64,000 nucleotides of DNA, from NCBI GenBank assembly GCA_050950825.1, contig JBMNIH010000010.1:128001-192000 (forward strand). Reading direction: 5' to 3'. The position numbers were made by a program, and so were the translations under genes. Numbering within the stretch: the stretch's first letter is position 1; each line of letters starts with the position of its first letter. Source of the stretch: Clostridia bacterium (GTDB lineage Bacteria; Bacillota; Clostridia; JAAYHZ01). The notes beneath the pieces were generated by a model. It did no database searches and had not been told where the DNA came from. It was given only the letters and a program-made list of their open reading frames with translations. This document shows positions 1 through 64,000 of this stretch, in pieces.

Positions 1-2821
<2,821 letters not shown>

Positions 2822-3079
2822 TTTCCTTTGGTCCATCATTTCATATAGGTTGATTGTCCCAAGCTCGTCGCTTTTCCTGATTATTTTTTTAGCATTGTTT
2901 CAGCATTGTTTTTTTGTCGTTTTCGATAAAATTGCAGACTCAGTGAGTCACTCGTTACCGTTTTTTATTTCGGCTTCTCGTTTTAACTCTCTTTGTCTTC
3001 CTTTTTGTCGCGGTTCCATTCTTCATGGAACCTTTTGACGCATTATGCAGTTTTCAAGGTGCGATCGCTTGCGCGCTTT

Positions 3080-3155
3080 TGGTGGAGATAAAGAGATTCG
3101 AACTCTTGACCCCCTGCTTGCAAGGCAGGTGCTCTCCCAACTGAGCTATACCCCC
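3080..3155 (-). tRNA. tRNA-Ala(TGC) in the 16S-23S spacer
   Basis: GGGGGTATAGCTCAGTTGGGAGAGCACCTGCCTTGCAAGCAGG...TCTCCACCA; 76 nt, G3:U70 pair, encoded CCA. Confidence 0.97.
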
Positions 3156-3242
3156 GTAAAAAGAACCTCGATGAATTTACAGTGTATTGAACCGTCAATC
3201 GACCTTATACGATTACGGCGAAATTTCTTCCGTCGTCAATCT

Positions 3243-4789
<1,547 letters not shown>

Positions 4790-4978
4790 AATCTTCAAAC
4801 CCTTTTTCGGGTCTCTTGTTTGTCCTGTCTTTTTTTAGACTTTTTGTCCCGTGCGATTTATTTCGCACTTTGGATTTACTTTTAAATGTTAAACTCTCGC
4901 TTTTTCAAGCTTAAGTTTGACGGGTTCAATACACTGTTCATTTTTCAAGGTTCTGTGCCGTCTCGCGACGGCTTGCTT

Positions 4979-5008
4979 ATGATAACACAGCGATTCATTT
5001 CCTGTCAA
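4979..5008 (-). promoter_or_regulatory. sigma-A promoter of the rRNA operon
   Basis: TTGACA-N18-TATCAT with TG extension; a boxA-like CCTTGAAAAATGAAC follows, and the leader (about 4917-4937) is complementary to the post-16S spacer (about 3179-3198), forming a processing stem. Confidence 0.8.
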
Positions 5009-5097
5009 GGGTGATAAAAATGATTTTTTTAGCCGTTTTTGCCGATTATATGAATTTATACGAAGATAATTTATGAATTTAACTGTCTAGCTGTTGA

Positions 5098-5126
5098 ATA
5101 AAAGAAATACCGGCGGTGCCGGTATT
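5098..5126 (-). terminator. intrinsic terminator after gyrA
   Basis: AATACCGGC/GCCGGTATT inverted repeat followed by TCTTTT on the minus strand. Confidence 0.65.
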
Positions 5127-5157
5127 CATTTTATCTGTTTTTTCTTTTTAATTTTCA

Positions 5158-7767
5158 TCAAATATCGTATTCGTCTTCTTCGTCGCTTTCATCCCAAGGA
5201 TCGCGATAGTCATCGTCCTCGTCTTCCGATTCGAAATCGTCCTCCCTGTACTTCGAGCGACAAATTCCGCTTTTCGCTCTTTTGTCCGCTTCGTTCAATT
5301 CGTCTTCTTCCTCCGCCTCGGGAATGATTCTTGCCAGGCTTACCACTTGGTTATCCTCCGTCGTCTTCATTAAGGTTACGCCCATGGTAATTCTGCCTAA
5401 CAAACTGATTTCCTTGACCGGAACACGAATCACGGTACCGTCTTTCGTGATCATGATGGCGTCGTCTTCTTCGTCCACCATCTTCATTCCCACGACTTTT
5501 CCGGTTTTTTCGGTAATCTTATACGTTCTTACCCCTTTTCCTCCCCGCTTAATGGTTGTATATTCTTTCGGGTCGGTTCTTTTACCGAATCCGTTTTCCG
5601 TAACAAGAAGCAGCGTACTGTTTTCCCAAACCACACCCATTCCGATTACTTCGTCGTCATCGTCCAGCGTGATTCCCTTTACGCCTTGGGCGGTTCTGCC
5701 CGTCGGCCGGACATCGTTTTCGCTAAAGCGTATGGCCATGCCGTTTTTGGTAACCAGTATAATATCGTCGTTACCGTCGGTAAGACGTACACTGATAAGC
5801 TCATCGTCTTCTCTTAGGGTGATGGCTGCAAGACCGCTTGTACGAATGCTGTCGTACTCGGAAAAGGCCGTTTTCTTAACAAGACCCTTTTTGGTGACAA
5901 ACATCAAGTACTTTCCGTCGCTATAGTCCCGAACGGGTATCGTGGTCTCTATCCGTTCGTCACTGTTCAATTCCAGCAAATTGACGATTGCGGTTCCTTT
6001 TGCTTGTCTTCCGGCCTCCGGTATAACGTATGCCTTTAAGCGGAACATGCGGCCTTTATTGGTAAAGAAGAGAATATAATCGTGGGTTGAGGTGGTAAAC
6101 AAATTAACCACATAATCCTCTTCTCGGGTGGACAGGCCGACAACCCCTTTTCCGCCCCTTCTTTGGCTCTTATACGTATCGCAAGGCAATCGTTTAATAT
6201 ACCCGAAATTCGTAATGGTGATTACGTTTTCTTCTTCTTCGATCAAGTCTTCGATATTAATGTCGTTATCTTCGGCTATTTCGATGCGAGTTCTTCTTTC
6301 ATCGCCGTACTTTTTCTTCATTTCAAGCAATTCTTCTTTAATGATTCCGTGAACCATATGAATATCGGCTAAAACCCTTCTGTAATAATCGATTTTTTCC
6401 TCCAATTCCGCATACTCTTTTTGCAGCTTTTCTCTTTCCAAACCGGTCAGTTGTCCTAACCTCATATCCACGATATGCTGGGCTTGGATTTCGGTAAACC
6501 CGAAATTTTCGATCAAACGGGTTTTCGCCACGGCCGTCGTAGACGAAGAACGAATGGTAGCAATGATCTCATCGATAATATCCAACGCGCGAAGCAAGCC
6601 TTCTAAAATGTGGGCTCTCGCTTCCGCCTTTTCCAAATCAAAACGCGTTCTTCTTTGAACGACATCCACCTGGTGATCCACGTAATGAGAAATGGCTTCC
6701 TTTAAGTTGAAAATAATAGGTACAAACCTGCCTTTTTCGTCCTGAGCCAATGCAAGCATGTTTACACTGAATACATCTTGCATTTGTGTGTATTTGTACA
6801 ATTGGTTCAAAACGATATTCGGGCTGGCATCTTTTTTTAACGTAATGGAAATGCGGATTTCTTCCTTGCGATCCGATTCGTCGGTGATATCGGCAATACC
6901 GTCAATTCTTTTTTCCTTGACCAGCTCGGCGATTTTAACGATTAATCTTGCTTTATTTACCAGATACGGTAAGTCCTTTACAATAATTTTATGTCTGTTG
7001 CCGACCTCCACGATCTCCGTATTTGCTCGGACGATGATTCGGCCTTTTCCTGTTCTGTACGCTTCTCTGATTCCTCGAAGGCCTACAATGGTTCCGTAAG
7101 TAGGAAAGTCCGGCCCTTTGATATATTGCATCAATTCGTCTACGGTAATATCGGGATTATCGATAAAAGCACAAATACCGTCAATAACTTCCCCTATATT
7201 ATGAGGGGGAATGTTCGTAGCCATACCTACCGCAATGCCCGAGGATCCGTTGATCAACAAATTCGGAACGCGAGAAGGCAGAACCACGGGTTCAAAATCG
7301 TGTTCATCAAAGTTCGGTTGAAAATCAACCGTATCTTTATTAATATCCGCCAGCATTTCCATGGCGATTTTATGCATTTTGGCTTCGGTGTAACGCATAG
7401 CGGCGGGAGGATCCCCGTCTCTGGAACCGAAGTTACCGTGTCCGTCTACCAAAGGATACCTTAAAGAAAAATCTTGGGCCATTCGAACCAAGCTGTCGTA
7501 TGCAGCCGCATCTCCATGAGGGTGAAAGCTTCCTAAAACGTCCCCTACCGTGGTGGCACATTTTCTGTAAGGCTTGTCCGGAGTAAGACCGGATCGATAC
7601 ATAGAGTACAGGATTCTTCGATGAACCGGTTTTAATCCGTCGCGAATATCAGGCAAAGCCCTGTCGACAATAACGCTCATGGCGTAATCGATGAAGGACT
7701 TCTTCATTTCTTCTTCTATATCTACCGGTATGATATGCTGATTTTTATTGATATCTTCGGTTGTCAT
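5158..7767 (-). CDS. gyrA: DNA gyrase subunit A
   Basis: [28 protein letters not shown] catalytic Tyr, GyrA-box QRRGGKG, acidic tail. Confidence 0.97.
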
Positions 7768-7907
7768 TTAAAAAAACTCCGTTCAATTTGTTTTGCCTTA
7801 TAATCTGTATCGTCTTATTATACTACATTTTGTTTAATAATTGTATACAAAATCGACGGTTTGCTCTTAAAAACGCCTTTGGAGGAGGAAAACCGGTTTT
7901 TTACGAA

Positions 7908-8753
7908 TCACGTTTTCGGTATTTTTACGATAAATTCGTAATATTCATCGTTATCCGTTTGTATGGTTTCCGCATCGATTCCGGACTTCACCATCATATC
8001 AATGGCTTGTTTTACCGTATTGACAAAAATACGAATATCCATCACCGCGCTTTTTTCTTTTTTTCTCAAGTTCGCTTTTTTGTGTCCCGCCACAAAATTT
8101 CGTGTCATGTCCTTTACCAGCATTTCGGTTTCTTGGACGTTCAAGTTGTTTTCACGAACCTTCCTCAATATTTTCAATTGATCCTCTTCATTATCGATCT
8201 GCAGCAAGCAACGGGCGTGGCGTTCCGACAAATGATGGTTCATAATAACGGTTTTCACCATGGGAGATAGGCGAAGAAGCCGAATTTTGTTAGCAATGGC
8301 CGCTTGGCTTTTCCCGATCTCCATGCCCAATTCTTCTTGGGTCATTTTGTACCGTTTCATGATCTGTTCGTATGCTTCCGCCTCTTCGATGCAGTTCAAA
8401 TCCTCTCTTTGCAAATTCTCTATCAATGCGATTAACGCCGAGTCAAGCTCGTCCACGTCAATAACCACGCAGGGTATTCGATCCAAGCCCGCCATAATGG
8501 CGGCTCGCAATCGCCTTTCCCCGGTAATCAGCTCATACTTTCCTTCCTTATTTTTTCTTACGTTCACAGGCTGTATGACGCCGTGGTTACGTATGGATTC
8601 GGATAACTCGGTCAGTGCTTTCGTATCAAATACTTTTCTAGGCTGATTCGGATTTTTTAAAATCTCATCCGGATGAAGATAGACGATATAACCGTCTTTC
8701 TTTTTCTTCAAGACTCTACCGATGCCCATGAAGGATAATTTTTTTTCAAGCAT
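7908..8753 (-). CDS. noc: nucleoid occlusion protein Noc-like ParB-family protein (paralogue 2)
   Basis: NPNQPRK, GERRLRA, ENLQREDL, HTH KSQAAIANKIRLL, ERHAR, C-terminal DIRIFVNT; start moved to ATG 8753 after SD AGGCGGTG. Confidence 0.85.
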   Translation of the reverse strand: MLEKKLSFMGIGRVLKKKKDGYIVYLHPDEILKNPNQPRKVFDTKALTELSESIRNHGVIQPVNVRKNKEGKYELITGERRLRAAIMAGLDRIPCVVIDVDELDSALIALIENLQREDLNCIEEAEAYEQIMKRYKMTQEELGMEIGKSQAAIANKIRLLRLSPMVKTVIMNHHLSERHARCLLQIDNEEDQLKILRKVRENNLNVQETEMLVKDMTRNFVAGHKKANLRKKEKSAVMDIRIFVNTVKQAIDMMVKSGIDAETIQTDNDEYYEFIVKIPKT

Positions 8754-8811
8754 TGTTTGCACCGCCTATTTAAAATAAATGGGATCTGTTTTCGGTTCTC
8801 TTTCTCGCTTT

Positions 8812-9648
8812 TTATTGCTTGGGAATTCGAATGATGAATTCAATATAGGTTCCGCGGTCGAATTGTGCTGCTTTGGCTTTCACTCCGGCCTGCAGCATAA
8901 CATTGACGGCCTGTTTCACGCTTTTGACAAAAACGCGAATATCCTGAATCACCTTTTTGCGTTTATCCTCTTTGCTTTTGGCTGCCTGAGGCTCCGAGGA
9001 TCCGGAAAGAACTTTTTCTACCAAATTCTCCGACCTTTTTACGTTTAAGTTCTCCTCGCAAATCTTTTTCAGCACCTGAAGCCGGGACTCATCATCCGGT
9101 AGTCTTAATAGACAACGGGCATGGCGTTCCGTCAAATTGTTGTCAAGCAAAATCTTCGTTACCATAGGCGAAAGCTTCAGAAGCCTAAGTTTGTTTGCAA
9201 TGGTGGACTGGCTTTTTCCCAATTTAGCCGCTAAGCTTTCTTGGGTCATGTTATGTTCTTTTAAAATGCGGTAATATCCTTGGGCTTCCTCTATGTAATT
9301 CAGGTTTTCCCTCTGCAGGTTTTCAATCAACGCCATTAACGCCGAATCGTTGTCTCCAACATTTACCACCATGCAGGGTATTTTTGTCACCCCGGCCAAT
9401 CCGGCGGCACGAAGTCTTCTCTCCCCTGCGATAAGCTCGTACTTGTCGTTGCCTATCTTGCGGACGCTCAAAGGCTGTATAATGCCGTAGGTCTTTATGG
9501 AGTTGCTTAATTCCCGCAAAGATTCGTTGTCGAAAAATTTTCTCGGCTGGTAGGGATTCGGAATAATTTTATCCGAGTGAAGATAGATAATGTCGTTGTC
9601 ATCCTTTTTTCTTTTTTCCGCTTGTACCGTCAATCTGTTTTCCAACAT
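8812..9648 (-). CDS. noc: nucleoid occlusion protein Noc (paralogue 1)
   Basis: NPYQPRK, GERRLRA, KSQSTIANKLRLLKL, LTERHAR; canonical position after rsmG. Confidence 0.88.
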   Translation of the reverse strand: MLENRLTVQAEKRKKDDNDIIYLHSDKIIPNPYQPRKFFDNESLRELSNSIKTYGIIQPLSVRKIGNDKYELIAGERRLRAAGLAGVTKIPCMVVNVGDNDSALMALIENLQRENLNYIEEAQGYYRILKEHNMTQESLAAKLGKSQSTIANKLRLLKLSPMVTKILLDNNLTERHARCLLRLPDDESRLQVLKKICEENLNVKRSENLVEKVLSGSSEPQAAKSKEDKRKKVIQDIRVFVKSVKQAVNVMLQAGVKAKAAQFDRGTYIEFIIRIPKQ

Positions 9649-9684
9649 AAAATCACCTCTTGCTTAAGATTTACAATATCTGTA

Positions 9685-9712
9685 ATTTCTACAAGCAAGA
9701 GGTAATTCCTTC
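9685..9712 (-). promoter_or_regulatory. sigma-H-like promoter upstream of noc, overlapping an SD-sequestering hairpin
   Basis: Minus strand GAAGGAATT-N11-GTAGAAAT resembles the sigma-H consensus RNAGGAWWW-N11/12-RNNGAAT. Confidence 0.5.
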
Positions 9713-9739
9713 TTTCAAAAAGAAAAATTTTTAAATTTT

Positions 9740-10459
9740 TTATAAAGGTTTTTTGGAAGGGAGTCCCGCTTTTCTCGGATATTTTTCCGGAACGGTTCCC
9801 GTTAATTGAAAAACAACAATGCTGCGAGCAATATCCGTGTTCGGAAGGAAAAACCGATCACAGCGAACAAAGGTTGACCGAAGCTCGGAAAGAGCGTTTT
9901 TGCAAGAATCCAGCTCCTCATCCACATTCGAGCTTTTCATCGCTACAAAAATACCGCCTTTTTTTAAAAGAGGAATGCAATACTCCGCCAAAACCGGCAA
10001 AGAAGCTACCGCCCTGGCTACGGCGCAATCGAACTTTCCTCTGTATTCCGGAAGATGTCCGATATCCTCTGCACGGCCGTGGACATATCGGGCAGGTTCT
10101 ACGGATAACGCGCTTCCGCATTCACGAATGAATTCCACCTTTTTCGCCGTCGAATCCAAAAAGGTTACTTCTTTATCGGGATAAAGAAGTTTCAACGGCA
10201 TTCCGGGAAAACCGGCGCCGGTGCCCACGTCGATGATTGTCCGGCAATCCTTTACGTATTCCGCCGCCGTCAAGGAATCCAAGATATGTTTTACGACAAA
10301 CTCATAAGGGTCCTCGATGGACGTCAAATTCATAACGCGGTTTTTTTCCAAGACCATGTTCATATGCCTGTACAATTTATCGATCTGCTCCTCGGTTATA
10401 TCCTGTACAGGTCCCGATTTGATTATTTTGGCAAATTCGGTTATGTTCATTTTACTCAA
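9740..10459 (-). CDS. rsmG: 16S rRNA m7G527 methyltransferase (GidB)
   Basis: [40 protein letters not shown]. Confidence 0.96.
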
Positions 10460-12375
10460 TCATCCTGTTCCGACTTTTCTTCTTTAGGACGTCTTCTTGT
10501 TTGCTCCAGATAAATTTGCAAAACGGCGATATCCGCAGGATTCACCCCGGATATACGGGAGGCTTGCCCCAATGATACCGGCCTTACCTTGGATAAAATG
10601 TCCCTTGCTTCGATTCGGATTCCTTCCACCTTGCCGTAATCTATGTTTTCCGGTATCTTTCGGTTTTCCAGCTTTTTAAATTGCTCCGCCTGCATCAATT
10701 GTTTGACTATATATCCTTCGTATTTAATGGCTATGGAGACCTGCTCCTGCACAGCATAAGGCAGCTGCTGTCTTCCGGGATCAATGGGCTCCAATTTGAA
10801 ATAGTCCAGCTCGGGCCTTTTGATCAAATCCTCCAATTTGAATCCGGAGGATATGGGCGTGCTGTTATAGCTTATCAACAGATCGTTTACCTCTTTCGAA
10901 GGAGGCACCGTGGTTTTTTTCACCCTTGCGATCTCTTGTGCAATCATTTCTTTTTTGCGGCAAAAAGCTTGGTACCGCTCGTCGCCGACCAAACCCACCT
11001 TCCAACCGATTTCCGTTAATCGCATATCCGCATTGTCCTGTCTTAACAAAAGCCGATACTCCGCCCTGGAGGTCATCATCCGGTAAGGCTCGGAAACACC
11101 TTTGGTTACCAAATCGTCGATCAAAACACCGATATATCCTTGGGATCGGTCAATAACCAAAGGTTCTCTTCCTTGTAATTTCAAAGCGCTGTTGATTCCG
11201 GCAATCAAACCCTGTGCCGCCGCTTCTTCATAACCGGAGGTTCCGTTGCTTTGTCCCGCGGAAAAAAGTCCTTTGACATTTTTGAACTCCAAAGAGGGTT
11301 TTAACTGAAGAGGATCAAAGCAATCGTACTCGATGGCATAACCGCATCGGGTGAACTTTACGTTCTCCAAGCCTTTCACCGTTCGCGCCATTCTTACTTG
11401 TACGTCTTCGGGGAGCGAAGAGGACATACCGGCCAAATACATCTCGTACGTATTTCTTCCCATGGGTTCTATAAAAATGTGGTGACGGTCCTTATCCGGA
11501 AATTTTACGATCTTATCCTCGATGGAAGGACAATACCTGGGGCCTTTTCCTTCGATTACGCCGCTGTACAAGGGAGACCGGTGCAAATTTTCCCGGATGA
11601 TTTGGTGCGTTTTCTCGTTGGTATGGGTCAGCCAACAAGATATTTGGTCAATTTCCAACTCCTCGTTCTCAAAAGAAAATGGAACCACTCGGTCGTCTCC
11701 CGGCTGCTCCGTCAATTCGGAAAAATCGATGGTTCTTTTGTTCACTCTTGCCGGAGTTCCGGTTTTAAACCGCAGCAGCTTAAGACCGTTTTTCACCAAG
11801 CATGCGGATAATCGAGCGGCGGGAAATTCTCCGTCCGGACCTCCGTCGTAAACCGTATCTCCGATAATGATTCGAGATCTTAAATAGGTACCGGTACAAA
11901 CCACAATGCATTTTCCGTAATACACGGTTCCCAAATTGGTTACCACGCCTTTTACGCATTTTTCTTGGTTTTCGTCGGTATCAAACAAAATTTCCACAAT
12001 CTCATGCTGCCGAATATCCAAGTTTTCTTGTTTTTCCAACACAAGCTTCATTTCCTGTCTGTATTTGTCTCGATCGATTTGCGACCGTAAGGAATACACG
12101 GCAGGACCTTTCGAGGTATTCAACATTTTGCATTGAATCATGGCTTTATCCGCGGTTTTGGCCATTTGTCCGCCTAGAGCGTCAATTTCACGCACCAAAT
12201 GGCCTTTTCCGGTACCGCCGATGCTGGGATTGCAGGGCAAATTGGCGATACGGTCCATGTTCATAACAAATACCACCGTGCTGCATCCCATTCTTGCGGC
12301 GGCCAATGCGGCTTCGCATCCCGCATGTCCCGCACCGATTACGATTACATCATATTCACCTGCTATATACGTCAT
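10456..12375 (-). CDS. mnmG: tRNA uridine-5-carboxymethylaminomethyl(34) synthesis enzyme MnmG (GidA)
   Basis: [44 protein letters not shown]; start set to the ATG after SD AAGGTGA. Confidence 0.97.
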
Positions 12376-12415
12376 CTTTTCACCTTTTTTCATACCGGAT
12401 TCGAAATAAAATAAA

Positions 12416-13807
12416 TTATTTGCCTACACAAAAGTTTGCAAAAATTCTATCTATAATGTCGTCGGATGCCGTTTCTCCCGTAAGCAGCCCCAACCGATAC
12501 ACGGCTCCGTTCAAGTCGATGGTAACAAGGTCCACCGGGGTATTTTCTTTTAATCCCCGTATGGAATCTTTTACGTATTGATAAGCCGTTTCCAAAATGT
12601 TTTTATGTCGAACATTGGTTACGACGGTTTGGTTTTTCGTATCCAATTTCCCCGGAAGGAGCAATTCTTCCAATTTTTCGTACAACAAATTGATCCCTTG
12701 GCCGCTTTTTAACGATACGGCCACCGGTTTTCGACCGGTTTCTTTTTCTATGACAGCCGATCCTTCTTTTACTTTTTCCTCGGAAGCCAAATCGATTTTA
12801 TTTAATATCACTAAAATCTTTTTATCGTTAAATTTTTCGAAAAACTCTTTATCGTCTTCGTTCCATTCGCTGCGTACATCCGCCATATAAAGAATCAGGT
12901 CGGCTTTCTCCGCAGCTCCGTAGCTTTTTTCGATACCGATTTTTTCGATGATATCTTGGGTATCGCGAATACCGGCGCTGTCGGATAGATTGACAAACAC
13001 CCCTTTGATATTGGCATAGTCCTGAATAATGTCCCTCGTGGTACCGGGAATGTCGGTGACAATCGCTCGGTCGCTGCCTAAAAGCTCGTTAAGCAACGAT
13101 GATTTTCCCGTATTAGGCCTTCCTGCGATCAGCACGTTTACTCCTTCCCTGTGCACTTTACCGGTATCGTAGGTATCCATAATCCTTTTTATGGAGCTCT
13201 CGCATTCCTCTAAAGTTAAAATCAACCTGTCTATGACGGATTGCTCCATATCGTCGTCGTTAAACTCGATATGATATTCGATTTCCGCGCTGACGTTTGC
13301 TATACGGTCTTTAACTTCTTTCACCGCACGAGACAGTCTTCCTTCGATGTGGCTTATGGCAATTCTTCTTGCCGCATCCGTCTGGGCGGAAATCAAATCC
13401 ATAACCGCCTCCGCTTGCGATAAATCGATACGTCCGTTCAAAAAAGCTCTTTTGGTAAACTCCCCCGGCTCCGCTACCCGAGCGCCGGCTTTCACCGTTT
13501 CATGAAATACTTTATTGGTGACTACAACGCCGCCGTGGCAGTTAATCTCCACCGTATCCTCTCGAGTATAGGTTTTCGGTCCGTCCATTTTTATAAGCAG
13601 CACTTCGTCGATAACTTCCTCTTCGGCGGAAACGATTTTACCGTAAGCAACGGTATGGGATTTCATGTCCTTGACTTTAGTTTTGCCGCGAAAGATTTTG
13701 TCCGCGATGGAAAAAGCGTCGTCTCCGGAAATACGTATAATTGAAATACCGCTATTTACGACGGCAGTGGAAATAGCGGCAATGGTGTCACGGTCAAATA
13801 TTTGCAT
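12416..13807 (-). CDS. mnmE: tRNA modification GTPase MnmE (TrmE)
   Basis: [35 protein letters not shown]-terminal FCVGK. Confidence 0.97.
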
Positions 13808-13845
13808 GTTCATACCTCAAACATGAAGTTTCTAATAACGGCATG

Positions 13846-13886
13846 CAATCCTCGTTTTCACTCGAGAAGAATGAAAACGAGGATTG
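13846..13886. repeat. perfect 15-bp inverted repeat between jag and mnmE
   Basis: CAATCCTCGTTTTCA-N11-TGAAAACGAGGATTG, with no U-tract. Confidence 0.85.
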
Positions 13887-13910
13887 AGACAGCCAAAAGC
13901 GATTTTTCTT

Positions 13911-14534
13911 TTAATGTTCCTTTACCTTGATAACTACTCTTCGGTTGGGTTCTTCCCCTATGCTGTAGGTTTCTACGTAGGGATTTTTCTGCAAAGAATA
14001 GTGAATGATTCTTCTTTCGTAAGGATTCATCGGTTCAAAGGTATGGCTTTTCCCCGTTCTGTAAACCTTCTTCGCCAAACGGTTGGCCAAATTGGACAAC
14101 GTTTGTTTTCTTTTTTCTCTGTAATTTTCCGTATCTACGATAACCTTTTTATATATTTCGCTGTTTTTGTTTACTACCAATCCCGTAAGGAATTGAATGG
14201 CATCCAAGGTTTCTCCTCTTCTGCCGATAATGACGCCGCCGTCTTTGCTGATAATATTGTATATGATGGTGTCCTCGTTTTCTCGAACCTCTACTTGTGC
14301 TTCCAAATCCATTTTCTTAAGAAGCGCTTGTAAAAATTCCTTTCCTTCGTGACTGATTCTCTTTTTTACGGTTACTTTGACTTTCGCCATGCGAGTGTTG
14401 AATAATCCGAAAATTCCTTTATTTCCTTCATCCAATACTTCTATAATGGCGTCATCTTCTTTGACGTTAAGTTCCGATAAAGCAAGATCAGTTGCTTCTT
14501 TTACCGTTTTTCCAGTTTTCTCTACCGAATTCAT
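13911..14534 (-). CDS. jag: RNA-binding protein Jag/KhpB/EloR
   Basis: Jag_N start, KH motif IIGRRGETLDAIQ, R3H motif PMNPYERRIIH. Confidence 0.95.
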   Translation of the reverse strand: MNSVEKTGKTVKEATDLALSELNVKEDDAIIEVLDEGNKGIFGLFNTRMAKVKVTVKKRISHEGKEFLQALLKKMDLEAQVEVRENEDTIIYNIISKDGGVIIGRRGETLDAIQFLTGLVVNKNSEIYKKVIVDTENYREKRKQTLSNLANRLAKKVYRTGKSHTFEPMNPYERRIIHYSLQKNPYVETYSIGEEPNRRVVIKVKEH

Positions 14535-15558
14535 TTTTTCTGATCTTCCTCCTTCTGTTCGATTTCTATCCCTTTCCCCTCGATAATATTCTCTTTCTTT
14601 TGACTCATTTTTTTCTCAATTACTTTACCCTTTGCTTCCGCTTGCTTTTGTTCCATTTTATAATTCACAAACAGCTGTTGAACGATTTGGAGTACGTAAG
14701 TGGATATCCAGTATAAACCCATGCCTGCAGGCAATATGAACGAAAAGTACAATGTCATTATCGGGCCCATCCATTTTAAGGAATTCTGCATATTGTCCGC
14801 ACCGTCTTTCGAACCGGCGGTATCGGCTTTTTTCTGCGTAGCTCCCAATTGTATGCGTTGGGAATAAAAAGTCAAAACCGTAGCAACGATCGGGATGATC
14901 AGCAGCGGCAAATACGTGCCCATTTCGGGACCGAATAACATGGATGTGTTTAAGACGGGTTTTTTACCTAAGTTCAATCCCAAGAAATTCATATTCAAAA
15001 CTTCGTTCGGACTGAGAAGATCGCTGACTTTACTTAAATCTCCCGGATTTTTTGAGAAAAACTCAATAATACCGATTTCATTGGAATAATCCGTAGTCGA
15101 AATATTCGCAAAATTCGCCAATTTTCCGATGGTCTCGGTCGCTTTGGTGACCGCCTCTTTTCCCGGTATTCCTGCGGCAATGTATTCGGGTATTTTGTAC
15201 ATATACGTGAGGGGCTTAATCAAAACCCGATAAAGTGCAATCAAAATCGGAAATTGAATCAATAAAGGCAAACATCCTGAAGCCGGATTATAATTATGCT
15301 TTTGATAAAGCTTCATCATTTCTTCGTTTAACTTTTCTTTGTTGTTAGCATACATTTTCTGCAGCTTCTGCAATTCGGGCTGCAGTTCTTGCATTTTCGA
15401 TGTGGATTTCATCTGCTTCATCGTCAAAGGCAGCAACAAAAGCTTGGTCAAAATCGTAAAAATGATGATGGCCAATCCGTAATTCTCAAAAGCCAAATAC
15501 TCGTATATAAATCTTAAAAGTGCTCCTAACCGGTTAATATTCCATTCCAAATTCCCAT
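14531..15558 (-). CDS. yidC: membrane protein insertase YidC (apparent 1-nt deletion near 15528)
   Basis: GLAIIIFT, QPELQKLQK, GCLPLLIQFPI, GLYW; SD AAAGGA plus ATG at 15558 gives MGIWNGILTG, which joins the main frame only if one T is added at about 15528. Confidence 0.92.
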
Positions 15559-15569
15559 ACTGTTCCTTT

Positions 15570-15779
15570 CTACTTGACAGGATCATACCCTCCGGGATGA
15601 AAGGGGTGACATTTCAATATTCTTTTGATAGATAGGAAAACACCTTTAAAAACACCGTATTTCGATATGGCCTCAAGGGCATATTGTGAACAAGTAGGGA
15701 TAAATCTGCAAGACGGCTTTTTTAAAGGCGATATATACTGCTGATAGAACTTTATACTTGCGATGAAAAATTCTTTCAA
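15570..15779 (-). CDS. yidD: membrane protein insertion efficiency factor YidD
   Basis: [30 protein letters not shown]. Confidence 0.95.
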
Positions 15780-16126
15780 TCAACTTTCTCCATGTCAAAT
15801 AAATTACCTTTTTTTAATAAATACCTCATTTCCCTTTTTATATCCCAAAACCCGGGAAGGTCGTCGCTCTTTCTAACCATAAACACCAAGTCGTATCCAA
15901 TCGGAATTTTGTCTTCCATCAAACGATAGTTTTCCTTCACAATTCGCTTCATTCTGTTGCGAACAACGCTCTTGCCAATCTTCTTCCCGGTAGAGATACC
16001 CAATCTGTTAAAATCAAAAGTGTTTTTTAAATAATATAATACAAGATATTTGCCGGTACAAAATTGTCCTTTGCTATATACTCTCTGAAACTCATAATTT
16101 TTTTGCAGAGAACGAGTATTTTTCAT
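15776..16126 (-). CDS. rnpA: ribonuclease P protein component
   Basis: [21 protein letters not shown] (RNR motif); canonical position. Confidence 0.95.
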
Positions 16127-16156
16127 TTCAAATTGATTCCTCTTATGATCTCGTTC

Positions 16157-16291
16157 TTATGCCGAAAGCTCTTTTCTTCCCTTTTGTCTTCTTCTTCTCA
16201 ACACCTTTCTTCCGCTGGCGGTCTTCATTCTCTTTCTAAATCCGTGTTCTTTTTTTCTCTGCCTTTTTTTAGGTTGAAATGTTCTCTTCAA
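16157..16291 (-). CDS. rpmH: 50S ribosomal protein L34 (absent from the ORF track)
   Basis: TTG start after AGGAGG; [44 protein letters not shown] (44 aa). Confidence 0.97.
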
Positions 16292-16402
16292 GGTAGCACC
16301 TCCTTAATAAATAAATATTTAATATAACAAAAGGCCCTCTTATTGCCCTTTTTTCAAACTTTTGATCGACAAAATTCCGCCGGTATCCCGACAGCATTAC
16401 AT

Positions 16403-16431
16403 ATTATAACGAATACCCTGCATAGTGTCAA
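16403..16431 (-). promoter_or_regulatory. sigma-A promoter of the rpmH operon
   Basis: Perfect TTGACA-N17-TATAAT on the minus strand. Confidence 0.85.
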
Positions 16432-16584
16432 ACAAATTCGTTTACGAAAAAGATAAATCAATTCTACCGGCAGAAATATTTTATTTCAATCCTTTCCCGA
16501 CGTAAAAACAAGGAAATGAAAAATATACCACAAATATGATCCCATTAACATTATGCCTTATTTTCTCAAAAAATATAATGAAGG

Positions 16585-16893
16585 TTATCAACAATTTTAT
16601 GTGAACATGTGGATGGTTTTTCCGGGGATAAAATTCGACCGGTATCAAAAAGATATCCGATTGTGCAAAATGTGAATAACCGAAACAAATACTTCACATA
16701 ATCATACAGAGTTAAAATATGCATTACCAAAGGCTTGCAATAAGTTATCCACATTATCGACACCCTTATGATGATGCTAATTACTATTTATATTCTAATA
16801 AAAGAAAAAAAATGCCCGTCCTTTAGATACTTTACACAAAGAATTACGTATCCGAAAGTCTGCCGATAAAAATGAAACCGAAAGTTATCTACA
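16585..16893. other. oriC: replication origin oriC (DnaA-box cluster and unwinding region)
   Basis: TTATCAACA 16585, TGTGAATAA 16671, TTATCCACA 16745, TTATCGACA 16754, TTATCTACA 16885 plus weaker boxes; trio-like repeats and an AT-rich tract at 16765-16812; gene orientation diverges here. Confidence 0.85.
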
Positions 16894-17040
16894 TATAGCA
16901 ATGCCCGAATTTTTTAAATACCATATGTAGACTTCTGCCTACCCTAATAAAATTATGCAATTTTGCGAATTGAATAGAGATCGGATATTTGTTATCATAC
17001 GATATACGACTTGAACAATAGTTATGCTAGGGAGGGGCAA

Positions 17041-18400
17041 ATGTATTACGATAAGGGAAATATTGAAGAATTTAGAAATGTGTGGCAAACAAAAACGTTG
17101 CCGGCTATCAAAGAAAGCATCATTTCTGAGCTCAGCTTCAATACATATATAAAGACAGCCAACCCGGTGTATATGAACAATAATGAAATAGTTTTTGAAG
17201 TCTCGAATGAGTTTATAAAGGGATCATTTACAAAAATTTTATGACTTAATTAAAAATGCCGTTGATTTGTCCGATTACAAAAATTACAAGCTGACATTTT
17301 GCTTAAAAGACGAGCTGACCAATCATATGGCGGAATCTCGGCAAGAAGATTCGGATGATTGGGGAGCCTCAGTCTATGCTCAATCCGAAATATACCTTCG
17401 ATAAGTTCGTCGTAGGACGAGCAACGACTTGGCATATGCCGCTTCCGTAGCCGTTTCTCAGCAGCCCGGAAAAGCGTACAATCCTTTTTTTATGTACGGA
17501 GGTTCCGGTTTAGGTAAAACGCATCTGATGCAAGCCATCGGACATGAAATACTCAGTAGAGATGCAAAAGCGAAAGTTCTGTACATCAATTCCGAAACTT
17601 TTGCTAACGAATATATCAACTCGTTGCCGGACAGAACCATCGACAAGTTTATACGGAAATACCGCAGCATCGATGTATTGATGATTGACGATATCCAATT
17701 TTTAGCCGGAAAGGAGCGTACACAGGAAGCTTTTTTCCATACATTTAATCATTTGTATAATTTAAACAAGCAAATCGTCATCTCCAGCGACAAACCCCCG
17801 AAAGATTTGAATCCTTTAGAAGAACGCTTAAGGACAAGGTTCGAACAGGGTCTGATCGCGGACATACAAAAACCGGATTTGGAGATTCGAATCGCTATTC
17901 TTCGACAAAAATCGGAACAGGAGAATTTGAATTTAGACGACGAAATTATTTATTTGCTTGCAAATAACATCCAATCCAACATAAGGGATTTGGAAGGCGC
18001 GCTGACGAAGCTGGTTGCGTTGTCAACGCTGACCAATTCCGTGATTACAAAGGAGTTTACGTTGGAAGCCTTAAAAGAGTTTATCACCAATGCAAAAAAG
18101 GTGGATATCAACGAAACTACCATTCTGGATGCCATATCCCGTTATTTTGACGTGGACAAAAAGAGTCTCTTGTCGAAAAAAAGAACGAGAGACGTTGCTT
18201 ATCCGCGGCAATTGGCCATGTATCTATGCAAGCAGTATACGGATGCTTCGCTGGCTGCCATCGGTAATTTCTTTGGCGGAAGAGACCATACTACGGTTAT
18301 GCATGCCGTAGAGAAAATTCGGAGCGATCTGGAAACCAATTTGGAAACGAAAAAAGCGGTCCGTGATATTCTGGAGGACTTTAATATCAAGCCCGAATAA
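17041..18400 (+). CDS. dnaA: chromosomal replication initiator DnaA (three apparent indels at about 17221, 17362 and 17418)
   Basis: Domain I at 17041; intermediate frames give DHLQKFYDLIKNAV... and MLNPKYTFDKFVVG; main frame has YGGSGLGKTHL, IDDIQF, GGRDHTTV. Confidence 0.95.
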
Positions 18401-18410
18401 AAGTGGAAGG

Positions 18411-18439
18411 TTGAAAAGAAGTCCTTTTCACGGTACAAT
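18411..18439 (+). promoter_or_regulatory. sigma-A promoter of dnaN
   Basis: TTGAAA-N17-TACAAT in the 58-bp dnaA-dnaN gap. Confidence 0.6.
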
Positions 18440-18458
18440 GATTACGGAAGGTGATGGA

Positions 18459-19556
18459 ATGAAATTCAAATGCGAATGTACCGTTTTGCAAAAAGCGATT
18501 CAAGTTGTACAAAGAGCGGCGGCAGTCAAAACGACACTGTCGGTTTTGGAATGCGTAAAAATAGAAGCAAAAGAAGATTGTGTTATCCTGGAAGCCAACA
18601 ACCTGGAAATGGCCATCGAATATCGCTTGCCGGCGGAAATTGAAGAAACCGGTCTCGTTTTGGTCAACGTGAGGATTTTCAGTGAAATCATAAGAAAACT
18701 GTCCATGGGTACCGTGAGTATAAGAAGCAAAAACAACACCGTGGAGATTTCATGCCAAAACAGCCTTTTTAACATTAAAGGCTTGCTGTCGGACGCTTTT
18801 CCGGAAATACCGAAAGTCGAAGAGTCCGAATGCTTTGAAATTGAACAGGACAAGCTGGGAAAATTGATTAAAAGCACGATTTTTTCCGTCAGCCAAGAAA
18901 CGACGCGAACGATTTTAACCGGGCTGTATATGGAGGTCAAGAACGGTTATGTTACGACGGTAGGAATCGACAGTTACCGAATGGCGGTAAGAAAAGAAGT
19001 AGTGGACGAAAAATACAAAGAATTCAGTGCCGTGGTTCCCGGAAAGACCATGACGGAATTGAGTCGTATATTGGAAAACGCAGACGAGAAGGTAAAAATC
19101 TATATCGGCCGAAAACAAGTTCAATTCTTATTTAAAAATTTTAAATTGGTTTCACGATTACTGGAAGGAGAATTTTTGGATTATAGAGGGATTATCCCGA
19201 GAGAATTCGGTACGACGATAAAACTGAATAAAACGAACTTTCAAGATTCCATCGAAAGAACGTTAATCGTTATACCCAGCGAAGATAAGAAGTATCCCAT
19301 CGATATATCCACCGAAGACAGCACGCTGAACATTGCAATCAGCACGCACCTCGGAGATGTCCATGAAACGCTGCCGGTCGATGTTATAGGAGAGAATATT
19401 GACGTTGCTTTTAACCCGGTATTTTTTGCCGATTGCCTAAGAGTGATGGAAGACGAAGAAATTTTGTTTAAGTGCAACACGGAAGTCGGTCCGTGTATCC
19501 TGTCGCCGGTTGAAGGAGATGACTATATATATCTGATCGGAGCCGTAAGGAAATAA
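18459..19556 (+). CDS. dnaN: DNA polymerase III beta sliding clamp
   Basis: MKFKC start after GAAGGTG; DSYRMA, SRLLEGEFLDY, AFNP; follows dnaA. Confidence 0.96.
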   Translation: MKFKCECTVLQKAIQVVQRAAAVKTTLSVLECVKIEAKEDCVILEANNLEMAIEYRLPAEIEETGLVLVNVRIFSEIIRKLSMGTVSIRSKNNTVEISCQNSLFNIKGLLSDAFPEIPKVEESECFEIEQDKLGKLIKSTIFSVSQETTRTILTGLYMEVKNGYVTTVGIDSYRMAVRKEVVDEKYKEFSAVVPGKTMTELSRILENADEKVKIYIGRKQVQFLFKNFKLVSRLLEGEFLDYRGIIPREFGTTIKLNKTNFQDSIERTLIVIPSEDKKYPIDISTEDSTLNIAISTHLGDVHETLPVDVIGENIDVAFNPVFFADCLRVMEDEEILFKCNTEVGPCILSPVEGDDYIYLIGAVRK

Positions 19557-19583
19557 CCCTTTATATGCAAAACGGTGAAATAG

Positions 19584-20687
19584 TTGATAGTTAAATCTCT
19601 GACATTAACGAACTTTAGAAATTACGTTCAACAGACCGTCGAGTTCGACAACGGAATAAACATCATACATGGAAAAAACGGACAAGGGAAAACAAATATT
19701 CTCGAGTCCATTTTCATGTGCTCGGCGGCGAAGTCTCCGAGAACGTCTAACTTTAAGGAAATGGTTAACATGGATACCAATGACGATTTTTTTGTTATTT
19801 CCATGGACTATTCCTTCCGCGACATGGACAGCAACATAAAAATTAAATATGACAACAGAGGAAAGACCTTTATCTACAACGACATCGTTTTGGATAAGGT
19901 AGGCGAATTGATGACAAGGTTCCTTTCGATTCTATTTACGCCGGAGGATCTTTATATCATCAAAGGCGGGCCGGAGTGCAGACGTAGATTTTTGGATATG
20001 TTCATCTGTCAAGTCGACAAAGGATATTTCTATTTGTTGCAAAAGTACAATCGATTGTTGAAGCAAAAAAGTTCTTGTTTAAAAGCGGATGCGGATTCTT
20101 CGGAAAAAGAGACCTATATCCATGTACTGAACGACTATATGGCGGATATCGGAAGCAAAGTGATTGACAAGCGATTGTCCGTATTACGGGAAATGAAAGA
20201 AAAAACGTACGCTATTCATAAAAATATTTCCAACGGCCTGGAGGAAATCGATTTAAATTACGTTTTCTCGGGTAAAAAGATTGATGATCATAATGTAAAG
20301 GAAACGATGAAGCAAAAGCTGGACGAATCGTTGGAAAAAGAATTATTGCGAAAAGTATGTTTGGTAGGTCCGCACCGAGACGATATTGAAATACGGATCA
20401 ATGAAAAAGATGCAAGAACATTCGGTTCCCAAGGCCAAATCCGAACAGCCGCCTTATCATTAAAATTGTGCCAAGCCGATATTATGGAGAAAAAATGCGG
20501 TGAAAAACCGGTGGTTTTATTAGATGACGTTTTATCCGAATTGGATATCGGCAGACAAAGAGCCATTGTCGAAAAGTTTCAAAAAAACCAAATCATCATT
20601 ACTTGTACCGACAAAGAAAAAATTTTGGAAAACAATAACGGCAGCATCCGCTATATATTTGTGCAAAAGGGTAAAATTATAGTATAA
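19584..20687 (+). CDS. recF: DNA replication/repair protein RecF
   Basis: NFRNY, GKNGQGKTN, GPHRDD, GSQGQ, LLDDVLSELD. Confidence 0.96.
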   Translation: MIVKSLTLTNFRNYVQQTVEFDNGINIIHGKNGQGKTNILESIFMCSAAKSPRTSNFKEMVNMDTNDDFFVISMDYSFRDMDSNIKIKYDNRGKTFIYNDIVLDKVGELMTRFLSILFTPEDLYIIKGGPECRRRFLDMFICQVDKGYFYLLQKYNRLLKQKSSCLKADADSSEKETYIHVLNDYMADIGSKVIDKRLSVLREMKEKTYAIHKNISNGLEEIDLNYVFSGKKIDDHNVKETMKQKLDESLEKELLRKVCLVGPHRDDIEIRINEKDARTFGSQGQIRTAALSLKLCQADIMEKKCGEKPVVLLDDVLSELDIGRQRAIVEKFQKNQIIITCTDKEKILENNNGSIRYIFVQKGKIIV

Positions 20688-20753
20688 TATATCTGTTGTA
20701 GATATAGAAGATAAAAAGGAAAATTTTTTATCCATTGGAAAGAGGGAAATACG

Positions 20754-22969
<2,216 letters not shown>

Positions 22970-22970
22970 C

Positions 22971-22995
22971 AAAGAGGCTCGAAAGAGCCTTTTTT
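22971..22995 (+). terminator. intrinsic terminator after gyrB
   Basis: AGGCTC-GAAA-GAGCCT followed by a T-run. Confidence 0.85.
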
Positions 22996-23010
22996 GTTGC
23001 TTATAAAAAA

Positions 23011-23026
23011 TGTTTCACGTGAAACA
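23011..23026. promoter_or_regulatory. parS: parS site 1
   Basis: Perfect TGTTTCACGTGAAACA palindrome. Confidence 0.95.
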
Positions 23027-23046
23027 TTACACATTGAAAACAGCTT

Positions 23047-23108
23047 TGCATATTTCCATATCTCTTATTCATTTGAAACGAGTTACAAAACTATGATATA
23101 ATCAATAC
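23047..23108 (+). repeat. 62-bp direct repeat, copy 1 (contains a copy of the soj promoter)
   Basis: Identical to 25276-25337; abuts the IS1634 left end. Confidence 0.92.
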
Positions 23109-25136
23109 CTTAACTTTAACAGTTACGGAATATAAAAAACCTTTGTAATCCTTGAGAAATGCGGCTTACGAAGGTTCTTTTGATTTCAGAAGATTGTTGT
23201 ACATTTTTCTTAGTTATCTTTTAGTGTCGGCAATAAGTTGACGTATTGCTCCGGGTTTAAGAAAACGTCGATTAAGTACAAGATTCAAGGCATTACCGAT
23301 ATCCTTTAGAAGGGGATCATAATAAGCTACTCGGTATACGTTATCCTTAACTAAACAAGCCTGATATTTTCTCAAAGACTTAATTATCTGTTCGGGAGCG
23401 TACTCCTTAATCAAACGCTTTGCCAAGAGTCTTAAAATCAGCAATGCAATGAAGCACGTAAGAAAATGTCCTTCTATCCTTTGTTTCAATGTAACATAAA
23501 CGGGACGGGTTTCAAGATCGCTTTTGGTAATTCGAAAACTATGTTCAATTTCCCAAAGCTCATGATATCTCTTGGCGACTTCGTGATCCGGCATATTGAT
23601 TTCGCTTGTAATAATTACATAATAACCGTCGTACTTTTCGTCTTCCATGATTTTTTCCGTATCCAAATAAGGAATACGTTTCGTATTGATGCATTCGCCG
23701 GTTTCGGAATCGTATTCGATATTTTTAATATAACGCAATGCGCTTTGAGCATCTTGTTTTGTATAGCGTTTGGGATTCGCTATGATTTTTTGGGCCTTTT
23801 CAATCAGTTCGGCCCGCTTATGCTTCCGGTGTCCGGCATATAGTTCGTTGTAACATACAATCTGTTTAACATCTATTGGAATCGGGCGTTTCTTGCCGTC
23901 CGCATGGGTAACCCGAAATTCCTGCGGATACGGTCTGGATTTTAAGCGGAAAACGGGTTCTCGTTTTTCCGTTTTTTCATCCCACAGATCCGCCGACTTT
24001 ACCACTCCTTTTTTCTCCACATAACCCGAAGGGTCAAATACAAAAGACTGTAGTTCCTTATTGGCTCCTCGTATTTTTTGCGAGAAGATGAAACCGTCTT
24101 TTTCAGCCGTTAAAAATGCCACGTTATCACCGCAATTTAACGCTTTATCCGCAACAACGATAATTCTTCCCAATCCGTATTCTTCCCGTACCTTCTCAAT
24201 AATTGGCATCATTGTTTGACTGTCATGGGTATTTCCTTCGAAGAGACGATATGTAATGGGAATCGCATCCGAATCCAGCAATAAACCCATTTGTACCAAA
24301 GGGTTACCGGTATTATCTTTGCAATAACCTTTCTTACGAAACTTGTCTTCTTCGTCAATCTCAAAATAGTAATTGGTAACGTCATAAAAAGTTATGTCGG
24401 TCTTGCGATTGTAATGGATTCTTACCTGCTCATGGAGATGAAGAAGAAGGTCTTCTCGAAAATCGGAAAAGTAATCCAATGCCCGATATACGTCATACCA
24501 ATCGCAATTGAAAGGTCTTGCTATTCTTTCTTTCTCTTGAAAACTCGCTATTTTTGATCCCGGTGCGAGTATGCGTGTGTAGACCAAAAGTTGCATGACA
24601 TCGTTTAGGGAATAGTCCATAGATTTAGTGCGCTGACGGTTAATCAAGAATTGATCAATTTTGAGTTCATGATAAATTCGGCTTAAAGGCAGAAATCCCA
24701 AATGGTACATGGCATCTTCGTTCTCATCCATTACTTCATTTGTACTTACATACCCTAAATAGACATCTTCTTCGGCTTCTTGCTTTTTCTTCTCCAAAGT
24801 ACGTAAACGTGCTACTTCTTTAAAGTGAGCAATCGGATCTTCAAAACGATCCAAATATTCGTCAACGTAACCTAAATTTTCGATTACATTATGCTTTACA
24901 TTCTTTGTTTTCGGATCTCTATAACCTTCGACAAAACTCAAATTCATACGACCGATTTTTTGCGGAGTAACTTTCAGGTACATGACCGTCCTCCAAAACT
25001 CTATATCATTAACAAATTGGATCATAATACGCAGCAATAGTCAGCAATTTTGATTTGACATAAAAAAAGCGATCTAACAGCGTCATATCAATGGTTTTCA
25101 TAATCTTTTTAGGACTAGTTAACTGTTAAACTCGCG
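23109..25136 (-). mobile_element. IS1634-family insertion sequence
   Basis: Imperfect terminal IRs CTTAACTTTAACAGTTA (23109) and CGCGAGTTTAACAGTTA (reverse complement ending 25136) enclosing a DDE transposase. Confidence 0.85.
23214..24983 (-). CDS. IS1634-family DDE transposase
   Basis: FYDVTNYYFE, VQMGLL, FEGNTHD, VVADKAL, WEIEHSFRITKSDLETRPVY; start after GGAGG. Confidence 0.92.
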   Translation of the reverse strand: MYLKVTPQKIGRMNLSFVEGYRDPKTKNVKHNVIENLGYVDEYLDRFEDPIAHFKEVARLRTLEKKKQEAEEDVYLGYVSTNEVMDENEDAMYHLGFLPLSRIYHELKIDQFLINRQRTKSMDYSLNDVMQLLVYTRILAPGSKIASFQEKERIARPFNCDWYDVYRALDYFSDFREDLLLHLHEQVRIHYNRKTDITFYDVTNYYFEIDEEDKFRKKGYCKDNTGNPLVQMGLLLDSDAIPITYRLFEGNTHDSQTMMPIIEKVREEYGLGRIIVVADKALNCGDNVAFLTAEKDGFIFSQKIRGANKELQSFVFDPSGYVEKKGVVKSADLWDEKTEKREPVFRLKSRPYPQEFRVTHADGKKRPIPIDVKQIVCYNELYAGHRKHKRAELIEKAQKIIANPKRYTKQDAQSALRYIKNIEYDSETGECINTKRIPYLDTEKIMEDEKYDGYYVIITSEINMPDHEVAKRYHELWEIEHSFRITKSDLETRPVYVTLKQRIEGHFLTCFIALLILRLLAKRLIKEYAPEQIIKSLRKYQACLVKDNVYRVAYYDPLLKDIGNALNLVLNRRFLKPGAIRQLIADTKR

Positions 25137-25138
25137 CA

Positions 25139-25154
25139 TGTTTCACGTGAAACA
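25139..25154. promoter_or_regulatory. parS: parS site 2
   Basis: Perfect TGTTTCACGTGAAACA. Confidence 0.95.
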
Positions 25155-25256
25155 TATCAAGCAATCCAAAAAGAATTTTTTGGTAAATATAATTTCTCTT
25201 TTGATTCTATGTTTCAAAAATGCCCTTCAACGTTTATCAATAAAGAAGAATAAAAA

Positions 25257-25272
25257 TGTTTCACGTGAAACA
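25257..25272. promoter_or_regulatory. parS: parS site 3
   Basis: Perfect TGTTTCACGTGAAACA. Confidence 0.95.
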
Positions 25273-25275
25273 TAA

Positions 25276-25337
25276 TGCATATTTCCATATCTCTTATTCA
25301 TTTGAAACGAGTTACAAAACTATGATATAATCAATAC
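25276..25337 (+). repeat. 62-bp direct repeat, copy 2, containing the soj sigma-A promoter
   Basis: TTGAAA (25302)-N18-TATAAT (25326) with TG extension; identical to 23047-23108. Confidence 0.9.
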
Positions 25338-25406
25338 AAGTATTAAGTGAGTTCAGTTAAGTGTGGTTATTCTAACCCGGTTTCTAAAGTACGTACGGAG
25401 GGCAAA

Positions 25407-26177
25407 ATGTCGAAAATTATTGCTATCGCAAATCAAAAAGGTGGGGTAGGTAAAACAACTACCGCTGTAAATCTTAGTGCATGCTTGGCAATGCACAAAA
25501 AGAAAGTGTTGTTGCTGGACAATGACCCTCAAGGAAATTCCACATCGGGTTTCGGTATCAACAAAGATCAATTAAAGCATTCCGTTTACGATGTTTTAAT
25601 AAATGAAGTACCTATCGACGATTGCATTGTTGATTCCATGATTGAAACCTTAAAAGTATGTCCTTCCAATATTCAACTGGCCGGTGCAGAAGTAGAGTTG
25701 GTATCTCTCATATCCCGTGAAACAAGATTGAAAATGGCTTTGGATGAAATGAATTCCGAATTCGATTATGTCATTATCGATTGTCCGCCTTCTTTGGGGA
25801 TGCTGACGTTAAATGCACTGACGGCAGCCGATACGGTTCTTGTGCCGATCCAATGCGAATATTACGCTTTGGAAGGCTTAAGCCAATTGGTCGAAACCAT
25901 TCGAATCGTACGGAAACACTTGAATAAGAACCTGGAGGTTGAAGGTGTTGTTTTGACCATGTTCGATGCAAGAACGAACCTATCCATTCAAGTAGTGGAA
26001 GACGTGAAGAAATATTTTAAGAACAAGGTGTATCGTACAATCATACCGAGAAACGTGAAGTTAAGCGAAGCACCGAGCCACGGTTTGCCTATTATACTTT
26101 ACGAACCGAATTCAAAGGGTGCGGAAAGCTATATGGAGTTAGCGGAAGAAGTGATAGAAGCGGAGGAAGATAAATGA
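25407..26177 (+). CDS. soj: ParA-family ATPase Soj
   Basis: NQKGGVGKTTT, DPQGN, IDCPPSLG, QCEYYALEG, IPRNVKLSEAPSHG; start after GGAGG. Confidence 0.96.
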   Translation: MSKIIAIANQKGGVGKTTTAVNLSACLAMHKKKVLLLDNDPQGNSTSGFGINKDQLKHSVYDVLINEVPIDDCIVDSMIETLKVCPSNIQLAGAEVELVSLISRETRLKMALDEMNSEFDYVIIDCPPSLGMLTLNALTAADTVLVPIQCEYYALEGLSQLVETIRIVRKHLNKNLEVEGVVLTMFDARTNLSIQVVEDVKKYFKNKVYRTIIPRNVKLSEAPSHGLPIILYEPNSKGAESYMELAEEVIEAEEDK

Positions 26178-27022
26178 GTAAAAAAGCTTTAGGAAAAGGA
26201 TTAAATGCATTGTTCAGCGAGGATCCTGTTGATCAAGAAAACGATATAAAGGAAGTGGATATCTATCACATTCAGCCGGATAAAAATCAACCTCGAAAGA
26301 ACTTTGATACGGAGACATTAAACGAGCTTGCCCAATCCATCAAAAGAAGCGGTGTTCTTCAGCCCATTTTAGTGCGAGAAGAAAAACCCAATACATATAC
26401 CATTATTGCAGGGGAGAGAAGATGGCGAGCAGCCAAGTTAGCCGGATTAAAAACCATTCCCGTTATCGTTAAAAATCTAACGGATATAGAAATGATCGAA
26501 GTGTCTCTGATAGAAAATTTGCAAAGGGAAGATCTGAATCCCATAGAAGAGGCGAAAGCTTATGAACGGCTGCAAAAAGAATTTAACAAAACACAAGAAG
26601 AAATAAGCGAAATTGTCGGTAAAAGCCGTACGGCCGTTACAAATTCATTGAGGCTGCTGCAGTTGGACAATGAAATTATAAATTTAATTGAAGACAGCCG
26701 CATTAGTCCGGGACATGCCAGAGCCATTTTATCTTTGGAGGATGCTTCAAAGAGAAAAGAATTGGCGAAGATCATTATAGACCAAAATTTGAACGTAAGA
26801 CAAGCGGAAGAACTGGCAAAGAAAATGAACCAAGTTACCGTGACGACCAAATCCGGATCCAAAACGAGATTGCCGGAGGTCATTGAAATTGAAAATAAAT
26901 TGCAAAGACAAATAGGAACAAAGGTAAAACTGAACTACAATAAAGGGAAGGGCAAAATCATTATTGATTTTTACAGCAACGAGGATTTGGACAGAATTTT
27001 AGAGCTGCTGCAGGTGGAATAG
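26174..27022 (+). CDS. spo0J: ParB-family partition protein Spo0J
   Basis: LGKGLNAL, QPRK, GERRWRA, ENLQREDLNPIEEA, KSRTAVTNSLRLL, GHAR. Confidence 0.96.
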   Translation: MSKKALGKGLNALFSEDPVDQENDIKEVDIYHIQPDKNQPRKNFDTETLNELAQSIKRSGVLQPILVREEKPNTYTIIAGERRWRAAKLAGLKTIPVIVKNLTDIEMIEVSLIENLQREDLNPIEEAKAYERLQKEFNKTQEEISEIVGKSRTAVTNSLRLLQLDNEIINLIEDSRISPGHARAILSLEDASKRKELAKIIIDQNLNVRQAEELAKKMNQVTVTTKSGSKTRLPEVIEIENKLQRQIGTKVKLNYNKGKGKIIIDFYSNEDLDRILELLQVE

Positions 27023-27040
27023 ATAGCTTTAGTAAAAAAT

Positions 27041-27085
27041 AAGAAGGAGATAGATTCTTTACGGATCCATCTCCTTTATTTTTAT
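27041..27085. terminator. bidirectional terminator between spo0J and the glycosyltransferase
   Basis: AAGGAGAT...ATCTCCTT stem flanked by A and T runs between convergent genes. Confidence 0.6.
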
Positions 27086-27110
27086 CTTCAATTATTCATT
27101 TATTTATTGT

Positions 27111-28286
27111 TTAAGAGCCGTAAGAGTAAGTTCGGCTAAAGCGGTTAATTAGATAGCGATACCGTTCCTTCGCCATATTCGCCGAGTCTTCCCAGCTGCG
27201 GTATAAAGTCTTCGTTGCATTTTCGCCGACGGTTCTTGCCAATTCGGGGTTCTCAATGATTTTTATAATCACTTCGCACATGGATTCCGGTGTATTTTCT
27301 ACCAAAAATCCGTTCTGCATGTCCTTTACACCTAAAGATGTGGTGGACCCTTTTACCAATACGGCGGGGCATCCCATAGCTGCGGCTTCTTTAACTACGA
27401 GGGAAGACATGTCATACAAGCTGGGGAACAGCAAAGCGGTACCTCGGGCGTAAATGTTACCGATTAAATCGCGGTCCTGAATGATTCCGGCAAAGGTAAC
27501 CTTATCCGTTAATTGGTATTCCTCCGTAATTTGCTCCGCTTCCTGCCTTTTATCGCCGTCTCCGACGAATAACATTCTAAAATCGTAATTCTTTTCATGA
27601 ACAAGTTTTAAACCGTCCAAAATAAGCTTAATATTTTTTTGCCATATATGTTGTCCTACGTAAACAAAAACGGGTACGTCTTCGGGAAAACCGAACCGTT
27701 TATTTATCTCATCCAGTATTTCTTTTGTTTTCGGCTTGGGTACGATATCGCAAGCATTATTAACAACAAATACGCTTTTCTTGTAGCCGTATTCTCTTAA
27801 AATCTCAACGGCGGATTCGCTGACGGTCCATACGTCATCCGCTTGGTTAAAAAAGTACAATACTCTTTTGATTAATAAATCGGTAATAATATCGGACTTT
27901 AAATACTGTTTAAAATCATCTTTAAACTTCGAATGAAGGGTAGCTACAAAAGGAATTCCTTGATCATATGCAATCTTCCTTCCTAATTCCCCCGCAGGGA
28001 AGGGAGAATGGGAATGGATGATATCAAACTTCACTTTTTTCAATTCGTTGTAAAACTGCCGGTCAAATTGCGGTATTCCGGTTCGGTAATTCTTTTTGAA
28101 GGGTATACTGAAAGAATGGTAGGTTAACACGGGAAAAGGATATTCGTAAGAATAGCCCGGAACACCGGGAGTTATAACGTAACAAGTGTCACCGTCCTTG
28201 TGCTGCCATAACGCATAATTTTGTACTACTCGTGCTACGCCATCCGCAATAGGCGGAAAGCTGTCGGTAAACTGACCTATTATCAT
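27111..28286 (-). CDS. GT4-family glycosyltransferase, glycolipid-synthase-like
   Basis: MIIGQFTDSFPP..DGVA, HSHSPF, FPSLYDMSSLVVKEAAA; resembles the diacylglycerol glucosyltransferase-like GT4 subgroup. Confidence 0.85.
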   Translation of the reverse strand: MIIGQFTDSFPPIADGVARVVQNYALWQHKDGDTCYVITPGVPGYSYEYPFPVLTYHSFSIPFKKNYRTGIPQFDRQFYNELKKVKFDIIHSHSPFPAGELGRKIAYDQGIPFVATLHSKFKDDFKQYLKSDIITDLLIKRVLYFFNQADDVWTVSESAVEILREYGYKKSVFVVNNACDIVPKPKTKEILDEINKRFGFPEDVPVFVYVGQHIWQKNIKLILDGLKLVHEKNYDFRMLFVGDGDKRQEAEQITEEYQLTDKVTFAGIIQDRDLIGNIYARGTALLFPSLYDMSSLVVKEAAAMGCPAVLVKGSTTSLGVKDMQNGFLVENTPESMCEVIIKIIENPELARTVGENATKTLYRSWEDSANMAKERYRYLINRFSRTYSYGS

Positions 28287-28358
28287 AAAATCATATCCTT
28301 TCTTCGTTTTAATGCTGGAATACGTTTACTGCTGCCAAAAATTAACGATGTCGTTATA

Positions 28359-29531
28359 CTATTTCCCGTACCATACTTTTTTATACACACTTAAAACGAA
28401 ATCCAATTGCTCTTTTGTATGTGTAGCCGAATAGCTGGTGCGCAGCAAACATTGTCCCTGAGGCACGGCAGGCGATACTACCGGGTTCACATACACACCT
28501 TCTTCAAGTAAGACTTTAGTCATTACAAAAGTACGTTCATCTTCGTAGGTCATGACCGGGATGATAGCCGTTGTGGAATTGCCGATAGGTATGTTCAATT
28601 CACGGAAACCGGCTCTCATATAGTCGGCGATATCTTTTAATTTCTGTACTCTTTCAGGTTCTTCCTTTAATATTTCCAAAGCTTCGTAGGCTACCGCGGC
28701 ACTGGCGGGAGTAACGGAAGCGCTGAATATGAAAGGGCGAGACTTGTGCTTAACGTATTCGACGACCTTTTTATCGGCAGCCATATGTCCGCCCAAGCAA
28801 GCCAAGGATTTGCTGAATGTTCCCATGATGATATCCACCTCGGCCTCCAGCCCGAAATATTCGGCGGTACCTCTGCCTTTTGCGCCTATCATTCCCAGTC
28901 CGTGGGCATCATCCACCATAACTCTTGCGTTATATTTTCTTGCCAAATCGATAATATCAGGTAATTTACAGATATCACCACCCATACTGAATACGCCGTC
29001 GGTTACGATGAGTTTTCCTGCGTCCAAAGGAATGTTTTTTAAAATTCGTTCCAGATCCGCCATATCGCTGTGCTTGTATTTGATAGTTTTAGCAAAACTC
29101 AGCCTGCATGCATCCACGATACTGGCATGGTTTTCGCTATCGGATAATATGTAGTCGTGGCGATCCGTCAACGCGGTAATGATTCCTAGGTTCGCTTGAA
29201 AGCCCGTACCGAATGTAACGGCGGCTTCTTTGTTTAAAAATTCGGCAATATTTTTTTCCAATTTAATATGCAAATCCAAAGTTCCGTTCAAAAAACGAGA
29301 TCCGGTACAACCCGTTCCGTATTGCTCAATGGCTTTTTTTGCAGCTTCTATTAAACGCGGATGAGAAGTTAAACCTAAGTAATTATTGGAGCCTGTCATA
29401 ATGGTTCTTTTTCCATTAATAATAACCTCGGTGTCCTGTTTGGATTCCAAAGCATGAAAATACGGATAAATCCCTTTTTCCTTTGCTTCATCGGCTGCGG
29501 TGAATTCCATGCATTTTTTAAATATATCCAT
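28359..29531 (-). CDS. PLP-dependent alpha-oxoamine synthase, serine palmitoyltransferase-like
   Basis: GIYPYF, GSNNYLGLT, GTGCTGSRFLNGTLDLH, NHASI, DDAH, IMGTFSKSLA (PLP Lys), GVYVNPVV; motifs match Bacteroidota-type SPT better than BioF or Kbl (recognition from memory, not an alignment). Confidence 0.85.
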   Translation of the reverse strand: MDIFKKCMEFTAADEAKEKGIYPYFHALESKQDTEVIINGKRTIMTGSNNYLGLTSHPRLIEAAKKAIEQYGTGCTGSRFLNGTLDLHIKLEKNIAEFLNKEAAVTFGTGFQANLGIITALTDRHDYILSDSENHASIVDACRLSFAKTIKYKHSDMADLERILKNIPLDAGKLIVTDGVFSMGGDICKLPDIIDLARKYNARVMVDDAHGLGMIGAKGRGTAEYFGLEAEVDIIMGTFSKSLACLGGHMAADKKVVEYVKHKSRPFIFSASVTPASAAVAYEALEILKEEPERVQKLKDIADYMRAGFRELNIPIGNSTTAIIPVMTYEDERTFVMTKVLLEEGVYVNPVVSPAVPQGQCLLRTSYSATHTKEQLDFVLSVYKKVWYGK

Positions 29532-29541
29532 GTTGCACTCC

Positions 29542-30384
29542 TTAATCCTTTAAATTTTTAGCGACTTTACCGGTATATTTTTTCATTAAAACTTTTAATT
29601 TCAAACCGGTAGGTAAAATTCTGTTTAATATGTATATGAGCTTGTATTCGATACCTACGTTGGTTCGCATAGGCGGTTTTTTCTTTCGTATGATTTTCTC
29701 AACGACGAAAGCGACTTCTTCCGGAGGATATCCGTTTTGCTCGTCTTCTTCCATTACGGATACGGCATGGGTGCTTGCAGGTTCATAAAGAGCTTCAATT
29801 TCTTCTTTTCCGGCCTTTAAACGAGATTTTGTGAAGTTCGTTCGTGTGTCACCGGGCTCAACCAAGCATACATGAATATTGAAGGGGGCAAGCTCCATTC
29901 GTAAAGCTTCGGATAAAGATTCCAATGCGTATTTGGAGGCACTGTACATAGACTGAAAGGGTATGGAAATATAGCCTGCCACGGACCCGATATTGATAAT
30001 GGTACCTCTGCCTTGAGCCCTCATAAAGGGAAGTACTTTTTGGATGACTCTGACAACACCGAAAAAGTTGACTTCGAATTGTTTTTGAGCGATATCGACG
30101 GGAACCGATTCTACGGAGCCGGAGATGCCGAATCCGGCACAGTTGACAAGTACATGAATTTGCTTTTCTTTTTCGATAAGTTTTTCTACTGCAGATGCCA
30201 CCGATTGTTCATCTGTAACATCCATTTGCAGCATATGTACTCGGCTATCCGAAAAATAGTCCGCAGCTTTTCTGGAAGTTCCGTAAACAATATTCCTCGG
30301 ATCCTTTGCCAGGGTCTTCGCTATAGCTTGTCCTATTCCGGATGAAGCACCGGTAACCAATATTACGATATTTTCCGTTTCCAT
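29542..30384 (-). CDS. short-chain dehydrogenase/reductase, candidate 3-ketosphinganine reductase
   Basis: TGASSGIG, basic GTSRK (NADPH-type), NCAG, YSASK; first gene of the operon with the SPT-like gene. Confidence 0.85.
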   Translation of the reverse strand: METENIVILVTGASSGIGQAIAKTLAKDPRNIVYGTSRKAADYFSDSRVHMLQMDVTDEQSVASAVEKLIEKEKQIHVLVNCAGFGISGSVESVPVDIAQKQFEVNFFGVVRVIQKVLPFMRAQGRGTIINIGSVAGYISIPFQSMYSASKYALESLSEALRMELAPFNIHVCLVEPGDTRTNFTKSRLKAGKEEIEALYEPASTHAVSVMEEDEQNGYPPEEVAFVVEKIIRKKKPPMRTNVGIEYKLIYILNRILPTGLKLKVLMKKYTGKVAKNLKD

Positions 30385-30430
30385 AGTCGACAGCTCTCTC
30401 TTTATTATTTATATATAATGTATTAACCGT

Positions 30431-30459
30431 ATTATACTCCCGAAAAAATGTTAATTCAA
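30431..30459 (-). promoter_or_regulatory. sigma-A promoter of the SDR-SPT-GT operon
   Basis: TTGAAT-N17-TATAAT on the minus strand. Confidence 0.7.
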
Positions 30460-30611
30460 CTTGTTCGAGTTTTTTATTACTAGCTGATAATACTATATTA
30501 TAATATTTTCGAAGAAGATACAATGGGTTTGTTTTATTTTATGTAAATAATTAGTGTAGTTATAAATATCATTGAAAAATAACCCGGGAAATCTCATATC
30601 GGGCGGAACAC

Positions 30612-32162
30612 TTTTTGCTCGGATTTGAACCGCACCAGAAGGTAACGCTAGGCGCAGCTGCGAGAGCCTTGGAAGAAAGTATAGACAGCAGTTACCGCAA
30701 AGGCGGAGAGAATGCAAGCATAAAAGCGGAAGAAGGCATTAGCAAACAAGCCGTGATGGATCTGGTACATGAGATTGAGGCGGACATGCCGATGCCGGAA
30801 CCGGAAGGAAAGAAGAAGATAAAAAGGCTTCATGTCATAGCCGATGAAGATCATGTGGCGGCACAGTTTTGGAATGAAAAGGGCGATTTGAAGCGAGATG
30901 CGAGGGGCCATAAGATTAATACCCTGATGCCTAAGCTTGTTTGTGTATTCGAGGATATTATCAATGAATCGGGGGAAGCATCCAAGAATCCCAGATATAA
31001 GCTGATCGGAAAAAAATACTTTTGCGGTATTTACGAGGGTGGCAAAGGCAACGAAAAGCTTTGGATGGAGGTTGCCGAATACATAGAAAAAACATACGAT
31101 ACGGACTATCTTGAGAGAATATACGTAGTCGGAGACGGAGCTTCGTGGATAAAAAAAGGATGCGAATATTTGGAGAACAGCAAATATGTCCTTGATAAAT
31201 ACCATATGATGAAATATATAAACAGGTCAGTGGCGCATCTTTACGATAGCGCGGACGAGGTGAAAGACTGGATTTGGGGAGCCTTGAATCGTTTGGACAA
31301 AAAGGAATTGAAGAATATCTATGAGCAGATCCTGAAGGTTACGGAAAGTGAAAACAAGAAGCAAGAAGTGGAAGATGCGTTAAGATATTTTCTAAATCAT
31401 TGGCAAGGGATAAAAACCCGAGTGGAAGAAACAAGCGGCTGGACATATTGCATAGAAGGGCAAATAAGCCATGTATTGTCGGCAAGAATGAGCAGCAGAC
31501 CAATGGGATGGAGCGAATTGGGTTGCGACCGCATGGCAAGGCTCAGAGCGTACAAAAGAAACGGCGGTAAGATTCTTGACTTGCTAAAATATCAAAAACA
31601 ACGAAAAAAGCAAAAGGAAAGGCGTGAAGCACAAGAAGAATTGATAAGAGATCTGAGAAGAAGACATTCAAAATGGACGTATGCGGAAGATACCAGACGT
31701 CACATACATGGTTTGGAAAGGAGCAGTATGAAGTGGCTAAAGAATATGACCACACTGGCTTGGGACGCATAAGCAGCTTGAACCGCTATGACTTTGTAAC
31801 CGTGTGACGGTAGGCTTTATGCCGCGAAAGTCGCTTTACGATGAGTAGACGGCATGTTAGGCTTGTCTGCCTGGCATCAAACACACAAAGCCGTATCCGG
31901 CTTCACCCTGTAGGAAGATGCCGCAGAGGCCACTAAACATGCCGGCAGAGGCTCGTCGTAAAGCGAACCGTGGAATAAATGAGTACTTTACTTGTGCATT
32001 TGCTATTGTCTTCATGAATTCTTAAATAGGTGATGTGTAATAATCAATTAAAAAAACAAATGTGGAAAAATTGATGGAAATGATATATGATACAGACAAG
32101 ATTTAATCTTATCATAAGGGTGAACTCTCTCTTTTTATTTCCGAATGTATATTGACGCTATC
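30612..32162 (+). mobile_element. 5'-truncated ISLre2-family element
   Basis: Transposase begins mid-protein with no SD; right end TTCCGAATGTATATTGACGCTATC resembles ISLre2-type IRs; no matching left IR seen. Confidence 0.7.
30615..31772 (+). pseudogene. ISLre2-family (UPF0236) transposase, N-terminally truncated
   Basis: IADEDHV, GDGASWI, LDKYH, IEGQISHVLSARMSSRPMGWS. Confidence 0.82.
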
Positions 32163-32179
32163 AAAGCTTCAAAATGGGT

Positions 32180-32395
32180 TTGACGTATCCTCTGCGGTTA
32201 TTATATAATGTTTCAAAATATGAAAACGATGTGAGCGAAAGAATTTGCTTTCACTGTGAATAATTTAGAAGAGCCGGGAAGAGTGCTCATTGAAAACGAA
32301 CGGTATATGCAAGGGATACTCCTTGATGAATAAATAAACTTTGATAATTTTCTGGAAATTTTAATTCTTCGTCTCTTCTTTGACGAAGTTTTTTA
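32180..32395 (+). promoter_or_regulatory. argS promoter and long leader ending in a terminator (T-box-like but lacking the T-box consensus)
   Basis: TTGACG-N18-TATAAT (32180-32209); CTTCGTC...GACGAAG plus T-run at about 32367-32395. Confidence 0.5.
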
Positions 32396-32424
32396 TTAAA
32401 AATGATTGTTAAGGCAGGTATGAT

Positions 32425-34116
32425 ATGGACTACAGAAAAATAGTTTCCGAAATGATCAGTAAAGCATCCGATTTAGAGATTGATAAAATAGAAAACATGA
32501 TAGAAGTTCCTGCAAATTCGGAGTTGGGCGATTACGCTTTGCCTTGTTTTAAGCTGGCATCGATCTATCGAAAGGCACCCGTATTGATTGCCCAAGAGCT
32601 TGCGGGAAAGATATTACCCGACAGCCACATCAGCAATATACAAGCGGTAAACGGATATCTGAACTTTTTTGTCAATAAAGAATCCTTTTCGGCATCCGTG
32701 TTGAATGAAATACTGGAAAAGAAGGACCGGTATGGCGACGACACGGTCGGAGGAGAGCAAACCGTTATTATTGAAAGCTCCTCTCCGAATATTGCGAAAC
32801 CCTTCCATATCGGTCATTTGTGCTCCACCATCATCGGCCAATCCCTTTATCGGCTGTATGAAAGTGCAGGATACAAAGTGGTAAGAATCAATCACTTAGG
32901 AGACTGGGGTACTCAATTCGGGAAGCTGATTTCGGCATACAAACGCTGGGGAGACGACCAAGCGATTCAGGAAGAACCCATAAAGGAATTGCTGCGTATC
33001 TATGTGAAGTTTCACGAGGAAGCGGAAAAAAACCCCGAACTGGAGGAAGAGGCTCGGAGATATTTTAAGAATCTGGAGGACGGATCTCCGGAGGAAACAA
33101 GGCTTTGGCAGTGGTTTAAGGATCTTAGCTTGAAAGAATTCAACAAACTGTACAATCGTCTGGGCGTCAGCTTTGATTCCTACAACGGCGAAAGCTTCTA
33201 TTCCGATAAAATGGACGAGGTCGTATCTTTATTGGAGGAAAAATCTTTGTTGAAGGAAAGCGACCAAGCGAAGATTGTGGATTTGGAACCGTATAATATG
33301 CCTCCTTGCATTATTGTAAAATCCGACGGTGCTTCCATTTATGCAACCCGGGATATTGCGGCGGCCATCTACAGAAAAAGAACCTATGATTTTTATAAAA
33401 ACATTTATGTGGTCGGTATACCCCAAGCGCTTCATTTCCAACAGTTTTTCAAGGTATTGGAGCTGATGGGATGCGAATGGAGCAAGGACTGCGTTCATGT
33501 CGGCTTTGCTCATGTTCGGTTTCCGGATAAAAAGCTTTCCACCCGTTCGGGAAACGTCATTTACTTGGAAGATGTTTTGGACGAATCGGTGAACCGTATC
33601 AAGGAATACATGACCAATACCAAGCTTGATGAAGATATGATTGAGCCTACCGCCGAAAAAATCGGAATCGGTGCGGTTATCTTTGCTTTTTTGAAAAGAT
33701 CGAGAGAAAAAGAGATGGTCTTTTCTTGGGAAGAAACATTAAACTTAGAAGGCGAATCCGGTCCTTACATTCACTACACTTACGCCAGAGGATTAAATAT
33801 CCTGCGTAAAGTGGAAGGCTTGGAAGACCGGCCGGACTTTTCTTTGCTGAAAGAAAAGGTGGAAATCGCAATTATTCAAAAACTGTCCGTATTACAAGAA
33901 ACGATTGCAGAAGCCATTAGTCGTAACGAACCGATGGTTATTGCACGGTATGTGATCGAGCTGTCCAAGCTGTTTAACTCGTTCTATAACTCTTGTAAAG
34001 TTATCACCGAGGAAATAAAATTAAAGACGGCACGGGCGAAATTAATTGAAGCATGCTGCATTGTCATTAAAAAATGCTTGTATTTATTGGGAATTGAAAC
34101 GGTAGATGCAATGTAA
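32425..34116 (+). CDS. argS: arginine--tRNA ligase
   Basis: SSPNIAKPFHIGH, NHLGDWGTQFG, YNGES, KLSTRSG, GPYIHYTYAR, C-terminal M. Confidence 0.97.
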   Translation: MDYRKIVSEMISKASDLEIDKIENMIEVPANSELGDYALPCFKLASIYRKAPVLIAQELAGKILPDSHISNIQAVNGYLNFFVNKESFSASVLNEILEKKDRYGDDTVGGEQTVIIESSSPNIAKPFHIGHLCSTIIGQSLYRLYESAGYKVVRINHLGDWGTQFGKLISAYKRWGDDQAIQEEPIKELLRIYVKFHEEAEKNPELEEEARRYFKNLEDGSPEETRLWQWFKDLSLKEFNKLYNRLGVSFDSYNGESFYSDKMDEVVSLLEEKSLLKESDQAKIVDLEPYNMPPCIIVKSDGASIYATRDIAAAIYRKRTYDFYKNIYVVGIPQALHFQQFFKVLELMGCEWSKDCVHVGFAHVRFPDKKLSTRSGNVIYLEDVLDESVNRIKEYMTNTKLDEDMIEPTAEKIGIGAVIFAFLKRSREKEMVFSWEETLNLEGESGPYIHYTYARGLNILRKVEGLEDRPDFSLLKEKVEIAIIQKLSVLQETIAEAISRNEPMVIARYVIELSKLFNSFYNSCKVITEEIKLKTARAKLIEACCIVIKKCLYLLGIETVDAM

Positions 34117-34138
34117 ATACTATGCGGAGGGTGATAAA

Positions 34139-34954
34139 ATGGATAAGAAGTTTACGGTATTGGTTATCGGAGCACATCCCGATGATTGCGAGATTAAAGT
34201 AGGCGGGTTAGGAATCAAATGTGTCGAAAAAGGATACAGGGTAATATTCATGTCCGCTACCAACGGGGAAACCGGCCATCAAACGCTGAGTAATGAAGAG
34301 ACGGCTCGGATCCGTAAAGGAGAGTTTGAAAGATCCTGTAATATGGCCGGTATCGAATGTTTTGTGACCGACATTCCCAGCAATAAAATCTTACCGGATA
34401 TCATAACCAGGGAAATGTTCGTGCGAATTATTCGAGGTTATCAGCCGGATATTATCATTACCCACAGATTAAACGACTACCATCCCGATCATCGGATTAC
34501 GGCACAGCTGGTGCAGGATACTTCTTACGCCATCAAAGTGCCGAAGGTATGCCCGGATGTACCGCCGCTGCGTTATACTCCCGCTATCCTGTATATGTCC
34601 GATAGTTTCAAAAGACCTTACGAATTTTCTCCTCATATTGCCTTGGATATCGACGCCGTTTTGGACAAGAAGATGAGGATGTTGGCCTGCCACGAGTCCC
34701 AAGTTTACGATTGGCTGCCGTGGGTGGACGGAGTATCGGACCAAGTACCGGAGGATAAAGAAGAAAGATACTTGTGGATGAAAGAAGACCGTTCTTCTAG
34801 GGATAAAAAATGCGCCGATCGGTTCAGAGAGCTTTTGTGCAAACGATACGGAGAAGAAAAAGGCAAGAGTATCGTTTATGCGGAAGCCTACGAGGTCAGC
34901 GAATACGGAAGACAGTTATCTTTTGATGAGTTGGATGAGATATTCCCGAAATAA
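34139..34954 (+). CDS. PIG-L/LmbE-family deacetylase
   Basis: GAHPDD, HPDH, CHESQ metal-binding motifs. Confidence 0.9.
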   Translation: MDKKFTVLVIGAHPDDCEIKVGGLGIKCVEKGYRVIFMSATNGETGHQTLSNEETARIRKGEFERSCNMAGIECFVTDIPSNKILPDIITREMFVRIIRGYQPDIIITHRLNDYHPDHRITAQLVQDTSYAIKVPKVCPDVPPLRYTPAILYMSDSFKRPYEFSPHIALDIDAVLDKKMRMLACHESQVYDWLPWVDGVSDQVPEDKEERYLWMKEDRSSRDKKCADRFRELLCKRYGEEKGKSIVYAEAYEVSEYGRQLSFDELDEIFPK

Positions 34955-34969
34955 AGGAATGGAGATATA

Positions 34970-35008
34970 AAAGGGCGAGAATTGAATTTCCCGCCCTTTC
35001 GTTTTATT
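34970..35008. terminator. bidirectional terminator
   Basis: AAAGGGCG...CGCCCTTT stem between convergent genes. Confidence 0.65.
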
Positions 35009-36197
35009 TATTTGCGTAGTTATCGAAATAACGTTGAATGTATATGATAGGGGTACCTTTATCGCCGCTTCCTGACGTAAGATCCGCCAAGCTTCCAATA
35101 AGGTCGGTTAACCTTCTGGGGGTGGTCCCTTGCGATACGGCATTGCCCACCAAATCCGGTTCTTTTTTTCGAATATATTCGGTGACGGCTTTCGTCAATT
35201 CTTCTCCGCTTAAATCTTTGAAGTAGTTGTCCGCCAAATATTTTAATTTCACTTCGTTCGGTTTTCCTTCAAGTCCCGGAGTATATGCAGGTGAGACCAC
35301 AGGGTCCGCCAGCTCCCATATCTTTCCGACGGGATCTTGGAAAGCGCCGTCTCCGTATACCATAACTTCTACGGTTTTCCCGGTTCTTTTACGGATTTCT
35401 TCTTGGATGGCCATAACAATGACGTTGCAGCCTCGCGGAAACAATTTTACGCTGTCTTCCGATGCTTTGTTGGATCCTAAAAGTCCGTATTGTTCGTTGT
35501 ACCCGCTGTTGTCAACGGATTGTGAAAGTATATCGTCCAATCCGTAAAGAATATCGCAACCGGCATTGTTGATTAATCTTTTTGTTCGGGTTCTTGTATG
35601 GATGTCGCATACCAATACGTTTTTGGTGTACCGGAGGATCGTCACGGGGTTATTGGAAAATATGATTTCGCATTCCGCCCCGGCGTTTACCACCAATTCT
35701 TTATAGTATGTGACATAATCAACGCCTGTAAAGTAATGCTTTGTATAACCGAAATACTTGCGGAATTGCTCTTCCGTTAAAGTATCCGAATACGGATTTA
35801 TATTATATTGATCCAAAGAATCCGGATCAATCAAATGGTTTCCCACTTCGTCTTTAGGATAACTCAGCAAAAGGATTACTTTTTTAACGCCCTTTGCAAT
35901 CCCTTTTAAACATATGGCAAATCGATTTCTGCTTAGAATCGGAAACACGACACCCAATTCCGTATATCCGAATTTTTGTCTTATATCTTTGGCTATTTGA
36001 TCCGTGGTAGCATAGTTTCCTTGAGCGCGAGCGACCACCGATTCGGTTACGGCAACAATATCTTTATTCTCGATATCATAGCCTTCCGATTTGGCTGCAT
36101 TAACGACTACATCCGATACAATACGGACCACGTCGTCTCCTTTTTTAAATATCGGTGCTCGAAGCCCTCTTACTATTGTTCCTACCGCTCTTTCCAT
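35004..36197 (-). CDS. coenzyme F420-0:L-glutamate ligase-family protein
   Basis: RGLRAPI..GDD, TESVVARAQGN, YGDGAF.DP, GTTPRRLTDLIGSL.DLTSGSGDKGTP. Confidence 0.8.
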   Translation of the reverse strand: MERAVGTIVRGLRAPIFKKGDDVVRIVSDVVVNAAKSEGYDIENKDIVAVTESVVARAQGNYATTDQIAKDIRQKFGYTELGVVFPILSRNRFAICLKGIAKGVKKVILLLSYPKDEVGNHLIDPDSLDQYNINPYSDTLTEEQFRKYFGYTKHYFTGVDYVTYYKELVVNAGAECEIIFSNNPVTILRYTKNVLVCDIHTRTRTKRLINNAGCDILYGLDDILSQSVDNSGYNEQYGLLGSNKASEDSVKLFPRGCNVIVMAIQEEIRKRTGKTVEVMVYGDGAFQDPVGKIWELADPVVSPAYTPGLEGKPNEVKLKYLADNYFKDLSGEELTKAVTEYIRKKEPDLVGNAVSQGTTPRRLTDLIGSLADLTSGSGDKGTPIIYIQRYFDNYANK

Positions 36198-36351
36198 CTT
36201 TCACATCTCCTTACTATGTCAACTCCGCTAAAAAACGAATCAACGGCATCGCAAGTCACATTATACACGATGTGCTGATATAAAAAAAGTAAATAGTTAT
36301 TATGGTTGGTATAAGTTTAGTTTATGCGGGTCTTGGAAGAAAAGAAATCGA

Positions 36352-37053
36352 TCATAGGGATTCACTTTTTTTAGAGATACCGAAAAGTTCGATTTCTTTA
36401 TTAATGCTCTGCATTTCTTCATCGATCTGCGCTATGCGGTCGGCACAGGACTTCAAGCGCTCAAATAGGCTTTCCGCCGGACAATCCGCATTTTTATAAC
36501 GGATTTGATGCTCCAAGCTCGCCCAAAAATCCATGGCAATGGACCGTATCTGGATTTCTACCGGTGTTATATGGATTTTATCTTTTATGACCACGGGAGT
36601 GGAGACAATGATGTGCAAGCTTCGATATCCGTTCGGTTTAGGATTTTTAATATAGTCTCTTGTGCACATCAACGTAATGTCTTTTTGACTGCAAAGCATG
36701 TCGGCGACCGTATAGATATCGTCTTTAAAGTGGCAAATGACACGAATGCCTGCGATGTCCGTCAATACTTCCTTGGCCTTCTTAATACTCGGTTCGTAAC
36801 CTTTTCTTTTTAATTTGTTGAATATGCTTTCCGGTGTTTTTAGTCGGCTTTCAATATGATGTATAGAGTTACGATTGTATAATTTATAAAAATTATGATC
36901 GATGCTTTCCAGCTTTTCTATGATGTTCTCCATGGCTCGGTTATAAATTGTCTGCATTTCCGGAAGTTCATCATAGTTTTTACCTAATAATCTGCGCAGA
37001 TCGATAACGTTCTGTTTTTCCTTCGTCGATATATTTCTTTCAATGATGATCAT
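36352..37053 (-). CDS. small alarmone synthetase (RelP/RelQ-like GTP pyrophosphokinase)
   Basis: SRLKTPESI, DIAGIR, DYIKNPKPNGYRSLH, EIQIRSIAMDFWASLEH. Confidence 0.92.
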   Translation of the reverse strand: MIIIERNISTKEKQNVIDLRRLLGKNYDELPEMQTIYNRAMENIIEKLESIDHNFYKLYNRNSIHHIESRLKTPESIFNKLKRKGYEPSIKKAKEVLTDIAGIRVICHFKDDIYTVADMLCSQKDITLMCTRDYIKNPKPNGYRSLHIIVSTPVVIKDKIHITPVEIQIRSIAMDFWASLEHQIRYKNADCPAESLFERLKSCADRIAQIDEEMQSINKEIELFGISKKSESL

Positions 37054-37397
37054 TACCATACTCCGTTTTCAATAATTTGTTTTGCTTTCAACGTTCTCAA
37101 AGTCGGTTACGACTTTTCGATTTTCCAACGTTAATAAGAACCTAAAAAACAAACACAGACAAACCCCCTGCAAAATTTACAGACGGTACCCAATATTTAT
37201 TTTATTCTTTCTTTCTACGAATTGATTTCCACCTTTTATATTTTAGCACGAAAGCCTCTTTTTAGTCAATTCAAGCGGATGCCAAATGGTACACCGAATG
37301 GTATAATTAACCGGGTTTACTTGTATCGATACTCTAATAAACTAGGAATCTCCTATAGATCTAGAAGTATTTGGCTCAAATTTTTTCGCTCTTATTC

Positions 37398-37427
37398 TTG
37401 ACTTTGATAAATCGATTATGATATATT
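37398..37427 (+). promoter_or_regulatory. promoter of the tRNA-Ser pair
   Basis: TTGACT-N18-TATATT with TG extension. Confidence 0.55.
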
Positions 37428-37443
37428 TATATTCGCCTTGTAT

Positions 37444-37534
37444 GGAGAGATGGTCGAGCTGGTTTAAGGCACCGGTCTTGAAAACCGGCGTAGGCGTGAG
37501 CTTACCCTGGGTTCGAATCCCAGTCTCTCCGCCA
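37444..37534 (+). tRNA. tRNA-Ser(TGA)
   Basis: GGAGAGATGGTCGAG...CCGGTCTTGAAAACCGG, long variable arm, GGTTCGAATCC, CCA end. Confidence 0.96.
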
Positions 37535-37550
37535 ATTTCATATTTTTTAT

Positions 37551-37644
37551 GGAGAAGTACCCAAGTAGGCTGAAGGGGACGGTTTGCTAAACCGTTAGTA
37601 GGGGAATTACTCTAGCGAGGGTTCGAATCCCTCCTTCTCCGCCA
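37551..37644 (+). tRNA. tRNA-Ser(GCT)
   Basis: GGAGAAGTACCCAAG...ACGGTTTGCTAAACCGT, long variable arm, CCA end. Confidence 0.96.
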
Positions 37645-37650
37645 ACCATG

Positions 37651-37684
37651 CACCTTTCGAAGTTTTCGAAGGGTGTTATTTTTA
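37651..37684 (+). terminator. terminator after the tRNA-Ser pair
   Basis: CACCTTTCGA...TCGAAGGGTG followed by TTATTTTT. Confidence 0.75.
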
Positions 37685-37832
37685 TCTCAAATATCGGGTT
37701 TTTTACGTCAAATGGATACTATTTGGGTACTATAGATAACAAAAAATACATAAAATTACGATAATCTATCTTTTTTTATCGATCGATTTCTCAATAAACC
37801 GGTCTCGGAATGCTGAATTACCGGTAGTCATA

Positions 37833-39860
37833 TTACAAGGAGGACAATACTCTTTCTATATCCTTTGTCGGCTCTTGGCATGCAAAGTCTTCGCATATAT
37901 ACGCGGTCACTTGGTTGTCCGTTATATAATCTCTCAGGTGAGGACAAACCTCATAAACGGATTCGTTCCCGTCATGGAATAGTACGGTTGTAAAGGGTAA
38001 GAATTCGCTGTCAACTCTTTTCCGTACTTTAATCAATTCATCTTTATTTTTTCCGGTAAAAATAATTTGACGATTCTTTCGGCTACCGGCCATAAGAGCC
38101 GTTACAAAGTGAATATGAGCGGCAGGTTCGTTGTTTATATCTTTTCCGAAGGCTTTAAAAATCTCATCGGCTTTTTCTTTCAATTGGAGATCCGATGTAT
38201 ATTCATATAACCGAAGCAGATTCATGGCGGCTACGGAATTTCCGGAAGGGGTTGCACCGTCATAGTGTTCTTTAGGCCGAAGAATCAACGATTCGTGGTT
38301 ATTTCCGTAGAAGAAAAATCCGCCCGATTGTTCGTCCCAAAACTCGTTTATCAATACTCGGTTAAAATCCAATGCTTTTTTCAAGTATTGAGAATCAAAT
38401 GTGGATTGATAAAGCTCAATTAAACCGTAAATCATGTAAGCGTAATCATCTAAAAACCCTGCTGCCGAATTTTCACCTTCTTTATATCCGTTAAGCAAAT
38501 GATTTTTTTCATCCGTCATATACCGAAGAATAAAGTTTACGGCTTTTTTTGCCGCTATAATATAATCGCAGCGCTGAAGTATTCGCCCGCCAATAGCTAA
38601 AGCTGCAATCATCATGCCGTTCCAAGAAACCAATATTTTCGTATCTTTAAATGGTCGAGTTCTTTTTAGACGCTCGAAACAAAGCCGTGTTCGAATTTCT
38701 TCCATCTCTTTTTTCAATAGCGGATCCATAGTATCCAAGTCGGTTTCAATCAGATTTAAAATGTTGGACCCGCTAAAGTTCCCTTCTTTGGTTACTCCGT
38801 AATATTTTTGCAGTAAGCTCATCTTGTTTTCATTGAACAGCTTAAACAGCTCATTATAGGACCATACGTAGAACTTGCCTTCTTCGCCTTCCGAATCGGC
38901 GTCTTCGGCAGAGTAAAAAGCACCGTCGCTCGAGGTCAGATCACGAAATACATAAGCAAATATCTTTTCGGCGATATCTTTATACAATTCTTTTTTGGTA
39001 CATGCATAGCATTCGGAGTAGGCGATAGCCAATAAAGCGTTGTCATAAAGCATTTTTTCAAAATGTGGAACCAGCCAAGCTTGATCGGTTGAGTATCGGG
39101 AAAAACCGTATCCTATGTGGTCGAATATTCCTCCTTTGTACATAGAGGTCAAGGTATGCTCCGCCATATGCAATGCATTTGTATCGGAGGTTATTTTGTA
39201 ATATCTCAAAAGAAAAAGCAAGTTATGAGGGGTGGGAAACTTTGGAGCCGTGCCGAATCCTCCGTATTTCGGATCGTAATCAGCCTTAAGCAAACGATAA
39301 GCCTTGTCAATAGTTTTGATATCCGGTTCTTCAGAAGGAATTACCATTGATTTTTTTAGGTATTTATCAATCTCCGTAATATCTTCATACAAGCGTTCTT
39401 TATCCGTTTCCCAGAGCTTTGCGAAGTATGTCAGGATGTCAATAAACCCTAAGTACCGTCCTTTGGTTTCCTTGGGAAAATAGGTACCGGCGTAAAACGG
39501 TTTTTGATCCGGAGTCATAAATATACTTAACGGCCAGCCGCCGGATCCGGTTATTCCTTGGCATACTCGCATATAGATGTGGTCAATATCCGGTCTTAGT
39601 TCCCTGTCCACTTTAATGGACACATAGTGTTTATTCAATATTTTTGCCACTTCTTCGTCTTCAAAGGATTCTTTCTCCATAACGTGGCACCAATGGCAGG
39701 TAGAGTAGCCGATGGAGAGGAAGATGGGTTTGTCTTCTGCTTTAGCTTTTTCAAAAGCTTCATCACTCCATGGAAACCAATCGACAGGATTGTATGCATG
39801 CTGAAGAAGGTAAGGGGATTTCTCATGGATTAGCCTATTGGCTTTCTTATTAGTTGACAT
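37833..39860 (-). CDS. thioredoxin-domain protein of the YyaL/SSP411 family
   Basis: [56 protein letters not shown]. Confidence 0.93.
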
Positions 39861-40314
39861 ACGGGCGTTACCTTCCTTTCATAATTTGGTTTTATAGTAA
39901 AGTATTATTTTTATTTAACACTAAACTATTATTTGATAGAAAGCAATTATATATTCAAAGCAGGTATTTGGATGAACAAGATAACGGTAAACGCTTGGTA
40001 ATCGTTATGAGTTTGTATAATTTAATGGATTCGGGACTTGTACCGTGTATTTCTACCACAAATCATATAACTTATCCGACAATGCCGTATTGAATTTATC
40101 AAACCTACGATCTAAGTTTATCTAACAAATAACTCTTTCATTCTTTATGGAAAATATATCGTAAATAAAGGGAAGCCATTCTTCGGCGCGAAAACTGAAA
40201 ACATTCCGGTCCGTTTACTCATATTAGGGAAAAGGATTTTCCATGCTATTAACCCGCACTCTTCCGACATTGTTACACGCTACAATTCCGGTTAACATCC
40301 TATCGTTTCTCTTT

Positions 40315-40428
40315 ACAGTTAACAACAGTTAACAAATATTAACGTTAATTAATAATAAATCTAATAATTTTATTAAAATATATTTACAATCGGTAATTAT
40401 CGGCATATAATATTAACAAAGAGTAACA
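40315..40428 (+). promoter_or_regulatory. DeoR-gene promoter with 10-bp-period TAAC repeats (candidate operator)
   Basis: ACAGTTAACA x2 and AATATTAACG at 40315-40344; TTTACA-N17-TATAAT at 40383-40411; AATATTAACA and AAGAGTAACA at 40409-40428. Confidence 0.55.
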
Positions 40429-40482
40429 TAGATCGGACACGTGTTTGTCTTTATAATGACAAAGCTAAGGAGTGGATTTTAG

Positions 40483-41280
40483 ATGTTTATTGAGGAACGG
40501 CATCAAGCGATATTAAATTTACTTAAGGAAAACGGAAGAATCAAAATCAGTGATATCCAAAAAGAATTTAATATTTCTCTTGAATCCGCAAGACGTGACT
40601 TAAGAATTTTGGAGGAGAAAGGGCTTCTTAAAAGAACGCATGGAGGAGCGATACCCTTGATGCAAGTGGGATTTATACCTCCGCGTGTCAGAGAAATAAA
40701 GGAAGTGTTTGATAATTACGATGCAATTGCCAAAAAAGGAGCCGAATTTATTAAGGAAAACGATATCGTATATCTCACAAGCGGTTCTGTGGGATTCATA
40801 ATGCTAAAGTATTTGCCGCGAGATATAAATTATACTTTGGTTGTCAATTCCGTATCCCTCGCCAATGAATTAAAGCTATGGGACAATGTAAGTGTTTATG
40901 TTGTCGGAGGCAAGATGAGACAGCATAGCACTGCATCCATGGTGGATAGCCTTGCCACTTCTTTTGTGCGTAATATGCATTTTGATTTGAATCTTATGAC
41001 TGCCGGCGGAGTTGATGCTCAATTTGGCGTGTCGAACGGAACTGACGAGACCGCAACTTTCCAAAGAGCCGTTATTGAGAACTCTCGAAGAAATATCCTC
41101 TTAATGCCGAATCAAAAAATCGGGTTTAAGGCCTTCATTAAAGTGTGTGACGTCAATAAGTTTGATACATTGATAACCGATTGGGATGCATCGGAAGAGG
41201 AATTGGTTAAAATCCGGGAAGCCGGTGTTGAAGTAATTGTTGTTGAGAATGAGAAGGACGGCAACCCTGCCGATAAATAA
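40483..41280 (+). CDS. DeoR/GlpR-family transcriptional regulator
   Basis: EERHQAIL...SLESARRDLRILE...RTHGGA HTH plus sugar-binding domain. Confidence 0.93.
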   Translation: MFIEERHQAILNLLKENGRIKISDIQKEFNISLESARRDLRILEEKGLLKRTHGGAIPLMQVGFIPPRVREIKEVFDNYDAIAKKGAEFIKENDIVYLTSGSVGFIMLKYLPRDINYTLVVNSVSLANELKLWDNVSVYVVGGKMRQHSTASMVDSLATSFVRNMHFDLNLMTAGGVDAQFGVSNGTDETATFQRAVIENSRRNILLMPNQKIGFKAFIKVCDVNKFDTLITDWDASEEELVKIREAGVEVIVVENEKDGNPADK

Positions 41281-41320
41281 AACCGTTTTAAGGATGTTAA
41301 GTGACAAAAAGAATTTTTGC

Positions 41321-41370
41321 GCTCCTGCAAAAACCGATTCGTTTCATTGCGGTTTTTGCAGGAGCTTTTC
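41321..41370. terminator. bidirectional terminator between DeoR and GH51 genes
   Basis: GCTCCTGCAAAAACCG...CGGTTTTTGCAGGAGC, a 16-bp stem. Confidence 0.8.
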
Positions 41371-41380
41371 CAAATTCAAA

Positions 41381-42856
41381 TCATAAACCGATGTTGCGAA
41401 GTATAATTCGCATAATACTGTGAGGAGGCAGTTCCATTGAATTTTTAATATCCGTTTCTACGGGTCGGTCCGAGATGTTGTAGGGTTCTTCGAAAGTATT
41501 CATGCTTCGTACGTTCGGATTCCAAAGGATGTCTGCGCGATCCAAAATCCACATATCATCAAGCCTAACATTTACTTTTTGCTTGTTGTGCAAATCCTTG
41601 TTTACCATTGTAATGACAAGTTTTTTGCCGTCGCTGCTAATTGATGCCACGCAATCCGTCATGGAATTGGGGCGGTCTTGATATATCGGTATTATGGTTT
41701 GTTTCAAATGCTCCTTGAATAGCTTAAATACGTAGAAGGTAGGCGTTTTATAACACTTCGGACCTTCCGTTTCGAATAGACTTTGCAAAAGGTTGACCAA
41801 TTGGGTTTCCATTGCAAATTCAACAATGTCGCAGTTCCTATAAAACAAGTGGAGGGTGCATGCGGCAAATATGGCATCTCGTAAGGTCTGGCGCTGGCGT
41901 GTTCCGTTCTCTAAGGTTGCTTCCGAATGCCAAAGGCTCCATTCGTCAAAGCAAATGGTGGTTTTGAATCTTTCGTTTGTATGCTCCGATATATATCCGC
42001 GGTGTAAATCGATATCCTTTTGATAATATTTCAGCGCGTCCAAGGAGAAATAATAGTTCTCATCGCTGAAATCCACCGCATCGCCACACTCCTTATAGCG
42101 TGATTTGGCACTTCCGATATAGTGATGGACGGAAAGGGAATCGGGTCCTTTTTGCCGTTGCCGGTGCGTTACATAGTCCAGGAATTTGCCGACCCAGCCC
42201 GGCAGGTAATGGCGCTCGCTCAGTCCAAGCCCGATGATGTGCAGATCGTTTCTCAATTCCCGTATTGCGGTTGTAAACTTCAGATAGTTCTGTGCATAGG
42301 CAACCGGGTTGTTATAATCAATCCACCATACGTTTTCATCCGTGTTTCCGATGCCCCAATACTTTACGTTATACGGTTCGGGATGACCGTTCTCGGCACG
42401 ATAAGAACCGTACTTTGTTTCAACGGGCCCGTTGCAATATTCATACCAATCAAGGAATTCGTCCGGACTGCCGGTAGCGGTATTGGCAACAATGATCGGC
42501 TCCGCTCCTATTAATCGGCAGAAATGAATAAACTCATCCGTACCAAAATCGTGGTGCCATATTTTATCCGGACAAGGTATCGGATGGATCCTGCTTTTTC
42601 GTTCTTTTCCTACTCCGTCCTTCCAATGATAATGATCCGCACAGCAACCTCCCGGCCAACGAACAGCGGCAATACCCGCTTCGCGGCAACCGTCGATTAC
42701 GGATTTGCGAATGCCGTCCACATTAGGTATGGGTGATTCTTTTCCGACCCAAATACCGTCGTATACAGTGCTTCCGAAATACTCAAAAAAAGTACTGTGC
42801 AAAAAAGGGCTGATTCGATGTGTTTTCACAGGTTCGTTATAAATATATAAATTCAT
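41381..42856 (-). CDS. GH51 alpha-L-arabinofuranosidase-like glycosidase
   Basis: VYDGIWVG, RWPGGC.ADHYHWKDG, FGTDEF, FDEW, QLVNLLQ; start at ATG 42856 after GGGAGG. Confidence 0.88.
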   Translation of the reverse strand: MNLYIYNEPVKTHRISPFLHSTFFEYFGSTVYDGIWVGKESPIPNVDGIRKSVIDGCREAGIAAVRWPGGCCADHYHWKDGVGKERKSRIHPIPCPDKIWHHDFGTDEFIHFCRLIGAEPIIVANTATGSPDEFLDWYEYCNGPVETKYGSYRAENGHPEPYNVKYWGIGNTDENVWWIDYNNPVAYAQNYLKFTTAIRELRNDLHIIGLGLSERHYLPGWVGKFLDYVTHRQRQKGPDSLSVHHYIGSAKSRYKECGDAVDFSDENYYFSLDALKYYQKDIDLHRGYISEHTNERFKTTICFDEWSLWHSEATLENGTRQRQTLRDAIFAACTLHLFYRNCDIVEFAMETQLVNLLQSLFETEGPKCYKTPTFYVFKLFKEHLKQTIIPIYQDRPNSMTDCVASISSDGKKLVITMVNKDLHNKQKVNVRLDDMWILDRADILWNPNVRSMNTFEEPYNISDRPVETDIKNSMELPPHSIMRIILRNIGL

Positions 42857-42865
42857 ATGATATAC

Positions 42866-44702
42866 CTCCCTAATAATACTTTGATTTTCTTTGAATATCT
42901 CACTCATTCTTAGATTTTCTCATTTTTCAAGATGAGCCACATGGACAGACGATACATTGTTGCATAATTATGGATTCCATAGTGCATACTAATTAAACCT
43001 GTGTCATTTTGCTGTTTTACGGCCATTAGTATCCACACATTCTCCGGTGGCAACCCTCCCATGTCTAGCGGGGTCATAGCCCTTATGGTGAAAATTCATC
43101 CCGACTATCCGGCTCTTCTTGTCAATGTTCAATCTATAATGAATGAATAGTGAAAACTTGAGTTTTACTCTGTCCCCTTGCACCGCTTAGTTACTTCCGT
43201 CATTGCTCGAGGAAGACTGTCAAGGGTCGGCGCAAGCCGAACGCAGTCTTGCCCTTGACCGTCTTACGAGAGCAATGTATCCTTCCATAAGCGGTGTAAG
43301 TTATGCAGCTTTGGTTTCAGGTCTTCTTATATCGCTCATCATCTTTTGCGGATCGTACGCTACGTTTTTCGTCAGTATCGCATAAAAAATCCGAATCAGT
43401 TTGTTACTCAATGCAACCAAAGATTGCATCTTCTTCAGCGGATTTTCCTTCCGGCTTGTGTAATACTCGTGCAGAGCTCTAAATTCCTCATTCTTGGATA
43501 ACAACGGCATCATCCCAAATGTCAGATAATATCGCAGTCGTTTTCTCCCTCGCTTGCATATGGTGGTCTTGCCTTTATGTTTCCCGGAGCTGTTCTCTTT
43601 CAGACTTAGTCCTGCCAACTTTTGTATCTGTTTCGGATGCGAAAAACGCTTTATGTCACCTATTTCCGCTATGAATCCTGCCGCCGTAACAAGTCCTATT
43701 CCCTTGATTTCAAGCAATTTCTCAAACCCCGGTATTTCTTTCGTCAATCTTTCGACTAACTCCATTGTTTTATCATATTGACGTTTTTTGCTTTCATAAT
43801 CTTCAAGCAGCATTTCCAACTCATACTCGGCGGAAATTAGCCCTTCCGTCGTTCCTACGGACGAGACGGCTGCCTCCAACAGCATCTTTGCCCTGTTTCT
43901 TCCGACTGCTCGTATCTTGTATTTCTTCCAAACGGCTATGATTCCGTCAACACCCTTCTCTTTTATCTTCGTCGGTGTCGCGCACTCTTTCAATACGAGG
44001 ATCGCCGCTTTCCCTTCCCAATCCTTAAACACCTTCGTCAATTCGGGAAAGTATATGCAAATCCATCGGCTAATCCTATTCTTGATTGCGGAAAGCTCCT
44101 TCATAATTCGCCAACGGCTGTCCATAGCCGTTCGCAATTCCTTGTATACCCCTTCCGGTAGATAGGGTTCTATATATCTGCCGTCTTTAATCAGCATGGC
44201 GATGGTTTTCGGATCTTTTCGGTCGGTTTTACTCGGGTTATTGTCATCCAATTCCTTGCTTTTCTTTACATGGTGAGGATTAACCAACGCGATCCTCATA
44301 CCGCTTTGTCTTTCGATATATTCTCCAAGGTTGAACCAATAGTGCCCGGTGGGCTCCATACCTATCGTCACATCCTTGAATCCATTGTTATTGACTAGTT
44401 TCCTGACCCAATCTTCAAACCTTGAAAACCCTTCCGCGTCATTATTGAATTTCAATAGCTTTCCGTATTCCAATCCTCTGAAATTGAATGCTCGGGCGTA
44501 ATGTGTTTCGCTTCCAACATCAATTCCAACAATCAATGTTTTTTCTGTTATTTGCATTATTCTTTCATTTTGGGTATACTTCATTGTAGATGCCTCCTGT
44601 TGATTTTGATTTGTGGTTACTTGTTGTGCAACTCACATTTCAAATTCTACAGTACGGCATCTTCTTTTTCAAAGTTCATTTTATTTCACTACAGGAATGC
44701 TC
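42866..44702 (-). mobile_element. IS110-family insertion sequence
   Basis: Minus strand runs GAG-CATTCCTGT...TATTAGG-GAG with the GAG core at both ends; no terminal IRs; long non-coding right end. Boundaries inferred. Confidence 0.75.
43301..44584 (-). CDS. IS110-family DEDD recombinase/transposase
   Basis: VGIDVG, GMEPTGHYW, KTDRKD, IKGIG..TAA, LAGL...NSSGK, KRGRKRLR. Confidence 0.95.
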   Translation of the reverse strand: MKYTQNERIMQITEKTLIVGIDVGSETHYARAFNFRGLEYGKLLKFNNDAEGFSRFEDWVRKLVNNNGFKDVTIGMEPTGHYWFNLGEYIERQSGMRIALVNPHHVKKSKELDDNNPSKTDRKDPKTIAMLIKDGRYIEPYLPEGVYKELRTAMDSRWRIMKELSAIKNRISRWICIYFPELTKVFKDWEGKAAILVLKECATPTKIKEKGVDGIIAVWKKYKIRAVGRNRAKMLLEAAVSSVGTTEGLISAEYELEMLLEDYESKKRQYDKTMELVERLTKEIPGFEKLLEIKGIGLVTAAGFIAEIGDIKRFSHPKQIQKLAGLSLKENSSGKHKGKTTICKRGRKRLRYYLTFGMMPLLSKNEEFRALHEYYTSRKENPLKKMQSLVALSNKLIRIFYAILTKNVAYDPQKMMSDIRRPETKAA

Positions 44703-44741
44703 ATTCAATAGCATCCGGGAATTTACCGCATGATATGATTT

Positions 44742-45169
44742 TTATTCGACGTTATACATTTTTTTCATGTCCGCAACGGATTTTACGATAATTTCTTTTA
44801 ATACGTCGATATTGATATCTTCCAATTTATTAATGTAAATGCATGAACCCGAGCCGGCTTTGTATTTACCGAGTTTATTCAGAAGATCTTGATAATTGCT
44901 TGCTCCCGACATAATGTATAGGGATATATATTGTTTTCTCGGTGAAAAAGCGATTAACGGCCAATCTCCTTCTTGCTTGCTTCTTTCCGATTTGTAATGA
45001 TAGGAACCGTATCCGATCATGTTGTTGCTCCAATACTCGGCTTTTTCATTTAATACGCTATCAAAAACTTTTTTTAATTCGATACTGTCCAATCTCTTTT
45101 TTCAGGCTCAACACTCATTAAGTATTCATCGACATTAAGATCCGTTCGCTTTGTTTTTATTTCACCCAT
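44742..45169 (-). CDS. DUF1801-domain protein (apparent 1-nt deletion in an A-run at about 45100)
   Basis: SD GGAG plus MGEIKTKRTDLNVDEYL joins the frame encoding IGYGSYHY..GDWP..FSPRK..SCIYINKLED after +1 A. Confidence 0.8.
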
Positions 45170-45469
45170 CATCAATCTCCTCGGACAATTTGTTTTTCAT
45201 ACGTTTATTTTACCGGAATTCTTTATTGTCTGAATGATAATGTTTTGTTGCTTTCTTTTAACAAATATAATATTCTTTTAACGGAGAACATAAAAGTTGT
45301 AATTTAATCTGTTGAATGGACGCAGATTAATAAGAAGAGACAAATTTGTTATCGATTTTTATAAAAAATGAATAGTTAATTCGGTATACTTTTGCACGGA
45401 TTTGTGATAAAATGGCACACTGATTCGTGTTTTATGTTTATTCAACAAAGTTGGGAGGATCGAAGGATA

Positions 45470-47641
45470 ATGTCAATCGTAAGTCTGGTTATCATTGCGT
45501 CTATTTTGGCCGTCTCTTTCGCCGCTTTTAACTTCGTAAAGGTTAAGAGAATGGATGAAGGTACGGAGAAAATGAAGGAAATTGCAGCTGCAATCCGTAT
45601 TGGCGCAAATGCATTTATTAACTACGAGTACAAGGTTCTTTATGCGGTTGTTGCAATCGTAGCCGTTTTAATGGTCGTGTTGACCTCTTGGTATGCCGCC
45701 GTTTCATTGGTCATCGGATCGCTGTTAAGCGGTGCTGCCGGATTTATAGGTATGAAAATTGCAACTTACGCAAACGTTCGAGTTTCAAACGAAGCGCGTA
45801 CAACGAAAGATATAGGTAAAACCGTAAAAGTCGCCATTCGCGGCGGTTCGGTTATGGGCTTGTGTGTATCGGGCTTTGCTTTATTCGGTTTATTTTTAGT
45901 TTATGTTATTTTCGGTTTGCTGCTGGGACAATTGGAGGATTTGAGTTCATATACAAACTGGCTCGGCGTTTCATTCATTCCCTTTACAATGAGCTTGTCC
46001 GGTTATGCGTTAGGTTGTTCCATGGTAGCGATGTTCAACCGTGTCGGTGGCGGTATCTATACAAAAGCTGCCGATATGGGAGCGGATTTGGTAGGTAAGA
46101 CGGAAGCTCATATTCCGGAAGACGACCCTCGTAACCCCGCTACCATTGCGGATAATGTAGGGGATAACGTTGGAGACGTTGCCGGCTTAGGCTCCGACTT
46201 ATTGGAAAGCTATGTTGGCTCCATTGTTTCCGCTATTATTTTAGGGTACCACTTGGTTATTTCGGCGCAAGCTAACGGAAGCGCTATTGCGGACGGTATG
46301 CTAACGAAGTTAATCATGTTCCCGCTGGCTTTTGTTGCCACCGGCTTGATTTCTTGCTGTTTAGGTATTGCAACCATCATTTTCAAATCAAAAATGTCCC
46401 ACGACCCTCATAAGGATCTTAACTTAGCCACATATATATCTGCAGGATTAACCATCTTATTTGGTTTTGTTTCATCCTACGTCATTTTTGGTAAAGTTGA
46501 AAATCTCGGTACATTCAATTTTGCAGCCGGTTGGATTTCTCCTTGGATTGCCGCTACCATTGGTGTGGCTGCCGGTGTTATCATAGGCGCTATTGCCGAA
46601 TACTATACCTCGGATGGATTTAACCCCACAAAAAATCTTGCGCATGCATCTCTTGAAGGTTCCGCTTTAACAATCACCCAAGGCTTGGCGTTAGGTATGA
46701 AATCTTGTATGGCTCCTTGTATTATATTGGCCGGCGGAATCATTTTTGCCTATGCCATCTCGGGTCTTTACGGAGTTGCGATATCCGCTATGGGTATGCT
46801 TTCCTTCGTAGCCGCCACGGTTTCCGTAGACACATACGGTCCGATTTCGGACAATGCCGGCGGTATTTCTGAAATGTCCGGACTTGAAAAGGATGTTCGC
46901 CGTATTACGGACACATTGGACTCCGTAGGAAATACAACCGCAGCCATCGGTAAAGGATTTGCTATCGGATCGGGAGCGTTAGCCGCTTTGGCTTTAATGA
47001 TTTCCTATTTGTATTCATACAACGAAATCGGAACCAACTTATTATTAAATATTGTTAAGCCTATTGTTCTGGCCGGTGCTATCGTCGGAGGCGCTTTGCC
47101 GTTTATGTTCTCCGGTATCTTGATTGAAGCCGTAGCAAAGGCCGCTCGTAAGATGGTGGACGAAGTTCGCCGTCAATTTAGAGAAATTAAAGGTATTATG
47201 GACGGATCCGAAAAACCGGATTACAAAACTTGTATCGAAATCTCCACAAAAGGTGCGATTAGCGAAATGAAGTTCCCGTCTATAATGGCTATTGTGGTTC
47301 CCGTGGTTTGCGGTTTCATTTTCGGTCCCGAGTTTGTAGGAGGTCTGATCATCGGATGTACGATATCCGCTATCATGCTTGCTCTGTTCTGCGGCAATGC
47401 AGGAGGCGCTTGGGATAATGCGAAGAAACACATTGAATCCGGCGGAATCGAAGGAGTCGGAAAAGGCACGTCCGCTCATGACTCCGCAGTTGTCGGAGAT
47501 ACGGTAGGAGATCCTTTGAAAGATACCGTAGGTCCGTGCTTGGATATCTTTATTAAGATTATGTCAACGGTATCCCTTGTTGCCGTCAGCATTTTCAGTA
47601 AATACAATTTGGCGGATCTTTTATCAAATTTATTTAAATAG
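45470..47641 (+). CDS. hppA: membrane-integral ion-translocating pyrophosphatase, K+-dependent, probably Na+-pumping
   Basis: GGIYTKAADMGADLVGK, EDDPRN, DNVGDNVGD, GNTTAA (Ala variant), GSDLLESY, GDTVGDP. Confidence 0.93.
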   Translation: MSIVSLVIIASILAVSFAAFNFVKVKRMDEGTEKMKEIAAAIRIGANAFINYEYKVLYAVVAIVAVLMVVLTSWYAAVSLVIGSLLSGAAGFIGMKIATYANVRVSNEARTTKDIGKTVKVAIRGGSVMGLCVSGFALFGLFLVYVIFGLLLGQLEDLSSYTNWLGVSFIPFTMSLSGYALGCSMVAMFNRVGGGIYTKAADMGADLVGKTEAHIPEDDPRNPATIADNVGDNVGDVAGLGSDLLESYVGSIVSAIILGYHLVISAQANGSAIADGMLTKLIMFPLAFVATGLISCCLGIATIIFKSKMSHDPHKDLNLATYISAGLTILFGFVSSYVIFGKVENLGTFNFAAGWISPWIAATIGVAAGVIIGAIAEYYTSDGFNPTKNLAHASLEGSALTITQGLALGMKSCMAPCIILAGGIIFAYAISGLYGVAISAMGMLSFVAATVSVDTYGPISDNAGGISEMSGLEKDVRRITDTLDSVGNTTAAIGKGFAIGSGALAALALMISYLYSYNEIGTNLLLNIVKPIVLAGAIVGGALPFMFSGILIEAVAKAARKMVDEVRRQFREIKGIMDGSEKPDYKTCIEISTKGAISEMKFPSIMAIVVPVVCGFIFGPEFVGGLIIGCTISAIMLALFCGNAGGAWDNAKKHIESGGIEGVGKGTSAHDSAVVGDTVGDPLKDTVGPCLDIFIKIMSTVSLVAVSIFSKYNLADLLSNLFK

Positions 47642-47660
47642 ATTCATTATATATAAAAGA

Positions 47661-47691
47661 AAGCCCGAACAAGAAGGATTCGGGCTTTTTT
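47661..47691 (+). terminator. terminator after hppA
   Basis: AAAGCCCGAA...TTCGGGCTTT plus T-run. Confidence 0.8.
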
Positions 47692-47699
47692 GAATTTTT

Positions 47700-47753
47700 A
47701 TTGTCAACCATATATTTATAACGGTTGACAATCGGGAGCTTATTCTATAAAAT
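47700..47753 (+). promoter_or_regulatory. BirA operator overlapping the bioY promoter
   Basis: ATTGTCAAC-N15-GTTGACAAT; the right half contains TTGACA-N17-TAAAAT. Confidence 0.85.
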
Positions 47754-47783
47754 ATCGAAAGATATTTTTCCGGGAAGGTTTTT

Positions 47784-48329
47784 ATGAAAAACAGACAAGA
47801 CATATACCGAATGGTATTAACGGCCGTAGCGGCCGCCGTACTATGTGTTTTGGGCCCTTTGTCCATACCCATCGGCATTGTACCCATTTCCTTTACGAAT
47901 TTTGCCCTTTTCATTTCCCTGTACGCTTTGGGTATGAAAAACGGTACATACGGCTATATTATCTATTTACTCATCGGCCTTACGGGGGTACCGGTGTTTT
48001 CGAATTTCAGCGGAGGCATAGGAAAATTGCTCGGCCCTACGGGAGGCTACTTAATAGGAATGATCTTTACCGCCGTTATTGCAGGGCTTTTCATCGATCG
48101 TTTTTTGAATAAGAAAATCCTATGTTTTTTGGGAATGGTTATCGGAGCCTTGGTATGCTATCTATTCGGTTCCGCTTGGCTTTCCTATCAAGGACATATG
48201 TCCATCGCCCAATCTCTATCCGTTGGCGTTATTCCCTTTATTCCCGGCGATTTGGCTAAAATTCTAATTGTCGCCCTGATCGGACCGAAGATTCGAAAAC
48301 GGCTGACGGAATCACGGGTCGACTCGTAA
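47784..48329 (+). CDS. bioY: biotin transporter BioY
   Basis: IPIGIVPI, G.PVFS, GPTGGYL, PFIPGD..K; BirA site upstream. Confidence 0.95.
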   Translation: MKNRQDIYRMVLTAVAAAVLCVLGPLSIPIGIVPISFTNFALFISLYALGMKNGTYGYIIYLLIGLTGVPVFSNFSGGIGKLLGPTGGYLIGMIFTAVIAGLFIDRFLNKKILCFLGMVIGALVCYLFGSAWLSYQGHMSIAQSLSVGVIPFIPGDLAKILIVALIGPKIRKRLTESRVDS

Positions 48330-48351
48330 TCAATTTTATATCTCCATTCAT

Positions 48352-48378
48352 AACCGGCTTGCAATGCCGGTTTTTTAT
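48352..48378 (+). terminator. terminator after bioY
   Basis: AACCGGC...GCCGGTT plus T-run. Confidence 0.75.
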
Positions 48379-48398
48379 TACTCCGCGGACGGATTAAG

Positions 48399-48428
48399 GT
48401 ATAAATGCTCAATTTTTTGCAAAAAGTA
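48399..48428 (+). promoter_or_regulatory. forespore sigma-F/sigma-G-like promoter
   Basis: GTATA-N15-GCAAAAAGTA upstream of the germination operon. Confidence 0.5.
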
Positions 48429-48456
48429 TGGTAAAGAAATATCAAGAGGTACGTTT

Positions 48457-48639
48457 ATGCGGAAAATCTGCTTGTGGACGGTGTGTATCGGTTTACTGTT
48501 TTTTATATACAGCTGCAGCCAAACAAAGAATCAAGATATCGCTATGTATGAAAATCAAATCAAGCATATGGAAAGCGAAATGGAACAGCTGAGAGAAGAA
48601 AATGAGCGGTTAAAGAAGCTGCTCGGTGAAACATCATGA
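48457..48639 (+). CDS. small putative lipoprotein with coiled coil
   Basis: SD GAGGT; MRKICLWTVCIGLLFFIYS-C lipobox-like signal; heptad-rich tail; ATGA overlap with the next gene. Confidence 0.65.
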   Translation: MRKICLWTVCIGLLFFIYSCSQTKNQDIAMYENQIKHMESEMEQLREENERLKKLLGETS

Positions 48640-49730
48640 GCAACCAAATCAATCGCCAGCGGTTAACCGTGTCCGAATGGCTTTTGCTGTATATTGTTAC
48701 AACGTATGCGCCTACCACTCGTTTGGTGTCACAAATGACCATAATCAAAGCCAAGGAGATGGCATGGCTTGTGCCCATTGCAAGCTGTATTGTCTATATA
48801 CCGCTTTTAGCGGTTGTGGCCGTTATTGTCAAGAAGTTTCAAGGAATGTCCTATATAGATATTTTGACATCCGTTTTCGGGAAATGGGCCGGAAAAGCCG
48901 TCGGTACGCTTTTGCTTTTGTATTTGGTTGTTTTGCTTTCCATGTACATTCGATATTCCACCGACCAGCTGACCACCACCATCTATATTGCCACCGACTA
49001 CCGAATATTCGTTTTCATCGAATTGTTTGCCATTTTCTTTATGCTGCGAGGAGGAATCGCCACCATCGCAAGGATGAACAAAATCATTTTCTTTTTATTG
49101 GTTTCCCAATTTGTTTTGCTTTTAATCTTCATGGCAAAGGATATGGACCTTCAAAACGTCACTCCCGTTCATACGGGAGGTATTCCCGGTGTATTTGACG
49201 GTTTAAGCTATGCTCTATGCATCTTAGGTTACGTTTCTTTTCTTTTGATCGTAAACGACAAAGTCATTTTACATGAAAACTTTCAAAAGGAATTTATACG
49301 ATTGGGTATTTTCATGATCACCGCTTTTACGCTGGTCATATTTTGGACGTTAGCCATATTCGGGCATCGTGTTACGGAAAGGTTAAATTATCCTTTTTTC
49401 CAAGCGGTAAAGGGCATCATCATCTTTAAAGGGATGACCGGAATGGAAGCTTTGTTTTTGTCTTTGTGGCTTTTGTCCGAATTCATGATTATTTGCCTTT
49501 ACAGCTTTTGCATCCTTCATTTGGCTCGAGGCATTTTCAACATCAAAAGCGAGCTGCCTTTTTTGAGTGTTTTTCTCGTTTTTATATTCCTGTTTTCTCA
49601 ATACTTTTGCAGCAATACCTTTGAATTGCAGAAATTTTCGAGAAATATTTCCACGCCGGGGAATATGGTTTTTGCGGTGGCGTTGCCCTTTGCGGTATAT
49701 GTTGCGGGTAAGATCAGAAAAAAGATTTGA
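48636..49730 (+). CDS. spore germinant receptor B subunit (GerAB/APC family)
   Basis: About 10 TM segments, FGKWAGK, GIATIAR, YPFF, EALFLSLW. Confidence 0.9.
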   Translation: MSNQINRQRLTVSEWLLLYIVTTYAPTTRLVSQMTIIKAKEMAWLVPIASCIVYIPLLAVVAVIVKKFQGMSYIDILTSVFGKWAGKAVGTLLLLYLVVLLSMYIRYSTDQLTTTIYIATDYRIFVFIELFAIFFMLRGGIATIARMNKIIFFLLVSQFVLLLIFMAKDMDLQNVTPVHTGGIPGVFDGLSYALCILGYVSFLLIVNDKVILHENFQKEFIRLGIFMITAFTLVIFWTLAIFGHRVTERLNYPFFQAVKGIIIFKGMTGMEALFLSLWLLSEFMIICLYSFCILHLARGIFNIKSELPFLSVFLVFIFLFSQYFCSNTFELQKFSRNISTPGNMVFAVALPFAVYVAGKIRKKI

Positions 49731-49755
49731 TTCTTTAACTTTGGAGGGTTAAAAG

Positions 49756-51236
49756 GTGATAGACGAACAAACGATCAAGGAGATGGAGATTACAACGGAA
49801 AATATAAAAGCGGTGTTTAAAGACCAAGACGATGTTATGTACAAGGATGCCTTTATTCGAGGTGAGCCTGAGTTAAGAGCGGATTTGGTGTATGTGGACG
49901 GAATGGCCGACGTATCCTCCATTAACGAGGATATCATCAAGCCTTTAAATGAAAATCCGGTATTTCAGCGTGTAAACACGCAGGAGGAGGCTTACGAAGC
50001 CGCCGTAAACGGCGGTATTTATCACGGCTCCATGGTGATGTTAAAAGACATGGAGGAGCTGGTAAGTACCCTTCTTTTCGGTTTTACGGTGGTCGTTTTC
50101 GACGGTATTAAAAAGGCGATTGCTTTTGAGACCAAAGGTTTTAAGTATCGGTCGGTTACGGCGGCACAAGAAGAGAATACGTATAAATCTCCGAAAGATG
50201 CCTTTGTTGAAAACATTCGGGTAAATGTCTCGTTAATTCGACAAAAAATCATCAGCCGTCATTTGGCCGTTAGCGAATTGGATGTAGGTACATTAAGCAA
50301 CACCCCATGCAGCATTTTGTATATGAGCAATATCTGCAACGAAGAGTTCGTTGAAATCATAAAAACAAGGTTGAAGAATATGAAGCAGGAAGACGCCCTG
50401 TCCATGCAGGATGTATATGAAAGCTTGGTGGAACACAAGTATACCATGTTTCCTCAGGCGAAAAGTACGGAAAGCTCATCGATAGTGTGTTCTTCATTAA
50501 TGGAAGGAAAAGTGGCGGTTTTGATAAACGGCATACCTTACGCATTGATTTTCCCGATGGTGTTCGGCGATTTATTTAATTCTTCCTTTGATTACAACAT
50601 CAATTTCGCTTTGGCAAGCTTCTTTCGTATTATGCGTTATGCAAGCTTTTTGTTTACCCTTCTTCTTCCCGGGATTTATGTTGCCATTGCGGAATTTCAC
50701 CCGGAAATGATTCCTTTCGCTTTGTTAAATGCCATCGGCGCCGCGAAAGCGGGAACACCCTTCAATACGGTTCTTGAAATACTGATTATGAGCTTTACTT
50801 TTTACGTATTAATCCAAGTAAGCATGCAGGTACCCACCTCCATGGGCTCCGCCGTATCTATCGTAGGAGGTATTGTGTTAGGACAGGCGGCGGTTCAAGC
50901 ACAGCTGGTATCTCCCGGCGTCATTGTGGTTATTGCCGCCGCGTCCATTGCCGCCTTGGCCATTCCCAACAAGGATGCCAATTTTGCGGTATGGATATGG
51001 CAAGGCTTTATTACCATACTGACCTCCGTGTTCGGATTATACGGCTTATCCGCAGGATTCATATTGTTCCTTTACTGTCTGGCACGATTGGAGTCTTTAG
51101 GCGTTCCTTATCTGTCGCCCTATATCCATCCTCCAAAATGCAGCCCGAAGATTCCTTTATTCGTTTTCCCCTTACCGATATTCAATACCGGCCGATCTAT
51201 TTAAAGCCGAAAGAAAAGGAAAGGAAAAAGAAATGA
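49756..51236 (+). CDS. spore germinant receptor A subunit (GerA family; apparent 1-nt deletion at about 51126)
   Basis: PKDAFVE, FPQ, FHPEMIP, SIVGGIVLGQAAVQA, GVPYLSP; the typical DSFIRFP...RP tail is in the -1 frame and ends at 51236. Confidence 0.9.
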
Positions 51237-52405
51237 AGAAGAAACGATTGATTGTTATGCTTTCCTTGCTTCTTTTTTTGACCGGGTGCAGCAGCTTGCC
51301 CCATAAAATACCCTTAGAAGATATCCAAGCCATCTTAATTGCCGGTATCGATGTGAACGAGGGTATGGTGGAGCTGACCGTCATGAGCGTGGGTAGCCAA
51401 CCGGGATCCGGTGACAAGAAGGGAGAGGAAGCGATAAAAATTTACGAAGCGACCGGAAAAACGGTGTTTGAAGCCAAGCAGAACTTAAGCTTGTATAACG
51501 ATAAGCACTTAATATGGGCTCATTTGGAATATATCATAATCGGAGAGGATACGGCTCGAGCGGGGATCGCACCCCATTTGGATTTTTTCTTAAGGCATCA
51601 TGAAAACCGTTTGACGGACGATCTTATCGTAGCGAAAAATATGACGGCAAGAGAGTTCATACGTTCGACGGACACGGCTCAGCCGAAGATAAATGAAAAA
51701 ATACGCCATTTGTTTAAGGATGCGGAAATCAAATCCACCATCCGTAATGTGAATTTAAAGACTTGGGCGTTAAAACATCTTTCGGACACCATGTACGTCA
51801 TTTTGCCCGTTTTAAGTACAACGGAAAGAACGCATAAAGAAAAAGAACAACAAGAAGAGGGCACTCAAAAAAAAGATATTCGGACCGACGGATATGCCGT
51901 ATTTAATCGAGAAGGAAAACTGATTGATTATGCTTCCTTGGAGTATTCCCGAGGGATCAATTGGATTACCGATGAAATTCATTCCACGGCGGTGGTAATC
52001 GAACCGGAATCCGGAGCCCAATTATCCGCACAAATCATACGATCAAAAACCAAATTGGAAATAGACGAAGAAGCCGTATCTTTGAATGTGGATATTAGCT
52101 TGATATTCAATATTCCGGAATACACGGGCAATAAGGAACTGTACGATTTGGAATACGTAGGGTTAATCAAAGGAAAGCTGGAGGATATGATCGAAAAAGA
52201 AGTGATCGATACGGTAAAATACTTGCAAAGCTTGGATGCCGATGCCATTAATATCGGTAATGTCTATTACCATAAATATCCGAAAAGGTGGCCCATGATG
52301 AAAGATATGTGGGAAGAGAAATTCAGGCAAATGAACGTGAACGTAAGCGTTAGGTCTACCTTAAGAAATACGTATAACATCCTTAACCCCATGGAGAAAG
52401 AGTGA
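51233..52405 (+). CDS. spore germinant receptor C subunit lipoprotein (Ger(x)C)
   Basis: LTGC lipobox, AGID, GKTVFEA, HLEYIIIGE, LDFFLR. Confidence 0.92.
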   Translation: MKKKRLIVMLSLLLFLTGCSSLPHKIPLEDIQAILIAGIDVNEGMVELTVMSVGSQPGSGDKKGEEAIKIYEATGKTVFEAKQNLSLYNDKHLIWAHLEYIIIGEDTARAGIAPHLDFFLRHHENRLTDDLIVAKNMTAREFIRSTDTAQPKINEKIRHLFKDAEIKSTIRNVNLKTWALKHLSDTMYVILPVLSTTERTHKEKEQQEEGTQKKDIRTDGYAVFNREGKLIDYASLEYSRGINWITDEIHSTAVVIEPESGAQLSAQIIRSKTKLEIDEEAVSLNVDISLIFNIPEYTGNKELYDLEYVGLIKGKLEDMIEKEVIDTVKYLQSLDADAINIGNVYYHKYPKRWPMMKDMWEEKFRQMNVNVSVRSTLRNTYNILNPMEKE

Positions 52406-52409
52406 TTGT

Positions 52410-52616
52410 ATGGTCCTTGTGTTGGTTCTTTTAATCGGTTTAAGTATTTATGACATCCGATTGTTGAAAAAAGAAAACGACAAAAAGCAGATGATTATGT
52501 ATTGTATTTTTGCACTGGCGACCTTGGCCTTCGGAATATGGTATATCACCGGAACCATCGAACACAGCTTCTGTTATGAATTGTTTCACCTTTTGGGAAT
52601 TAGCGATAGAAACTGA
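52410..52616 (+). CDS. small two-TM membrane protein (germinant-receptor D-subunit-like)
   Basis: Two hydrophobic helices, 4 nt downstream of gerC. Confidence 0.6.
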   Translation: MVLVLVLLIGLSIYDIRLLKKENDKKQMIMYCIFALATLAFGIWYITGTIEHSFCYELFHLLGISDRN

Positions 52617-52724
52617 TAAAAATTTATCAAGTACCTTTTCATCTCCATTTGAATATGATATACTTGGGTTTATCGTTAAACAATGAATTTCAATTTTGGC
52701 TTATAAATCCGGGAGGTGAAAAGA

Positions 52725-52847
52725 ATGGAGTCAGGCGGAAGTAGTTCCGGCAGTGGAGGTATACGATTACGTATAAAGAAAAAGGCACCGAAGGAGTCTC
52801 CTTTGGCTCTGTTCTTTTGTGCTTCTTGTATTTGCCATGTCGGTTAA
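52725..52847 (+). CDS. putative leader peptide (uORF) of mgtE, 40 aa
   Basis: Strong SD GGAGGTGA; MESGGSSSGSGGIRLRIKKKAPKESPLALFFCASCICHVG; extended -10 TGATATACT at about 52656-52664. Confidence 0.55.
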   Translation: MESGGSSSGSGGIRLRIKKKAPKESPLALFFCASCICHVG

Positions 52848-52989
52848 CCTCTTTTCTTTTATACGTTTTCAATCGATTCTTTCGCTGTCCCTGCCTAACC
52901 GTTATACGGAAAGTATTATGAAATAAAGCAAAAAAGCGTTTTGCTTTATCGGAATTTTTTTGCTTAAAAAATGAAAGGAGGACAGCCCC

Positions 52990-54324
52990 ATGAGTGAATG
53001 GATTTTGGATTTAATTAATAGAAATAAATATGCCGAAGTCCGAAACATGCTTATTGAAATGAACGTGGTGGACATCGCTCAGATCGTAGAAGAAATCGAT
53101 AAGGATAAGCTTTTAATCCTGTTTCGCATATTGCCGAAGGAAATGGCGGCAGGAGTTTTTTCATACATACCGTCGGAGCTTCAGGAGTTTATTGTCGAAT
53201 CCATTACGGATAAAGAAATCAAAAATATTATCGATACTTTGTTTCTTGACGATGCCGTCGACTTTTTGGAAGAAATGCCGGCGAATGTGGTCAAGAGGGT
53301 TTTAAGAAACACGGATCCCGAAACGAGAAAGCTGATCAATCAATTTTTGAATTATCCGGAGGATTCCGTCGGCAGCATCATGACCATCGAATTTGTGGAC
53401 TTAAAGAAGGAAATGACGGTCCGCGAAGCGATTCAACACGTAAAGGAAACCGGGGTGGATAAAGAAACCATTGACAATTGTTATGTTCTGGATAACAACC
53501 GTATTTTGGAAGGCGTCATATCCATCCGTAAGCTGATTTTAAGCGACGATAACGAAAAGCTAGAGGACATCATGGAAACGGATATCAAGTCGGCGAACAC
53601 CCACGACCACCGAGAAGTTTTGGTGTCCCTGTTCAAAAAGTATGACTTGCTATCGCTGCCGGTGACGGATAACGAATACCGTTTGGTAGGGATTGTTACC
53701 GTTGACGACGTAGTCGACATTATGGACCAAGAAGCTACGGAAGACTTTCAATTGATGGCAGCCATGCAGCCCTCGGAAAAGGAATATTTGAAAACCGGCG
53801 TACTGGAGTTGGCTAAAAACCGTATTTTTTGGCTTCTAATTTTAATGATTTCCGCTACATTTACAGGAAGTATTATTAGCAAGTACGAAGATGCACTGCA
53901 AGCGGTGGTGATACTTGCATCCTTTATTCCCATGATTATGGATACCGGTGGTAATTCCGGTGCTCAGTCGTCTACCATGATTATTCGAGGTCTCGCATTA
54001 GGAGAAGTAAAACCAAATGATATTTTAAAAGTGATTTGGAAAGAGCTAAGAGTCGGTATTTTAGTGGGAATTGTTTTATCTTCCGTTAATTTTATAAGGC
54101 TTTTAGTCCTTGTGAAGGTAGATACTTTTATCGCTTTAACCGTAAGTATAACCTTGATGCTTACTGTGGTTGTAGCAAAGCTTGTGGGAGGAACGCTCCC
54201 CTTAGCCGCTAAGAAGGTAAAGCTGGATCCGGCCATCATGGCGAGTCCTTTGATTACAACCATTGTGGACGCCGTTGCCCTTTTGCTGTATTTCCGATTT
54301 GCAACAATTTTGTTGGGGATATAA
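52990..54324 (+). CDS. mgtE: magnesium transporter MgtE
   Basis: N domain, CBS pair (YPEDSVGSIMT), GGNSGAQS, DPAIMASPLITTIVD. Confidence 0.96.
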   Translation: MSEWILDLINRNKYAEVRNMLIEMNVVDIAQIVEEIDKDKLLILFRILPKEMAAGVFSYIPSELQEFIVESITDKEIKNIIDTLFLDDAVDFLEEMPANVVKRVLRNTDPETRKLINQFLNYPEDSVGSIMTIEFVDLKKEMTVREAIQHVKETGVDKETIDNCYVLDNNRILEGVISIRKLILSDDNEKLEDIMETDIKSANTHDHREVLVSLFKKYDLLSLPVTDNEYRLVGIVTVDDVVDIMDQEATEDFQLMAAMQPSEKEYLKTGVLELAKNRIFWLLILMISATFTGSIISKYEDALQAVVILASFIPMIMDTGGNSGAQSSTMIIRGLALGEVKPNDILKVIWKELRVGILVGIVLSSVNFIRLLVLVKVDTFIALTVSITLMLTVVVAKLVGGTLPLAAKKVKLDPAIMASPLITTIVDAVALLLYFRFATILLGI

Positions 54325-54331
54325 AAAAGTG

Positions 54332-54361
54332 TTGACATGGAGGCTTTGTTCGTCATATAAT
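54332..54361 (+). promoter_or_regulatory. sigma-A promoter of the aro operon
   Basis: TTGACA-N18-TATAAT. Confidence 0.85.
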
Positions 54362-54390
54362 ATCCTAAATTTATTAAGAGGTAAGGTTTT

Positions 54391-54516
54391 ATGGAAACTT
54401 ATCGCCCGGAAAGAAGAATAAAGTTAAATTTGAATAGCTACTTTAGCTTCTTTACCTATGCCTTTTTTGCGTTTTATTTCTTTTTCTTTAGAACCGGGCG
54501 AATCGTAAGACCTTAG
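54391..54516 (+). CDS. Phe/Tyr-rich attenuator leader peptide, 41 aa
   Basis: SD GAGGT; METYRPERRIKLNLNSYFSFFTYAFFAFYFFFFRTGRIVRP (10 Phe, 4 Tyr). Confidence 0.8.
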   Translation: METYRPERRIKLNLNSYFSFFTYAFFAFYFFFFRTGRIVRP

Positions 54517-54534
54517 GTTTTGGTTAAGAAAATC

Positions 54535-54568
54535 AAAGCGGGAGGCGGATTCAGCCCCCCGCTTTTTT
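54535..54568 (+). terminator. attenuator terminator before aroF
   Basis: AAAGCGGGAGGC-loop-GCCCCCCGCTTTTTT. Confidence 0.85.
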
Positions 54569-54672
54569 GATACATCCGGTTCGGATCTTCGTCAAAACCG
54601 GTTGCCCAAAAAACAGGGGGAGTCGAATCGAAAAAAGCCTTCCGAAAGATAATAAGTGAAGGAGGACACCCC

Positions 54673-55680
54673 ATGATATTAGTTTTAAAAACCAATGTGG
54701 AAGAAAAGAAGATCGAGGAATTGATCCGGACGTTAGAAAGCAGTCAAATACGTGTGGAAAGAACCAAAGGCGTGGACTACACCATTTTGGCGTTAATCGG
54801 CGATACACGGTCGGTTAATGAAGGGACCATACTCAATTCCGACATTGTTCACCGAATCATTCATGTACAAGAACCGTACAAGCAAGCGAATCGGCTTTTC
54901 CATCCGGAGAATACGACGGTCAAAGTAGGCGACTGCACCATCGGAGGAGGAGAATTTGCCGTTATTGCAGGTCCTTGCTCCGTAGAAAGCGAGGAACAGA
55001 TTTTGACCGTTGCACGGGAAGTAAAAAAATCCGGAGCAAAATTCTTACGAGGCGGCGCATACAAACCTCGAACATCCCCCTACAGCTTCCAAGGATTAGG
55101 GGAGCGGGGATTGGATTTGCTCAAGCTGGCAAAGGAAGAAACCGGCTTGCTGATTGTCTCGGAAATATTGTCAACGGACCAATTGGACCGTTTTGTCCGG
55201 GATGTGGACATCATCCAAGTAGGCGCTCGAAACATGCAGAATTTTTCCTTGTTAAAAGAACTGGGTAGGGTCCAAAAACCGGTTATTTTAAAGAGGGGAA
55301 TGTCGGCCACCATGGAGGAATGGCTTATGTCGGCGGAGTATATTATGGCGGAGGGGAATAAAAACGTCATTTTGTGCGAAAGAGGAATAAGAACATTCGA
55401 AACCTACACCCGCAACACCTTCGATATCAGCGCCATACCCATGATTAAGCACTACAGCCATTTGCCCATAATCGCCGACCCCAGCCACGCGACAGGAAGG
55501 TGGTGGATGGTAGAGCCTTTGGCAAAAGCGGCGGTAGCGGCGGGAGCCGACGGACTCATGGTAGAGGTGCATCCGAATCCGGAAAAAGCTCTATCCGACG
55601 GAGCACAGTCTTTAACCCTCGAAAGCTATAAAAAATTAATGAATGAAATTAATTTAATGATCGGAAAATTGGCGTGTTAA
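54673..55680 (+). CDS. aroF: DAHP synthase, type I-beta with N-terminal regulatory domain
   Basis: [46 protein letters not shown]. Confidence 0.95.
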
Positions 55681-55715
55681 AATACGGATATACGGTCTTT
55701 GATGAGGATATGAAC

Positions 55716-56786
55716 ATGAAGGAATTGAATTTAACGGCAACAGACAGCCGTTCCGTGATATTAATTGAAGAAGGGCTGCTGCATCGATTACCGGAGCTTG
55801 TAAGGAACCTGTTTCCTTTGTCTAAGGTTTTAATCGTGACCGACGAAAACGTGGAGAAGCTATACGGCAAAAGCGTTTATGAATCCTTGGCACGCTCCGG
55901 CATCCCTTGCGTCAAAAAGGTATTGCCTTTCGGGGAGAGGACAAAATCCTTTGAATACTTGAATATAATCTTGGATTGCTTGGGAGAAAACGGCTTTACG
56001 AGAAGCGATGCGGTAATGGCCTTAGGAGGAGGAGTCATAGGAGACTTATCCGGCTTTGCCGCCGCCTTATGGCAAAGGGGAATGAAATTAATCCAAGCTC
56101 CGACAACCCTTCTGGCCCAGATTGACAGCAGCATCGGAGGAAAGACCGCCATTGACACCAAATGGGGGAAAAACACGATAGGCGCTTTCAAGCAGCCGGA
56201 CTTGGTTTGCATCGACCCTCAAGTCTTGACAACCCTTTCGAAAACGGACTTTTCGGCCGGTATGGCGGAAATGATCAAGTATGCCTGCATTCGCGACAAA
56301 GAGATGTTCCGTATTTTAAAAACGCATTCGGACAATATATTCCCGCACCTTTCGGAGCTCATTCTTCAAGCATGCAAGATTAAGAAAGAGGTTGTGGAAG
56401 AGGATTGCTTTGATACGGGATTACGTATGATTTTAAATTTCGGCCATACCGTCGCCCATGTTTTGGAAGGGCTGAACGATTTCGAGGGCTTGCCTCACGG
56501 GTATGCAGTGGCTTTGGGTATGATCGACATAACCAAGCGGTCGGAAGCCCTCGGGTGGACTCTTTCCGGAACGGCGGATCAAATACAAAAGCTGTGTGAC
56601 GCCTACGGACTTCCTACGGAAATGCCTGCGGTAGACAAGAGAGCGGCCGTTTCCTTTTTGTTAAGAGATAAAAAAGCCAGAAGCGGTCAAATGAATTTGG
56701 TGTTGTTAAAAGAAATCGGTTCCTGCTTCATTAAAAAGATGGACGTAGGGGATGCGATACAATTTCTCGGTTGGGAGGAAAAATGA
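55716..56786 (+). CDS. aroB: 3-dehydroquinate synthase
   Basis: GGGVIGDL, PTTLLAQIDSSIGGKT, LNFGHT, HGYAV, DKK. Confidence 0.96.
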   Translation: MKELNLTATDSRSVILIEEGLLHRLPELVRNLFPLSKVLIVTDENVEKLYGKSVYESLARSGIPCVKKVLPFGERTKSFEYLNIILDCLGENGFTRSDAVMALGGGVIGDLSGFAAALWQRGMKLIQAPTTLLAQIDSSIGGKTAIDTKWGKNTIGAFKQPDLVCIDPQVLTTLSKTDFSAGMAEMIKYACIRDKEMFRILKTHSDNIFPHLSELILQACKIKKEVVEEDCFDTGLRMILNFGHTVAHVLEGLNDFEGLPHGYAVALGMIDITKRSEALGWTLSGTADQIQKLCDAYGLPTEMPAVDKRAAVSFLLRDKKARSGQMNLVLLKEIGSCFIKKMDVGDAIQFLGWEEK

Positions 56787-58054
56787 TGCAGGTTACCGTT
56801 TATCCTTCAAAGTTAAAAGGAACCCTTTTTGTGCCTCCTTCGAAAAGCCAAGCCCACCGTCTGTTATTGGCGGCGGTACCGTCAAAGGAACCTTGTGTCA
56901 TTGATTCCGTCGCTTTCTCCGATGATATATCGGCAACCGTCGGAGCCATGGAGGCATTGGGTAAAAAAATCGATATGAAAAAAGGTGATTTCGAATATCG
57001 TTTGACGGTTCAAGAGGGAACTTTGACAAAAAACCCCGTGATAAATTGCAAAGAATCCGGTTCCACCTTACGCTTTGCCATTCCCTTGGCGCTTGCCGTA
57101 GCCGGCGAAGCGACATTTACGGGGGAGGGCCGTTTGGGGGAAAGGCCTTTGAACGTTTACAAGGATTTGCTTGAGAAACAGGGTATTTTATGGGAAGCGG
57201 ATGTTAAAGGACTGCCTTTACACGTTAAAGGCGAATTGATGCCGGGTATTTATTCGGTTCCGGGCGATATCAGCTCTCAATTTATTACGGGGCTGTTGCT
57301 GGCGCTTCCTTTGCTTAAAGGGGATTCGGTGCTTACGATTGAAGGCGTACTTGAATCGGCGCCTTACGTGGACATAACCGTCGACGTGTTAAAAAAATAC
57401 GGTGTCCGCATCACGGAAGAGGAACCGTACCGAATTTACCGAATTCCGGGAGGTCAAACCTTCGGGAACGTGAACGCCATGGTGGAGGGGGACTGGTCCC
57501 AAGCCGCTTTTTATATATTGAGCGGATTATTCGGAAACGGCGTATTGCTAAAAGGATTGGATAAAGATTCATACCAGGGGGATAAAAGGATCGTTTTCTT
57601 TTTACGTTCCATGGGAGGAGATATCCGATGGACGGATGAAGGACTAATGGCGTACCCTTCGGAATTAAAAGGTGTCGACATGGATATTTCCCATTGCCCG
57701 GATTTGGCTCCGGTGTTGGCGCTGGCTTGTTCTGTAGCAAAAGGATGCAGCCGCATATCGGGAGCAAAAAGGCTTCGGATTAAAGAATCCGACCGCATCG
57801 AATCCGTGGGAAACACATTGAAGGCTTTAGGTGCGAAGATAGAATGCTTGGACGACGGATTTTTCATTGAGGGATCCGAAGCTTTAAACGGCGGCAAGGT
57901 CTTTTCGTATAAAGATCACCGAATTGCCATGATGGCGGCTGTTGCCGCTTGCGTATCCGAAGAGCCGATTGTGCTGGAAGGAGCGGAAGCCGTTAAAAAA
58001 TCGTATCCGAACTTTTGGGAGGATTACAAAATGCTTGGAGGGATCGTAGAATGA
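56783..58054 (+). CDS. aroA: EPSP synthase
   Basis: PPSKS, ESGSTLRF, SSQF, LRIKESDR, DHRIAM, KSYPNFW. Confidence 0.96.
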   Translation: MMQVTVYPSKLKGTLFVPPSKSQAHRLLLAAVPSKEPCVIDSVAFSDDISATVGAMEALGKKIDMKKGDFEYRLTVQEGTLTKNPVINCKESGSTLRFAIPLALAVAGEATFTGEGRLGERPLNVYKDLLEKQGILWEADVKGLPLHVKGELMPGIYSVPGDISSQFITGLLLALPLLKGDSVLTIEGVLESAPYVDITVDVLKKYGVRITEEEPYRIYRIPGGQTFGNVNAMVEGDWSQAAFYILSGLFGNGVLLKGLDKDSYQGDKRIVFFLRSMGGDIRWTDEGLMAYPSELKGVDMDISHCPDLAPVLALACSVAKGCSRISGAKRLRIKESDRIESVGNTLKALGAKIECLDDGFFIEGSEALNGGKVFSYKDHRIAMMAAVAACVSEEPIVLEGAEAVKKSYPNFWEDYKMLGGIVE

Positions 58055-59133
58055 GCAGCCAATGGGGTCAAAAATTGAAAATATTTTTATTCGGGGAATC
58101 CCACGGAGACGGAATCGGCGTGGTGATGGACGGTGTTCCGCCCGGCATCAAGCTGGATATGTCTTTTATACGAAGGGAAATGGAAAGGCGGTCCCCGGGA
58201 AGGCACCGATGGTCCACGCAACGTAAGGAAGCGGATGCTCCCGTTATCCTAAGCGGAGTGTACAACGAGCATACCACGGGTACTCCCTTATGCGCCGTTA
58301 TATACAACAAAGACCAAAGATCCCAAGATTACAAAAAGCTTGACCGGATACCGCGGCCCGGCCATGCCGATTACACCGGTTCTATTCGTTATAAGGGGTT
58401 TAACGATCCGAGAGGAGGAGGCCACTTCTCGGGGCGATTGACGGCGCCTTTGGTTTTCGCGGGGGCCGTAGCCCAGCAAATCTTGCATAAAGAAGGTATA
58501 TACGTAGGCGCCCATATTAACAGAATCGAACAGGTAACGGACCGGGAGATTGACAAGACGAACATTTCCGTGGAAATGATTCAAAATTTAAAAGCGAAGG
58601 ATTTTCCCGTTATGGATGATGAAGCGGGAGAGCAAATGAAGGATAGAATTTTGAACGCCTTCAACGGCTTGGACTCCGTAGGAGGGGAAATTACGACGTT
58701 TGCCGTAGGCGTTCCTGCGGGAATCGGAAGCCCAATTTTCGATGCTTTGGAAAGCAAGATTGCGTCCTTGGTCTTTTCCGTACCGGCGGTAAAAGGTCTT
58801 TCTTTCGGTACCGGATTCGATTTGGCTCTTATGAGAGGAAGCGAGGCGAATGATCCGTTCCGGATGGAAGGAGAAAAGGTTGTTACTTTGACCAACCATA
58901 ACGGAGGCATTTTGGGAGGCATCTCCAACGGTATGCCCATTGTTTTTAAGGCCGTAATCAAGCCCACCGCATCCATTGCCTCCGTTCAAAAGACCGTCAA
59001 TCTTTCCACAGGGGAAAACTGCGATATTTCGATTCACGGAAGGCACGACCCTTGTATTGTGCCGCGAGGAGTACCGGTGATGGAAGCCTGTATGGCTTTG
59101 GCGCTTGCGGATGCGATTTTGTATGAAAGGTAA
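58051..59133 (+). CDS. aroC: chorismate synthase
   Basis: GESHG, RPGHAD, GGGHFSGRLT, NGGILGG, GRHDPCI. Confidence 0.96.
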   Translation: MSSQWGQKLKIFLFGESHGDGIGVVMDGVPPGIKLDMSFIRREMERRSPGRHRWSTQRKEADAPVILSGVYNEHTTGTPLCAVIYNKDQRSQDYKKLDRIPRPGHADYTGSIRYKGFNDPRGGGHFSGRLTAPLVFAGAVAQQILHKEGIYVGAHINRIEQVTDREIDKTNISVEMIQNLKAKDFPVMDDEAGEQMKDRILNAFNGLDSVGGEITTFAVGVPAGIGSPIFDALESKIASLVFSVPAVKGLSFGTGFDLALMRGSEANDPFRMEGEKVVTLTNHNGGILGGISNGMPIVFKAVIKPTASIASVQKTVNLSTGENCDISIHGRHDPCIVPRGVPVMEACMALALADAILYER

Positions 59134-59143
59134 GGGATGATAA

Positions 59144-59980
59144 GTGAAAGTGGGGTATATGGGCGTTCCCGGTTCCTATACCGAGGAAGCGGCCGTCGGT
59201 TATTTCAAAAACGAATACGAATTAACGGGTTATCCGAGTTTTCACGATGTTGTCCATAGGTTGGAAACCAAGGAAATTCGTTACGGGATTCTGGCAATCG
59301 AGAACTCTTCCACCGGAAGCGTTCATCAAACCTTGGATTTAATACGAGAAAAAAACCTCTACATCACGGGAGAAGCCATACAAAAGGTGGAGCATTATTT
59401 AATGGCGGTAAAGGGGTCAAAGCTGTCCATGATCAAAAAGGTGATTTCCCATCCCCAAGGCTTGGAGCAGTGCGGCAGCTATATTCGTAAAAACGGCTGG
59501 GAAATCGGGACCCATGTCAACACCGCCGCTGCGGCAAAAGAAGCGGCTCAAAAAAACGATCCTTACACGGCGGTTATCGCATCGAAACGGGCGGCAAGCA
59601 TTTACGGGTTGGAAATATTGGACGAAAAAATTCAAGACAACAATCATAACTACACGCGATTTGTGGTTTTGTCCGGCACAAAAGAAATCACGGAAGGAGC
59701 GGACAAAATCAGCTTGGTTTTTATCGTAAAAAACGTTCCCGGATCCTTGTATGCCGCCATTCAAGGCTTTGCCGAAAACGGAGTGAACTTGATAAAGCTG
59801 GAATCAAGGCCGATATGGGGCGAGCCTTGGCATTACTTTTTCTTCATGGACTTGGAAGGAAGCTTGGAGGACGAAAGAATTAAAAGAGCCCTTTCCTATT
59901 TGGAGATTCACTGCAAGTCCTATCGAATATTGGGAAACTACAAAAAAGCGTCTTTTTCCATGGAGGTAAAAAATGAATAA
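59144..59980 (+). CDS. pheA: prephenate dehydratase with ACT domain (no chorismate mutase domain)
   Basis: GSYTE, IENSSTG, SHPQ, NYTRF, KLESRP. Confidence 0.93.
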   Translation: MKVGYMGVPGSYTEEAAVGYFKNEYELTGYPSFHDVVHRLETKEIRYGILAIENSSTGSVHQTLDLIREKNLYITGEAIQKVEHYLMAVKGSKLSMIKKVISHPQGLEQCGSYIRKNGWEIGTHVNTAAAAKEAAQKNDPYTAVIASKRAASIYGLEILDEKIQDNNHNYTRFVVLSGTKEITEGADKISLVFIVKNVPGSLYAAIQGFAENGVNLIKLESRPIWGEPWHYFFFMDLEGSLEDERIKRALSYLEIHCKSYRILGNYKKASFSMEVKNE

Positions 59981-60791
59981 CAAATACGGACTTATCGGGT
60001 ATCCTTTAGGCCACAGCTACTCTCCTTGGATACACGATGCCATATTCCGGCTTACCGGTCGGAAAGGAGAATATTCCCTCATCGAGATTACGGAGGATCA
60101 AATCCCTTCCTTTTTTGAAAAGCTGCATCGAAGCGGTTTGGAGGGCTTGAACGTTACCATACCCTACAAGCAAAGGGTCATACCGTACATGGACGAAATG
60201 TCCTCCGAAGCCCAAAGGATCGGTGCCGTAAATACGATTTTGATAAAAGAGGACCGCTTGATCGGGTATAACACCGATTATATCGGATTTATGGAGCTTC
60301 TTTCTACCTTATGCGATGACTTATCCGGTAAAAAGGTGCTGATTCTAGGAGACGGCGGCTCCGCAAGAACGGTATATACCTGTATGTGCGATTTAAAGGT
60401 GTCCGTATGCTATATGGCGTCAAGGAAACCTAAGAAAAGCCGAATGCTTTTTAAGGAAGCATTCGTCATTTCCTATGAGGAGGTATACGATTTGTCGGAC
60501 CTATATTTAACGGTGAATTGTACCCCGGTGGGCATGTATCCGAAGAAAGACGCATCTCCTTTGGATTTGGATAGAATAAAGCCTTTTCCGTATTACGTCG
60601 ATTTAATTTACAACCCTTCCGAGACCTTGCTGATGAAGCATGTGAACCGGACGGGAGGAAAAAGCGTAAACGGACTCTATATGCTGGTGTCTCAAGGCGT
60701 TGCCGCCCAGGAAATATGGACAAACCGGACAATTCCCAAGGATATAACGCAAAAAGTATTTCAAATAATGAAAGAGGAAAAGTCGCTATGA
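59973..60791 (+). CDS. aroE: shikimate dehydrogenase
   Basis: GHSYSP, NVTIPYK, GAVNT, NTD, DLIYNP, GLYMLVSQ. Confidence 0.95.
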   Translation: MNNKYGLIGYPLGHSYSPWIHDAIFRLTGRKGEYSLIEITEDQIPSFFEKLHRSGLEGLNVTIPYKQRVIPYMDEMSSEAQRIGAVNTILIKEDRLIGYNTDYIGFMELLSTLCDDLSGKKVLILGDGGSARTVYTCMCDLKVSVCYMASRKPKKSRMLFKEAFVISYEEVYDLSDLYLTVNCTPVGMYPKKDASPLDLDRIKPFPYYVDLIYNPSETLLMKHVNRTGGKSVNGLYMLVSQGVAAQEIWTNRTIPKDITQKVFQIMKEEKSL

Positions 60792-61222
60792 AAATATTGG
60801 TTTTAAACGGACCGAATTTAAACATGTTGGGTGTGCGAGAGCCGGATATTTACGGAAAAGAAAATTATGCTTCCTTGTGTAAAACGGTGGAGGACGAAGC
60901 GAAAAGATTAGGAATTCAGGTGGATATAAGGCAGAGCAACCATGAAGGTCAGCTGGTGGATTGGATTCAGGAGGCTTTCGGTGTTTTTGACGGAATCGTA
61001 ATCAACCCCGCCGCCTATACCCACTACAGCATTGCCATCTTGGACGCCTTAAAGGCCGTGGGTTTGCCTGCCGTGGAGGTTCACATCAGCGACATCCATA
61101 AAAGGGAAGACTTCCGAAAACATTCCGTCACCGCACCCGCTTGCATCGGGCAGATCAGCGGCAAAGGAATATACGGATATGTTTTAGGCATTCGGATGTT
61201 GTATGACCATATTAACGGATAA
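60788..61222 (+). CDS. aroQ: type II 3-dehydroquinate dehydratase
   Basis: NGPNLNMLG.REP..YG, QSNHEG, INPAAYTH, EVHIS, REDFR. Confidence 0.96.
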   Translation: MKILVLNGPNLNMLGVREPDIYGKENYASLCKTVEDEAKRLGIQVDIRQSNHEGQLVDWIQEAFGVFDGIVINPAAYTHYSIAILDALKAVGLPAVEVHISDIHKREDFRKHSVTAPACIGQISGKGIYGYVLGIRMLYDHING

Positions 61223-61260
61223 AAAGGTGCCGGATTTCTTTTATCCGACACCTTCGCTTT
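61223..61260. terminator. bidirectional terminator between aroQ and fabZ
   Basis: AAGGTGCCGGAT...ATCCGACACCTT stem. Confidence 0.65.
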
Positions 61261-61684
61261 ATTCGGATATGGCAAACATTAAAGAACACTCCGCCACAAG
61301 CTCGCCGTCAACCGTAGCCCTACCATTCCCAATGCCTATGTTTCCCATAATATTTTCGATTTCGGTTTCAAGGATTAACAGGTCTCCGGGAACCACTTTG
61401 CGTACGAATTTGGCGTTTTTTATTCTGCCTAAGAAAGCAAGCTTTCCCTTCATCTCATCCATGGTCATCAGCGCCACCGCTCCGGTCTGGGCGAGGGCCT
61501 CTAAAATCAATACTCCGGGCATCACCTTTACGTCCTTGAAATGACCTGCAAAAAACCACTCGTTTCCGCTGACGGCTTTTCGAGCCGTTGCGGATTTTCC
61601 GACCTTCAGTTGGTCTACGCGATCAATCATTAAAAAAGGTTCTCGGTGAGGCAGTATTTCCTTTATCTGTTCAATTCCAAGCAA
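61259..61684 (-). CDS. fabZ: 3-hydroxyacyl-ACP dehydratase
   Basis: LPHREPFLMIDR, GHF, MPGVLILEALAQ, VVPGD. Confidence 0.96.
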   Translation of the reverse strand: MLGIEQIKEILPHREPFLMIDRVDQLKVGKSATARKAVSGNEWFFAGHFKDVKVMPGVLILEALAQTGAVALMTMDEMKGKLAFLGRIKNAKFVRKVVPGDLLILETEIENIMGNIGIGNGRATVDGELVAECSLMFAISE

Positions 61685-61686
61685 CT

Positions 61687-62922
61687 TTATTCTCCCTTTC
61701 TAATCAAAAGCGTACTGTTGTGCCCCCCGAAGCCGAAGGAATTGGACAAAGCATATTCCGTGTTCATGGGACGAGCTTTGCCTTTGACGTAGTCCAAGTC
61801 GCATCCTTCTCCTTCCTTGATCAAGCCGATAGTAGGAGGAGCCATTCCGGCCTCCAGGGCCTTCACCGTTAGCAACGCTTCGACGGCACCTGCGGCACCC
61901 AGCATATGGGCCGTCATGGACTTGGTGGAGCTGACCAACAGCTTTTTGCTGTGCTCTCCGAAGCATTTTTTAATGGCATTGGTTTCGATAATGTCGTTTA
62001 AAGGAGTTCCGGTACCGTGAGCGTTGATGTAACCTATTTGTTCTTTATCAATGCCGGCTTCTAATATGGCCAACTCCATGGCTCTTGCTGCCCGGATTCC
62101 TTCAGGCATAGGGGCGGTTACGTGGTACGCATCGCATGTTTGACCGAAGCCGACAATTTCACCGTAAATTTTGGCGTTTCGTCTTTTAGCCGATTCTTCG
62201 CTTTCCAGCAACAAGAAAGCCGCTCCTTCTCCCATGACAAAGCCTTGTCGTTCTTCGTCAAAAGGAATGCATGCTCTTTTAGGATCCTTGCTTTCCGATA
62301 ACGCCTGCATTTGATGAAAGCCTTGCACGGCCAAATCCGTTAATACCGCTTCGGATCCTCCCGCCAAAGCGGCATCCAATCGGCCGTCCTTTATGGCGTA
62401 GTAGGCGTGGCCAATGGCATCCGTACCGGAGGAGCATGCCGAAACGACGGCGAAACAAGGTCCTTGCAGCGAAAGCTTGATGGCGATATTCCCCGCAGCA
62501 ATGTTGATGATGCTTTTGGGAATGAAGATAGCCGATACACCGATCGGACCTTGGCTCATCAGCAGGCGGTCTTGTTCGCATATGGTTTCCAAGCCCCCCA
62601 TGCCGCTTCCCAATACGACACCGACACGGTTTTTATCCAAATCGCCGTCATGTATACCGGCGTCATTCCAAGCTTCAAAAGCCGCCGCGAGGGCAAATTG
62701 TGTGAATAAATCCAACCGTTTCGCTTCTCTTTTGCTGACGGGTAAAACCGATTCAAAGTCTTTTACTTCTCCTGCAGCGGTTATACCCGTTTTTTCGGTG
62801 TCAAATTTTGTTGCGACATCGATGCCGCAAACACCTTCTACAGCCGATTGAAATGCGGTACTTGCATTGTTACCGATAGGGCAAACGGTCCCTAAACCGG
62901 TAATCATAACTCGATGCTTCAT
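61687..62922 (-). CDS. fabF: beta-ketoacyl-ACP synthase II
   Basis: SACSSG, DAYHVTAP, NAHGTGT, HMLGAAG, NSFGFGGHN. Confidence 0.95.
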   Translation of the reverse strand: MKHRVMITGLGTVCPIGNNASTAFQSAVEGVCGIDVATKFDTEKTGITAAGEVKDFESVLPVSKREAKRLDLFTQFALAAAFEAWNDAGIHDGDLDKNRVGVVLGSGMGGLETICEQDRLLMSQGPIGVSAIFIPKSIINIAAGNIAIKLSLQGPCFAVVSACSSGTDAIGHAYYAIKDGRLDAALAGGSEAVLTDLAVQGFHQMQALSESKDPKRACIPFDEERQGFVMGEGAAFLLLESEESAKRRNAKIYGEIVGFGQTCDAYHVTAPMPEGIRAARAMELAILEAGIDKEQIGYINAHGTGTPLNDIIETNAIKKCFGEHSKKLLVSSTKSMTAHMLGAAGAVEALLTVKALEAGMAPPTIGLIKEGEGCDLDYVKGKARPMNTEYALSNSFGFGGHNSTLLIRKGE

Positions 62923-62973
62923 ATGATTCATTCTCCTCAATTTCCAATAAAATCACACGCTTACTTCATGCGT

Positions 62974-63708
62974 TTATATAACCATGCCGCCGTCTACGAC
63001 AATCACCTGTCCCGTTATATACGAGGCGGCGTCACTGCACAAAAAAGCTACCACGCCGGCCACATCCGAAGGAGTGCCGAAGCGTTTCAAGGGGATACGG
63101 TCGAGCATATTCTTTTTAATGTCTTCGGGCAAAACATCGGTCATCGGCGTTTGGATGTATCCAGGAGCAACCGTATTAACGCAGATTCCTCTTCGAGCCG
63201 CTTCTTTTGCTACGGATTTACCGAATCCGATTATGGCGGCCTTGGATGCGGCGTAATTGGCTTGCCCGATGTTACCGGTAATGCCTACAACCGACGATAT
63301 GTTGATGATTCGACCTTGCCTTGCTTTCACTAAATGAGAAAGGGCTTCACGAGTGCAGTAAAAGCAGCTGTTCAGATTGGCTTTCATGACTTTTTCGAAT
63401 TGTTCGTCTTCCATTCTCATTAAAAGTGCGTCGTCGGTGATTCCGGCATTGTTAATCAAGGCATATAATCCTCCTAGCTCAAAGACGCAGGATTCCACAA
63501 CATTCTTGCAGTCATCGGATCCGGACAAGTCGCCTTTTAGCAAGGCGGCTCTTCTTCCTAAGCTTCCGATTTCGTTATATAGGCTTTTGGCTTGCTCTTC
63601 ACCGCTTCTGTAGTGGATGCCGATATCAAAACCGGATTTGGCAAGGGTTAATGCGATTTCTCTTCCGATGCCTCCGGATGCGCCGGTAACCAATGCAACC
63701 TTTGTCAA
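62974..63708 (-). CDS. fabG: 3-oxoacyl-ACP reductase
   Basis: [38 protein letters not shown]. Confidence 0.95.
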
Positions 63709-64000
63709 CTTTCCTCACTTCCTTTACCTTGAATGCGGGACAATTCCAAGAGCATCGCCGCATTCTTTTCGAACAAACGATGATCGAATAAATCTCTCAC
63801 AATCTCCTCGGTGGTCTGTACGGAATCCAAAAGACAGGCGCATTGGCCGGACATGAAGGAACCGTTTTTTAAGTCCCCCTCTAAAACGGCTCTGCGAAGA
63901 GACCCTTCTCCTAATTTTTCGATCTGTTCGGCTCCGTTATCCGTATACTCCAGCTGTAGCATTCTTCTGCATAAGTCGTTACGAAGCAGGCGAACCGGAT
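63705..64000 (-). CDS. fabK: enoyl-ACP reductase FabK, C-terminal part (5' end outside the window)
   Basis: PVRLLRN..., [18 protein letters not shown]; fab operon context. Confidence 0.85.

Follow-up and report, generated by a model that had tools for sequence, protein, structure and literature searches.

A minus-strand operon from a Clostridia bacterium (GCA_050950825.1, contig JBMNIH010000010.1) is likely, in our judgement, to encode a two-step module for sphingoid long-chain bases, made up of an SDR and a PLP enzyme; a sugar step by the adjoining GT4 is less sure. The operon lies in a 64,000-nt stretch of DNA, all of which was analysed and is called the window here. Judged from sequence, its overall role would be long-chain-base synthesis, with glycosylation probably next, a reading based on family placement, pocket residues, gene linkage, co-occurrence and presence in RNA libraries. 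In the proposed route, the PLP enzyme would join an amino acid, most likely L-serine, to a long-chain acyl thioester (acyl-CoA or acyl-ACP) to give a 3-keto long-chain base. The SDR, of the NADPH-type classical kind, would then reduce this product to a sphinganine-like amino alcohol, as with SPT and KDSR in Bacteroides. Less surely, the GT4 from the same transcript may put an alpha-linked sugar on the base or on an N-acylated derivative. The source organism is a Clostridium of an anaerobic digester. The features of the window are as follows.

27034..27076, minus strand: terminator-like hairpin and U-run 3' of the GT4 stop, where GT4 and parB converge (-19.2 kcal/mol, z -4.45)
27111..28286, minus strand: GT4 retaining glycosyltransferase gene (391 aa), candidate lipid (sphingoid or diacylglycerol) glycosyltransferase
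28359..29531, minus strand: PLP enzyme gene, SPT-type alpha-oxoamine synthase (390 aa), candidate serine palmitoyltransferase
29542..30384, minus strand: SDR gene (280 aa), candidate 3-keto-long-chain-base (3-ketosphinganine) reductase
30431..30459, minus strand: promoter-like site TTGAAT-17-TATAAT (10/12 matches)
30616..32162, plus strand: truncated ISLre2-family insertion sequence, outside the operon (NF033529, 221 bits)
47874..48299: bioY

The initial annotation had described three co-oriented genes behind one sigma-A promoter. The genes are present as minus-strand ORFs, with gaps of 10 nt between the SDR and PLP enzyme genes and 72 nt between the PLP enzyme and GT4 genes, and no terminator-like site was seen in the 72-nt gap. 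The promoter fared less well: the TTGAAT-17-TATAAT site exists, but promoter-like sites occur in the region at chance density (9 found against 8.8 expected from shuffles), and RNA contigs reach 30459-30475, upstream of the start predicted from this site, so the true transcription start may lie further upstream. Another TATAAT can tentatively be read at about 30502-30497. At the other end, none of 200 shuffles folded as well as the hairpin 3' of the GT4 stop, and RNA contigs end on both sides of it, those for the operon on one side and those for parAB on the other. Single contigs from two metatranscriptome runs of different studies span 27077-30474 and 27081-30459. Operon-spanning contigs contain exactly the three genes, with parAB and the IS on separate contigs, although contigs from RNA libraries may include DNA and as such do not prove a single transcript.

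The neighbouring IS remnant had been taken as a hint of horizontal gain, and this part of the earlier interpretation found no support, while the enzyme-family identities stood. The ISLre2-family ORF beside the operon (30615..31772) is a truncated copy, and RNA contigs of other IS copies diverge before 30616 and after 32162 in four of four runs. Relatives at 82-86% identity keep the order argS / SDR-SPT-GT4 / parB-parA / gyrB with neither IS present, and the syntenic locus L004 is without the ISLre2 element. Since gyrB-parAB-operon-argS synteny is kept in relatives without IS elements, the hint is unsupported; the IS inserted later, in the space that separates the operon from argS.

The PLP enzyme belongs to the alpha-oxoamine synthases of PLP fold type I (PF00155, 209 bits in Pfam). 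Its 390-aa translation contains all five motifs listed earlier for it, namely GIYPYF, GTGCTGSRFLNGTLDLH, NHASI, MGTFSKSLA and GVYVNPVV. Lys241, His135, Asp207 and His210 align with Lys244, His138, Asp210 and His213 of S. multivorum SPT, where Lys stands for the Schiff base, His for PLP stacking and Asp/His for contacts to the pyridine N and O3'. In NCBIfam the top model is that of the Bacteroidota SPT (NF047600), which at 565 bits stands about 140 bits above TIGR01825 (426 bits), Kbl (420 bits) and bioF (395 bits). The curated cut-off of 640 bits is not reached by this protein or in any of the 399 scored Clostridia genomes. Similarly, comparison with PDB gave 448 bits for S. multivorum SPT (3a2b/8guh), 297 for the next structure and 263 for E. 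coli Kbl. The Bacteroidota SPT family and S. multivorum SPT are the best matches in NCBIfam and PDB, respectively. The alignment with S. multivorum SPT is gapless over residues 5-386, and both proteins are soluble single-domain alpha-oxoamine synthases of about 390-400 aa.

Phylogeny points the same way. FastTree analysis of 98 rows recovered a monophyletic Firmicute SPT-like clade (support 96) inside a clade of support 98 that also holds cut-off-passing Bacteroidota and beta-proteobacterial SPTs. A quick IQ-TREE run with a mixture model and 53 rows agreed (supports 98 and 97), and placed E. coli and Clostridial Kbl and BioF outside the SPT-containing clade (support 99). Among uncharacterised clades the Firmicute sequences form a branch of their own, a lineage sister to the Bacteroidota clade and nested neither in it nor in the characterised SPTs. 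Thus the window enzyme groups with SPT clades, apart from Kbl and BioF, in both trees, but differs from Bacteroidota SPT in its sub-threshold score, its own Firmicute/Mycoplasmatota clade and its monoderm anaerobe host.

Furthermore, 22 of the 26 active-site and acyl-wall residues named in the available part of the S. multivorum SPT structure paper are identical in the PLP enzyme. These include Tyr27, Phe83, Ser81, Leu84, Asn85 and Ala274 (S. multivorum numbering), positions that differ in seven Kbl and five BioF rows; Tyr27 and Phe83 are described in that part of the paper as belonging to the acyl-binding wall. The four non-identical positions are Ile15, Val16 and Leu19, each replaced by Ala, and Met271, replaced by Ile, which also occurs there in 6 of 11 rows that pass the SPT cut-off. 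Together, the NCBIfam and PDB scores, both trees and the pocket residues bear out the original assignment to the Bacteroidota SPT type and not to BioF or Kbl, and make the protein a candidate serine palmitoyltransferase whose catalysis is predicted.

The SDR matches Pfam adh_short at 163.5 bits, and TGASSGIG and YSASK in its translation correspond to the classical motifs TGxxxGxG and YxxxK. Among 229 matching NCBIfam families the KdsR model NF049977 ranks first at 279.8 bits, with the next at 249; the curated KdsR cut-off of 400 bits is not reached. It is the genome's top KdsR-like gene (runner-up 160.7 bits). KdsR is also the best model for the partner SDRs at three distant loci, and the four proteins score 211-308 bits, 30-59 above the next model. 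The SDR thus suits the reductase role first given to it: of all genes in the genome it fits the model for the Bacteroides 3-ketosphinganine reductase best, and it is genomically coupled to an SPT-like gene across Firmicutes. The closest known enzyme is BT_0972 of B. thetaiotaomicron (NF049977; PMC9278070), which in the portion of that source available is likewise a classical SDR with a Gly-rich NADPH motif and YxxxK. Unlike BT_0972, the window SDR is operon-linked to SPT, and its activity is predicted.

Of the 399 Clostridia genomes sampled, 51 carry an SPT-like gene, which makes it a widespread lineage trait, and the SDR/SPT-like pair is found in roughly one in eight of the Clostridia species sampled. 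The SPT-like clade is monophyletic with many Clostridia families represented, and Acholeplasmataceae MAGs also carry the pair. The SDR adjoins the SPT-like gene at 11 of 12 Firmicute or Mycoplasmatota loci, whether upstream, downstream or divergent, and lies within 1.5 kb of it at 18 of 29 loci in the class sample. Three genomes without a neighbouring SDR carry a KdsR-like SDR elsewhere, whereas in two further Clostridia genomes an MDR dehydrogenase takes the place of the SDR. In contrast to this usual linkage, no SDR was found within 5 kb of SPT at the two Bacteroidota loci examined. No papers on a Clostridial SPT were found, and the literature found names no sphingolipid producer in Clostridia.

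The assignment of the third enzyme is looser. Pfam matches to Glyco_transf_4 (89.8 bits) and Glycos_transf_1 (95.3 bits) identify it as a retaining GT4 enzyme of the GT-B fold, and its best NCBIfam model is the alpha-MGlcDAG synthase NF049988, aligned over residues 1-382 of 391 yet scoring only 103 bits where 400 are required. The earlier placement in a GT4 subgroup of glycolipid synthases holds in a loose sense, with MGlcDAG synthases and AgcT (BF9343_3149), the B. fragilis alpha-galactosylceramide synthase, as relatives of about 390 aa and the same retaining fold. According to the parts of the sources available, ceramide- and DAG-glycosylating enzymes share one GT4 subgroup (10.1101/2023.05.23.541633; PMC9692976), and AgcT is likened here by its description there.

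It is possible, if somewhat doubtful, that the SDR and SPT-like enzyme make a long-chain base while the GT4 is an ordinary DAG glycolipid synthase, supplying alpha-monoglycosyl-DAG for the membrane or lipoteichoic-acid anchors. Its place in the operon would then serve to co-regulate membrane lipids, and it would make no use of a sphingoid acceptor. The GT4 is the genome's sole MGlcDAG-synthase-like gene, so it may simply make glycosyl-diacylglycerol. Its adjacency to an SPT-like gene is limited to the window's own family (2 of 14 loci), one homologue adjoins fabH-fabK-fabF, and 14 of the 46 genomes with a homologue have no SPT-like gene. Moreover, AgcT-like GT4s of ceramide-less species make glucosyl-DAG, as reported in the available part of one study (10.1101/2023.05.23.541633). 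Besides the low score of the MGlcDAG model, co-occurrence and the GT4 tree argue for a sphingoid link. The GT4 subfamily is found together with SPT-like genes outside the window's family too: by hand count, 32 of the 46 genomes with a homologue are SPT-positive, compared with 51 of 399 overall. In the tree, the clade of the window's GT4 has 30 rows, 26 of them from SPT-positive genomes of several families, and the sister clade has ten, each from an SPT-negative genome. Of the four SPT-negative rows in the former clade, two belong to genomes that are only 72% and 77% complete. RNA contigs also connect the GT4 with the SDR and SPT-like genes.

Use by the PLP enzyme of alanine, glycine, cysteate or some further amino acid in place of serine, which would yield a 1-deoxy or sulfonolipid-type base and not sphinganine, is improbable. 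The enzyme's clade does score below the SPT cut-off and is distinct from every characterised SPT. In the accessible parts of the published work, S. multivorum SPT takes Ala and Gly with low efficiency, cysteate acyltransferases form a branch within the same superfamily, and 1-deoxysphingolipids are reported from anaerobic bacteria. However, all 27 Firmicute rows retain Asn52, Gly80, Ser81, His138 and Ser243, which the available part of the S. multivorum structure paper links with the carboxylate and hydroxyl of serine. The solved cysteate acyltransferases score 238 and 214 bits against 448 for S. multivorum SPT, and the cysteate acyltransferase pocket is described as remodelled in the text available.

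We regard as very unlikely that the pair is a divergent Kbl with a threonine (or amino-alcohol) dehydrogenase, acting on small molecules such as threonine, glycine, acetyl-CoA and aminoacetone, not on lipids. Kbl-Tdh and BioF do share with the window enzyme the PLP fold, the catalytic Lys/His/Asp and an alpha-oxoamine synthase gene with a dehydrogenase gene as its neighbour; the models that rank next after SPT are TIGR01825 and Kbl; and the family is often labelled 8-amino-7-oxononanoate synthase in sources. Two context observations were counted against the lipid reading. The MDR neighbour at L017 and L018, the top SPT-model scorers among the Clostridia loci, recalls the Kbl-Tdh pairing, and five loci of one family (f11) have an amino-acid-like context, with an EamA-family transporter and a diaminopimelate dehydrogenase adjoining the SPT-like gene. 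However, the threonine dehydrogenase model, although the best for these MDR proteins, reaches only 152-160 of the 458 bits required, and the top model of the window SDR is KdsR.

The PLP enzyme itself also falls below the cut-offs for Kbl and TIGR01825 (NF005394, 420 against 460; TIGR01822, 343 against 493; TIGR01825, 426 against 535) and for BioF (TIGR00858, 395 against 426 bits, with bio-gene context absent). Genuine Clostridial proteins used as controls give the opposite pattern and pass their own cut-offs: a bioF within a bioD-F-C-A operon scores 475 bits, and the Kbl proteins of L073 and L074 reach 617-632 for TIGR01825 and 541-548 for Kbl. These Kbl genes adjoin extended SDRs (Epimerase family, 318-325 aa; presumably GalE-like threonine dehydrogenases), unlike the classical SDR of 280 aa in the window. 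The window protein lies outside the Kbl clade and lacks both the Val that Kbl typically carries in place of Ser81 and the non-aromatic residues that replace Tyr27 and Phe83. As the initial annotation had pointed out, no bio or tdh genes adjoin the operon, and bioY lies elsewhere in the window. BioF and Kbl roles of the pair look unneeded, since neither bioB nor a true tdh was found in the genome (97% complete).

Least probable of all is that the product of the pair is not a bulk membrane lipid but a diffusible amino-ketone or amino-alcohol, resembling CAI-1 or vitroprocine, which neighbouring transporters export as a signal or secondary metabolite: transporter neighbours do recur (EamA at the five loci above, MFS at L008, L012 and L014) and the pair is found in differing genomic contexts, but the CqsA-type model gives only 221 bits and the PDB CqsA 116 bits, vertical conservation in whole families (13 of 14 f22 genomes) and presence in genomes of about 1 Mb fit a core membrane function better, and in the window a lipid-type GT4 is transcribed together with the pair.

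As had been remarked for the window, it contains no ceramide synthase, and none was recognised in the genome. PF13444 had no match there, and matches to PF13480, presumably the family linked with bCerS, sit in a sugar-transferase/GT4 polysaccharide cluster. The Caulobacter pathway (Spt, bCerS and CerR; PMC11087976, as far as its available text goes) likewise opens with an enzyme of the SPT family and also has a reductase. That reductase is of the CerR kind, whereas the one in the window is KdsR-like, a type that works on the free base in Bacteroides. Genes for ACP and acyl-ACP synthetase are not adjacent in the window. A more far-reaching and unlikely proposal is that a set of monoderm anaerobes, comprising roughly one in eight of the Clostridia species sampled and Acholeplasmataceae, make sphingoid lipids with a compact module of SPT and KDSR without a known ceramide synthase. 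In the window's lineage the GT4 would then glycosylate the free base to a psychosine-like glycosyl-sphinganine, or an undescribed N-acyltransferase family would complete a Gram-positive glycosphingolipid pathway.

Among bacteria, sphingolipids are regarded as characteristic of Bacteroidota, some Proteobacteria and a few others. If the reading given here is true, sphingoid lipids would be made by many digester and gut Clostridia as well as Acholeplasmataceae, and sphingolipid signals in anoxic environments and gut lipidomes would need a different attribution. An old mollicute report, reflected in a review that lists sphingophospholipid for 'Mycoplasma spp.', would gain a genetic basis, and the common annotation of the SPT-like family as 8-amino-7-oxononanoate synthase would be corrected. 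Moreover, the operon would offer a simple means to test sphingolipid function in cells without an outer membrane and would be useful for finding the missing N-acyltransferase.

The operon is best read, from its sequence, as a predicted long-chain-base module, in which a serine palmitoyltransferase (SPT)-like enzyme and a reductase resembling 3-ketodihydrosphingosine reductase (KDSR) would be transcribed with a lipid glycosyltransferase, a reading we hold with moderate confidence. The three co-oriented genes were confirmed at the coordinates of the initial annotation, all as minus-strand open reading frames:

30384..29542, minus strand: short-chain dehydrogenase (SDR), 280 aa in the ORF listing
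29531..28359, minus strand: PLP enzyme, 390 aa, starting 10 nt downstream of the SDR
28286..27111, minus strand: GT4 glycosyltransferase, 391 aa, 72 nt past the PLP enzyme

No terminator-like site was found in the gap between the SPT-like and GT4 genes, and a hairpin with a U-run lies 3' of the GT4 stop (-19.2 kcal/mol, z -4.45), facing the convergent parB. The window stretch was found in bioreactor, sludge and digester metagenomes, and six biogas-fermenter metatranscriptome runs contain 87-94% of its sampled words. In two of the four runs examined, from different studies, one contig each spans 27077-30474 and 27081-30459, exactly the three operon genes, with parAB (25389-27026) and the insertion sequence (from 30616) on separate contigs. 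Breaks at both intergenic borders are the pattern expected of an operon transcript, although such contigs are no proof of a single transcript, as RNA libraries can hold DNA. The proposed sigma-A promoter (TTGAAT-17-TATAAT, 30459..30431) exists as a site, with 10 of 12 matches, but may not set the true start. Because the RNA contigs reach 35-50 nt above the start it implies, near 30424, another -10 box, read at about 30502-30497, may mark the actual one, which would then fall at about 30475-30490. Promoter-like sites near the operon occur at chance density (nine found versus 8.8 expected from shuffles).

The PLP enzyme (Pfam Aminotran_1_2), whose translation contains all five motifs originally quoted for it, ranks first against the NCBIfam model for Bacteroidota serine palmitoyltransferase at 565 bits (cut-off 640), followed by TIGR01825 (426), Kbl (420, cut-off 460) and BioF (395, cut-off 426). 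Against solved structures, it aligns gap-free with Sphingobacterium multivorum SPT at 448 bits; the runner-up is Thermus KBL/BioF (297), with Escherichia coli Kbl at 263 and cysteate acyltransferases at 238 and 214. Matches to the SPT model across 399 scored Clostridia genomes fall into 51 at 511-597 bits, two at 457-467 and ten at 405-414, and three loci from the last group served as Clostridial BioF/Kbl controls. The control BioF lies within a bioD-bioF-bioC-bioA operon and scores 475 bits, above the BioF cut-off, and the two control Kbl genes pass both TIGR01825 (617-632 bits) and Kbl (541-548 bits). Both Kbl controls adjoin extended-SDR genes of the Epimerase family (318-325 aa), which we take to be the GalE-like threonine dehydrogenase type. 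True Clostridial BioF and Kbl are thus picked up by models of their own, and they differ from the window gene in how they score, in what lies beside them and in where they fall in the tree.

The FastTree phylogeny comprised 98 rows. Besides the window protein, these were 26 loci out of the 41 from Firmicutes or Mycoplasmatota, 16 proteins from Bacteroidota, and 46 representatives, labelled by their NCBIfam scores, out of the 150 nearest at 50% identity; Kbl and BioF of E. coli, the genome's own paralogue and the Clostridial controls completed the set. Of the other representatives, 79 were excluded as multidomain or over-long and 9 as partial, and 16 unlabelled ones were omitted to limit the number of rows. 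Among ten representative clusters checked for names, one had a name, a Phycisphaerae MAG. The Firmicute sequences form one monophyletic clade (support 96), which is enclosed, with support 98, in a larger clade with Bacteroidota sequences above the SPT cut-off, including Mucilaginibacter proteins named serine palmitoyltransferase by NCBI, and one sequence that passes the SPT model for beta-proteobacteria; outside it lie Kbl and BioF. A quick IQ-TREE analysis of 53 of these rows under a site-mixture model, run with no bootstraps, agrees (supports 98, 97 and 99). Rather than being nested in Bacteroidota, the Firmicute clade stands as a sister lineage, one among several clades that are uncharacterised.

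The active-site pocket was compared using the residue names in the accessible text of the S. multivorum structure paper (PMC10196870; numbering offset +3, matching 8guh). At 22 of the 26 positions named there the window enzyme is identical, keeping the catalytic His138, Asp210, His213 and Lys244 as well as Asn52, Gly80, Ser81 and Ser243, which are linked with the carboxylate or hydroxyl of serine. Several pocket positions kept in 23-27 of 27 Firmicute rows differ in seven Kbl and five BioF rows, examples being non-aromatic side chains at positions 27 and 83 and Thr or Asn for Ala274; the Ser81 position is Val in all seven Kbl rows. The identification of the enzyme as SPT-like, and not BioF or Kbl, is therefore borne out by NCBIfam and PDB scores, two trees and pocket residues, at a score below the 640-bit SPT cut-off. 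The public-source annotation of this family, mostly 'BioF', is probably wrong.

The acceptor of the glycosyltransferase is the point at which an alternative remains strong. The GT4 protein (Pfam Glyco_transf_4 and Glycos_transf_1) has as its first-ranked NCBIfam model alpha-monoglucosyl-diacylglycerol (MGlcDAG) synthase, a weak match (103 bits, cut-off 400) whose alignment runs end to end, and its protein-atlas matches are generic glycosyltransferase clusters plus one automatically named MGlcDAG synthase cluster. It is the genome's only MGlcDAG-synthase-like gene, and one homologue elsewhere lies directly upstream of fabH-fabK-fabF, so diacylglycerol is a serious rival to a sphingoid acceptor. 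In the accessible portions of two sources, the Bacteroides fragilis alpha-galactosylceramide synthase and MGlcDAG synthases are assigned to one GT4 subgroup (10.1101/2023.05.23.541633; PMC9692976). Of 399 genomes, 46 carry homologues at E <= 1e-40, and by hand count 32 of these 46 are SPT-positive versus 51 of 399 overall. In a 46-row GT4 tree, SPT-positive genomes supply 26 of the 30 rows in the window's clade (support 91), two of the four exceptions coming from genomes just 72% and 77% complete, and all ten rows of the sister clade are from SPT-negative genomes. These counts are inflated by genome relatedness, but the SPT-positive rows still cover several family codes. Direct adjacency of GT4 to the SPT-like gene is confined to the window's own family (L003 and L004, two compared loci). 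Three genomes of another family (G082, G140 and G349, f45), of about 1.0-1.1 Mb and 99-100% complete, retain the SPT-like gene, and two of them also retain two GT4 homologues.

The SDR (Pfam adh_short) ranks first against the 3-ketodihydrosphingosine reductase model at 279.8 bits (cut-off 400; runner-up 249) and is the best such (KdsR-like) gene of its genome. Fourteen loci from named genome records were compared. Of the 12 that are Firmicute or Mycoplasmatota (from Clostridiaceae, Oscillospiraceae, Acholeplasmataceae, Mariniplasma and Mollicutes), 11 have an SDR adjoining the SPT-like gene, as does neither of the two from Bacteroidota; its placement may be upstream, downstream or divergent, and the sole locus lacking it has just 355 nt upstream. 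In the class sample, an SDR lies inside the 1.5-kb flanks of 18 of 29 loci, two of the 29 sharing their contigs with L003 and L004, and KdsR is likewise the best model for the partner SDRs of three distant loci (211-308 bits). The remaining 11 comprise five of family f11, two of family f6 and four with unrelated neighbours or short contigs. A KdsR-like SDR lies elsewhere in all three f11 genomes searched (186-198 bits). In the two f6 loci (L017, 120-1331; L018, 1788-3005), a zinc-type MDR dehydrogenase of 403-405 aa adjoins the SPT-like gene, with tdh as best model at just 152-160 bits (cut-off 458). No KdsR-like SDR was found in the two f6 genomes at E <= 1e-40, and the MDR dehydrogenase may substitute for the reductase without being its orthologue. 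Transporter genes also recur as neighbours: EamA, with diaminopimelate dehydrogenase, in the five f11 loci (L025, L026, L028, L034 and L036), and MFS in three Oscillospiraceae-type loci (L008, L012 and L014).

An alpha-oxoamine synthase gene with a dehydrogenase partner is thus a recurrent unit that fits the keto-reduction step. Taken alone, this pairing would also suit a Kbl-Tdh analogue, an alternative given low weight here; in the 97%-complete genome no true tdh was found (best match 162 bits), nor bioB, the window carrying a bioY transporter. The same genome holds a second alpha-oxoamine synthase cluster on contig C1 (L046:6784-10780; about 64.8-68.8 kb), all on one strand: a 422-aa synthase of no clear family (bioF 312, Kbl 309, SPT 295 bits), a HAD-IIA hydrolase, a 354-aa tandem glyoxalase/VOC protein and a 269-aa SDR, the second-best KdsR-like gene. 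The genome also has one Spo0A-like match (184 bits, cut-off 200).

The suggestion that an adjacent IS remnant hints at horizontal gain was not supported. Two elements flank the region:

23214-25037: full-length IS1634-family transposase between gyrB and parA, 364 bits; absent there in L004
30616-32162: ISLre2-family copy, truncated at its left end by comparison with RNA contigs

In all four RNA runs, other ISLre2 copies, apparently expressed, extend about 357 bases further to the left of 30616 and have two additional G after 32028. The relative L004 (SPT 82% identical) has the order argS / SDR-SPT-GT4 / parB-parA / gyrB and carries neither element, so the window's copies were inserted later, into a conserved region near the origin, which, with the monophyly of the SPT-like clade across several families, speaks against recent acquisition. 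A PIG-L/BshB-like deacetylase (34106-34954; 97 bits on the BshB1 model, cut-off 182) has an 11-nt overlap with the argS stop; it was rejected as a GT4 partner, not being beside argS in L004. An F420-0:gamma-glutamyl-ligase-family protein follows on the other strand (35004-36197), and G+C is 0.50-0.58 in the first 6000 nt of the window versus about 0.40 in the remainder.

No ceramide synthase was recognised in the genome using Pfam PF13480 and PF13444 as proxies; PF13480, presumably linked to bacterial ceramide synthase (bCerS), matched within a polysaccharide cluster and PF13444 had no matches. In one Oscillospiraceae MAG, an integral-membrane acyltransferase related to TMEM164 (L008:4086-4895; 100 bits on TIGR02206) lies next to the SDR-SPT pair in divergent orientation. 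It is a candidate for the N-acylation step in that MAG; with no counterpart in the window's genome, it does not qualify as a general partner.

In the accessible text of a 2023 review, sphingolipids are attributed to Bacteroidota, Proteobacteria, Fusobacterium and 'Mycoplasma spp.' (a sphingophospholipid; Olsen and Jantzen, 2001). Our literature search found no paper on SPT or sphingolipid synthesis in Clostridia or Bacillota; supplementary tables of surveys may list Firmicutes. The organism behind the 'Mycoplasma spp.' report may have been Acholeplasma axanthum. Spt-like proteins have been reported in 38 phyla, according to the accessible part of one survey (PMC11334938). Judged from gene content and homology, the module is best read as a known pathway in a Firmicute form that is both distinct and widespread.

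Follow-up and report, generated by a model that had tools for sequence, protein, structure and literature searches.

The locus raises the question of how transcription of an aromatic biosynthetic operon in a Clostridia genome is controlled between its promoter and its first structural gene. The window (the whole 64,000-nucleotide stretch of DNA that was analyzed) carries a promoter, a short Phe-rich reading frame and an intrinsic terminator upstream of aroF. Judged by comparison with related genomes and by RNA folding, this leader is probably a ribosome-mediated (leader-peptide) transcription attenuator of aroF-aroB-aroA-aroC-pheA-aroE-aroQ, reading mainly charged tRNA-Phe, with tRNA-Tyr as a minor signal. 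A leader-peptide attenuator had been proposed by an initial sequence-only reading, and the promoter, Shine-Dalgarno sequence, Phe-rich frame and terminator on which the proposal drew were kept in 3/3 genomes of the order. The mechanism is of the textbook kind and the locus is one more example of modest interest; very probably it turns the operon on when Phe is short, a classical switch in a form that has been little described.

Leader region and operon

The features of the leader and operon were as follows.

52990-54324: mgtE, the upstream gene
54332..54361, + strand: sigma-70-type promoter, TTGACA-18 nt-TATAAT, 12/12 consensus, both hexamers kept in 3/3 order genomes
54378..54381, + strand: Shine-Dalgarno GAGG of the leader ORF, 9 nt 5' of the ATG at 54391
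54391..54516, + strand: leader ORF, 41 codons plus stop, METYRPERRIKLNLNSYFSFFTYAFFAFYFFFFRTGRIVRP, identified by translation, with homologous frames in the relatives G002 and G001
54439..54489, + strand: regulatory tract, 17 codons, with 10 Phe (7 TTT, 3 TTC) and 3 Tyr
54535..54568, + strand: intrinsic terminator (hairpin 54535-54565, loop GGATTCA 54547-54553, T6 54563-54568), -18.6 kcal/mol
54673..55680, + strand: aroF, DAHP synthase, carrying a ferredoxin-like regulatory domain at its N terminus (Pfam DAHP_synth_1 1e-82, DAHP_snth_FXD 6.6e-15)
55674..61222, + strand: aroB, aroA, aroC, pheA, aroE and aroQ, tightly packed or overlapping

Promoter-like sites were scanned over 53500-55500, and the hexamers TTGACA (54332-54337) and TATAAT (54356-54361), separated by an 18 nt spacer, formed the sole perfect promoter among the 5 sites found. 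The leader ORF contained 13 Phe/Tyr in 17 codons and zero Trp codons. Promoter, Shine-Dalgarno sequence and Trp-free, F/Y-rich ORF of 41 codons had all been located correctly in the sequence-only reading. When stop-free stretches were searched in all six frames of the 64-kb window, one only reached 13 F+Y per 17 residues; the runner-up, at ~12728 (+) with 10 F+Y, lay antisense inside a 465-aa ORF and was set aside as noise. A genome-wide scan (3.55 Mb) listing 26 stop-free frames left the leader as the one convincing intergenic frame rich in aromatic codons, and the 6 further frames scoring 9/12 that were inspected for other aromatic leaders had leader anatomy in none. Five words of the form TTNTTT, which we take to be the NusG pause motif of Bacillus subtilis, were counted in the uORF, an unremarkable number equalled by 831/63873 same-length windows. 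Contigs from 4 metatranscriptome runs were short and of low depth (identity at least 99%) and covered 54200-54468 and parts of aroF, with 54469-54607 uncovered; contigs are unsuited to RNA ends or levels.

The terminator hairpin starts 19 nt 3' of the leader stop codon, and aroF follows ~100 nt further on. It had been proposed as the 3:4 helix of the attenuator (54535-54568) and was recovered as a hairpin of -18.6 kcal/mol followed by T6, invariant in 3/3 genomes. A simple terminator scanner reported this hairpin on the minus strand only, because three T residues pair with AAA. The spacer between terminator and aroF was also folded, and the structure covering the aroF Shine-Dalgarno sequence was no better than shuffles (z = -0.59).

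The genes 3' of the leader follow in the order aroF-aroB-aroA-aroC-pheA-aroE-aroQ; they are packed with overlaps from aroF to aroQ and therefore form one operon. Pfam domains within 55674..61222 were DHQ_synthase, EPSP_synthase, Chorismate_synt, PDT+ACT (pheA), Shikimate_dh_N and DHquinase_II. The description of this cluster as a whole shikimate operon held for 6/7 common-pathway enzymes plus pheA and failed for shikimate kinase, which, together with chorismate mutase and tyrA, is encoded outside the operon, elsewhere in the genome. At another locus, tyrA is joined to a second DAHP synthase.

Conservation within the order

The GTDB order consists of 3 genomes (the window's genome, G001 and G002), and the leader was present in 3/3. 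Two close metagenome matches were identical to G001 and G002, giving three distinct sequences in the collections searched. The three leader peptides are METYRPERRIKLNLNSYFSFFTYAFFAFYFFFFRTGRIVRP, MDTNCPAVKLNAMFNNFQSFFSFGFFAFYFFTTGRIGKP and MLTCLPTIKLNALYMFRSFFCFGFFAFFKFTTGRIRTP. A search for F/Y-rich uORFs before aroF in relatives, suggested in the sequence-only reading, returned them in 3/3 order genomes; aromatic-rich uORFs were returned in 37/78 Bacillota loci (described below).

Both promoter hexamers, GAGGTA, the ATG, the Phe-rich frame and the terminator were kept in the 3-genome alignment. The sole indel within the leader frame was of 6 nt and in-frame, and F/Y and synonymous changes were tolerated. 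Invariant in all 3 genomes were the Phe-tract block TTTTTTGCGTTTT and the block ACCGGGCGAATC, which comprises the codons T-G-R-I down to their third positions; conservation in the same genomes was poor over the N-terminal half of the leader peptide. Third codon positions of aroF at identical residues were just 42-52% identical among the 3 genomes. Because the invariant blocks contrast with this identity at aroF synonymous sites, the leader is, as judged from the alignment, selected for its reading frame and for its RNA alike.

The leader might be unrelated to aro regulation, with the ORF encoding a functional small hydrophobic (membrane) peptide or the hairpin serving as a plain mgtE terminator. 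Although an aromatic stretch of 17 residues could cross a membrane, this one is without Leu, Ile or Val, and the peptide is poorly conserved over its N-terminal half. Likewise, mgtE ends at 54324 without a terminator of its own before the hairpin, but the perfect promoter stands between mgtE and the hairpin. Such an unrelated function is considered highly improbable.

The conservation bears also on a reading in which a factor other than the translating ribosome governs the terminator (for example an RNA-binding protein, tRNA, or an RNA that binds a small molecule) and the Phe-rich frame is a by-product of a conserved U-rich RNA element. That several blocks are conserved in their nucleotides, even at third codon positions, would suit such control. 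Against it stand a conserved Shine-Dalgarno sequence at the right distance from a conserved ATG, an indel that is in-frame, tolerated F/Y interchanges, and enrichment in precisely those amino acids that the operon serves to make. Families in Rfam, T-box included, gave it no match either. Phe_leader and the Lactococcus leu/phe leader are Rfam leader families. When 52000-64000 was searched by cmscan with 4227 Rfam 15 families at E <= 10, 6 chance-level rows only were returned, with no leader family among them. The T-box model (RF00230) had no match at the leader at E <= 10; the absence of a T-box, as first noted from the letters, is confirmed by the Rfam scan of the leader and by the genome T-box list (described below). 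Control by protein, small molecule or tRNA is decidedly unlikely.

RNA structures and proposed switch

Three further elements were defined within and just beyond the leader ORF of the candidate leader-peptide attenuator.

54402..54409, + strand: region 1, TCGCCCGG, the partner of region 2 in the absence of a ribosome (MFE fold)
54494..54504, + strand: region 2a, CCGGGCGAATC (codons T-G-R-I), invariant in 3/3 genomes, third positions included
54511..54525, + strand: region 2b, comprising the Pro codon, the stop codon and the next 9 nt, as seen when the RNA beyond a stalled ribosome, on its 3' side, is folded

Region 2a is complementary to region 1 and, alternatively, to the terminator loop and upper 3' arm. 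The whole leader folds better than shuffles (z = -3.45), and its MFE fold contains the 1:2 helix of TCGCCCGG (54402-54409) with CCGGGCGA (54494-54501) and also pairs the Shine-Dalgarno/start region with the stop-codon region. This helix, already picked out by the sequence-only reading, has a duplex energy of -17.8 kcal/mol (-14.6 and -17.4 in the two relatives); 83% of its cells in the 3-genome alignment were paired, with one-sided changes only and no compensatory pair among the 3 genomes. The same alignment contained no pairs changed on both sides in the 1:2, terminator or anti-terminator helices. Region 1 sits 30 nt 5' of the first regulatory codon and is therefore not covered by a single stalled ribosome. 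The 2:3 helix originally suggested (54482-54495 with 54516-54532) appeared in some folds and is impossible in G001, because that genome is without the A-rich spacer.

As an alternative partner for region 2a, GGGCGAAUC (54496-54504) complements GAUUC-A-GCCC (54548-54557) over 9 bp with one bulge (-14.0 kcal/mol). This outer helix is 11 bp in G001, 2 bp longer through changes on both strands. For region 2b, the partner proposed in the ON state is the terminator 5' arm; the CC:GG pairs of this helix are kept in 3/3 genomes and the rest of it varies between genomes. The nine outer anti-terminator pairs never vary in the 3-genome alignment and are neutral for pairing. Compared with dinucleotide shuffles, the anti-terminator duplex gave p = 0.015 in G002 and p = 0.010 in G001, and in the window's own sequence it was no better than shuffles (z = -0.4, p = 0.325). 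The terminator stem and the loop letters GATTCA are unchanged in 3/3 order genomes; that a loop complementary to region 2 is invariant suggests anti-termination of a loop-invasion type, in which the anti-terminator may enter the terminator by way of the loop. For this particular anti-terminator, in which GGGCGAAUC joins the loop and upper 3' arm of the terminator, conservation is the evidence, and we put its chances at about even.

Stalled ribosomes were modeled by folding the RNA 3' of the ribosome alone (first free base at A-site +13) in transcripts ending 4-7 nt into the 3' arm, a model that assumes no pairing between the RNA on the two sides of the ribosome. The MFE structure in those folds was a composite anti-terminator of ~-22 to -25 kcal/mol, made up of the outer helix and of 54511-54525 paired with the 5' arm. 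It was the MFE at 11/13 Phe/Tyr A-site positions, partial at the 12th and lost at the 13th. In the truncated-transcript folds, a ribosome beyond the tract allowed the terminator to nucleate, and the pattern was common to 3/3 genomes. Equilibrium folds with the complete hairpin, a 31-nt ribosome mask and ribosome-spanning pairs allowed gave a terminator probability of 1.00 at every position, by which a thermodynamic switch was ruled out. The full terminator is always more stable and the switch must therefore be kinetic. That equilibrium folds predict no ribosome-dependent switch is a point in favor of the decidedly unlikely control by protein, small molecule or tRNA.

The proposed leader-peptide switch would run as follows. 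In a leader without a ribosome, region 1 (54402-54409) and region 2a (54494-54501) would be paired, as would the Shine-Dalgarno/start and stop regions, and the terminator would form. With Phe plentiful, the ribosome would reach the stop codon and cover 2a and 2b, and again the terminator would form. With charged tRNA-Phe scarce, the ribosome would stall inside 54439-54486, and 2a and 2b would be left free and separated from region 1. During the stall, GGGCGAAUC (54496-54504) would pair with GAUUC-A-GCCC (54548-54557), and 54511-54525 with the terminator 5' arm; the anti-terminator would be in place before the 3' arm is complete, and RNA polymerase would therefore read through into aroF. More speculatively, the invariant T-G-R-I-x-x-Pro-stop tail may, besides its role as RNA, serve as a programmed slow-termination signal that would hold the ribosome on region 2 and so enforce termination.

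The same attenuator could use a different anti-terminator, the helix of the sequence-only reading, in which the U-rich Phe tract (~54460-54495) pairs with the A-rich spacer and 5' arm (54516-54546). This helix is the MFE of transcripts ending before the 3' arm if 1:2 is broken and the tract is ribosome-free, and a similar helix was found in G002 for stalls at early codons. Its 5' strand, however, consists of the regulatory codons themselves, so that a stalled ribosome would block the helix and starvation would result in termination, which is the wrong logic. G001, being without the A-rich spacer, cannot form it, and pairing of U-rich with A-rich RNA is expected from composition alone. In the folds the helix acts instead as an anti-anti-terminator: when the tract is free, with the ribosome still 5' of it (A-site positions 59-68), region 2b is taken and the terminator nucleates. 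We regard an anti-terminator built from the tract as unlikely.

aroF leaders across Bacillota

The survey took in 78 aroF loci of Bacillota, each with 250 nt or more of sequence 5' of the gene. uORFs with at least 7 aromatic residues in 12 were found at 37/78 loci (reverse strand, 4/78; shuffles, 7/390) and uORFs with at least 8 in 12 at 25/78 loci (reverse strand, 0/78; shuffles, 3/390). The survey shows putative aromatic leader peptides before aroF to be common in Bacillota (37/78 sampled loci). A hairpin followed by a T-run preceded aroF at 35/37 aromatic-uORF loci and at 19/41 sub-threshold loci. The arrangement of uORF, terminator and aroF recurred where the upstream gene differs, which argues further against a plain mgtE terminator. 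Enrichment that is strand- and frame-specific over the 78 loci speaks against a Phe-rich frame that is a by-product of a U-rich RNA element; the invariable use of GGC for Gly and of AGC for Ser in the wider Bacillota leaders speaks for it.

Many of the Bacillota loci share the core ..WGFYFFSAGYFAWKK.. together with the RNA word UCUAAUGAG, which complements the top and loop of the terminators in those loci. Both sides of this pairing change together in one locus, and the word spans the stop codon in another; the duplex test against shuffles was significant in just 5/13 wide-family loci. A gathering-threshold Rfam scan of 20 Bacillota loci gave no match at the aroF leaders.

The leaders with the WGFYFFSAGYFAWKK core resemble the one in the window in their site before aroF, their aromatic-rich uORF and their terminator, and they likewise carry a segment near the uORF end that is complementary to the terminator top and loop. 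The sequence FFSFGFFAF of the trio lines up by eye with FFSAGYFAW of these leaders. They differ in that the window's leader has no Trp codons and another terminator sequence, and in the region-2 word, which is GGGCGAAUC here and UCUAAUGAG in the wide Bacillota family. A profile of the core was built with nhmmer from 14 loci (54-nt core TGG GGC TTY TAY TTT TTT AGC GCT GGN TAT TTT GCA TGG AAA AA). Searched against the whole genome at E <= 10 it had no match at the leader, and with filtering disabled (--max) it still matched nothing in the 350-nt leader; the trio was therefore not assigned to the WGFYFFSAGYFAWKK-core family, the likeness being one by eye only. It is doubtful, and offered tentatively, that the leader is a lineage-specific branch of phylum-wide, uncatalogued aromatic leader-peptide attenuators in Bacillota. 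If this were true, ribosome-timed attenuation of biosynthetic operons would be common in Bacillota, for which T-boxes and TRAP are held to be the usual controls and transcription is held to run ahead of translation.

Relation to described attenuators

The leader is like enterobacterial pheL-pheA and trpL-trp in being short and rich in codons for the product and in placing a terminator before the first structural gene. In the mechanism proposed here it would also be like them in that helices are chosen by ribosome position and termination is the default if the leader is untranslated. It is longer than these leaders (41 codons) and mixes Phe with Tyr; region 1 lies 5' of the regulatory codons and does not overlap them, and the pairing proposed for the anti-terminator takes in the terminator loop and 3' arm in addition to the 5' arm. 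Unlike in pheL-pheA, where pheA alone is controlled, control would here extend to the common shikimate pathway too. In contrast to the pheL/trpL class, the leader matched none of the Rfam families at E <= 10, in sequence or in structure.

The nearest published cases were compared by their descriptions. Mentz et al. (2013; PMC4046766) report a leader, aroR, before the aroF operon of Corynebacterium glutamicum. As described there, aroR is also a leader peptide with Phe and Tyr codons before a DAHP synthase operon; it belongs to Actinobacteria and has a Phe-Tyr-Phe triplet only, compared with the 13 codons found here. By Brewer et al. (2021; PMC8632094), uORFC-13-1 is placed before aroF in Acholeplasma and environmental sequences only (24 representatives), and attenuation by the speed of Phe incorporation is proposed for it. 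By that description it has, as here, a promoter, a ribosome-binding site, a uORF with a Phe-coding U run and an adjacent intrinsic terminator. His-leader attenuators are predicted, according to PMC9413887, in the Bacillus cereus group, Peptostreptococcaceae and Erysipelotrichales; they too are predicted classical attenuators of a biosynthetic operon, in Firmicutes without the usual T-box or repressor, and they differ in concerning histidine, not aromatics, and in having unrelated sequences.

Ribosome-mediated attenuation is described as proven in Bacillus subtilis resistance genes (PMC4191407), with NusG-dependent pausing in such genes (PMC6851288). For aminoacyl-tRNA synthetase genes of Firmicutes, Seliverstov et al. 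(2005; PMC1262725) state that there is no known case of classical attenuation. A full-text literature search found no paper on an aroF leader peptide in Clostridia and, for aroF leader peptides of Bacillota in print, the Acholeplasma case alone. The suggestion that such an attenuator might be undescribed in this group was borne out for aroF leaders of Clostridia in that search, and has to be qualified by the published Acholeplasma uORFC-13-1 (PMC8632094) and C. glutamicum aroR, by the His-leaders predicted in Clostridia (PMC9413887) and by the attenuation in Bacillus subtilis resistance genes. No Rfam model covers the aroF leaders and the search found the Acholeplasma case alone in print; genome annotation and regulon reconstruction therefore miss aroF leaders.

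Amino acid probably sensed and apparent division of labor

The relatives G002 and G001 have 10 and 9 Phe codons, respectively, and one Tyr codon apiece, at different positions. We read the leader as sensing mainly charged tRNA-Phe, with tRNA-Tyr as a minor input, because the relatives keep one Tyr codon, the operon includes pheA, and tyrA is elsewhere, with the second DAHP synthase. On the same grounds, the dual Phe+Tyr sensing put forward in the sequence-only reading was not supported. For C. glutamicum aroR, transcription rises under Phe limitation and is unaffected by Tyr (Neshat et al., 2014, as reported in PMC11802643). Phe as the main signal here matches aroR as described there.

Elsewhere in the genome, the T-box model gave 14 matches, 10 of them above the cut-off. 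The genes 3' of T-boxes appear, as read from their N-termini, to include trpE, two trpB-like genes and tyrS. There appears to be a division of labor, in which the Phe-rich leader would serve the common pathway and pheA, and T-boxes the Trp genes and tyrS. The apparent presence of T-boxes on Trp genes fits the lack of Trp codons in the leader.

Aromatic-pathway leaders elsewhere in Bacillota and in this genome

A conserved aroF leader is widespread in other Bacillota (loci L004-L037 and L071), with the core TGG GGC TTY TAY TTT TTT AGC GCT GGN TAT TTT GCA TGG AAA AA. Examples, in coordinates of each extracted locus, are:

L017 1181-1410, conserved aroF leader
L006 1227-1452, conserved aroF leader

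Near the end of its uORF lies an RNA word, UCUAAUGAG(U), complementary to (G)ACUCAUUA, the top and loop of the terminator. Word and terminator partner are altered together in L006 (UUUCUAAGA with UCUUAGAAA), and in L009 the uORF stop codon falls inside the word. No covering Rfam family was found in a gathering-threshold scan of 20 of these loci.

A second DAHP synthase (337 aa), with the FXD plus DAHP_synth_1 architecture of aroF, is encoded on contig C4 of the genome that holds the window (G000), and its stop codon is overlapped by the start of tyrA (PDH_N, PDH_C and ACT domains):

G000:C4, about 622.4-624.6 kb (L166 907-3053), minus strand, second DAHP synthase and tyrA
L166 3054-3250, minus strand, leader of this locus, roughly 190 nt

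The leader carries a TG-extended -10; searched for an aromatic uORF, a T-box, a meaningful Rfam match and an obvious SD, it yielded none of these. T-box matches in the genome number 14, with 13 lying elsewhere than the following:

G000:C10:194230-194488, T-box, just past the window end

Judged by eye from N-terminal sequence rather than by Pfam, the ORFs downstream look like ileS, leuA, valS, tyrS, trpE, two trpB-like genes, serS, proS, metS, thrS, ilvN and a PaaK-like ligase.

Edges of the aroF operon

Window 54575-54672, plus strand, spacer between terminator and aroF
Window 61203-61544, plus strand, possible last operon gene (113-aa ORF), overlapping the aroQ end

GCCTTCC in the spacer, able to pair with the aroF SD (GAAGGAGG), is present in G000 and in G002, a relative of the same order, and absent from another, G001. 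The spacer fold covering the SD was not better than shuffles (z = -0.59). The operon would end with the 113-aa ORF, for which a Pfam search gave no match at E <= 0.01.

Occurrence and sporulation

Short contigs at least 99% identical to window 54200-56200 were found in metatranscriptome assemblies (runs coded X1-X4) labelled biogas fermenter, activated sludge, compost and bioreactor sludge; being contigs, they are uninformative on transcript ends. Those libraries therefore contain the organism itself or a strain nearly identical to it. The organism is also a spore-former, as indicated by germination genes upstream of mgtE, the gene preceding the leader:

Window 49756-52405, plus strand, spore-germination genes GerA and GerAC
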